Source: an uncultured Lachnospiraceae bacterium (GTDB taxonomy: Bacteria > Bacillota > Clostridia > Eubacteriales > Eubacteriaceae). Taken from it: a stretch of DNA of 24,000 nt. The notes beneath the pieces are model-generated. The model searched no databases and was not told the DNA's origin. It saw only the letters and a program-made list of their open reading frames with translations. The number at the start of each line of letters is the position of its first letter. Position 1 is the stretch's first letter. Positions 1 through 24,000 of this stretch are shown here, piece after piece. Both the position numbers and the translations under genes were made by a program. The stretch is taken from assembly GCA_964346185.1 (NCBI GenBank), contig CAYFTR010000006.1, positions 33,916 to 57,915 of the forward strand. Reading direction: 5' to 3'.

Positions 1-2
1 AG

Positions 3-413
3 TCCAATGACGGCAAAGCATTAATCACTTTAGGGATGGCTATGGAAACAATGTCCCATCGACAATTCGGCATAAGAGCCTGTGAAGATGTCGAAAAAAT
101 ATATACCCGAGCTTACGCTTTGGGAGAAACTTCCGCTACCTATTATTTGTTTCGGTATTACGATCAATTTACAGTTGGTAAAGTGGGAAAAATAAAATCC
201 AAAAGGTGGCTTGAAAAAGGTATTGAAATGGGGGATCCCAATTGTTTGTTTGAAGCGGAAAAAGGCTTGGAAGAAGAACAAAAATGGTTGCCTGTTCATA
301 TCGAAACACTGATGGATTGGTTGCAAACGGCAGCCAATATGAGCTTGCCCGGTTGCTTGGAAGTTTTGAGTCTGGTCTACTTTAAATCCGAAATGGAGGA
401 AAAAGAAGTATAA
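3..413 (+). CDS. C-terminal part of a Sel1/TPR-like repeat protein (5' end outside the window)
   Basis: The frame is open from the window edge (SNDGKALITLGMAME...) to the stop at 411-413. It has repeated helical A..W..KG.E.GD-type motifs (KSKRWLEKGIEMGDPNCLFEAEKGL). The overlapping minus ORF 30..452 is F-rich antisense junk. Confidence 0.4.
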   Translation, partial: SNDGKALITLGMAMETMSHRQFGIRACEDVEKIYTRAYALGETSATYYLFRYYDQFTVGKVGKIKSKRWLEKGIEMGDPNCLFEAEKGLEEEQKWLPVHIETLMDWLQTAANMSLPGCLEVLSLVYFKSEMEEKEV

Positions 414-419
414 TACCGC

Positions 420-448
420 TTGCATTTTTAGAACAAATCGCTTATACT
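420..448 (+). promoter_or_regulatory. Candidate sigma-A promoter (TTGCAT-17 nt-TATACT) for the EIIC-like gene
   Basis: TTGCAT at 420-425, a 17-nt spacer, then TATACT at 443-448. It sits about 165 nt upstream of the ATG at 613. Confidence 0.4.
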
Positions 449-612
449 GCATAAGTCTAAATAAATAAAATAAAAATTAGAATACAATAATGTATGACAC
501 AAGGTACCCACAATGGCGTTATTTTATCTACGGCAATCGTGTACATCATACAATATTGTATTTTTTTATTGTTTGTGTACGCACAAGAGTTTTAAGGAGG
601 CATATTAGGTAT

Positions 613-1656
613 ATGAACAAAGAAAATCGGTTTTCGGCATTTTTAAAAAGAAAAGACATCGAAATATCAGTACAGCGGTATATTATCGATGCGATGAAGT
701 TTATGTCTTTCGGATTATTTTCCACCCTTTTAATGGGGAGTATTTTAAATCAAATCGGATTTATTTTCGGACTGTCTTTTTTAACCGACGTATTGTGGCC
801 GGCGGCACAACAAATGACGGGACCCGCCATAGCCGTTGCCGTTGCATACAGTTTAAACGCACCGCCGTTGGTAATCCTTTCCTGTACGGTAGGCGGCTTT
901 ATCGGTAATTCTCTGGGAGGTCCCGCGGGATCCTTTGTTGCGGCGTTAATCGGTGCGGAACTGGGCAAAGCGGTATCCGGCGAAACAAAGGTCGATTTGT
1001 TGGTGACACCTTTTGTAACCATGTTAAGCTCCGCATTCATTGCAATGGTGGTGGGTAAACCCATCGGCTTGTTGATGACCGGTCTCGGTGAAATTATTAT
1101 GTGGGCGACGGCACAACGTCCTGTCATTATGGGCAGTGTAATCGCCGTAATTGTCGGTGTGGTGTTAACGTTGCCCATATCCTCCGCGGCACTTTGTATC
1201 ATGCTTAATTTGTCCGGGATTGCCGCAGGGGCGGCGACTGTGGGTTGTTGTTGCCAAATGGTGGGCTTTGCGGTACAAAGCCATAAAGATAACGATGTCG
1301 GCGGTTTTGCGGCACAATTCTTGGGAACGTCCATGATTCAAATCCCCAACATTGTCAGAAATTGGCGAATTTGGATTCCGCCGACATTGGCATCTGCACT
1401 TCTCGGACCTTTGGCGACCACCCTTTTTCAAATGACCAACACGCCCGTTTCGGCGGGGATGGGTACCTGCGGCTTTGTGGGACAGGTGGGTACGGTAATT
1501 GCCATGTCTGCGGAAGGTAAAAGTGCCTTGCATATTGCATCGTCGATCGGGCTTTTACAAATTGTATTACCCGCGATAGTTACCTATCTTATTTATTTGG
1601 TTGTTTATCGTCTGGGTTGGATTGTAAAAGGCGATATGTCTTTAGAGAATACCTGA
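613..1656 (+). CDS. Polytopic membrane protein, PTS EIIC-domain / PfoR-like family
   Basis: AAGGAGG at 594-600 precedes the ATG at 613; the track start at 490 is an unlikely 5' extension. The product is Gly/Ala-rich with multiple TM segments, and the N-terminus MNKENRFSAFLKRKDIEISVQRYIIDAMKFM resembles PfoR/EIIC-like proteins of Firmicutes. There are no adjacent EIIA/EIIB genes. Confidence 0.55.
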   Translation: MNKENRFSAFLKRKDIEISVQRYIIDAMKFMSFGLFSTLLMGSILNQIGFIFGLSFLTDVLWPAAQQMTGPAIAVAVAYSLNAPPLVILSCTVGGFIGNSLGGPAGSFVAALIGAELGKAVSGETKVDLLVTPFVTMLSSAFIAMVVGKPIGLLMTGLGEIIMWATAQRPVIMGSVIAVIVGVVLTLPISSAALCIMLNLSGIAAGAATVGCCCQMVGFAVQSHKDNDVGGFAAQFLGTSMIQIPNIVRNWRIWIPPTLASALLGPLATTLFQMTNTPVSAGMGTCGFVGQVGTVIAMSAEGKSALHIASSIGLLQIVLPAIVTYLIYLVVYRLGWIVKGDMSLENT

Positions 1657-1723
1657 TAAGCATTTTGCCAGTCTTAAGTTTAAAACTTTATAATGATAAC
1701 TCACTTAAACTTAGGAGAACAAA

Positions 1724-2206
1724 ATGACCAAACAAGCACGTAGAACGGTGTTGTTAAAAACGCTTTTGATTCTGTACTTTGCCGTTCTTGCATCGGTTAC
1801 GTTGGTGCCGTCGGTAGAAATGCACAATCAAATTCATAATAATTTAATTCCCTTAACCAATATCGATGATTATTTTTACGACATTTTAGATCAGGGGATC
1901 ATCGATTGGGATTACTTACGTTCACCGGAGATTGGACCCTCCGGTTTTATTTACGGAGTGACCCGTTATTCTTTCAGAAATTTATTTGGTAATATCGCTT
2001 TATTTATCCCTTTAGGGTTGTTGTATCCTTTAACATCCAGGAGAGATACCTTTGTATCGGTGATGCTAAAAATACTGATTACAACTGGGCTTATAGAAAT
2101 TATACAGTATTTGTTGATTGCCGGGCGTTCGGCGGATATTGACGACATTATCTTAAATACCCTTGGCGGTTTAATCGGTTACGGACTTTATCGTTGGATT
2201 AAATAG
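1724..2206 (+). CDS. VanZ family membrane protein
   Basis: 160 aa with 4 predicted TM segments. The C-terminal motif GRSADIDDIILNTLGGLIGYGLY is typical of VanZ-like proteins. RBS AGGAGA lies upstream. Confidence 0.7.
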   Translation: MTKQARRTVLLKTLLILYFAVLASVTLVPSVEMHNQIHNNLIPLTNIDDYFYDILDQGIIDWDYLRSPEIGPSGFIYGVTRYSFRNLFGNIALFIPLGLLYPLTSRRDTFVSVMLKILITTGLIEIIQYLLIAGRSADIDDIILNTLGGLIGYGLYRWIK

Positions 2207-2213
2207 GTATGTG

Positions 2214-3587
2214 ATGGCAAAAGTAAAAACAAAATATGTTTGTCAAAATTGCGGTTTCGAATCCGCAAAGTGGTTGGGGCGTTGCACTTCCTGTAATGAA
2301 TGGAACACCATGGTGGAAGAAATCGAAACACCGAGCAGCAAAAGAACTCCGGTGGTATCGGACATTCAAAAGAAAAGTGCCGGGCCTAAAAAACTCAAGG
2401 ATATTCAATTAGCAAAAGATCCGAGAATAAAAACCGGTATCAAAGAGTTGGACAGGGTTCTCGGCGGCGGCATTGTGCCCGGGTCGGTATTGCTGCTCAG
2501 CGGCAACCCGGGTATCGGAAAATCCACCCTGCTAATGCAGACGGTGCAGGCTTTGGGACAAAAGGACATCGGTCTGTTGTATATTTCAGGGGAAGAATCG
2601 GAACAGCAACTGAAAATGCGAGCCATGCGTTTGGGAATTCGGTCGGAAAACGTCTTTTTTTTAGGAGAGACCGATCTTCTCCAAATGCTGCATTGGATCG
2701 GAAAAACTAAACCGAAAATATTAATTATAGACTCCATTCAAACCGTTCAAAATCCGCAATTGGATTCCGCTGCGGGATCGGTTAGCCAAATTAGGGACAA
2801 CACCCATATTTTAATGCAAGTGGCAAAAAAAAATAATATTGCCACCGTATTGGTCGGACACGTTACAAAAGACGGTGCGATTGCAGGTCCGAGGGTGTTA
2901 GAACATATGGTCGATACGGTATTATACTTTGAAGGCGAAAAAAACCACAGTTTCAGAATATTAAGAGGAACGAAAAACCGCTTCGGCTCGACTAATGAAA
3001 TCGGTATTTTTGATATGACTGCAAAAGGTTTAATAGCGGTGGAAAACCCTTCGGAATGGGTATTAAACAGCCGGGCGGAGGGAAGCAGCGGTACAGCCAT
3101 TATCCCAACTATGGAGGGATCACGTCCCCTTTTAATTGAGATACAGGGGTTAATGACCGCTACGGGTTTCGGAACGCCCAGGCGCATGTCCACAGGGTTC
3201 GATTATAATCGCCTGGTTTTACTGATTGCCGTAATGGAAAAACGGATGGGTATCGATATGCAAAATTTCGATGCCTATATCAATGTAGTCGGCGGGTTTA
3301 AAATCGACGAACCGTCTGCGGATTTGGCGATTATTGCCGTATTGTATTCCAGTTTGAAAGATAAACCTGTTCCGGCGGATGTTATGATCCTCGGGGAGGT
3401 CGGCTTAACCGGAGAGGCGCGTTCGGTTCGGTATGCACGGAAAAAAATTAATGAAGGCTTAAAATTTGGCATGAAGCGTTGTATTTTGCCTAAACAAAAC
3501 ATAAAAGAAGTTGAAGATGAGGCGATGACTCTATATCCGGTAACCACTTTGGCCGAAGCTTTACACATTCTCATGGTGGAGGCTTAA
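2214..3587 (+). CDS. radA: DNA repair protein RadA/Sms
   Basis: N-terminal C4 zinc finger (CQNCGFESAKWLGRCTSCNEW), Walker A GNPGIGKST, the RadA-specific KNRFG motif and a Lon-protease-like C-terminal domain. The start is ATG 2214, or GTG 2211 as in the track. Confidence 0.95.
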   Translation: MAKVKTKYVCQNCGFESAKWLGRCTSCNEWNTMVEEIETPSSKRTPVVSDIQKKSAGPKKLKDIQLAKDPRIKTGIKELDRVLGGGIVPGSVLLLSGNPGIGKSTLLMQTVQALGQKDIGLLYISGEESEQQLKMRAMRLGIRSENVFFLGETDLLQMLHWIGKTKPKILIIDSIQTVQNPQLDSAAGSVSQIRDNTHILMQVAKKNNIATVLVGHVTKDGAIAGPRVLEHMVDTVLYFEGEKNHSFRILRGTKNRFGSTNEIGIFDMTAKGLIAVENPSEWVLNSRAEGSSGTAIIPTMEGSRPLLIEIQGLMTATGFGTPRRMSTGFDYNRLVLLIAVMEKRMGIDMQNFDAYINVVGGFKIDEPSADLAIIAVLYSSLKDKPVPADVMILGEVGLTGEARSVRYARKKINEGLKFGMKRCILPKQNIKEVEDEAMTLYPVTTLAEALHILMVEA

Positions 3588-3613
3588 AAGCACCGAGAGG
3601 ATTTTACTAAAAC

Positions 3614-3642
3614 TATACATAAAATTAAGCTTGTGTTATAAT
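3614..3642 (+). promoter_or_regulatory. Extended -10 promoter (TATACA-17 nt-TGtTATAAT) driving the radA-ruvA intergenic RNA
   Basis: TATAAT at 3637-3642 is preceded by TG at 3634-3635. The -35-like TATACA lies at 3614-3619. Confidence 0.55.
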
Positions 3643-3649
3643 ACCTGTA

Positions 3650-3873
3650 CTGGGGTGTGCGTTATCGACTATTTTTGAACCTACACCATTAATACGAGAA
3701 CCCGCGTTTGTTTTTAGATGTCAAGCCTCTATAAGTGGACGGCAGAAGAAAGCAACAGGGTACTCACCTAGTCATTCGCTAGGGCGTCAAAAATAAGAGA
3801 CGGCACCTTGGTATTGCGTATAACGCCGTGCCATTTCGGATTATAACCATCAATCCGAAATGGCACGGCGTTT
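3650..3873 (+). ncRNA. Unclassified structured RNA of about 220 nt: a candidate 6S-like sRNA, or a terminator-containing leader of the ruvA operon
   Basis: Bounded by its own promoter and an 18-bp terminator hairpin, with no credible ORF on either strand. A long imperfect closing helix pairs 3652-3673 with 3810-3832 (perfect 7-bp core GCGUUAU 3659-3665 with AUAACGC 3820-3826). The U-rich single-stranded stretch CUAUUUUUGAACC follows at 3669-3681. Confidence 0.4.
3823..3873 (+). terminator. Intrinsic terminator hairpin with a short U-tract
   Basis: ACGCCGTGCCATTTCGGA (3823-3840) is perfectly complementary to TCCGAAATGGCACGGCGT (3854-3871). The loop is 13 nt and the hairpin is followed by TTTAT. 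Confidence 0.75.
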
Positions 3874-3909
3874 ATCATAAACAAACACAAAGCCTATAGA
3901 AAGGATCTT

Positions 3910-4506
3910 ATGTTCGATTATATTAAAGGTAAAATAGCCCATCAAAGAGAGGATGCCGTTGTTGTTGATATAAACGGTATGGGTTATTTAATTCATATCA
4001 ATTTAAAAACAGCCTCAGAAATACCGGAAAGCCATCGGGAGGTTATCCTTTATCTTTATCCCGTTTTTAAAGATGACAATGTTGCCTTATACGGCTTTTT
4101 TCATTTAGAAGAAAGAGAAATGCTTAAGACATTAACGACGGTTTCGGGTATCGGTGTGAAAGGGGGGCTGGGAATATTGTCCTATTTTACAGTTGAAACG
4201 CTGATAAGCCACATTGTCAATGAAGATATTAAGGCTTTGAGCCAAGCACCGGGTATCGGGAAAAAAACCGCTGAACGTTTAATTTTTGAATTAAAGGACA
4301 AGTTTAAAGATGTTTTAGATAATAAGACATCGGAGCCTGAACAAACAATCGGAGTAGTAAAAAGTATCCACGACGAAGTGGTTGAAGCTTTGGTTACTTT
4401 GGGGTATTCTTATTCTGAAGCTCGGGCAAGTGCTAAAAAAGCCTACCGGGAAAACACCACCTTGGAAGAAATGATTAAGGAATGCTTGATTCTTTTAGCG
4501 CAATAA
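3910..4506 (+). CDS. ruvA: Holliday junction branch migration complex subunit RuvA
   Basis: N-terminus MFDYIKGKI, helix-hairpin-helix motifs ([22 protein letters not shown]) and a C-terminal domain III. RBS AAAGGA lies upstream. Confidence 0.95.
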
Positions 4507-4510
4507 TACG

Positions 4511-5542
4511 ATGAAAAAAAGATTTATCACAACCGAATTTACCGAAGCGGACATTGAAATAGAAAAAAGTCTGCGTCCACAATTTATGACGGAATATATC
4601 GGTCAAAATAAGGTAAAAACCCAATTAAATATTTTTATCCAAGCGGCTTTAAAAAGAAAAGAACCTCTGGATCATGTGTTGTTGTACGGACCGCCCGGCC
4701 TGGGAAAAACCACCCTTGCCGCAATTATTGCCAACGAAATGGGTACCGACATAAAAACCACGTCCGGACCGGCAATCGAAAAACCCGGCGATCTTGCCGC
4801 CATATTAACAGGTTTAAAAGAAGGCGACGTTTTGTTTATCGACGAAATACATCGCTTACAAAGAAGTGTGGAAGAAGTTCTTTATCCAGCCATGGAAGAC
4901 CAAAGTCTGGACATTGTTATCGGAAAGGGGGCGGGGGCAAAGGCCATTCGTATCGATTTGGCACATTTTACCCTGGTTGGGGCAACCACAAGAGTCGGTT
5001 TATTGACCGCACCTTTACGAGATCGCTTCGGAGCGGTGTTGCGTTTAGATCTATACGATGACCGCAGTCTAAGCGAAATTATCAAACGTTCGGCACAAAT
5101 ATTAAAGGTAAAGATCGACGATGCGGGAACCATGGAATTGGCAAAACGCTCCAGAGGAACACCCAGAATATCCAACCGACTGCTCAAACGGGTGCGGGAC
5201 TACGCAGAAGTTAAAACCGAAGGCCGCATCGATTTGGACACGGCAAACAAAGCCTTAAAACTTTTTGAAATTGACGAAAACGGACTGGATGAAACCGACC
5301 GTGCCATGCTTTATATGATTTATGCTCACTTCGACGGTGGTCCCGTGGGGTTAGATACCCTTGCCGCCGCCCTCGGAGAAGAGCGGGATACCATCGAAGA
5401 AGTTTACGAACCTTATCTTATTCAGAAAGGGTATTTGGCAAGAACCTCCAGAGGCCGTATCATCACCTCGAAGGGCTGCAAGCAGATTGGTCTTGTGCCT
5501 CTTAATCAAAATGAAGAACAAATAACCGTGGAGGAGTTGTAA
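4511..5542 (+). CDS. ruvB: Holliday junction DNA helicase RuvB
   Basis: [13 protein letters not shown], Walker [10 protein letters not shown], Walker [10 protein letters not shown] and [11 protein letters not shown]. It lies directly downstream of ruvA. Confidence 0.97.
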
Positions 5543-5549
5543 AACACTA

Positions 5550-7719
<2,170 letters not shown>

Positions 7720-7720
7720 C

Positions 7721-8113
7721 ATGGGAAATCTTTCGGGTAGCGGTTTGATGAGCTTTTTACCCCTTATTGCAATGGGATTATTCTTTTACTTTTTTATCAT
7801 CAGACCTCAATCCAAACAAAGAAAGCAAATAGAAGATATGCACGCAACGCTTTCCATCGGAGATGAAGTGCAAACATATAGCGGTTTTTACGGTATTATC
7901 TACGCGATCGACGATGAAAACGTCGTGTTGGAAATGCTGCCGGATTTCACAAAATTAATGATTGCAAAAGCCGCGATTTCAAAGGTTATCACAGCGGATG
8001 AAGCTGTCGTTACAGACCGCGGTGCAGTGAATACCGACCCAAAGGATGAAGAGATTACCACAGAGTACAACGATGCGAAAGTTGAAGACGCCGAGTACGA
8101 AGATTTAAATTAA
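7721..8113 (+). CDS. yajC: Preprotein translocase subunit YajC, with an acidic C-terminal extension
   Basis: A single N-terminal TM segment is followed by IIRPQSKQRKQ and the GDEV.T..G..G motif. It starts 1 nt after the tgt stop, matching the usual tgt-yajC synteny. Confidence 0.85.
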   Translation: MGNLSGSGLMSFLPLIAMGLFFYFFIIRPQSKQRKQIEDMHATLSIGDEVQTYSGFYGIIYAIDDENVVLEMLPDFTKLMIAKAAISKVITADEAVVTDRGAVNTDPKDEEITTEYNDAKVEDAEYEDLN

Positions 8114-8123
8114 GGAGAAAAAA

Positions 8124-8264
8124 ATGAAACACATCAAAATTATCAACAAAGGCAATCTTTCAGAAATTAAAAATAAAGGTTGCGGCGAATGCCAAACTTC
8201 TTGCCAATCGGCTTGTAAAACCTCTTGTACCGTAGGCAACCAACAATGCCGTCAAAGTAAGTAA
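8124..8264 (+). CDS. scfA: Six-cysteine ranthipeptide precursor SCIFF (46 aa; below the ORF-track length cutoff)
   Basis: RBS GGAG sits 8 nt upstream of ATG 8124. The translation is MKHIKIINKGNLSEIKNKGCGECQTSCQSACKTSCTVGNQQCRQSK. It carries the hallmark GCGECQTSCQSACKTSCTVGNQ core with six Cys and lies immediately upstream of a radical-SAM/SPASM enzyme. Confidence 0.9.
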   Translation: MKHIKIINKGNLSEIKNKGCGECQTSCQSACKTSCTVGNQQCRQSK

Positions 8265-8340
8265 CAAAAAACAACCTCCATCTAAAAACAAAAGAGTATT
8301 ATTTGGGGCAACTTTAAAAACCTATAGTTATCAAACAGTA

Positions 8341-8367
8341 AAAGAGCAGTTACAGACTGCTTTTTTA
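8341..8367 (+). terminator. Weak hairpin plus T-tract between scfA and scfB (candidate partial terminator/attenuator)
   Basis: AGCAGT (8345-8350) pairs with ACTGCT (8356-8361) around a 5-nt loop, followed by TTTTTT. Flanking A/T pairs can extend the stem. Confidence 0.45.
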
Positions 8368-8414
8368 ATTGAAACAATTGCATTGTTTTGAAAATCCGAT
8401 TAAAGGAGAATACA

Positions 8415-9770
8415 GTGGTTCATCAGTTTTATAGAAAAGGGTATTACGTCGTATTAGATGTAGATACCTCAACACTAATGACTGTCGACGCTATGACCTA
8501 TCGTCTCATTGAAGACTTTATGCGTTTAAACAGACAGGAATTGGTCGAAAAATATGCACCGGAATACGGCAAGCGACAGGTCGCCGATGCTGTCGATGAA
8601 ATACAGAGCATGGTGGATGACGGGCTTTTGTTTACCGATCACCGATACGATCCGTCATTTTATCGCGGTCATGACGGCGTTAAGGCACTTTGTCTACACA
8701 TTGCCCACGACTGCAACTTAAAATGCGAATACTGCTTTGCCTCCCAAGGAGACTTTAAGGGCGAGCGTTCACTAATGTCCCTCGAAGTGGGAAAAAAAGC
8801 CGTTGACTTTGTTATTGAAGCCTCAAATCAACGTAAAAATATAGAAATCGACTTTTTCGGCGGAGAGCCTTTAATGAACTTTGATGTGGTTAAAAACATT
8901 GTTGATTACGCACGTCAACGTGAAAAAGAAACCGGCAAACATTTCAACTTTACCATGACCACCAACGGTGTATTACTGGACCGGGAAAAGCGGGATTATC
9001 TCAACGCCAATATGAACAATATCGTTTTAAGTCTGGACGGTCGAAAGGAAGTAAACGATCGGGTTCGCAAAACACTCAACGACAAAGGTTCTTACGAAAC
9101 CATTGCCGACAATATTTTTAATATGGTTGAGGAGCGGGGAGATAAAGAATACTATGTTCGCGGCACCTACACCAAATACAACCCGGACTTTTCAAAGGAC
9201 GTTTTATTTTTGGCACAACAGGGAGTTAAGGAGATCTCCGTCGAACCCGTCGTTGCTAAAGCAGATCGGGATTACGCCGTTTTGAAAGAGGATTTACCGA
9301 GAATTTTGGAAGAGTACGACACCTTACTCGACGAAATGATTGAAGATTATCGCAAAAACGGGGAAGAATCTTTTCGCTTTTTTCACTATATTTTGGACAT
9401 GAATAACGGCCCTTGTGTTTACAAACGTCTGTCCGGATGCGGTGCGGGCAACGACTATCTGGCAGTAACCCCCGAGGGCGATTTATACCCCTGTCACCAA
9501 TTTGTTGGGGAAGAGACCTTTAAATTAGGAACATTGGATACCGGTTTAGAAAAAAAGCTAATGACCGAAGATTTTAAAAAAGCCAATTTACTGGAAAAAG
9601 AAGCGTGTCAAAGTTGCTGGTGTAAATATTTTTGTGGCGGCGGTTGCCACGCCAATGCCTATAATTTTAACCAAACGCTTTTAAAACCCTATGATGTTGC
9701 CTGCGAAATCGAAAAAAGACGTGTGGAAAACGCTCTGATTCTTCAAATAATAAAGAATGAAGAATATTGA
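8415..9770 (+). CDS. scfB: Thioether cross-link-forming SCIFF peptide maturase (radical SAM with SPASM domain)
   Basis: GTG 8415 follows AAAGGAG (8403-8409); the track start 8388 is a likely 5' extension. It has the radical SAM CxxxCxxC motif (CNLKCEYC), and a C-terminal Cys-rich SPASM region (CVYKRLSGCGAG...PCHQF...CQSCWCKYFCGGGCHANAY). It is adjacent to the SCIFF precursor. Confidence 0.9.
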   Translation: MVHQFYRKGYYVVLDVDTSTLMTVDAMTYRLIEDFMRLNRQELVEKYAPEYGKRQVADAVDEIQSMVDDGLLFTDHRYDPSFYRGHDGVKALCLHIAHDCNLKCEYCFASQGDFKGERSLMSLEVGKKAVDFVIEASNQRKNIEIDFFGGEPLMNFDVVKNIVDYARQREKETGKHFNFTMTTNGVLLDREKRDYLNANMNNIVLSLDGRKEVNDRVRKTLNDKGSYETIADNIFNMVEERGDKEYYVRGTYTKYNPDFSKDVLFLAQQGVKEISVEPVVAKADRDYAVLKEDLPRILEEYDTLLDEMIEDYRKNGEESFRFFHYILDMNNGPCVYKRLSGCGAGNDYLAVTPEGDLYPCHQFVGEETFKLGTLDTGLEKKLMTEDFKKANLLEKEACQSCWCKYFCGGGCHANAYNFNQTLLKPYDVACEIEKRRVENALILQIIKNEEY

Positions 9771-9796
9771 CAATTTAAAAGCATAAAGTTTATACT
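9767..9796 (+). promoter_or_regulatory. Near-consensus sigma-A promoter (TTGACA-18 nt-TATACT) overlapping the scfB stop
   Basis: TTGACA at 9767-9772 and TATACT at 9791-9796. The predicted start near 9803 coincides with the first base of the RNA's outer helix. Confidence 0.6.
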
Positions 9797-9802
9797 TAAA
9801 AT

Positions 9803-10039
9803 CTCCTGAGTCTGTGGTTGAAAATCAATGCCAGTCGCAGGCGAAATGATCCACGTAAGGCTTATAAAAATCTAAAAAGCTGAGCATAGTGCGGCTTAGA
9901 AGTAAGTCCGGCCGACGCAGTCGAGAGGAAGAGTCGTGAATAGCTAAATTCCCAGCCGGCGAGTGTGGGGGTAAAGACCAGGTCAGTCAGGAGAGCTGCA
10001 GCCGAGTCTGCTCGTAATGAGCAGGCTCGGCTGCTTTTT
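9803..10039 (+). ncRNA. Stand-alone structured RNA of about 235 nt immediately upstream of hpf/raiA: a candidate raiA-motif RNA
   Basis: It has its own strong promoter and a 16-bp terminator. No credible ORF is present; the minus ORF 9862..10152 spans the terminator and a promoter. The 5' and 3' ends pair (CUCCUGA 9803-9809 with UCAGGAG 9987-9993, CUG 9812-9814 with CAG 9984-9986, UGGUU 9815-9819 with GACCA 9976-9980). There are GC-rich internal complementarities (CCGGC 9908-9912 with GCCGG 9955-9959). The position directly 5' of hpf matches the described raiA-motif locus. Confidence 0.5.
9998..10039 (+). terminator. Strong intrinsic terminator
   Basis: GCAGCCGAGTCTGCTC (9998-10013) pairs with GAGCAGGCTCGGCTGC (10019-10034) with one G-U pair. 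The loop is 5 nt and TTTTT follows. Confidence 0.85.
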
Positions 10040-10180
10040 AACAGAATCATCATTAAAAGAAAAACGAACCCGCCAAAGATCGACTGGCTATAATCCGGTT
10101 TAATTAATTTGTAAACATAGTATAAAAACCGGCATAATCCTTGATGAGACAAGCAAACTAATGCTTTTTTTAAAAAAACA

Positions 10181-10189
10181 TGCTATAAT
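10181..10189 (+). promoter_or_regulatory. Extended -10 element (TGcTATAAT) for hpf
   Basis: TGCTATAAT at 10181-10189, about 60 nt upstream of the hpf ATG. No good -35 is visible. Confidence 0.4.
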
Positions 10190-10249
10190 CATCTTACATT
10201 CAACCGTTCATTCATCAGAAATCAACGACATTTGAAAGGAGTAGCAATA

Positions 10250-10780
10250 ATGAAATTCACCATTTATGGAAAAAACATGCACGTATCGGAAGGGTTAAAG
10301 GAAACTTTAAGAAAAAAGTTTGAAAAATTTGATCGTTACTTTGACAGAGAAACGGAAGTTTACGCGACTTTTAGTAGAGAAAAAAACCACAATGTTTTAG
10401 AAGTAACAATACCTATGGGTAAAACAATTTTGCGTGCAGAAGAAATAACGGAGGACATGGTCGGTTCAATCGAAGCGGTTGTCGATAAGTTGGAAGGTCA
10501 ACTGCGGAAACATAAATCAAAGCTTAAAAAACAATATGCCGGAGAGTCACTCAGATACAATTTCGATGCGATTGAAACTGTTGAAGAGGAAAACGAAGGA
10601 CCGAAGGTTGTACGTACAAAAAAATTTGCAGTTAAACCTATGTCTGTTGATGAAGCAACCATGCAAATGGAATTGTTAGGGCACGACTTCTTTGTGTTTT
10701 TGAACGGTGAAACCGATGATGTCAATGTCGTTTATATGAGAAAAGATGGAAATTACGGGCTTATTGAACCCATATTTTAA
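10250..10780 (+). CDS. hpf: Ribosome hibernation promoting factor, long form (RaiA/YfiA/HPF family)
   Basis: ATG 10250 follows AAAGGAG; the track start 10232 is a 5' extension. The N-terminal sigma-54-modulation/S30EA fold is indicated by MKFTIYGKNMHVSEGLKE. The C-terminal dimerisation domain is indicated by VVRTKKFAVKPMSVDEATMQMELLGHDFFVFLN. Confidence 0.93.
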   Translation: MKFTIYGKNMHVSEGLKETLRKKFEKFDRYFDRETEVYATFSREKNHNVLEVTIPMGKTILRAEEITEDMVGSIEAVVDKLEGQLRKHKSKLKKQYAGESLRYNFDAIETVEEENEGPKVVRTKKFAVKPMSVDEATMQMELLGHDFFVFLNGETDDVNVVYMRKDGNYGLIEPIF

Positions 10781-10792
10781 ATTGTATTTGGC

Positions 10793-10824
10793 AAACACCC
10801 GTTGCAACAACGGGTGTTTTGTTT
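10793..10824 (+). terminator. Intrinsic terminator after hpf
   Basis: ACACCCGTTG (10795-10804) pairs with CAACGGGTGT (10808-10817), followed by TTTTGTTT. Confidence 0.75.
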
Positions 10825-10850
10825 GACAACACTTTTAAATTGATTTAAAA
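10822..10850 (+). promoter_or_regulatory. Candidate sigma-A promoter (TTGACA-17 nt-TAAAAT)
   Basis: TTGACA at 10822-10827 and TAAAAT at 10845-10850, about 50 nt upstream of ATG 10902. Confidence 0.5.
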
Positions 10851-10901
10851 TATATCAATAAGTTTGCGTAAAATTTCAAAATTATAAATGAGGACGTATA
10901 T

Positions 10902-12485
10902 ATGGTATTTTTATTCGCCATTTTAACTGGCATTATCATAGGATCTTTAAGAAAAGGTACAATATCCAATATCAAGTCGACGCCGTTATCTCTATTACCC
11001 TTAGGTTTGATCGGCATCGTTGTTCAAATTGCACTACATTTTTCCGTATATTTTCCTTCAGCAAATTCATTAGACATGGTGATACCGGTACTTAACTTGG
11101 TTTCATACGTTTTTATTTTGGTGATGTTAACCTTTAATCTGGATGAAGTCTGGAACGTTATGATGGTCGTCGGAACGATGGCCAATTTTGTCGTTACATT
11201 TATGAATGCGGCAAAAATGCCCGTTGCAGCAGATATTATCGCATCGATCGATCAAACCCGTTTGGGTCAAGCCGTCATTGCACAGAACAATCTATCCGGT
11301 GGCTTAATTGAACACTTGAGTATCTTTACACAAATTGATTTACAGACCACAAAATTGTGGTTTCTGGGTATCAATATCAAGATACCCTTTATGGAATACC
11401 TGTCTCCACACTACGGTGCGGTGCCGGGTATAACGATCGGAACTATATTGGTGTTAATCGGTATTATAGGTTGGGTTCAATCAGCAATGACACATAAAGA
11501 AGAAGTGACAACGGTCGAAGAAAACGAAATAGAAGCTGTCGCAGAACAGCCGGCTATTGAACAATCCCCCATAATCCTAAATACGGAAACAACCAAGGCC
11601 ATCGACAATTTAAAAGAACTGGATACCGAACCCGAATTGCAGATCTTACCTGTATCGGAAAAGGAAGACGTAAAAATAGTTGCGGATGAAAAGTCGGACA
11701 CCGTGCCTTACATTAAAGTGGTACCTCAAAAAGAAGATCAAGGCGAAAAACCCCAAGGATTTTTCACACAAAACTTTTATGCTGAAAAAGAAAAAAGCAT
11801 GCATAAGGAAGCAGCTGTTCAACCGCCTAAAGAAGAAGTTCAAGAAACAAAAACGGCTGCCTCTGCCGAGAGCCTCGACACAGAGGTAAAAGTAGCGGAG
11901 CAAACGCACAAAGAACGTAAAGCAACAACTGATACGGATATTTTGGGACCATCAATCTTGGAAGTGCTGAATAAAGAAACAATTCGTACGGAAGAATCCT
12001 TTTTTAATGAGTCGAAGCCGACAGAAACGGAAAAGGAAGAAGAAGCGTTACCGGTACGCAAACAAAAGCCCATTATTGTTACAACCGGTGGTAGTAACAG
12101 AGGAAGAAGTAGAAAAATGAGTCAACCCAAGAAAAAAATCGGTTTAAATGAAGATGATATGCGTAATGTATGGCAAAGTGTTGCAAAAGAAAACCAAAGG
12201 CTTAAACAGAGAGGTCGCGGCTACGTAATAGAAGAACAACCGAAAAAATCGGAGGAAAAAAGATTCTATACAAAACCTGTCGGCACCGAAAAAGCAGATC
12301 AGAAACAAGAACAGGATTTAATCAACCAGAAGATTGATGAAACGGCTTTTTCCGTAACAAAGCCTTTAAGCTTCGGTGATGAAACGCCGATAAACACCGA
12401 CGATGCCCTTCGGGAAAAAGCAGGGTACGAAAAAGTACATGTAACCATAGAAGGGAAAGAAATTTCCTATTGGAAAAAGGTCTGA
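10902..12485 (+). CDS. Membrane protein with a DUF5317-like N-terminal domain and a roughly 330-aa E/K/T/Q-rich low-complexity C-terminal region
   Basis: The N-terminus MVFLFAILTGIIIGSLRKG and about 6 TM segments (aa 1-197) resemble DUF5317 proteins of Clostridia. Residues from about 198 to 527 are highly charged and biased. Several spurious ORFs open in other frames over 11.5-12.1 kb, as expected for purine-rich coding. Confidence 0.6.
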   Translation: MVFLFAILTGIIIGSLRKGTISNIKSTPLSLLPLGLIGIVVQIALHFSVYFPSANSLDMVIPVLNLVSYVFILVMLTFNLDEVWNVMMVVGTMANFVVTFMNAAKMPVAADIIASIDQTRLGQAVIAQNNLSGGLIEHLSIFTQIDLQTTKLWFLGINIKIPFMEYLSPHYGAVPGITIGTILVLIGIIGWVQSAMTHKEEVTTVEENEIEAVAEQPAIEQSPIILNTETTKAIDNLKELDTEPELQILPVSEKEDVKIVADEKSDTVPYIKVVPQKEDQGEKPQGFFTQNFYAEKEKSMHKEAAVQPPKEEVQETKTAASAESLDTEVKVAEQTHKERKATTDTDILGPSILEVLNKETIRTEESFFNESKPTETEKEEEALPVRKQKPIIVTTGGSNRGRSRKMSQPKKKIGLNEDDMRNVWQSVAKENQRLKQRGRGYVIEEQPKKSEEKRFYTKPVGTEKADQKQEQDLINQKIDETAFSVTKPLSFGDETPINTDDALREKAGYEKVHVTIEGKEISYWKKV

Positions 12486-12503
12486 ATTAAATAAGAGGAT
12501 TCT

Positions 12504-12543
12504 AAAAAAAGTTGGGGTACACCATCGTACCCCAACTTTTTTT
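12504..12543. terminator. Intrinsic terminator, symmetric A-tract/T-tract
   Basis: GTTGGGGTAC (12511-12520) pairs with GTACCCCAAC (12527-12536). It is flanked by AAAAAAA upstream and TTTTTTT downstream. Confidence 0.8.
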
Positions 12544-13011
12544 AAGTGAATTTTTACAAAAATATCTGATGATAAAATGTTAAAAAAGTAAAGTCATAAA
12601 CAAAGCTGTAACCCGCACTCTGTCGGCATCACTAAGCTTGTACTCGACAAAACGTTTACCTTGTAGTTATATCAATACTATTTGAACAATATTCGATTAT
12701 GACATAGTAGAAAAAAGAAACGGACAAATCATTAAAATAAAAAAGTTTAGTTTTTATAAAATTTTGTAAAGTCGGTCTGACGACGGCAGTCTTAATATTT
12801 GTTAATTACAAGTGTCCGAATAAAGGTTAATATCTTAGAATGCAACGCCCTTTAGATGTTTTAGCCTTATTCCTATGGAAATCTTGCCCATCGCATTACC
12901 TTACAAGAACTCAAACACGTCGTTTACATGTTTTATGCGAATGTTCGCCCGACATGCAAAAACATTAAAAAGGTTGAAAGTTGGAAAAGCCTTAGCTACA
13001 AACTTAAACGT

Positions 13012-13040
13012 CTTGTAAAGCCTGTCAAAAAGTGAGATAA
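13012..13040 (+). promoter_or_regulatory. Candidate promoter for secA (TTGTAA-17 nt-GATAAT)
   Basis: TTGTAA at 13012-13017 and GATAAT at 13035-13040, with TG at 13032-13033. RBS AAGGAGAG follows at 13060-13067. Confidence 0.4.
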
Positions 13041-13071
13041 TTTTTCAGAACAACGCATTAAGGAGAGACAT

Positions 13072-15588
13072 ATGGGTTTTTTCAGCAGTTTGTTTGATCA
13101 CAGTAAACGACAAATCAAAAAGTTCAACAAAAAGGCGGAAGAAATTGTTGCCTTGGAACAGGCGTATCGCAATTACTCGGACGAACAACTTAAAAATAAA
13201 ACACAGATCTTTAAAGAACGATTAACACAAGGGGAAACCCTCGACGATATTTTAGTAGAGGCCTTTGCGACGGTTAGGGAAGCCTCAACAAGAGTATTGG
13301 GCATGACCCACTACCCCGTGCAATTAATCGGCGGTATGGTCTTACACCAGGGAGATATTGCCGAGATGAAAACAGGAGAGGGAAAAACGCTGGTAGCAAC
13401 CTTACCGGCCTATTTGAACGCCCTGGAAGGCAAAGGCGTATACATTGTAACGGTGAACGATTACCTGGCAAAGCGTGACTCCGAATGGATGGGCAGCATT
13501 TTTAAATTTTTAGGTTTAAGCGTGGGATTGGTTGTACACGGTTTAAGCTACGATGAGAAAAAAGCCGCCTACGCGGCGGACATTACTTACGGAACCAATA
13601 ACGAATTCGGCTTCGATTACTTAAGAGACAATATGGTCATCGATAAGAGCCAACAGGTACAGCGACAACTCAATTACGCCATTATCGACGAAGTCGACAG
13701 CGTTCTTATTGACGAAGCCAGAACACCGTTAATTATTTCCGGTAGCGGCGAAGAAAGCACAAAGCTTTATACGGTGGCCAATACCTTTGTTAAAACACTC
13801 AGACCGCAACACTATGTAAAGGACGAAGAGTCAAAAACCGTGGTTTTAACCGAAGAAGGCATCCAAAAAGCCGAAAGCTTTTTTAATTTGGAAAACCTCG
13901 CCGATGTTGCCAACATGGGAATCTCCCATAACATTAACCAAGCCTTACACGCCCATATCTTAATGACAAGAGATATCGACTATATGGTTAAAGAAGGCGA
14001 AGTGATTATTGTCGACGAGTTTACAGGCAGGCCGATGCCGGGGCGTCGTTACTCCAACGGTTTGCACCAGGCCATCGAAGCTAAGGAAGGCGTAACCGTT
14101 AACCGCGAATCCAAAACACTGGCAACGGTAACCTTTCAAAACTACTTCCGTATGTTTCATAAATTAGCTGGCATGACCGGTACCGCAAAAACAGAAGAAG
14201 AGGAATTTACATCATTATACAACCTGAACGTTATCACCATTCCGACCAACAGCGAAATGTCCGGAACCGGTGTGCAACGAAAAGATTTAAACGACTTGGT
14301 TTACCCGACCGAAGCAAAAAAATTTAAAGCCATTGTTGCCGATGTTAAAGAACGGCACAATATCGGACAGCCGGTACTTATCGGGACCATATCCATCGAA
14401 AAATCCGAGTTGCTCAGCAAATACCTCAAACGGGAGGGTATCCATCACAACGTATTAAATGCAAAATATCTGGAAAAGGAAGCGGATATCATAGCGATGG
14501 CGGGTCAAAAAAATGCCGTTACCATCTCCACCAATATGGCGGGTAGAGGAACGGACATTATGCTCGGCGAAGGCGTTAAGGAACTCGGTGGGCTGCACAT
14601 ATTAGGAACCGAACGACACGAAAGCCGCCGCATCGACAACCAGTTACGAGGGCGTTCCGGTCGCCAGGGCGACCCCGGCTCCTCTCAGTTTTATATTTCC
14701 TTGGAAGACGACTTGATGCGAATTTTCGGATCGGATCGTATTAAAGATTTTGTAGATAATGCCGGTCTGGACGACGATACTCCCATAGAAAACAAATTAT
14801 TAACCAAAGGTATCGAAAACGCACAAAAAAAAGTAGAGAGCCGAAACTTTAATATCAGAAAAAACGTCCTCCAATACGATAACGTGATGAACCGTCAAAG
14901 AGAAATTATCTACGGACAGCGACAACAGGTTCTCGACGGCGAAAACATGCACGAACAGGTACATAAAATGACCACGGACATGGTCAGCCACTATGTACAA
15001 ATGTTTACCAATCGAGGCGATTATTACGAAGATTGGGATATTCAGGCGTTAGTTAACTTTTTTGAAAGCGGCTTTTTACCGAAAGGATCTCTGGATTTAT
15101 CCGATAATACTTTAAGCGTTGAGGAAATTGAAGCACGTATTCTCCAAGTGTTTGAAACGCTCTACGAGGAAAAACGTCAGGTATTGTCCGACGAAAGTTT
15201 GGAAAACCTGGAACGGGCAATTTTATTAACAACCGTAGATGCCGCCTGGATGGAGCACATTGACAACATGGATCAGCTCAAGCAAGGTATCGGGCTTAGG
15301 GCGTACGGACAAACCAACCCTGTGGACGAATATACCAAGGAAGGTTTTGCCATGTTCGAGGAGATGACCTATCGCATTCAGGAAGATACGGTTAAGTATA
15401 TCCACAATGTCGATGTCAACAAATTACCCACAACTATGCATACACAACAAAATTTGGACAATGTACAAACCAATCAAAACGAAGTCCAAGGGAAGCCGAT
15501 ACCGCAAGTTAAAAAGAAAAAAATCGGACGCAATGAACCTTGCCCCTGTGGCAGCGGAAAAAAATACAAAAACTGTTGCGGCAGATAG
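13072..15588 (+). CDS. secA: Preprotein translocase ATPase SecA
   Basis: 838 aa with MKTGEGKTL (Walker A), [29 protein letters not shown] and the C-terminal zinc-binding tail [14 protein letters not shown]. Confidence 0.98.
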
Positions 15589-15618
15589 AAACCGCCACTA
15601 AAGAAAGGATGTGATAGT

Positions 15619-16717
15619 GTGATCGATGTTTATGAAATTAAACAAAGCATTGAAGAAATGAACGATTTACTGATAAAGCTGGGTGATTCACTTTGACTTA
15701 CCGAGTTTAAGAAGAGAAATCGAAACTTATACGAAAGAAACGGAACAACCGGACTTTTGGAGCGACAGCGACAAAGCCCAAAAAATTTTAAAAAAATTAA
15801 AGCAACTTAAATACAAAGTAGATCAATATGACCGTTTGACCGACGATCTGGACGACTTTAAAATTATGCTGGAATTACTGGAAGTCGGTGAAGAGGTCGG
15901 AAATATCGACAAAGAGCTGGCCGCTTACCGCGAAGGATTGGAAAACTTTAAATTGGAAACCTTACTTTCCGGCGAGTACGACGGCAACAATGCCATTATT
16001 TCAATTCATTCCGGTGCCGGGGGCACCGAATCCCAGGACTGGGCGGAAATGCTCTTACGTATGTTTACCCGTTGGGCGGAGAAAAAGGGTTATAAACTGA
16101 AAACGCTGGACTTACAACCGGGCGATGTCGCCGGTATTAAAAGTGCAACCATTTTAGTAGAAGGAGTAAATGCCTACGGTTATCTGAAAACGGAAAGAGG
16201 TGTCCACCGATTGGTGCGTATCTCTCCTTTCGACTCCTCCGGCAGACGCCACACCTCCTTTGCCTCTCTGGATGTGGTACCGGAAGTGGACGACACGGTA
16301 GAAATAGACATTAACCCCGACGATATTCGCGTGGATACCTATCGTGCCAGCGGTGCCGGCGGGCAACACGTCAACAAAACCTCCTCTGCGGTGCGTATTA
16401 CCCACATACCGACGGGCATTGTTGTTCAATGCCAAAACGAGCGTTCCCAACACCAAAACAGAGATGTTGCCATGAATATGCTCAAAAGTAAACTCATCGA
16501 AGTCCTGGAGCAGGAAAACAAAGAAAAACTGGACGATATAGTTGGCGACTACTCTCAAATTGCTTGGGGTTCACAAATCAGATCCTATGTGTTTCACCCC
16601 TATACCATGGTAAAAGACCATCGTACCAATGTGGAAATGGGCAATATTCAATCCGTAATGGACGGAGATATCGACCCTTTTATGAATGCCTACTTGCAAC
16701 AACAAGTGAAAGCTTAG
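15619..16717 (+). CDS. prfB: Peptide chain release factor 2, requiring a programmed +1 frameshift at 15691-15697
   Basis: Frame 0 runs from GTG 15619 (MIDVYEIKQSIEEMNDLLIKLGDSL) to the in-frame TGA at 15694-15696. The +1 frame continues DLPSLRREIE... to 16717. The SPF tripeptide (RISPFDS) and GGQ (SGAGGQHVN) are present. The track shows only the downstream frame. Confidence 0.95.
15681..15697 (+). promoter_or_regulatory. prfB recoding site: internal Shine-Dalgarno-like GGGUGAU plus the slippery CUU UGA C
   Basis: GGGTGATTCACTTTGAC. GGUGAU matches the extended anti-SD complement. CTT TGA C is the canonical RF2 shift site. Confidence 0.85.
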
Positions 16718-16724
16718 GTGTACC

Positions 16725-18035
16725 ATGGTGTTTTTAGAAGCATTAAAAAATAATATTTTGTGTTTGGACGGTGCGATGGGTTCTCAAATGCAAGCCCATG
16801 TACAAAACGATGGCACACCTCCGGATTTTTTAAATTTAACCCACCCGGAAACTGTCACCTCACTGCATCAGGCATATGTTGACGCCGGTGCTGATGTTAT
16901 TCTGACCAATACCTTTAACACCAACCCTTTTAAAAAAGGCATGACAGAAGAAAAAATATCCGAAATTATTCCGAAAGCCGTTGCAAACGCACGGGCATCG
17001 GGTGCATCTTATGTTCTCTACGATACAACTACGCTGGGAAAATTGATCGGTTTGGACATATCTTTCGAAGAGGCTTACCGCGGGTATCTATCTGTTTTTG
17101 AAAAACTGGACAGGACTTCCGTTGACGGGCTGTTCATTGAAACCATGGCGGATTTAAACGAAGCCAAGGTGGCGGTGTTGGCCGCAAAAGCCTGTCATCC
17201 CGAATTACCCGTTATCGTGTCTATGACTTACGACAGTGCTCAAAAAACCTTAACGGGCTCCGATCCTGCGGCTTGTGCCGCCGTTTTGTCAGGACTGGGC
17301 GTTCAGGGTATCGGGGTCAACTGCTCGACAGGACCGATGCAAATGGAAGCGGTTGTAGAAAGCTACCGTCGTGTCACAGGTTTACCGATTTTTGTAAAAC
17401 CCAATGCGGGGTTGCCGAGGTTGGTAGAGGGAAAAAATGTGTACGATGTGACGCCTCGTGTGTTTGCCGACCAAATGGCAAAGCTCCTGAACTTGAATGT
17501 GGCGGCTGTCGGCGGGTGCTGCGGTACAACACCGGAGCACATTCGACAGTTGAAAACCTTATTGAACAGGACAACTTCAGGGTATAGCGTTATAGTATCG
17601 GATATTTCCGACACCTATGGCACACATTTTACCGCCACAAGACTGAATAAAGGCGAGCTGTTGTCGGTTGCTTCTGTGGAATTGCCCGTTTCGGAGAAAG
17701 ATTTGTCCGTTCCCGGATATTTTCAACGGAGTGTGAACAAAATCATCAGGCAAAGTTGCCCCGATGCAAAGGCCGTTTACTTTGATTTGGATCATGTAGA
17801 CGGATCGGTTTTAAAAAAATTAGTTGAGCTCTTTAATTTGCAACCTGTTACTTTAAAAAAACCGATGGTATTAAAATGTTCGGATGTTAAAATACTGGAG
17901 GGTTTTTTACGTTACGTAGGCGGCAAACCCGTTATTATTATCAATTCAAAACAAAAAAATATCGAAAGCTTAAAGAGATTGCAAGATCAATATTCCGCTT
18001 TGTGGCTGATAGAAGACAGCGTGAAGATACAATAA
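16725..18035 (+). CDS. Homocysteine S-methyltransferase domain protein (like the MetH N-terminal module) with an uncharacterised C-terminal domain of about 140 aa
   Basis: LDGAMGSQMQ is present, with zinc-ligand cysteines in GVNCSTGP and GGCCGTTPEHI within aa 1-285. Residues from about 290 to 436 have no motif I recognise. Confidence 0.7.
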   Translation: MVFLEALKNNILCLDGAMGSQMQAHVQNDGTPPDFLNLTHPETVTSLHQAYVDAGADVILTNTFNTNPFKKGMTEEKISEIIPKAVANARASGASYVLYDTTTLGKLIGLDISFEEAYRGYLSVFEKLDRTSVDGLFIETMADLNEAKVAVLAAKACHPELPVIVSMTYDSAQKTLTGSDPAACAAVLSGLGVQGIGVNCSTGPMQMEAVVESYRRVTGLPIFVKPNAGLPRLVEGKNVYDVTPRVFADQMAKLLNLNVAAVGGCCGTTPEHIRQLKTLLNRTTSGYSVIVSDISDTYGTHFTATRLNKGELLSVASVELPVSEKDLSVPGYFQRSVNKIIRQSCPDAKAVYFDLDHVDGSVLKKLVELFNLQPVTLKKPMVLKCSDVKILEGFLRYVGGKPVIIINSKQKNIESLKRLQDQYSALWLIEDSVKIQ

Positions 18036-18065
18036 TTTTTCTTTAAACGGTTAGAGAACTATTTT

Positions 18066-18110
18066 AAAAAACCGGACTGTAAATGAGTAAAAAGTTTGCA
18101 GTCCGGTTTT
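18066..18110. terminator. Bidirectional intrinsic terminator between convergent genes
   Basis: ACCGGACTGTAAA (18071-18083) pairs with TTTGCAGTCCGGT (18095-18107) with one G-U pair. An A-tract lies upstream and TTTT downstream. Confidence 0.75.
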
Positions 18111-18132
18111 AAGATTAATAAGGGTTTTCAGT

Positions 18133-18924
18133 TTAAATACCGTTTCTTAGATTATTTAATTTTTGTAACAGATGGTTATACTGTTGCAAAAATTCAGGTT
18201 CGATGTTAGGCGTTTGCTCCGGGTTAATCGGGTCGGCGGTTTGTTTGTTTAAACTATATGTAACCAGGGGGTTAAAATAAGCTTCCGCCATTTGTAAGTT
18301 GCGGTCCGTATCGTAGGTTTCGGCTTGTAAGGCAACAAGGGCGTCGCCGCTAAAGGTTGCGGTCAATTGTAAGTAATGCCCGTTGCTGTTCGGAAGATCC
18401 GAGTGTACCCGATAGGTCCAAACAAAATCGTTGAGTTCCGTTATGTCTTTTTTTCCGATTTCCGCTTTTTTAAAGCAGGTTACCGCCAAACTTCTAAAAA
18501 GGCTTTGATGCATAGGTTCCTGAGATCGGCGCGGCAATATGTAGGGGGTCTGGTTCATAATAATAGCTGAAATATTTTGCCATTTCGCTTCGTTGTATTT
18601 TTGTGTTGTCGTATCTAAGGATTGAATGTAGGTAAGATCCTCGCTGATTTCCTTATTTTGGGCGGTCAGCTCCCGATAGTCAATTTTAGTGATAAAGCCG
18701 TTGCGTACACTCATTTTTATTTGCGGGCGATAGCCTTTGGGTGTGAAGTACTTGGTTTTTACGCTGTAATCACCGTCTACTAAATGTACAACCTCGGTTT
18801 GGTCGCTATTCGTGTAATTGATCCGGTGCCTGACAGGCGGCCGGATATGGCCGGTGACCCCTAAAATAAGAGTAACCGCTGTTAAAATAAGGATTATACC
18901 CGTTAGTTTTGTTAGAACCTTCAT
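18133..18924 (-). CDS. Hypothetical membrane-anchored extracytoplasmic protein, possibly with tandem FMN_bind-like beta domains
   Basis: An N-terminal signal-anchor is present (KLTGIILILTAVTLILGV). DGDYSVKTKYFTPKGYRPQIKMSVRNGFITKIDYRE resembles FMN-binding-domain-like folds. Its ATG lies 1 nt after the upstream pyrophosphatase stop, which suggests translational coupling. Confidence 0.5.
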   Translation of the reverse strand: MKVLTKLTGIILILTAVTLILGVTGHIRPPVRHRINYTNSDQTEVVHLVDGDYSVKTKYFTPKGYRPQIKMSVRNGFITKIDYRELTAQNKEISEDLTYIQSLDTTTQKYNEAKWQNISAIIMNQTPYILPRRSQEPMHQSLFRSLAVTCFKKAEIGKKDITELNDFVWTYRVHSDLPNSNGHYLQLTATFSGDALVALQAETYDTDRNLQMAEAYFNPLVTYSLNKQTADPINPEQTPNIEPEFLQQYNHLLQKLNNLRNGI

Positions 18925-18925
18925 T

Positions 18926-20557
18926 TTACTGCATGGTCGCGATATTCATAATCGGGGGTACAATTTGTTTTTTTCTCGAAAAAACATTGGGCAGATACAC
19001 GGTCTCGTCGCTTTCTCTCATGCCGAAAGCTGTTCTTGCAATGTCTGCAGCTTCTCCGTGAATGATAATTTCGCTACCGCCGACAATAAAATCGGTGACC
19101 GCCAAAACCATTAAATCGTAGCCGTTAGCTTGAGAAAGCTGTGCCATGGTTTCTTTGAGTTCGGTTATTTTATTAAAGATATTTTTAAAATCGGAGGTGT
19201 TAATTTGAGAAATAGATACCCGAAAGCGTCCCATCGAAAAGACTTTTTGATCCGCCGTTAAGATTTCTTCGCTGCTTAGGGCATTCAAATTGCTACCTTC
19301 AATTAACATTTTTTCTCCATATTGTTTTAAGTTGAGACCTGCAATGTCGGCGAGCTTTTCCGCCGTTTTGATATCGACATCGGTACAGGTCGGGGAGTGA
19401 AACAACAAAGTGTCCGAAATAATAGCGGACATCAAGATACCCGCAATGGGTCTGGGCATGATGGTATTGGTTTCTTCATATATTTTAGCGACGATGGTAC
19501 AAGTCGAGCCGACCGGTTCAATACGAAGGTAAGCAGGGTAGGTGGTTTGAATTTCCGCAATGCGGTGGTGGTCGATAACTTCCAGAATGGAGGCCTCCTC
19601 GATCCCTGCGATGGATTGGCTCCTTTCGTTATGGTCGACCAATACAACCTGCTTGCGATTAAAATCCAACAGATTGGCCTTTTCGATGGTACCGATCACA
19701 TAACCGTCTGTATCCACAACCGGGAAACGGCTGTGCTTGGAGGTTAAAATATTTTTCTTAACATCTTCCAAGTTTTCGTAGTCTACAAAGTACTCGATAT
19801 TTTTACGTTGGACATATCGGCGCACGGGTACCAGTTGAGGCAATAAGCGTATTAAATCCAAGATTTTCATAGCGGTAACACATACCATACCGGGGTAATT
19901 GTCAGGAATAGGTAATTTGGTTCCGATGGGTACATTGCAGACAATCATGTTAAAGGCTTTTGTCGAAAATGTATGCAGATAGGCGGCCTCCTCCCGGGTT
20001 AGTATGATGATGTCCTCTTCATGTACTTCGACATCATTACCGAGGTCAAAGTACAGATACACATTACCTTTTACATAGGGATCTTTTAAGTTGCCGATGG
20101 GACGCCCCTCAATCTTCGAGATGATTTTTTCAAAAGACGTGTGGTGTTTTTTTAAGGTGTCCGGTTTAAAAATATCGTTGTAGGAGGGAAAAATGTCCGA
20201 TAAGGATATAACCCCCAACAGCTTGCCGAGATCGTCGGTAACGGTTAAGGAACGACCGGGGTTGGTTGCAATATGTTCCATGGCGTCCAATATGGTATGG
20301 TCTTCTTTAAGTATGGGAAGGGCTTTTAAATTAAGGTCGCTGATGGTGGGCTTTACGTCTTCCAGTAACCGCGGCGGTTCAATATTAAAATAATTCAGAA
20401 TATAGTTTGTCTCCCGGTTGATGTCGCCCAAACGACAGGCTTCGTAACGATTGCCATCCAGTGTGTTTTTTAAGTGGGCATAGGCAATGGCGGCACAAAT
20501 CGAATCACTGTCGGGATTGCGGTGGCCGAATACTTTAATTTTTTCCGTGTTTTTCAT
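18926..20557 (-). CDS. CBS-domain-containing family II inorganic pyrophosphatase (DHH/DHHA2 with a CBS-DRTGG-CBS insert)
   Basis: FGHRNPDSDSI (DHH motif I), two CBS-like segments flanking a DRTGG-like region, VLVDHNE, VIDHHR, DTLLFHSPT and the DHHA2 SRKKQ motif. The start is taken as the ATG at 20557 (MKNTEKIKVFGH), which overlaps the upstream TGA as ATGA. ATG 20578 is an alternative; the track start 20671 lies deep inside the upstream gene. Confidence 0.88.
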   Translation of the reverse strand: MKNTEKIKVFGHRNPDSDSICAAIAYAHLKNTLDGNRYEACRLGDINRETNYILNYFNIEPPRLLEDVKPTISDLNLKALPILKEDHTILDAMEHIATNPGRSLTVTDDLGKLLGVISLSDIFPSYNDIFKPDTLKKHHTSFEKIISKIEGRPIGNLKDPYVKGNVYLYFDLGNDVEVHEEDIIILTREEAAYLHTFSTKAFNMIVCNVPIGTKLPIPDNYPGMVCVTAMKILDLIRLLPQLVPVRRYVQRKNIEYFVDYENLEDVKKNILTSKHSRFPVVDTDGYVIGTIEKANLLDFNRKQVVLVDHNERSQSIAGIEEASILEVIDHHRIAEIQTTYPAYLRIEPVGSTCTIVAKIYEETNTIMPRPIAGILMSAIISDTLLFHSPTCTDVDIKTAEKLADIAGLNLKQYGEKMLIEGSNLNALSSEEILTADQKVFSMGRFRVSISQINTSDFKNIFNKITELKETMAQLSQANGYDLMVLAVTDFIVGGSEIIIHGEAADIARTAFGMRESDETVYLPNVFSRKKQIVPPIMNIATMQ

Positions 20558-21714
20558 TTTATTTTCTTTAATCTCCATAGTGCTTCTTTTAATGTGGCTT
20601 GATCGGTGGCAATGTTCATGCGCCAATGGCCGTCGCCGCCGGTACCGTAAAGGCTGCCGGCGTTTAACCATAGCTTACAGTGTTTTTCAAGTTTCTCGGC
20701 AATTTGTTGATCGGATAAGCCGAGAGCCTTAAAATTAAGCCAGAGTAAGTAGGTGCCTTCCGGCTCTATGAGTTTAATTTCGGGTAATTCTTTTTCTAAA
20801 AAATTTCGCGTTAGGGCAATGTTTTGTTGTAAATAGTTAATAAGTTCTTTCAACCACGGAGCCCCTGAGGTGTAGGCGACGGTGGTGGCAACAATGCTCA
20901 TGGGGTTTAGTTGAGGTGTACCTTGTTTAGCCAACTCTTTTTTAAAAGCTTCCCGCAATTGTGTGTCGGGGATGATGATGTTGGATCCTTGCAAGCCCGC
21001 CAGATTAAAGGTTTTGGAGGGAGATGTCATGGTAACGGTGCGGGTAGCGTAAGCCGGGTTGGTTGCTTCAAAAACACTGTGATGATAGGGAGGATAGATA
21101 AAATCGCAGTGAATTTCATCGGCAATTACAAGCACATTGTACTTGGCACAAATGTCCGCTATTTGCGTTAATTCGTTGCTCTCCCATACTCTGCCCACAG
21201 GATTATGGGGGGAGCAGAGGATAAAGGCCTTTACTTTTTCCGATTTTATTTTTTCTTCAAAGTCATTAAAATCGATCTCATAGCGGTTGTCTTTAAAAAC
21301 CAAAGGGTTAATGACAGCTTTTCGATTGTTGTTTGTAATGGCACTTTTAAAAGGGTTGTACACCGGCTCCTGAATAAGAACGGCGTCACCTTCATTTGTA
21401 AAAGCACGTAGAGCCGCGTTGATACCATAAACAATACCCGGTGTGGTGACAATGCTTTTTTTCTCGATTTGCCAATGAAACCGTGTTTTAAACCAAGCGG
21501 TTATGGCGTTGATATAGCCTTCGTCAATTGTTGAATAGCCGAAGACTCCGTGTTCGGCACGTTTTGTCAAAGCTTCGACGACTTGGGGCGGTGCGGGGAA
21601 ATCCATATCCGCAACCCAAAGGGGAATGGTGTCCTCGGGTTTGCTTAAGGATTCAATCAGATCGTATTTTACGGATTGCGTGTGTTTTCTGTTTATTTTT
21701 TGATTAAAATTCAT
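20554..21714 (-). CDS. PLP-dependent C-S lyase / aminotransferase class I-II (MalY/PatB-type cystathionine beta-lyase family)
   Basis: N-terminus NRKHTQSVKYD, the PLP-lysine motif TSPSKTFNLAG, a length of 386 aa and RBS GAGAGG upstream. Confidence 0.82.
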   Translation of the reverse strand: MNFNQKINRKHTQSVKYDLIESLSKPEDTIPLWVADMDFPAPPQVVEALTKRAEHGVFGYSTIDEGYINAITAWFKTRFHWQIEKKSIVTTPGIVYGINAALRAFTNEGDAVLIQEPVYNPFKSAITNNNRKAVINPLVFKDNRYEIDFNDFEEKIKSEKVKAFILCSPHNPVGRVWESNELTQIADICAKYNVLVIADEIHCDFIYPPYHHSVFEATNPAYATRTVTMTSPSKTFNLAGLQGSNIIIPDTQLREAFKKELAKQGTPQLNPMSIVATTVAYTSGAPWLKELINYLQQNIALTRNFLEKELPEIKLIEPEGTYLLWLNFKALGLSDQQIAEKLEKHCKLWLNAGSLYGTGGDGHWRMNIATDQATLKEALWRLKKIK

Positions 21715-21789
21715 TGATTACCTCTCAAAGCTATTGTAGGTCAGTAATATTAAAATAGACTTCAATCGAATATCGGAAAATCGGTTTTA

Positions 21790-21798
21790 TGCTATAAT
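21790..21798 (+). promoter_or_regulatory. Extended -10 element (TGcTATAAT) upstream of comEC
   Basis: TGCTATAAT at 21790-21798, about 28 nt upstream of ATG 21826. Confidence 0.4.
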
Positions 21799-21825
21799 AA
21801 CAATAATAAATGCTGTGGGGTTTTT

Positions 21826-24000
21826 ATGAAAAGACTGTTGCCGATTTCAATACTTTTTTCAATAGCCGGAATTATATTCATTTATTTTCGTGCCCCGTTT
21901 TATCTGCTCATTTTATTGTTCGGTTTGTTACTTGTCGTACCGTTGTTCTTTTCTTTTAATAACATGTCCCAATCGGCAACGCTAATGTTTATTTTTTTAT
22001 GTGTTGTGTTTCGTATGTCGCAATTGAATACGCAGCAAATGGAATTGCAACCTTTTTATGATACGGAACACACCTACGAAGCCGTTGTAATCGATGAAGT
22101 GCAAATAGACAATGGCAGAGGTCGTTCTACCCTACAACTGTTAAACGGGGAAGAGCAACCCCTCAAAGGGAAGGTGATCTTTCATGTATACGATGTGTCC
22201 CGACCTCAATTAATCCAACCGGGACAGGTCATTCGGTTTAAAGGTACCTTAAGGGAATTATCCCCTAAGAGAAATCCCGGCGGCTTCAACGAGAAACTAC
22301 ATTATACCACCAAAGGTGTCTACGGTCGATTGACTCTCTCCGAAAACAGCATAGAGCCGGTAGGGTATCGGGAACGTTGGACCTTTAAGTTTTTGCATTT
22401 TCGACGTTTGTTGGTCCATCAATTAACGACCTTAACGGAGCGGCAACCGGTCCGTGACTTGGTAAGTACTTTGTTGCTGGGGGAAAAGCTCCATGATACA
22501 ACGATAGAGGAAGGTTTCAGAACGGTGGGTATCTCCCATATTTTAGCCATATCGGGCATGCATGTGGGGTTTTTATCGATGGCGTTATTAAAGTTGTTTG
22601 AGCGACTTAAAATTCCCGATAAAATCGCACGCATATTAAGCGTTATAGGATTATTCTTTTATGCGATGTTGGTGGCATTTCCGGTTTCGGTCGTTCGTGC
22701 GGTACTTATGTTGGGCATTTACCAAGCGGGTGTTGTTTTAAAGCAAGTTAAAGATGCTTTTTCGGCATTGTTGGCGACGACCGCCATCGTTTTGATGGTC
22801 TATCCCGTGCAGTTGTTTTCTTTGAGTTTTCAACTTTCCTTTATGGCAACCCTCGGAATTATTTTGTTTTATCAACCCCTCCGTTATCGACTGGAACGCC
22901 GTACGGGAAGAACATCTTTTATCGGTGACAGTATTCTTTTAACCCTGTCTGCCAACGCAACGACGTTACCTATTGTTTTATTTTATTTTCACCGGTTTAA
23001 TTTATTGTCTTTTATCGGAAATATTCTTGTTGTGCCGCTTGTTGGTTTTGTATTTATTTATACCGTTGTGTTGTTACCCCTAAGCTTTGTTTTTCAAGGG
23101 ATGACTATCTTTTTGTTTCAATTTGTCCAATGGACGGTACAGTTTATTTTATGGATAACGAAAACCCTTGGCAGTATTGACGGTTTTACTTTTAGAGGTG
23201 TCGGTTTGCCCCTTGCTTTGATACTGTTGTTAGCGATTTTTATTTTTTATGCAGCTGGTTATTATCGTCCGAAGAAAAAGGGAAAGGTGGCGGTTTGTGT
23301 TCTGTTGCTTCTTGTTGCACTTATAGATGCCAAGACTTTACCCTTGACTGAACAACCCTTAAAGATATACTTTTTAGATATCGGTCAGGGGGATGCAACC
23401 TTACTTCGTACGCCGAAAGGGTACACGTATTTAATTGACGGCGGCGGTTACCAACAGGAAATTTTGGATTTAAAAAAAATACAACCGCAACCCGTGTCCC
23501 AATCGGTGCTGCTTCCCGCTTTATATGCAACCGGTGCCGACCGTATCGATGCTGCAATCATCACTCATAACCACGAAGATCACAGTCAGGGTGTCGAGGA
23601 ATTGTTGACGATGTTTCCCGTCGGGCGACTTTATCTATCAACAAAAAACAACCATCCCGTATTGGGGCAAATGGCATGTATCGATGTACGTTACCTGGCT
23701 GCCGGTCAAGCTCTAAAAACGCCCGACGGCGTTGTAATTGAGTGCTTATGGCCGACCCTACCCGTAGAAGCTCTTGACGATACATTGCAAAATCACCATG
23801 CGATGGTTTTACGCTTAGGCTACGGCAATCACCGGTTATTAATGATGTCGGACAGCGATGTTCAAACCGAAACGGCATTGGCGGACAATTTAGGTGATGT
23901 TGCTATTTTACGTGTCGGTCATCACGGGTCCAAAACGTCTACAGGCGAGGAGCTGCTGCATAAAACCAACCCCGAGGCTGCCGTTATTTCCGTCGGTCGT
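21826..24000 (+). CDS. comEC: DNA internalisation competence protein ComEC/Rec2 (3' end outside the window; absent from the ORF track because no stop is reached)
   Basis: My translation from ATG 21826 stays in one frame where I checked it (starts of codons at 22531 and 23362). It gives an N-terminal TM region, RNPGGFNEKLHY and the competence domain GISHILAISGMHVGFL. The metallo-beta-lactamase domain follows (IYFLDIGQGDATLLRTPKG, THNHEDHSQG, LRVGHHGSKTS). Confidence 0.9.
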   Translation, partial: MKRLLPISILFSIAGIIFIYFRAPFYLLILLFGLLLVVPLFFSFNNMSQSATLMFIFLCVVFRMSQLNTQQMELQPFYDTEHTYEAVVIDEVQIDNGRGRSTLQLLNGEEQPLKGKVIFHVYDVSRPQLIQPGQVIRFKGTLRELSPKRNPGGFNEKLHYTTKGVYGRLTLSENSIEPVGYRERWTFKFLHFRRLLVHQLTTLTERQPVRDLVSTLLLGEKLHDTTIEEGFRTVGISHILAISGMHVGFLSMALLKLFERLKIPDKIARILSVIGLFFYAMLVAFPVSVVRAVLMLGIYQAGVVLKQVKDAFSALLATTAIVLMVYPVQLFSLSFQLSFMATLGIILFYQPLRYRLERRTGRTSFIGDSILLTLSANATTLPIVLFYFHRFNLLSFIGNILVVPLVGFVFIYTVVLLPLSFVFQGMTIFLFQFVQWTVQFILWITKTLGSIDGFTFRGVGLPLALILLLAIFIFYAAGYYRPKKKGKVAVCVLLLLVALIDAKTLPLTEQPLKIYFLDIGQGDATLLRTPKGYTYLIDGGGYQQEILDLKKIQPQPVSQSVLLPALYATGADRIDAAIITHNHEDHSQGVEELLTMFPVGRLYLSTKNNHPVLGQMACIDVRYLAAGQALKTPDGVVIECLWPTLPVEALDDTLQNHHAMVLRLGYGNHRLLMMSDSDVQTETALADNLGDVAILRVGHHGSKTSTGEELLHKTNPEAAVISVGR

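What the first reader, a model, noticed from the sequence alone, without database searches (positions are those of the whole stretch)
3614..3909. Promoter-to-terminator RNA unit between radA and ruvA whose closing helix competes with its own terminator (6S-like sRNA or novel leader?)
An extended -10 promoter (TGtTATAAT) fires about 260 nt upstream of ruvA into a region with no plausible ORF on either strand. Nucleotides 3652-3673 can form a roughly 20-bp imperfect helix with 3810-3832. Positions 3823-3832 are also the base of a perfect 18-bp terminator stem (3823-3840 with 3854-3871) that has only a short U-tract (UUUAU). Two readings are possible. (a) It is a rod-like sRNA with paired ends and a U-rich internal loop; CUAUUUUUGAACC resembles, from my memory of it, the pRNA-template region of Bacillus 6S-1. 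(b) It is an antiterminator/terminator leader controlling ruvAB-queA-tgt-yajC-scfAB, for which I know of no described riboswitch class.
Basis: partly seen in the sequence, partly recalled or inferred. Interest (0 to 1): 0.65.

Follow-up and report, generated by a model that had tools for sequence, protein, structure and literature searches.

The report
Ordinary 6S RNA gene with terminator
The promoter-to-hairpin unit between radA and ruvA is a standard 6S RNA gene, encoding the small RNA that mimics an open promoter and sequesters RNA polymerase, followed by its own terminator hairpin; it is not a new riboswitch or leader.

Summary
Window 3644-3818 (+) matches the Rfam 6S/SsrS model end to end at 80.9 bits, against a gathering score of 46.4 (E 8.6e-15). 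No other RNA family reaches its threshold in the spacer.

- **Promoter:** a conserved extended -10 promoter (TATACA-17-TGtTATAAT, 3614-3642) sits directly 5' of the RNA.
- **Hairpin:** a 21-bp hairpin (3822-3872) follows the RNA. It carries four compensatory pair changes across three relatives.
- **Synteny:** the radA-6S-ruvA order recurs only in close Eubacteriaceae relatives. More distant 6S genes that share the bubble motif lie in other contexts.
- **Competing helix:** It is no better than chance, has about zero ensemble probability, costs 19.5 kcal/mol to force, and its pairs are not conserved.
- **pRNA template:** The predicted pRNA start is C3684.

Reading (a), 6S, is right. Reading (b), a leader, is rejected. 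One open point remains: ruvA has no visible promoter of its own, so it may depend on read-through of the hairpin.

Verdict: already known kind, low interest.

The parts
3614..3642 (+). sigma-A type promoter of the 6S gene: -35-like TATACA (3614-3619), 17-nt spacer, extended -10 TGtTATAAT (3634-3642). The predicted start is about 3647-3650.
   Evidence: Consensus scan. The same site is the only promoter-like hit in the L001 and L081 spacers. The block TTTTACnAAAACTATACATAAAA and TGnTATAAT is conserved while the adjacent radA-proximal spacer diverges. The start site is inferred from geometry and from where conserved pairing begins.
3644..3818 (+). 6S RNA (ssrS-type) gene as delimited by the Rfam model. 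The conserved rod probably spans 3647/3648-3814.
   Evidence: RF00013: 80.9 bits against gathering 46.4, E 8.6e-15, model positions 1-187 of 187, and again in the local search. The homologous hits in L001, L081, L082 and L091 score 73.6-77.9 bits.
3647..3666 (+). 5' strand of the closing (terminal) helix. It pairs with 3797-3814.
   Evidence: MFE helices 3647-3658/3803-3814, 3660-3663/3799-3802 and 3665-3666/3797-3798. In the RNAalifold consensus, alignment columns 5/178, 6/177, 11/172 and 12/171 change on both sides.
3797..3814 (+). 3' strand of the closing helix.
3670..3678 (+). 5' strand of the bubble-proximal helix (P2-like). It pairs with 3787-3795 and lies within the predicted pRNA template.
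   Evidence: 9-bp helix UAUUUUUGA/UCAAAAAUA in the MFE. The helix is lost when the template is blocked.
3679..3695 (+). 5' side of the central bubble. The predicted pRNA start is at C3684 and the predicted pRNA is 5'-GUAGGUUCAAAAAU...
   Evidence: Unpaired in the MFE. C3684 aligns with the E. coli U44 column of the Rfam alignment (read by eye; U44 as the E. coli pRNA start site is named in PMC8876501). It also aligns with C40 of B. subtilis 6S-1 through the 13/19 template match (PMC12005410; start at nt 40 per PMC8876501). This is inference, not an experiment.
3696..3765 (+). Internal and apical arm of the rod.
   Evidence: MFE helices. The RNAalifold consensus keeps the arm, with changes on both sides at alignment columns 67/120, 68/119 and 76/113.
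3766..3786 (+). 3' side of the central bubble, with a small hairpin 3767-3772/3778-3783.
   Evidence: MFE. A small 3'-bubble hairpin in the free RNA is described for B. subtilis 6S-1 (PMC8876501).
3822..3872 (+). 21-bp hairpin (loop 3843-3851) followed by the tail UUUAUCAU. It is the intrinsic terminator of the 6S gene, and of any radA read-through.
   Evidence: -37 kcal/mol. 98.4% of cells are paired and 4 of 21 pairs change on both sides across the window, L001 and L081. The homologous L001 hairpin is called terminator-like. Actual termination was not tested.
3899..3912 (+). ruvA ribosome-binding site GAAAGGA (3899-3905) and ATG (3910), 37 nt after the hairpin.
   Evidence: Sequence. RuvA matches TIGR00084 at 191.6 bits. 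No promoter-like site lies between 3643 and 3896 on the + strand.

Best explanation
This is a 6S RNA gene. A sigma-A promoter (3614-3642) starts transcription at about 3648. The RNA folds into the canonical 6S rod: a closing helix (3647-3666 with 3797-3814), a large central bubble (3679-3695 opposite 3766-3786), and an internal/apical arm (3696-3765). Transcription ends at a long hairpin (3822-3872) followed by a short U-rich tail.

By homology with the E. coli and B. subtilis 6S RNAs, the rod mimics an open promoter. It occupies the active site of the housekeeping RNA polymerase holoenzyme and damps sigma-A-dependent transcription. When nucleotides become plentiful, the polymerase copies the 5' bubble strand from about C3684 into a short product RNA (predicted 5'-GUAGGUUCAAAAAU). 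This unzips the helix 3670-3678 with 3787-3795 and releases the enzyme.

Shown here: family membership, the fold, conservation of the promoter and the hairpin, and compatibility of the 6S fold with the hairpin. Inferred: the transcript ends, polymerase binding, pRNA synthesis, and how efficiently the hairpin terminates.
For: - **Family hit:** a full-length Rfam 6S hit at 80.9 bits against gathering 46.4. It is the only family above threshold in the spacer.
- **Relatives:** the same hit scores 73.6-77.9 bits in L001, L081, L082 and L091, which share the radA-6S-ruvA order.
- **Conservation:** within the spacer, the promoter, the 6S gene and the hairpin arms are far better conserved than the stretch between radA and the promoter, the hairpin loop, or the stretch between the hairpin and ruvA.
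- **Fold:** the MFE of 3644-3876 is the 6S rod plus a separate hairpin, with z = -7.2.
- **Covariation:** in the RNAalifold consensus of six 6S sequences, 7 of 43 pairs change on both sides, four of them in the closing helix.
- **Hairpin:** 4 of 21 pairs are compensatory in three sequences.
- **Promoter:** it is conserved, and it is the only promoter-like site in the spacers of relatives.
- **pRNA template:** 13 of 19 identical to B. subtilis 6S-1 (PMC12005410). The start position agrees with the E. coli U44 column in the model alignment.
- **Precedent:** 6S genes with a -10 TATAAT and a rho-independent terminator are described in Firmicutes (PMC8414754). B. subtilis 6S-2 carries a putative terminator hairpin (PMC10578484).
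Against: - There are no expression data, so the transcript ends, abundance and polymerase binding are untested.
- The z-score of the 6S core alone is modest (-2.3), as expected for an RNA with a large bubble.
- L087, L088 and L090 were found with a pattern built on the bubble motif, so conservation of that motif in them is by construction.
- The hairpin is unusually long and its U-tract is interrupted, so it may not terminate efficiently.
- Blocking the predicted template did not produce a clear 'central bubble collapse helix' like that of B. subtilis 6S-1.
Confidence: 0.93

Rival explanations
1. The 6S identity stands, but the hairpin is a leaky terminator or a processing and stabilising site rather than a full stop. 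In this reading ruvAB-queA-tgt-yajC has no promoter of its own. It is transcribed by read-through from the 6S promoter and/or from radA, and 6S is cut out of a longer transcript, as with E. coli ssrS-ygfA. A 21-bp perfect duplex is also long enough to be an RNase III substrate.
For: - Only 37 nt separate the hairpin from the ruvA ATG, and no promoter-like site lies between 3643 and 3896 on the + strand.
- The same holds in L001 and L081, where the 6S promoter is the only site in the spacer.
- The tail UUUAUCAU (UUUAGCAU in L081) is an interrupted U-tract.
- No hairpin lies between the radA stop and the 6S promoter.
- That E. coli 6S is co-transcribed with ygfA and then processed comes from my own knowledge of the literature and was not checked here.
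Against: - The hairpin is very stable (-37 kcal/mol).
- The homologous L001 hairpin, with the same tail, meets the terminator rule of the scan.
- The 6S gene of L088 is followed by a hairpin with a similarly interrupted U-tract even though the next gene is convergent. Such tails may therefore be normal terminators in these organisms.
- The promoter scan uses a strict consensus and could miss a weak or alternative-sigma ruvA promoter.
Confidence: 0.3
2. The unit is a cis-acting leader (riboswitch or attenuator) of ruvAB-queA-tgt. Nucleotides 3652-3673 act as an antiterminator by pairing with the 5' arm of the terminator (3810-3832).
For: - An interrupted duplex of -14.4 kcal/mol can be drawn. 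Duplexes of similar energy can be drawn in L001 and L081.
- ruvA follows directly, without a visible promoter.
Against: - The duplex is at chance level: 4.8% of random 23-mers do as well, and 162 of 200 random 300-nt stretches contain one.
- Its pairs differ between relatives, with GCGUUAU/AUAACGC in the window and UGUGC/GCACA in L001 and L081. The changes on the 3' side are not matched by changes on the invariant 5' side.
- Its pair probability is at most 5e-5 in full and nascent transcripts, and forcing it costs 19.5 kcal/mol.
- The 5' strand is already paired with 3797-3814, which is transcribed earlier.
- No riboswitch or leader family matches, even at E up to 1.
- The region is a full-length 6S RNA.
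Confidence: 0.02
3. The match is a chance structure in an intergenic spacer and no stable RNA is made.
For: The z-score for the 6S core alone is modest, and there are no expression data.
Against: - E 8.6e-15 against the curated 6S model.
- The core is conserved far above the rest of the spacer.
- There is covariation in the helices.
- The promoter is conserved.
Confidence: 0.01

Closest known systems
Bacillus subtilis 6S-1 RNA (bsrA)
   Same: - Rod with a central bubble, and a small hairpin in the 3' bubble strand.
- The pRNA template is 13 of 19 identical (CACCUAGUUUUGACCGAAC against CGACUAUUUUUGAACCUAC).
- The predicted pRNA starts with G opposite a C, as at C40 of 6S-1 (PMC12005410, PMC8876501).
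- It has a sigma-A type promoter.
   Different: - B. subtilis pre-6S-1 has an 11-nt 5' leader removed by RNase J1 (PMC10578484). Here the -10 box abuts the closing helix, so little or no leader is expected.
- The genomic context differs.
- No clear collapse helix was predicted here.
Bacillus subtilis 6S-2 RNA (bsrB)
   Same: A 6S core with a putative terminator hairpin at its 3' end (PMC10578484).
   Different: - From my own knowledge, the 6S-2 pRNA starts with A. That paper (PMC3753640) was listed but not read.
- Here the predicted start is G.
- Whether the hairpin stays on the mature RNA here is unknown.
Escherichia coli 6S RNA (ssrS-ygfA)
   Same: - It belongs to the same Rfam family.
- C3684 aligns with the column of the pRNA start U44.
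- The gene lies directly upstream of a protein-coding gene on the same strand, which allows co-transcription.
   Different: - The downstream gene is ruvA, not ygfA.
- From my own knowledge, E. coli 6S is matured by RNase E/G and exonucleases from longer transcripts, without a strong hairpin between 6S and ygfA.
6S RNA of lactic acid bacteria (rarA-6S-uspA synteny)
   Same: - The gene neighbourhood is conserved at family level only.
- A TATAAT -10 box and a rho-independent terminator have been reported at a candidate 6S gene in these bacteria (PMC8414754).
- A recombination-related gene is a neighbour.
   Different: The neighbours here are radA and ruvA. This order was seen only in a narrow Eubacteriaceae clade.

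Membership tests
6S / SsrS RNA (Rfam RF00013) | Score at or above the curated gathering score, over the whole model. | tested here: met
   80.9 bits against 46.4, model positions 1-187 of 187, E 8.6e-15. Repeated in the local search.
6S / SsrS RNA (Rfam RF00013) | Rod-like fold of a closing helix, a large central bubble and an internal/apical arm, supported by covariation. | tested here: met
   MFE folds. In the RNAalifold consensus of six sequences, 7 of 43 pairs change on both sides. Only four distinct lineages are sampled, so the statistical weight is limited.
6S / SsrS RNA (Rfam RF00013) | A pRNA template in the 5' strand of the central bubble. | tested here: inconclusive
   The sequence is 13 of 19 identical to the B. 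subtilis 6S-1 template (PMC12005410). C3684 aligns with the E. coli U44 column. Templating itself was not tested.
6S / SsrS RNA (Rfam RF00013) | An independent small gene of about 160-200 nt with its own promoter. | tested here: met
   The core is 167-175 nt. The extended -10 promoter is conserved directly upstream.
6S / SsrS RNA (Rfam RF00013) | Binds the housekeeping sigma holoenzyme and is released by pRNA synthesis. | not testable with these tools
   This needs gel shifts and in vitro transcription with sigma-A RNA polymerase.
Riboswitch or attenuator leader (terminator/antiterminator) | Mutually exclusive antiterminator and terminator helices, conserved or covarying in relatives. | tested here: not met
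   The alternative helix is at chance level, has probability of about 0 and costs 19.5 kcal/mol to force. Its pairs are not conserved.
Riboswitch or attenuator leader (terminator/antiterminator) | A match to a described aptamer or leader family. | tested here: not met
   No cis-regulatory family matches at E up to 1. Only 6S and sub-threshold generic hairpin matches appear.
Intrinsic (rho-independent) terminator | A G+C-rich hairpin immediately followed by a U-rich tract. | tested here: met
   21 bp, -37 kcal/mol, tail UUUAUCAU. The homologous L001 hairpin passes the scan.
Intrinsic (rho-independent) terminator | Transcripts end at the tail in vivo. | not testable with these tools
   This needs Term-seq, 3' RACE or a northern blot.

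The most novel reading that the evidence does not exclude
In this Eubacteriaceae clade the ruvAB-queA-tgt-yajC operon may have no promoter of its own. It would then be expressed only by read-through or processing at the long, weak-tailed hairpin behind the 6S gene. Holliday-junction resolution and queuosine tRNA modification would be transcriptionally coupled to the promoter of the global RNA polymerase regulator 6S.
Probability: 0.3. Interest if true: 0.3.

Novelty: already known. Interest (0 to 1): 0.1.

Why it matters
It matters little beyond correct annotation. The spacer holds the genome's 6S RNA gene, which a standard Rfam scan finds. The practical value is that it removes a false lead for a new riboswitch upstream of ruvAB-queA-tgt.

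Two minor points could interest 6S specialists. First, radA-6S-ruvA is a synteny I did not find reported: a search for '6S RNA' together with 'ruvA' returned seven papers, none of whose titles or abstracts links the two. Second, the ruvAB operon may depend on read-through of the 6S terminator.

Tried and rejected
- **Genome scan:** the RuvB-anchored scan of genome contigs returned one close relative (L001) and 79 distant ones. Of the 20 loci scanned with Rfam, only L001 has a 6S gene near ruvA.
- **Exact look-up:** the window's own RuvA is not on record.
- **Next-closest RuvA relatives:** L084 and L085 (46% and 45% identity) have a bofC-like gene upstream of ruvA and no 6S within 3 kb.
- **Metagenome pattern scan:** one search gave 7 loci. 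Three of them (L086, L089, L092) gave no 6S hit. The other four match the motif by construction.
I tested it by duplex energy against random partners, by pair probabilities in full and nascent transcripts and by forced folding, and by conservation. I rejected it.
- **Transient local hairpin:** in nascent transcripts that lack the 3' arm, 3809-3833 forms a local hairpin that partly opens the outer closing pairs. It disappears in the full transcript and I do not regard it as regulatory.
- **Collapse helix:** I looked for a pRNA-induced 'collapse helix' by blocking the template. None was clear.
- **Literature:** a search for 6S together with ruvA found nothing relevant.
- **Small ORFs in the spacer:** I rejected them. 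All are 40 aa or less with TTG or GTG starts, and they overlap the conserved RNA.

Full report
**What is in the sequence.** The spacer lies between radA (2211-3587; TIGR00416, 600 bits) and ruvA (3910-4506; TIGR00084, 191.6 bits). It is followed by ruvB, queA, tgt, yajC and scfB.

The spacer contains a promoter-like site with an extended -10 box: TATACA (3614-3619), 17 nt, then TGtTATAAT (3634-3642). Only ORFs of 40 aa or less with TTG or GTG starts overlap the spacer.

It extends to 21 bp (3822-3842 with 3852-3872, loop 3843-3851) at -37 kcal/mol, with the tail UUUAUCAU. These parts of the observation are confirmed.

**What it is.** A scan of the whole window against Rfam 15 gives a full-length match to 6S/SsrS RNA (RF00013) at 3644-3818 on the + strand. 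It scores 80.9 bits against a gathering score of 46.4, E 8.6e-15, covering model positions 1-187.

A permissive scan of 3560-3960 finds no other family near its threshold. Only generic hairpin matches to microRNA precursor models appear on the terminator, at 18.6-30.8 bits, far below their gathering scores of 58-100.

The minimum-free-energy fold of 3644-3876 is the 6S rod plus a separate hairpin (-88.5 kcal/mol, z = -7.2). The helices are:

| Element | Coordinates |
|---|---|
| Closing helix | 3647-3658/3803-3814, 3660-3663/3799-3802, 3665-3666/3797-3798 |
| Bubble-proximal helix | 3670-3678/3787-3795 |
| 5' bubble strand (open) | 3679-3695 |
| Internal/apical arm | 3696-3765 |
| 3' bubble strand, with small hairpin | 3766-3786 (hairpin 3767-3772/3778-3783) |

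**Relatives.**
- A RuvB-anchored genome scan found one close relative, a Eubacteriaceae MAG (L001, RuvB 90% identical).
- Look-ups of RuvA homologues added L081-L083 (RuvA 81% identical). A metagenome scan added L091.
- L001, L081 and L091 have radA, a 6S hit (73.6-77.9 bits) and ruvA in the same order. L082 and L083 are short contigs. L082 carries the 6S hit upstream of ruvA, and L083 carries the end of the 6S gene and the hairpin upstream of ruvA.
- In the spacer alignment, the promoter block, the 6S gene and the hairpin arms are nearly invariant. The stretch between radA and the promoter, the hairpin loop, and the stretch between the hairpin and ruvA all diverge.
- The next-closest RuvA relatives (L084 and L085, 46% and 45% identical) have a bofC-like gene upstream of ruvA and no 6S nearby. 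None of 19 more distant loci has one either. The radA-6S-ruvA order is therefore confined to a narrow clade.
- A metagenome scan with a pattern built on the two bubble strands gave four further 6S genes (L087, L088, L090, L091). L087, L088 and L090 have different stems and show no radA, ruvA or ruvB match. L088 and L087 were read directly. Their bubble motif is conserved by construction and proves nothing, but their stems are informative.

**Structure support.** In the RNAalifold consensus of six 6S sequences, 7 of 43 pairs change on both sides with pairing kept. Four of these are in the closing helix. The consensus closing helix begins at window 3648 paired with 3813.

Outside that point, pairing is not kept in L081 (read by eye). 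This fits a transcription start about 6-8 nt after the -10 box, so little or no 5' leader is expected.

The hairpin is 98.4% paired in three distinct sequences, with 4 of 21 pairs changed on both sides. Sliding the partner by 1-3 columns drops pairing to 32-43%.

The same promoter is the only promoter-like site in the L001 and L081 spacers. The homologous L001 hairpin, with a 7-nt loop, passes the terminator rule.

**The claimed competition with the terminator.** Several tests count against it:
- **Chance level:** 4.8% of random 23-mers from the window pair with the same 5' strand at least as well. 162 of 200 random 300-nt stretches contain such a partner.
- **Conservation:** in L001 and L081 a duplex of similar energy uses different pairs (UGUGC/GCACA instead of GCGUUAU/AUAACGC). 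The substitutions and an insertion on the 3' side are not compensated on the invariant 5' side.
- **Probability:** in the full transcript the alternative pairs have probability of about 0. The closing helix and hairpin pairs are at about 0.9-1.0.
- **Nascent transcripts:** in transcripts ending at 3832, 3840 or 3853, the alternative pairs stay at or below 5e-5.
- **Energy cost:** forcing the alternative helix costs 19.5 kcal/mol, giving -69.0 against -88.5.
- **Overlap and order:** the real closing helix ends at 3814 and the hairpin starts at 3822, so the two do not overlap. The 3' strand of the closing helix is transcribed before the hairpin.

The antiterminator reading is therefore rejected.

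**The recalled resemblance to Bacillus 6S-1.** The published 6S-1 product RNA is 5'-GUUCGGUCAAAACUAGGUG (PMC12005410). Its template is therefore 5'-CACCUAGUUUUGACCGAAC, with the start at C40 (PMC8876501). Window 3666-3684 reads CGACUAUUUUUGAACCUAC, which is 13 of 19 identical without gaps.

In the Rfam alignment, C3684 also falls in the column of the E. coli start site U44 (read by eye). The predicted product RNA is 5'-GUAGGUUCAAAAAU. Its 14-mer duplex with the template is -16.6 kcal/mol, and blocking the template removes the helix 3670-3678 with 3787-3795. This is inference from homology.

**Mechanism.**
- **Shown:** family membership, the fold, a conserved promoter, and a conserved, covarying hairpin.
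- **Inferred from the established biology of the family:** the RNA mimics an open promoter and occupies sigma-A holoenzyme, and it is released when the polymerase copies the 5' bubble strand into a short product RNA (PMC8876501, PMC8414754).
- **Precedent for the hairpin:** a 6S core followed by a terminator hairpin has a precedent in B. subtilis 6S-2 (PMC10578484).

**What remains open.** Only 37 nt separate the hairpin from the ruvA start codon. No promoter-like site lies between 3643 and 3896 on the + strand, here or in the relatives. The U-tract is interrupted.

It is therefore possible that ruvAB-queA-tgt-yajC is transcribed by read-through from the 6S promoter or from radA, with the hairpin acting as a partial terminator or processing site. 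I put this at about 0.3.

Against it, the hairpin is very stable. Also, the L088 6S gene ends in a hairpin with a similarly interrupted tail even though the next gene is convergent. Only transcript mapping can decide.

**Verdict.** This is a known kind of RNA that a standard covariance-model scan finds.
The promoter, the lack of ORFs and the hairpin are real. The 'closing helix' is in the wrong register and at chance level.
The 6S reading holds, and the leader and competition readings do not.
- Interest is low.

Noticed in passing
window 9801-9995 (+): A full-length raiA motif RNA (RF03072, 172 bits against gathering 101.3) lies just after scfB. It is about 236 nt upstream of a ribosome hibernation factor gene (10232-10780; Ribosomal_S30AE plus S30AE_C domains).
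   Followed up: partly
window 8124-8264 (+): A 46-aa ORF with six cysteines (MKHIKIINKGNLSEIKNKGCGECQTSCQSACKTSCTVGNQQCRQSK) lies between yajC and the SCIFF maturase scfB (8388-9770). It is the expected scfA precursor peptide.
   Followed up: partly
window 15619-16717 (+): The release factor gene (PCRF plus RF-1 domains) has the classic RF2 +1 frameshift site CTT TGA C at 15691-15697. It follows a 25-codon first frame that starts at GTG 15619. This was read by eye from the sequence.
   Followed up: partly
window 6526-6584: The mechanical tgt ORF starts at 6526 and overlaps queA by 59 nt. The TIGR00430 match begins at residue 26, so the true start is probably near 6600.
   Followed up: no
window about 21830-24000 (+): This apparently ORF-poor stretch looks coding on the + strand. 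It carries a motif (SHILAISGMHVG, about 22533) that I recognise from memory as ComEC-like, and no domain search was run. A frame that runs off the window end would be missing from the ORF list.
   Followed up: partly
window 12486-13071: A 586-nt gap upstream of secA has no convincing ORF and no Rfam match. A hairpin at about 12493-12556 is probably the terminator of the preceding gene.
   Followed up: partly
L088 497-672 (+), L090 44-219 (-), L087 7458-7636 (-): These 6S RNA genes from other metagenomic lineages share the bubble strands UUUUGAACCUAC and CUCACCUAG but have different stems. None shows a radA, ruvA or ruvB match. The L088 copy is followed by a hairpin with an interrupted U-tract ahead of a convergent gene.
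   Followed up: partly
window 3809-3833: In folds of nascent transcripts that end before the 3' arm of the hairpin, the 5' arm pairs locally with 3809-3818. This partly opens the outer 6S closing pairs. The structure vanishes once the 3' arm is present.
   Followed up: yes

What the first reader, a model, noticed from the sequence alone, without database searches (positions are those of the whole stretch)
8124..9770. Unlisted 46-aa six-cysteine (SCIFF) ranthipeptide precursor plus radical-SAM maturase appended to the ruvAB-queA-tgt-yajC operon
A small ORF below the track cutoff (8124-8264) has a good RBS 10 nt after the yajC stop. It encodes MKHIKIINKGNLSEIKNKG-CGECQTSCQSACKTSCTVGNQQCRQSK. The Cys-rich core matches the SCIFF family almost residue for residue. 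The next gene has CxxxCxxC plus a SPASM domain, as expected for the thioether-forming maturase. The enzymology of this RiPP pair is characterised, but its physiological role is still poorly defined. Here it appears co-transcribed with recombination, queuosine and secretion housekeeping genes rather than with a transporter, protease or immunity gene. That argues for an intracellular or regulatory role rather than a classical bacteriocin.
Basis: partly seen in the sequence, partly recalled or inferred. Interest (0 to 1): 0.7.

Follow-up and report, generated by a model that had tools for sequence, protein, structure and literature searches.

The report
Known SCIFF peptide and maturase pair
The small unlisted gene and its neighbour are a real but already well-known pair, a six-cysteine "SCIFF" peptide and the radical-SAM enzyme that cross-links it, and they sit where most Clostridia keep them, so the finding is correct but ordinary.

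Summary
ORF 8124-8264 encodes the 46-aa peptide exactly as reported. It scores 76.6 bits on the SCIFF model TIGR03973 (cutoff 50).

ORF 8415-9770 scores 618.6 bits on the ScfB maturase model TIGR03974 (cutoff 425). It stays below the "not_ScfB" and anaerobic-sulfatase-maturase cutoffs. It aligns end to end with the crystallised CteB (E 6e-153).

The pair is a textbook member of a family that is nearly universal in Clostridia. Its position is not a local novelty. In 80 related loci the usual order is ruvAB-queA-tgt-yajC-(TIGR04086 membrane protein)-scfA-scfB-secD/F. This Eubacteriaceae lineage lost the membrane-protein gene and the secDF link, which leaves scfA 10 nt behind yajC, with the yajC stop codon inside the scfA ribosome-binding site.

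Co-transcription with yajC is therefore likely here, though it is not universal in the family. A hairpin plus T-tract between scfA and scfB is conserved in 56 of 75 loci and probably attenuates transcription into the maturase.

The literature already argues against a bacteriocin role. The "intracellular" reading is not supported: the published phenotypes are read as quorum sensing, and the family context is membrane and secretion linked.

A raiA non-coding RNA lies directly downstream of scfB. Interest is low.

The parts
3910..8113 (+). Upstream housekeeping operon: ruvA (3910-4506), ruvB (4511-5542), queA (5550-6584), tgt (longest ORF 6526-7719, true start probably later) and yajC (7721-8113). 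The genes are packed with gaps of 1 to 7 nt.
   Evidence: All five score above the NCBIfam equivalog cutoffs. No convincing intrinsic terminator lies on the + strand inside this stretch.
8112..8117 (+). Shine-Dalgarno AAGGAG of scfA. It overlaps the yajC stop codon TAA (8111-8113) and lies 6 nt before the ATG.
   Evidence: Read directly from the sequence. The same stop-in-SD layout (TAAGGAG or TAGGAG) occurs in L083, L001, L010, L012 and L015.
8124..8264 (+). scfA, the 46-aa SCIFF ranthipeptide precursor. The leader is MKHIKIINKGNLSEIKNKG and the core is CGECQTSCQSACKTSCTVGNQQCRQSK.
   Evidence: TIGR03973 76.6 bits against cutoff 50; PF13165 81.7 bits. Comparison with 78 orthologues. Codon-position variation.
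8339..8370 (+). Terminator-like hairpin in the scfA-scfB gap. The core stem-loop is 8344-8362 (GAGCAGTTACAGACTGCTT, -8.1 kcal/mol), extendable to 13 bp over 8339-8367, followed by the tail TTTTAATT. It is a probable partial terminator (attenuator).
   Evidence: Fold of the gap gives z -2.77. A hairpin plus T-tract of dG -8 or lower is present in 56 of 75 scfA-scfB gaps, against 6 of 35 control gaps upstream of scfA. Shuffles average -1.9 kcal/mol. The function is inferred.
8403..8408 (+). Shine-Dalgarno AAGGAG of scfB, 6 nt before the GTG start at 8415.
   Evidence: Sequence. The GTG start is supported by end-to-end alignment with TIGR03974 (positions 1-450) and with CteB from its first residues.
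8415..9770 (+). scfB, the 451-aa radical-SAM/SPASM SCIFF maturase. It has an N-terminal leader-binding (RRE-type) region, the C100/C104/C107 radical-SAM cluster motif, and SPASM cysteines C334, C342, C360, C398, C401, C407, C411 and C430.
   Evidence: TIGR03974 618.6 bits against cutoff 425; not_ScfB 540.6 against 855; anSME 120.4 against 349. Pfam Radical_SAM, Fer4_12 and SPASM hits. CteB 5WGG E 6e-153 over residues 1-443. Invariant cysteines in the 13-sequence alignment.
9998..10034 (+). First strong intrinsic terminator downstream of scfB (17-bp stem plus T-run). It belongs to the raiA RNA gene (9801-9995) and is also where any read-through from scfB would end.
   Evidence: No terminator lies between the scfB stop (9770) and the raiA RNA start (9801).

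Best explanation
This is an ordinary scfA-scfB module, a SCIFF precursor and its radical-SAM/SPASM maturase, in a Eubacteriaceae genome, at the family's ancestral chromosomal position behind yajC.

Proposed mechanism:
1. scfA has no promoter of its own here. It is transcribed with ruvA-ruvB-queA-tgt-yajC, or from an internal promoter-like site in the 3' end of tgt. It is translated from a Shine-Dalgarno that overlaps the yajC stop codon (inferred from anatomy).
2. A weak hairpin plus U-tract after scfA stops part of the transcripts, so the peptide mRNA exceeds the maturase mRNA. scfB is made by read-through (inferred; the hairpin is conserved family-wide).
3. ScfB binds the conserved leader through its N-terminal domain and cleaves SAM at the CX3CX2C cluster. 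It then joins the fourth cysteine (Cys31 here) to the side chain of Thr33 or Thr36 as a non-alpha thioether, as shown for the orthologues CteB/CteA and Tte1186/Tte1186a (by homology; not tested here).
4. The product serves a conserved, non-bacteriocin role. Published knock-outs in two Clostridium species point to signalling that affects sporulation and agr genes. Export and leader removal remain unexplained.
For: - Family assignment.
- Extreme purifying selection on the peptide.
- scfA lies directly upstream of scfB in 78 of 80 related loci.
- yajC lies within 2 kb upstream in 18 of 62 loci.
- secD/secDF lies downstream in at least 48 of 71 loci.
- TIGR04086 lies upstream in 34 of 68 loci.
- The same ruvAB-queA-tgt-yajC-scfA-scfB order holds in Acetobacterium, strain ES2 and the closest MAG.
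- The stop-in-SD junction recurs in two families.
- No promoter-like site lies between 7613 and 8388.
- The hairpin after scfA is conserved: 56 of 75 against 6 of 35 control gaps.
- Enzymology and phenotypes come from PMC8326336, PMC8172795, PMC10177961 and PMC8102284.
Against: - No expression or mass-spectrometry data exist for this organism.
- The hairpin here is weak (-8.1 kcal/mol for the core stem), and its terminator activity is untested.
- The hairpin and synteny counts are not corrected for shared ancestry. The 80 loci are the best tblastn-scoring matches to the query among at least 597, and about half are Lachnospiraceae.
- In vitro and in E. coli only one thioether was found, and its acceptor is disputed (Thr37 or Thr34 in CteA). 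The mature natural product is therefore unknown.
- This clade differs slightly from the consensus. It has one Gly instead of two before Cys1, and Arg, Lys or Gln instead of the near-invariant Glu after Cys6.
Confidence: 0.85

Rival explanations
1. scfA is transcribed on its own, from a promoter inside or just after yajC, and is only physically adjacent to the housekeeping operon.
For: In other lineages with gaps of 70-130 nt (L005, L016, L070) TATAAT-like boxes precede scfA. L005, L016 and L052 also have a terminator-like hairpin after yajC. Independent transcription therefore does occur in the family.
Against: Here the gap is 10 nt and is filled by the Shine-Dalgarno. The scan finds no promoter-like site between 7613 and 8388 on the + strand and no terminator after yajC.
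Confidence: 0.12
2. The SCIFF product works at the membrane together with the Sec accessory proteins (YajC, SecDF) and the TIGR04086 membrane protein, rather than as a free cytoplasmic or diffusible regulator.
For: - scfAB lies between yajC and secD/F in most lineages.
- After rearrangement in Lachnospiraceae it stays joined to secDF, and in 4 of those loci the order is scfAB-secDF-tgt-yajC.
- In Eubacteriaceae and Peptoniphilaceae it stays joined to yajC with a coupled junction.
Against: - yajC...secDF is an old, vertically inherited Firmicutes gene block (own knowledge of the E. coli and B. subtilis gene order). An element inserted there can stay by inertia.
- This lineage and the Peptoniphilaceae keep scfAB without secDF or TIGR04086 next to it.
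- The leader has no hydrophobic signal-peptide region.
- No paper in the searched library links the two.
Confidence: 0.15
3. It is a classical antimicrobial RiPP (bacteriocin) whose transporter, protease and immunity genes lie elsewhere in the genome.
For: Related radical-SAM thioether peptides (sactipeptides) are antimicrobial (PMC8326336). Only 24 kb of this genome was seen.
Against: - The core is almost identical across families of Clostridia, with one copy per genome reported (bioRxiv 10.1101/2025.02.12.637840). This is the opposite of the diversifying pattern seen in bacteriocins.
- No transporter, protease or immunity family recurs next to the pair in 80 loci.
- The literature argues against an antimicrobial role (PMC8326336).
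Confidence: 0.03
4. The enzyme belongs to another SPASM clade (anaerobic sulfatase maturase, QhpD, PapB or the ScfB-like orphan group), and the small ORF is incidental.
For: Weak cross-hits to many SPASM families are expected and were seen.
Against: - TIGR03974 is the top hit, at 618.6 bits against a cutoff of 425, and the only family model passed (the generic SPASM-domain model TIGR04085 is also passed).
- not_ScfB scores 540.6 against 855.
- PapB scores 281.7 against 340.
- QhpD scores 251.4 against 453.
- anSME scores 120.4 against 349.
- The SCIFF peptide is adjacent, as the family definition requires (PMC5300114).
Confidence: 0.01

Closest known systems
CteA/CteB (thermocellin) of Clostridium thermocellum; CteB crystal structures 5WGG and 5WHY
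   Same: ScfB aligns with CteB over residues 1-443 (E 6e-153), including the N-terminal peptide-binding domain, the CX3CX2C motif and all SPASM cysteines. The peptide keeps the fourth Cys and both candidate acceptor Thr residues (Cys31, Thr33 and Thr36 here, against Cys32, Thr34 and Thr37 in CteA).
   Different: The leader is one residue shorter, with a single Gly before Cys1. Arg replaces the near-invariant Glu after Cys6. There is no biochemical data for this orthologue.
Tte1186a/Tte1186 of Caldanaerobacter subterraneus (first SCIFF pair characterised in vitro)
   Same: It belongs to the same family (TIGR03973/TIGR03974), has three [4Fe-4S] clusters, and forms one thioether from the fourth Cys to a Thr five residues downstream (PMC8326336, PMC10177961).
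   Different: It could not be compared directly because the sequence was not retrieved. Its regiochemistry is not established.
Canonical clostridial SCIFF locus (yajC-TIGR04086-scfA-scfB-secD/secF), as seen in L004, L008, L013, L019, L030 and L078
   Same: The upstream block ruvAB-queA-tgt-yajC is the same, scfA lies directly before scfB, and a hairpin follows scfA.
   Different: The window lacks the TIGR04086 membrane-protein gene and secDF. scfA is fused to the yajC translation unit, and the raiA RNA, hpf, DUF5317 gene, secA and prfB follow instead.
PapA/PapB (freyrasin) and QhpD
   Same: They are related radical-SAM/SPASM enzymes that make non-alpha thioethers (the ranthipeptide chemistry).
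   Different: Scores are below both family cutoffs (281.7 against 340; 251.4 against 453). PapB makes six Cys-Asp links on a different Cys-X3-Asp repeat peptide.
Leaky terminators after the precursor gene in lantibiotic operons (for example nisA-nisB; own knowledge)
   Same: A hairpin plus U-tract sits between the precursor gene and the modification gene. This arrangement is thought to give excess precursor mRNA with read-through for the enzymes.
   Different: This is an analogy of regulation only. The chemistry and enzymes differ, and the function was not tested for SCIFF.

Membership tests
SCIFF precursor (TIGR03973 / PF13165) | Scores above the curated cutoff of the family model | tested here: met
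   TIGR03973 76.6 bits against 50 (E 1e-21). PF13165 81.7 bits against 27.
SCIFF precursor (TIGR03973 / PF13165) | Six cysteines in about 45 residues with the conserved core CGECQTSCQSACKTSCTV | tested here: met
   46 aa with Cys at 20, 23, 27, 31, 35 and 42. The core is identical to 71 of 79 compared peptides.
SCIFF precursor (TIGR03973 / PF13165) | Encoded next to a ScfB radical-SAM maturase (within 500 bp, PMC5300114) | tested here: met
   The scfA stop at 8264 is followed by the scfB start at 8415, a gap of 150 nt.
SCIFF precursor (TIGR03973 / PF13165) | Occurs in Clostridia | tested here: met
   ScfB is 100% identical to a protein of an NCBI MAG. The nearest named relatives are Eubacteriaceae: Acetobacterium, Pseudoramibacter and Eubacterium.
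SCIFF precursor (TIGR03973 / PF13165) | Peptide is expressed and carries a thioether cross-link | not testable with these tools
   This needs RNA-seq or proteomics, plus mass spectrometry looking for a -2 Da product.
ScfB SCIFF maturase (TIGR03974) | Scores above the TIGR03974 cutoff and below the cutoff of the exception model for ScfB-like orphans | tested here: met
   618.6 bits against 425. NF040492 not_ScfB scores 540.6 against 855.
ScfB SCIFF maturase (TIGR03974) | Radical-SAM CX3CX2C motif | tested here: met
   C100-N-L-K-C104-E-Y-C107, invariant in the alignment. PF04055 and PF13353 hits.
ScfB SCIFF maturase (TIGR03974) | C-terminal SPASM domain with the cysteines for two auxiliary [4Fe-4S] clusters | tested here: met
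   PF13186 25.6 bits against 21.5. TIGR04085 70.3 bits against 27. C334, C342, C360, C398, C401, C407, C411 and C430 are invariant.
ScfB SCIFF maturase (TIGR03974) | N-terminal leader-peptide recognition domain as in CteB | tested here: met
   Residues 1-90 align with CteB residues 6-97 in the full-length match. Some homologues carry a PqqD-type Pfam hit. No structure was modelled here.
ScfB SCIFF maturase (TIGR03974) | Catalyses Cys-to-Thr non-alpha thioether formation on ScfA | not testable with these tools
   Shown only for orthologues (PMC8326336, PMC8172795).
Anaerobic sulfatase maturase (TIGR03942) | Scores above the family cutoff | tested here: not met
   120.4 bits against 349.45. The PDB anSME match is only E 5e-14.
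Classical bacteriocin/RiPP cluster | Dedicated transporter, leader protease or immunity gene next to the precursor | tested here: not met
   None is in the 24-kb window. None recurs among the neighbours in 80 loci.

The most novel reading that the evidence does not exclude
The SCIFF module may be functionally tied to the Sec accessory machinery. It sits between yajC and secDF across Clostridia. It stays linked to secDF in Lachnospiraceae after rearrangements, and it is translationally coupled to yajC in this lineage. Its cross-linked, cysteine-rich product could therefore act on or with the YajC-SecDF membrane complex and the TIGR04086 membrane protein, rather than as a free signal. No paper in the searched library makes this link.
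Probability: 0.15. Interest if true: 0.6.

Novelty: already known. Interest (0 to 1): 0.2.

Why it matters
For this window, the result mainly corrects an annotation gap. Short SCIFF genes are often missed; the closest relative's NCBI annotation also lacks the gene (L083). The physiological role of SCIFF is still poorly defined.

The comparative by-products may help design experiments on a peptide that most Clostridia, including gut commensals and pathogens, keep almost unchanged:
- the conserved placement between yajC and secDF;
- the conserved hairpin after scfA;
- the stop-in-SD coupling to yajC in two families.

Tried and rejected
Literature that could not be obtained:
- Haft and Basu 2011, Bruender 2016 and Grove 2017 were not held by the library. 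What those papers say about gene context could not be checked, and statements about them rest on reviews.
- Full-text searches for SCIFF or ranthipeptide together with yajC, SecD/SecDF or translocase returned nothing relevant.

- The tool's terminator scan listed the 8345-8361 hairpin only on the minus strand. I checked the plus strand with my own scan and a fold.

Ideas considered and rejected:
- A double-glycine leader cleavage site. Most SCIFFs have GG before Cys1, but this clade has KG and others AG, and no C39 peptidase or ABC exporter is nearby.
- A promoter for scfB at 8388-8416. Its -10 box overlaps the start codon.
- Alternative SPASM clades were rejected on scores.

Other checks:
- I looked for the raiA RNA near scfB in all 80 loci with an nhmmer profile. 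It was found only in L001 and L003. That method is less sensitive than a covariance model.
- No structure prediction was run, because the full-length match to a solved orthologue made it unnecessary.
Full report
**1. Checking the observation**

The stretch 8124-8264 is an ATG-to-TAA ORF. It translates to exactly the reported 46 residues, with six cysteines.
- It scores 76.6 bits (E 1e-21) on the NCBIfam equivalog TIGR03973 "six-cysteine ranthipeptide SCIFF" (cutoff 50).
- It scores 81.7 bits on Pfam PF13165 (cutoff 27).

The yajC ORF ends at 8113, and the scfA ATG follows 10 nt later.

The next gene runs from GTG 8415 (AAGGAG six bases upstream) to 9770 and encodes 451 aa.
- It carries C100-x3-C104-x2-C107.
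- It hits Radical_SAM, Fer4_12 and SPASM.

**2.

- The enzyme scores 618.6 bits on TIGR03974 "thioether cross-link-forming SCIFF peptide maturase" (cutoff 425).
- It falls below the exception model for ScfB-like orphans (540.6 against 855).
- It falls below PapB (281.7 against 340), QhpD (251.4 against 453) and anaerobic sulfatase maturase (120.4 against 349).
- It aligns from its first residues to residue 443 with the crystallised SCIFF maturase CteB (5WGG, E 6e-153).
- All cysteines expected for the radical-SAM and the two auxiliary clusters are invariant in an alignment with 12 homologues.

Both genes are therefore bona fide family members.

**3. Organism**

The maturase is identical to a protein from an NCBI metagenome-assembled genome. 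The nearest relatives are labelled Eubacteriaceae: 82% to one MAG, and 55-60% to Eubacterium, Acetobacterium and Pseudoramibacter.

**4. Family comparison**

A scan of one genome per species returned at least 597 ScfB loci, and the 80 best were kept.
- scfA lies directly upstream of scfB in 78 of the 80. The other two are cut at the contig end.
- The core CGECQTSCQSACKTSCTV is identical in 71 loci but is encoded by 71 different DNA sequences. All 18 third codon positions vary, against only one first and one second position. This is about as strong as purifying selection on a translated product gets.
- This clade shows two small deviations. It has one Gly instead of two before Cys1. It has Arg, Lys or Gln instead of the near-invariant Glu after Cys6.

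**5. Gene context**

The window reads: PTS EIIC-like, vanZ-like, radA, 6S RNA, ruvA, ruvB, queA, tgt, yajC, scfA, scfB, raiA RNA, hpf, a DUF5317 protein, secA, prfB.

The position behind yajC is not special to this genome.
- yajC lies within 2 kb upstream of scfA in 18 of 62 loci with enough flank. These span several orders.
- Scanning the nearest neighbours of all loci gave a TIGR04086 family membrane protein just upstream in 34 of 68.
- secD/secF or secDF lies on the same strand just downstream in at least 48 of 71, and 35 of these are within 150 nt.

The canonical arrangement is ruvAB-queA-tgt-yajC-TIGR04086-scfA-scfB-(hexapeptide-repeat protein)-secD-secF (for the extra gene).
- Lachnospiraceae keep TIGR04086-scfA-scfB-secDF. 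In four of their loci tgt-yajC follows secDF.
- Eubacteriaceae (window, L001, L003, L081-L083) lack TIGR04086 and secDF at this site and have scfA 8-33 nt behind yajC, except Acetobacterium L081 (about 88 nt by the called genes).
- Peptoniphilaceae (L010, L012, L015) show the same losses and the same tight spacing.

In six of these loci, counting the window, the yajC stop codon is part of the scfA Shine-Dalgarno (TAAGGAG or TAGGAG). "Appended to the ruvAB-queA-tgt-yajC operon" is positionally right. However, the pair is better described as an old clostridial insert between yajC and secDF, with the secDF side replaced in this lineage.

**6. Transcription**

- From ruvA to scfA the genes are 1-10 nt apart.
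- The scan finds no promoter-like site on the + strand between 7613 and 8388, and no terminator after yajC. Co-transcription and probably coupled translation of scfA with yajC are therefore likely here. This is an inference.
- It is not a family rule. Loci with 70-130-nt gaps carry TATAAT-like boxes before scfA, and some carry a terminator after yajC.

The 150-nt gap between scfA and scfB folds better than shuffles (z -2.77) and contains a hairpin at 8344-8362 followed by TTTTAATT.
- A hairpin plus T-tract of -8 kcal/mol or better is present in 56 of 75 scfA-scfB gaps.
- Only 6 of 35 control gaps just upstream of scfA have one (Fisher p 2e-8).
- Shuffled gaps average -1.9 kcal/mol, against -12.1 observed.
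- These counts are not corrected for shared ancestry.

The stems differ in sequence between loci while the position is kept. The simplest reading is a partial terminator that gives more precursor mRNA than maturase mRNA, as is described for lantibiotic operons (own knowledge). This qualifies the claim that the whole pair is simply co-transcribed.

**7. Mechanism by homology**

Reviews report that Tte1186 and CteB each install one thioether. It runs from the fourth cysteine to a threonine five residues downstream in vitro, or two residues downstream in E. coli. The link is at the gamma carbon, which defines ranthipeptides (PMC8326336, PMC8172795, PMC10177961). The corresponding residues are all present here: Cys31, Thr36 and Thr33. 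The natural mature form is unknown.

**8. Comparison with what is known, and novelty**

- SCIFF was described in 2011 as nearly universal in Clostridia. That breadth was already taken to argue against an antimicrobial role (PMC8326336).
- Knock-outs in C. beijerinckii and C. ljungdahlii changed sporulation and agr expression and were read as quorum sensing (Chen et al. 2020, via PMC8326336 and PMC8102284).
- A recent pangenome study again finds one conserved ranthipeptide cluster per species (bioRxiv 10.1101/2025.02.12.637840).

The "intracellular" conclusion is not supported by the published phenotypes, nor by the membrane and secretion character of the conserved neighbours. The finding is an already known system.

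**9. What remains open**

I found no paper in the searched library that links SCIFF with yajC, SecD/F or translocase. The founding paper could not be read. A functional tie to the YajC-SecDF complex is the most novel reading the data allow. It is weakened in two ways. The yajC...secDF block is anciently conserved in Firmicutes. Also, this lineage and the Peptoniphilaceae retain scfAB without secDF beside it.

**10. Side observation**

A raiA motif RNA (172 bits) starts 31 nt after the scfB stop.
- The -35 box of its promoter contains the scfB stop codon.
- It has its own strong terminator.
- scfB-raiA adjacency recurs in L083, L001 and Pseudoramibacter L003. It is absent in Acetobacterium, in strain ES2 and in the other loci.
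- The usual upstream neighbour of this RNA is comFC (PMC10861870).

Noticed in passing
window 9767-10034: A raiA motif non-coding RNA (9801-9995, Rfam 172 bits) lies 31 nt after scfB. The -35 box of its promoter, TTGACA (9767-9772), contains the scfB stop codon, and a 17-bp terminator follows at 9998-10034. No terminator separates scfB from it, so operon read-through would run into the RNA. scfB-raiA adjacency recurs in L083, L001 and L003 (in L003 without hpf after it). It is absent in Acetobacterium, in strain ES2 and in the other 78 loci of the 80-locus set (the latter checked only with a less sensitive nhmmer profile). The usual upstream neighbour reported for this RNA is comFC (PMC10861870).
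   Followed up: partly
window 3614-3818: A 6S RNA gene (3644-3818, 80.9 bits) with a promoter-like site at 3614-3642 sits between radA and ruvA. No terminator was found before ruvA. The same placement occurs in L001, L081, L082 and L083.
   Followed up: partly
L004, L008, L013, L019, L030, L078 and about 30 other loci, just upstream of scfA: A membrane protein of about 125 aa from family TIGR04086 (function unknown) is the commonest upstream neighbour of scfA (34 of 68 loci), mostly with no terminator in between. It is absent from this window and from the Eubacteriaceae and Peptoniphilaceae loci.
   Followed up: partly
L004 11366-11890, L007 11287-11859, L019 6066-6566, L030 11356-11862, L078 7640-8170: A hexapeptide-repeat (left-handed beta-helix) protein of about 170 aa sits between scfB and secD in non-Lachnospiraceae canonical loci. 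In Peptoniphilaceae RecJ follows scfB instead, in L010 and L015.
   Followed up: no
window 10902-12485: A 527-aa protein lies between hpf and secA. Only an N-terminal DUF5317 match was found (residues 30-192), and the remaining 330 or so residues match no family. The same position is conserved in L001 and L083.
   Followed up: no
window 15619-15700: prfB shows the classic programmed +1 frameshift layout. A short ORF from GTG 15619 ends in CTT TGA C at 15691-15697, and the main frame continues from there. The NCBIfam match starts at model position 15.
   Followed up: partly
L083 6766-6906: In the closest relative (82% ScfB identity) the SCIFF gene is present (MKHIRIINQGNLSDIKNKGCGECQTSCQSACKTSCTVGNQQCQQSK) but was not called in the deposited annotation. 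A 95-aa ORF was called over the raiA RNA instead.
   Followed up: yes
L009 7389-10001; L057 9858-10001: These are unusual layouts. In a Romboutsia MAG a MurJ/SpoVB-like flippase and an HD-domain gene are inserted between scfA and scfB. In an Emergencia MAG the scfA stop overlaps the scfB start, with no hairpin.
   Followed up: partly
window 6526-6601: The longest tgt ORF overlaps the end of queA by 59 nt, and the family match begins at residue 26. The real tgt start is therefore probably further downstream. Likewise the hpf match begins at residue 7 of the TTG-started ORF at 10232.
   Followed up: no

What the first reader, a model, noticed from the sequence alone, without database searches (positions are those of the whole stretch)
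9767..10039. Highly promoted stand-alone structured RNA directly upstream of hpf/raiA: a probable raiA-motif RNA in a non-canonical neighbourhood
TTGACA-18-TATACT predicts a start at about 9803. A 16-bp GC-rich terminator ends the unit at about 10039, and hpf then has its own TGcTATAAT promoter. The predicted first nucleotides pair with 9976-9993, closing the molecule. The interior is GC-rich relative to the flanks and has competing complementarities, which suggests a multi-stem or pseudoknotted fold. The raiA-motif RNA class is described as lying next to raiA/hpf, typically between comFC and raiA, in Bacillota. It is abundant and linked to sporulation and aggregation phenotypes, but its biochemical function is unknown. 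Here comFC is absent and the upstream neighbour is the SCIFF maturase.
Basis: partly seen in the sequence, partly recalled or inferred. Interest (0 to 1): 0.7.

Follow-up and report, generated by a model that had tools for sequence, protein, structure and literature searches.

The report
Known raiA (ModT) noncoding RNA gene

Summary
The observation and the interpretation both hold. Window 9801-9995 (+) matches Rfam raiA RNA (RF03072) end to end at 172 bits, against a gathering score of 101.3 (E 6e-44). No other Rfam family reaches E <= 0.1 in 9600-10400.

The RNA has a near-consensus promoter (TTGACA-18-TATACT, 9767-9796) and a 17-bp terminator (9998-10039). hpf has its own TGCTATAAT promoter (10181-10189).

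The same RNA lies directly upstream of hpf in 35 of 52 related hpf loci (Eubacterium, Acetobacterium, one Clostridium). Across 31 distinct sequences, the published cryo-EM architecture is 96.6% base-paired, and 27 of 58 pairs show compensatory changes. The RNA's promoter is conserved almost everywhere. The terminator is kept as a structure in Eubacterium-type loci but is missing in Acetobacterium.

The "non-canonical neighbourhood" claim is only partly notable. comFC is indeed absent upstream and scfB sits there instead. But the downstream block hpf-secA-prfB is the canonical one, and the literature already reports that 26% of raiA RNAs lack an upstream comFC. The scfB adjacency is lineage-specific synteny that breaks within the same family.

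The only local peculiarity is a truncated distal P8. The biochemical function of the class remains unknown.

Verdict: already known, low interest.

The parts
9767..9796 (+). Sigma-A-type promoter of the RNA gene: -35 TTGACA (9767-9772, overlapping the scfB stop codon TGA at 9768-9770), 18-nt spacer, -10 TATACT (9791-9796). Predicted start around 9800-9803.
   Evidence: 11 of 12 matches. TTGACA-17/18-TATAAT is conserved at the same position in nearly all 30 relatives.
9801..9995 (+). raiA-motif (ModT) RNA core, 195 nt. It belongs to the subtype without P2 and with P7-P8, like the C. acetobutylicum RNA. The distal P8 is shortened.
   Evidence: Rfam RF03072, 172 bits, E 6e-44, full model. Covariation in alignment A1.
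9801..9819 (+). 5' strand of the closing stem P1. P1a is 9801-9809, the GU bulge 9810-9811, P1b 9812-9814 and P1c 9815-9819. It pairs with 9976-9995, where the GGU bulge lies at 9981-9983.
   Evidence: P1a/P1b has 10 of 12 pairs with compensatory changes. Both bulges are invariant.
9820..9850 (+). GAA(A) junction (9820-9823) and the P3 hairpin. P3a is 9824-9827 with 9847-9850. The internal loop is AU on one strand and GAAA on the other. P3b is 9830-9832 with 9840-9842. The apical loop is 9833-9839.
   Evidence: Mapped from the cryo-EM description onto the sequence. P3a has 2 compensatory pairs and is 100% paired.
9890..9905 (+). PK1 3' strand (9890-9896, pairs with the P3b loop 9833-9839), followed by the conserved exposed linker UUAGAAGUAA (9896-9905).
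   Evidence: PK1 is 95.4% paired with one compensatory pair (A-U to U-G). The linker matches the published UUAGA(C/A)GUAA and is almost invariant in A1.
9851..9881 (+). P4 5' strand (9851-9854, pairs with 9965-9968) and the P5 hairpin (stem 9859-9863 with 9877-9881).
   Evidence: P4 is invariant. P5 has 6 of 7 pairs with compensatory changes.
9908..9959 (+). P6-P7-P8 domain. P6 is 9908-9912 with 9955-9959. P7 is 9913-9916 with 9920-9923. P8 is 9927-9930 with 9949-9952, plus 9936-9937 with 9943-9944. The distal P8 hairpin is deleted relative to the model.
   Evidence: A 14-nt deletion against the Rfam model is shared only with the closest relative L001; in A1 the other relatives carry 7-14 extra nt there.
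9998..10039 (+). Intrinsic terminator: 17-bp G+C-rich stem-loop (9998-10034) plus a U run (10035-10039). It predicts a transcript of about 237 nt, with a possible shorter isoform of about 195 nt.
   Evidence: -34 kcal/mol. The hairpin is kept but the sequence is not conserved in L001, L002, L006, L009, L037, L038, L039 and L040.
10181..10189 (+). Separate hpf promoter: extended -10 TGCTATAAT.
   Evidence: TGnTATAAT is invariant in 8 relatives.
10250..10780 (+). hpf/raiA gene: long-form hibernation promoting factor (S30AE N- and C-terminal domains). Shine-Dalgarno GAAAGGAG at 10234-10241.
   Evidence: PF02482 and PF16321.
8388..9770 (+). scfB (SCIFF radical SAM/SPASM maturase), the upstream neighbour. 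Its SCIFF peptide gene is at 8124-8264.

Best explanation
Window 9767-10039 is the gene for a raiA-motif RNA (also called ModT; Rfam RF03072) of a Eubacteriaceae bacterium.

Shown here by computation:
- A near-consensus housekeeping-type promoter should start transcription at about 9800-9803.
- The 195-nt core (9801-9995) has the full family architecture. This comprises a long closing stem P1a/P1b/P1c with the GU and GGU bulges, the GAA(A) junction, and the kinked P3a-P3b hairpin whose loop forms pseudoknot PK1. It also has P4-P5, the exposed UUAGAAGUAA linker, and a P6-P7-P8 domain.
- A strong intrinsic terminator ends the unit at 10039.
- hpf, 254 nt downstream of the core, has its own conserved extended -10 promoter.

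Inferred from experiments on C. acetobutylicum and C. difficile orthologues, not tested here:
- The RNA is made as an abundant, stable, independent transcript, probably as a terminator-containing long form and a trimmed or early-terminated short form.
- It acts in trans rather than controlling hpf in cis.
[quoted passage not shown] In C. difficile this works partly by keeping c-di-GMP low.

My best guess at the mechanism, which is speculative:
- The rigid pseudoknotted core displays two conserved surfaces, the P1 arm and the single-stranded UUAGAAGUAA linker.
- These surfaces recruit or sequester a protein or RNA partner. KhpA/KhpB is the only candidate so far and binds weakly.
- On this view the RNA works as a scaffold or decoy RNP, comparable to 6S RNA, rather than as a base-pairing sRNA or riboswitch.
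For: Family membership:
- 172 bits against a gathering score of 101.3, E 6e-44, model positions 1-209.
- no other family is significant in this region.

Conservation and structure:
- the RNA sits in the same place and orientation, 118-306 nt upstream of hpf, in 35 related loci.
-, 31 distinct sequences: 96.6% of cells pair, against 32-43% when partners are slid.
- 27 pairs (143 cells) show double-sided changes, against 5-10 pairs (10-21 cells) when slid.
- 0 of 500 shuffles reach the observed value on any measure.

Published signature nucleotides:
- The GU and GGU bulges and G20-A21-A22 are present and invariant in the alignment.
- The linker UUAGAAGUAA is present and almost invariant.

Transcription unit:
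- promoter.
- terminator.
- separate hpf promoter.

Literature:
- independent SigA-driven transcript, long and short isoforms, trans complementation, high abundance, growth-transition and sporulation phenotypes, c-di-GMP link.
- cryo-EM architecture and micromolar KhpA-KhpB binding.
Against: - There are no expression data for this organism, so the start site, transcript ends and abundance are predictions.
- No terminator separates scfB from the RNA, and the -35 box overlaps the scfB stop codon. Read-through from scfB could therefore contribute.
- PK2 is only half supported. U87-A173 is invariant, but the second pair forms in only 10 of 31 sequences.
- The P8 loop-E motif deviates from the consensus (AGUC/UAA instead of AGUA/GAA) and the distal P8 is missing.
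- The biochemical mechanism of the class is unknown. KhpA/KhpB binding is low-micromolar and these are broad-specificity RNA-binding proteins.
- The ModT paper states that earlier KhpB analyses did not detect ModT binding.
- Eubacterium and Acetobacterium are, from my own knowledge, generally described as non-sporulating. The sporulation phenotype therefore cannot be the conserved role.
Confidence: 0.9

Rival explanations
1. The element is a cis-acting leader or riboswitch of hpf, as Rfam's type label 'Cis-reg; riboswitch' suggests. In this reading the terminator acts as an expression platform that gates read-through into hpf.
For: It lies upstream of hpf in the same orientation in 35 loci, at a fairly constant short distance. 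Rfam labels the family Cis-reg; riboswitch. Acetobacterium copies lack a strong terminator, so read-through into hpf is possible there.
Against: - The terminator folds fully alongside an intact P1, with no competing anti-terminator pairing in the MFE or centroid structure.
- hpf has its own invariant TGnTATAAT promoter downstream of the terminator.
- Published knock-outs are complemented in trans. The authors also note that raiA RNAs typically lack expression platforms and vary in orientation and neighbour genes.
- In C. difficile and C. acetobutylicum the downstream gene is not hpf.
Confidence: 0.04
2. The RNA is a 3'-UTR product of the SCIFF/scfB operon, made by read-through and processing rather than from its own promoter. 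This would imply a functional link to SCIFF maturation.
For: Only 30 nt separate the scfB stop codon from the RNA, and no terminator lies between them. The order scfB-RNA-hpf is conserved in 8 related loci.
Against: - A consensus TTGACA-17/18-TATAAT sits at the same distance from the RNA in nearly all relatives. This includes Acetobacterium, where a cardiolipin synthase gene lies upstream on the opposite strand (confirmed by Pfam in L052; the same ORF layout is seen in L012).
- The promoter is also there in E. aggregans/barkeri, where 3.8 kb of unrelated genes separate scfB from the RNA.
- In C. difficile the orthologue has a single mapped intergenic SigA start site.
Confidence: 0.04
3. The region encodes a small protein: the 96-aa ORF at 9862-10152 (-) or the 42-aa ORF at 9965-10093 (+).
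For: Both ORFs exist mechanically.
Against: - ORFs overlapping the RNA in relatives differ in strand, frame, position and length from locus to locus.
- Substitutions follow base-pair compensation, not codon structure.
- The ORFs span the terminator hairpin.
Confidence: 0.01
4. Same identity (raiA/ModT RNA) but a different mechanism. It would be a trans-acting ribozyme or a small-molecule sensor (for example of c-di-GMP or a growth-phase metabolite), rather than a protein scaffold or decoy.
For: The size, the pseudoknotted core and the near-invariant nucleotides resemble ribozymes and aptamers. In vivo DMS reactivity changes with growth phase, and tRNA and 5S levels rise in the mutant. The core nucleotides are invariant here too.
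Against: In vitro tests found no small-molecule binding. The fold does not resemble known c-di-GMP riboswitches. No cleavage activity has been reported. Nothing in this window discriminates between the mechanisms.
Confidence: 0.25

Closest known systems
raiA-motif RNA / ModT of Clostridioides difficile (CDIF630nc_001)
   Same: Both have a single SigA-type promoter, a structured core of about 200 nt closed by P1, and an intrinsic terminator immediately 3' of P1. That terminator would give a long isoform (260 nt in C. difficile, about 237 nt predicted here) and a short isoform (215 nt there, about 195 nt here). Both are G+C-rich relative to the genome.
   Different: The C. difficile gene is followed by a PTS antiterminator gene, not hpf. 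Here hpf follows. Expression, stability and phenotype are untested here.
raiA-motif RNA of Clostridium acetobutylicum (Ca-raiA; PDB 9ELY and related cryo-EM structures)
   Same: Same subtype: no P2, a GAA(A) junction after P1c, and P6-P7-P8 present. All core signature nucleotides are shared.
   Different: Ca-raiA lies between comFC and gntR, and no terminator is predicted for it. The window RNA lies between scfB and hpf and has a strong terminator. Its distal P8 is deleted and the P8 loop-E sequence differs (AGUC/UAA).
Mogibacterium pumilum Mp-raiA (subtype lacking P2 and P8)
   Same: It shows that P8 is dispensable for the fold, so the shortened P8 here falls within known natural variation.
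   Different: The window RNA keeps the basal P8 helix and internal loop. Only the tip is lost.
6S RNA (a copy is also present in this window at 3644-3818)
   Same: Both are abundant, stable, independently transcribed structured RNAs linked to the transition from growth to stationary phase. 6S is the model for the scaffold/decoy mode of action proposed here.
   Different: The fold and family are unrelated. The 6S partner (RNA polymerase holoenzyme) is known, whereas the raiA RNA partner is not. The analogy is functional only and is not a membership claim.

Membership tests
raiA-motif RNA (Rfam RF03072; ModT) | Covariance-model score at or above the Rfam gathering threshold over the full model | tested here: met
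   172 bits against 101.3, E 6e-44, model positions 1-209, not truncated.
raiA-motif RNA (Rfam RF03072; ModT) | Closing stem P1 with a 9-bp P1a, GU bulge, 3-bp P1b, GGU bulge and 5-bp P1c | tested here: met
   9801-9819 pairs with 9976-9995. P1a has 8 standard pairs plus a terminal A-G mismatch. G10-U11 and G181-G182-U183 are invariant in 31 sequences. P1a/P1b has 10 of 12 pairs with compensatory changes.
raiA-motif RNA (Rfam RF03072; ModT) | GAA(A) tetraloop-like junction after P1c (in the subtype without P2) | tested here: met
   U19-G20-A21-A22-A23 is present at 9819-9823, and G20, A21, A22 and A23 are invariant in A1. The tertiary contact with the bulged A cannot be tested from sequence.
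raiA-motif RNA (Rfam RF03072; ModT) | P3a-P3b hairpin with an asymmetric A-rich internal loop | tested here: met
   P3a (4 bp) and P3b (3 bp) are 100% paired. P3a has two compensatory pairs (C-G to U-A, G-C to A-U). The internal loop is AU on one strand and GAAA on the other.
raiA-motif RNA (Rfam RF03072; ModT) | Pseudoknot PK1 between the P3b loop and the linker after P5 | tested here: met
   9833-9839 pairs with 9890-9896. It is 95.4% paired, with one compensatory pair (A-U 20 sequences, U-G 11) and two single-sided changes.
raiA-motif RNA (Rfam RF03072; ModT) | Pseudoknot PK2 (two Watson-Crick pairs plus G-A pairs) | tested here: inconclusive
   U87-A173 is invariant. The second pair is A-U in the window but forms in only 10 of 31 relatives. 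My register was inferred from the paper's text, not from coordinates.
raiA-motif RNA (Rfam RF03072; ModT) | Conserved single-stranded linker UUAGA(C/A)GUAA between PK1 and P6 | tested here: met
   UUAGAAGUAA at 9896-9905. T97, A98, G99, A100, G102, T103, A104 and A105 are invariant.
raiA-motif RNA (Rfam RF03072; ModT) | P4-P5 and P6(-P7-P8) arms | tested here: met
   P4 is invariant. P5 has 6 of 7 compensatory pairs, P6 has 2 of 5, P7 has 2 of 3 and basal P8 has 3 of 4. The distal P8 hairpin is deleted. P8 is optional in the family.
raiA-motif RNA (Rfam RF03072; ModT) | Independent transcription from its own promoter; a trans-acting, abundant RNA | not testable with these tools
   Only in-silico support is available: an 11/12 consensus promoter conserved in relatives, plus a terminator. 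Abundance and trans action are taken from orthologues.
raiA-motif RNA (Rfam RF03072; ModT) | Single copy per genome | not testable with these tools
   Only one copy is found in the 24-kb window. The whole genome is not available.
raiA-motif RNA (Rfam RF03072; ModT) | Typical context (not defining): upstream of raiA/hpf in 66% of cases, with secA and prfB nearby | tested here: met
   hpf 10250-10780, secA 13072-15588, prfB 15683-16717.
raiA-motif RNA (Rfam RF03072; ModT) | Typical context (not defining): downstream of comFC in 74% of cases | tested here: not met
   The upstream gene is scfB. No ComFC/PRTase turned up among the Pfam-scanned ORFs of the window. A comFC-like PRTase is upstream in the Clostridium locus L040. 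About a quarter of known members also lack it.
Riboswitch / cis-regulatory leader | An expression platform in which aptamer folding competes with a terminator or Shine-Dalgarno-sequestering helix of the downstream gene | tested here: not met
   P1 and the terminator form together in the MFE and centroid structures. hpf has its own conserved promoter 140 nt beyond the terminator.

The most novel reading that the evidence does not exclude
Within Eubacteriaceae, the promoter-RNA-hpf unit behaves as one inherited module. The gene upstream of it has been exchanged at least three times: scfB, a CdaR/PucR-type regulator, and an oppositely oriented cardiolipin synthase. Pseudoramibacter and two MAG lineages keep hpf-DUF5317-secA-prfB but have no raiA RNA within 6 kb.

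If those lineages have truly lost the RNA, and if the hpf linkage is functional, then the partner of this RNA would be ribosome hibernation or translation shut-down rather than competence. These natural loss lineages, and the genetically tractable non-sporulating Eubacterium limosum, would then offer a clean system to find its function.
Probability: 0.15. Interest if true: 0.55.

Novelty: already known. Interest (0 to 1): 0.2.

Why it matters
raiA/ModT is one of the most widespread and abundant bacterial structured RNAs whose biochemical function is still unknown, so every correctly annotated copy is mildly useful. This copy adds three small things:

- It confirms that the family, its consensus promoter and, in Eubacterium-type genomes, a structurally conserved terminator are present in acetogenic Eubacteriaceae. 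From my own knowledge these organisms are generally described as non-sporulating. That argues that sporulation is not the conserved role.
- It shows that linkage to hpf is retained in this family while the upstream neighbour changes.
- It documents a natural shortening of distal P8.

None of this changes what is known about the class or makes its function directly testable.

Tried and rejected
- Rfam's nested consensus includes a 3-bp helix (model 28-30 with UgU) and treats PK1 as a nested stem. I replaced this with the cryo-EM topology (P3a/P3b, P4, PK1, PK2) read from PMC12968392, because the two conflict at G30 and at 9965-9966. The cmscan alignment of P5 is also one position out of register for this sequence (see the NC marks). 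The register G59-U81 / G60-C80 fits the relatives.
- The gathering-threshold scan of 11 hpf loci without an nhmmer hit returned nothing at all and had no positive control. I re-checked with a profile nhmmer built from A1 and with motif regexes. Neither found raiA RNA in those loci.
- I looked for the Soares et al. neighbour-gene dataset to see whether scfB had been recorded as a neighbour. No supplement is held.
- I looked for a second conserved RNA element between the terminator and hpf (10040-10249). No Rfam match reaches E <= 0.1 there, and only the hpf promoter and Shine-Dalgarno sequence are conserved.
- A first Pfam query on 21827-23998 was out of frame. The corrected frame gave ComEC.
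- The RNA identification did not need them.
Full report
**1. The observation**

- A TTGACA-18-TATACT promoter-like site lies at 9767-9796. It matches 11 of 12 positions, the joint-best score in 9300-10900.
- A terminator-like hairpin spans 9998-10034. It is scored as 17 pairs (11 G-C) with a 3-nt loop, followed by TTTTT to 10039.
- The stretch 9801-10039 folds at -91 kcal/mol. This is z = -4.5 against 200 dinucleotide shuffles, none of which folds as well. The 5' end pairs with 9976-9995, and the terminator forms as a separate hairpin.
- G+C content is 50-51% across the unit, against 30-36% in the flanks.
- TGCTATAAT lies at 10181-10189, ahead of hpf.
- Pfam confirms SCIFF (8124-8264), its radical-SAM/SPASM maturase scfB (8388-9770) and a long-form hpf (10250-10780).

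**2. What it is**

Scanning the whole window against all 4227 Rfam families at gathering thresholds gives two hits. One is raiA RNA (RF03072) at 9801-9995 (+): 172 bits against a gathering score of 101.3, E 6e-44, covering model positions 1-209. The other is an unrelated 6S RNA at 3644-3818. A permissive scan of 9600-10400 adds only chance-level matches, with E of 0.16 or worse and scores far below their thresholds.

I mapped the published cryo-EM architecture (PMC12968392) onto the sequence. With RNA position n at window coordinate 9800+n:

| Element | RNA positions |
|---|---|
| P1a | 1-9 with 187-195 |
| GU bulge | 10-11 |
| P1b | 12-14 with 184-186 |
| GGU bulge | 181-183 |
| P1c | 15-19 with 176-180 |
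| GAA(A) junction | 20-23 |
| P3a | 24-27 with 47-50 |
| P3b | 30-32 with 40-42 |
| PK1 | 33-39 with 90-96 |
| P4 | 51-54 with 165-168 |
| P5 | 59-63 with 77-81 |
| Linker UUAGAAGUAA | 96-105 |
| P6 | 108-112 with 155-159 |
| P7 | 113-116 with 120-123 |
| P8 | 127-130 with 149-152, plus 136-137 with 143-144 |

There is no P2, so this is the C. acetobutylicum-type subtype. The distal P8 hairpin is missing: 14 model positions are deleted.

**3. Relatives, covariation and signals**

*Where the RNA occurs.* A genome-collection scan with Hpf returned 52 loci, mostly Eubacteriaceae. The closest is a Eubacteriaceae MAG with 95% Hpf identity. Eubacterium callanderi/limosum are at about 84% and Acetobacterium at about 77%. 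nhmmer finds the RNA directly upstream of hpf, on the same strand, in 35 of these loci. The distance from the core's 3' end to the hpf start is 118-306 nt.

*Covariation.* I aligned 31 distinct sequences with MAFFT (A1) and counted pairs for the named structure.

| Measure | Named structure | 3' partners slid by 1-3 columns |
|---|---|---|
| Cells forming standard pairs | 96.6% | 32-43% |
| Pairs (of 58) with changes on both sides | 27 | 5-10 |
| Cells with changes on both sides | 143 | 10-21 |

None of 500 shuffles reaches the observed value on any measure. By helix:

- P1a/P1b, P5, P3a, P6, P7 and P8 all show compensatory changes.
- PK1 has one compensatory pair.
- P1c and P4 do not covary: P4 is invariant and P1c changes only on one side of a single pair. 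Neither says much for or against the structure.
- PK2 is only half supported.

*The RNA's promoter.* A TTGACA-17/18-TATAAT promoter sits at the same distance from the RNA in nearly all relatives. These include Acetobacterium loci, where the upstream gene is a cardiolipin synthase on the opposite strand. The RNA therefore does not depend on an upstream operon for transcription.

*The terminator.* A strong hairpin plus U run follows the RNA in the Eubacterium-type loci and in the Clostridium locus. The hairpin sequences are unrelated even in the closest relative. Acetobacterium copies lack a strong terminator. This matches the published contrast between C. difficile, which has a terminator and long and short isoforms, and C. 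acetobutylicum, for which no terminator is predicted and only one isoform was detected.

*The hpf promoter.* The TGnTATAAT before hpf is invariant in 8 aligned relatives.

*Coding potential.* ORFs overlapping the RNA are inconsistent from locus to locus.

**4. The neighbourhood**

The order queA-tgt-yajC-SCIFF-scfB-RNA-hpf-DUF5317-secA-prfB is shared by the window and 8 loci: L001-L004, L006 and L037-L039. L003 is cut within scfB, so only the part from scfB onward can be seen there. The order breaks elsewhere in the same family:

- In E. aggregans and E. barkeri, a hydrolase, a glycerate kinase and a CdaR/PucR-type regulator lie between scfB and the RNA.
- In Acetobacterium, the upstream gene is an oppositely oriented cardiolipin synthase.
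- In Clostridium sp. Ade.TY (L040), the canonical recD2-...-comFC-like PRTase precedes RNA-hpf-secA-prfB.

No comFC-like gene turned up among the window ORFs I scanned against Pfam. A comEC gene starts at 21826 and runs off the window end.

The literature reports comFC upstream in 74% and raiA downstream in 66% of 887 genomes. It lists secA and prfB as further common neighbours, and it states that orientation, distance and neighbours vary. So the downstream side here is canonical, and the upstream side falls within known variability. The scfB adjacency is best read as lineage-specific synteny, not a functional link.

**5. How it most likely works**

*Shown here.* The RNA belongs to the family. 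Its fold is conserved, and it has its own promoter and terminator. hpf has a separate promoter.

*Taken from experiments on orthologues.*

- Transcription starts from a single SigA promoter.
- Abundance and stability are very high.
- There are long (terminator-containing) and short isoforms.
- The RNA acts in trans.
- Mutants enter stationary phase late and show sporulation and aggregation defects.
- In C. difficile the mutant has raised c-di-GMP, which accounts for its sporulation defect.

*Speculative.* The rigid core presents the length-conserved P1 arm and the exposed UUAGAAGUAA linker to a partner. KhpA-KhpB binds with an apparent Kd of about 2 uM and may use the linker. However, earlier KhpB analyses did not detect ModT binding. 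I favour a scaffold or decoy RNP over a riboswitch, a base-pairing sRNA or a ribozyme, but nothing in this window discriminates among these options. From my own knowledge, Eubacterium and Acetobacterium are generally described as non-sporulating, so the conserved role must be broader than sporulation.

**6. Comparison and novelty**

This is a member of RF03072 by every testable defining feature. The two exceptions are a half-supported PK2 and an optional, shortened P8. Any Rfam-based annotation would label it. The family and its variable synteny are described in the literature, and published surveys report it in more than 2,500 species. I therefore rate it as already known, with low interest.

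The most novel reading still open is that the RNA-hpf module is the functionally meaningful unit. It rests on two observations. The upstream neighbour changes while the hpf linkage persists. And Pseudoramibacter and two MAGs keep hpf-DUF5317-secA-prfB with no raiA RNA within 6 kb. This is weakly supported. It cannot be tested without whole genomes and experiments.

Noticed in passing
window 3644-3818 (+): 6S/SsrS RNA (RF00013, 80.9 bits against a gathering score of 46.4), between a radA-like gene (2211-3587) and ruvA (3910-4506). This is a second abundant growth-phase RNA gene in the same window.
   Followed up: partly
window 15619-15700 (+): prfB (15683-16717) shows the classic RF2 +1 programmed frameshift. 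A short upstream ORF starting at about 15619/15627 ends at CTT TGA C (about 15692-15698).
   Followed up: partly
window 21826-24000 (+): A comEC/rec2 competence gene (Pfam Competence, DUF4131 and Lactamase_B) runs off the window end, so it is invisible to the ORF lister. The organism therefore has DNA-uptake genes even though comFC is not next to the raiA RNA.
   Followed up: yes
window 10902-12485 (+); the same position in all Eubacteriaceae loci (e.g. L001:6701-8266): A DUF5317 membrane protein with a long, charged, low-complexity C-terminal extension is inserted between hpf and secA throughout Eubacteriaceae. It is absent from the Clostridium and Bacilli loci.
   Followed up: partly
L007, L008, L029, L030, L034, L035, L036 (hpf at about 6001): Pseudoramibacter species and two Eubacteriaceae MAGs keep hpf-DUF5317-secA-prfB but have no raiA RNA within the DNA fetched around hpf (6 kb upstream, except L034 with only about 1.8 kb). 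The checks were profile nhmmer for all seven and an Rfam gathering-threshold scan for all but L034. The RNA may have been relocated or lost.
   Followed up: partly
Acetobacterium loci, e.g. L015:5860-5900, L012:5860-5900: A conserved motif, TTTTGTGACAAGAATTTGACACAAATGATTTTGACTAAA, lies between the RNA and hpf. Eubacterium callanderi/limosum have a palindrome there instead, TTGTTACATTATTGTAACAA (Rex-like half-sites, from my own knowledge). These are possible operator sites for hpf regulation. The window has no equivalent.
   Followed up: no
window 9936-9944; L001:5535-5730: The window and its closest relative share a deletion of the distal P8 hairpin of the raiA RNA. All other Eubacteriaceae copies keep 7-12 extra nucleotides there, and the Clostridium copy (L040) keeps 14. 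The P8 loop-E sequence in the family members here is AGU(U/C)/UAA rather than the consensus AGUA/GAA.
   Followed up: partly
Rfam RF03072 metadata: Rfam 15 still types the raiA family as 'Cis-reg; riboswitch'. This conflicts with the trans-complementation results in PMC10861870 and PMC11706538.
   Followed up: yes
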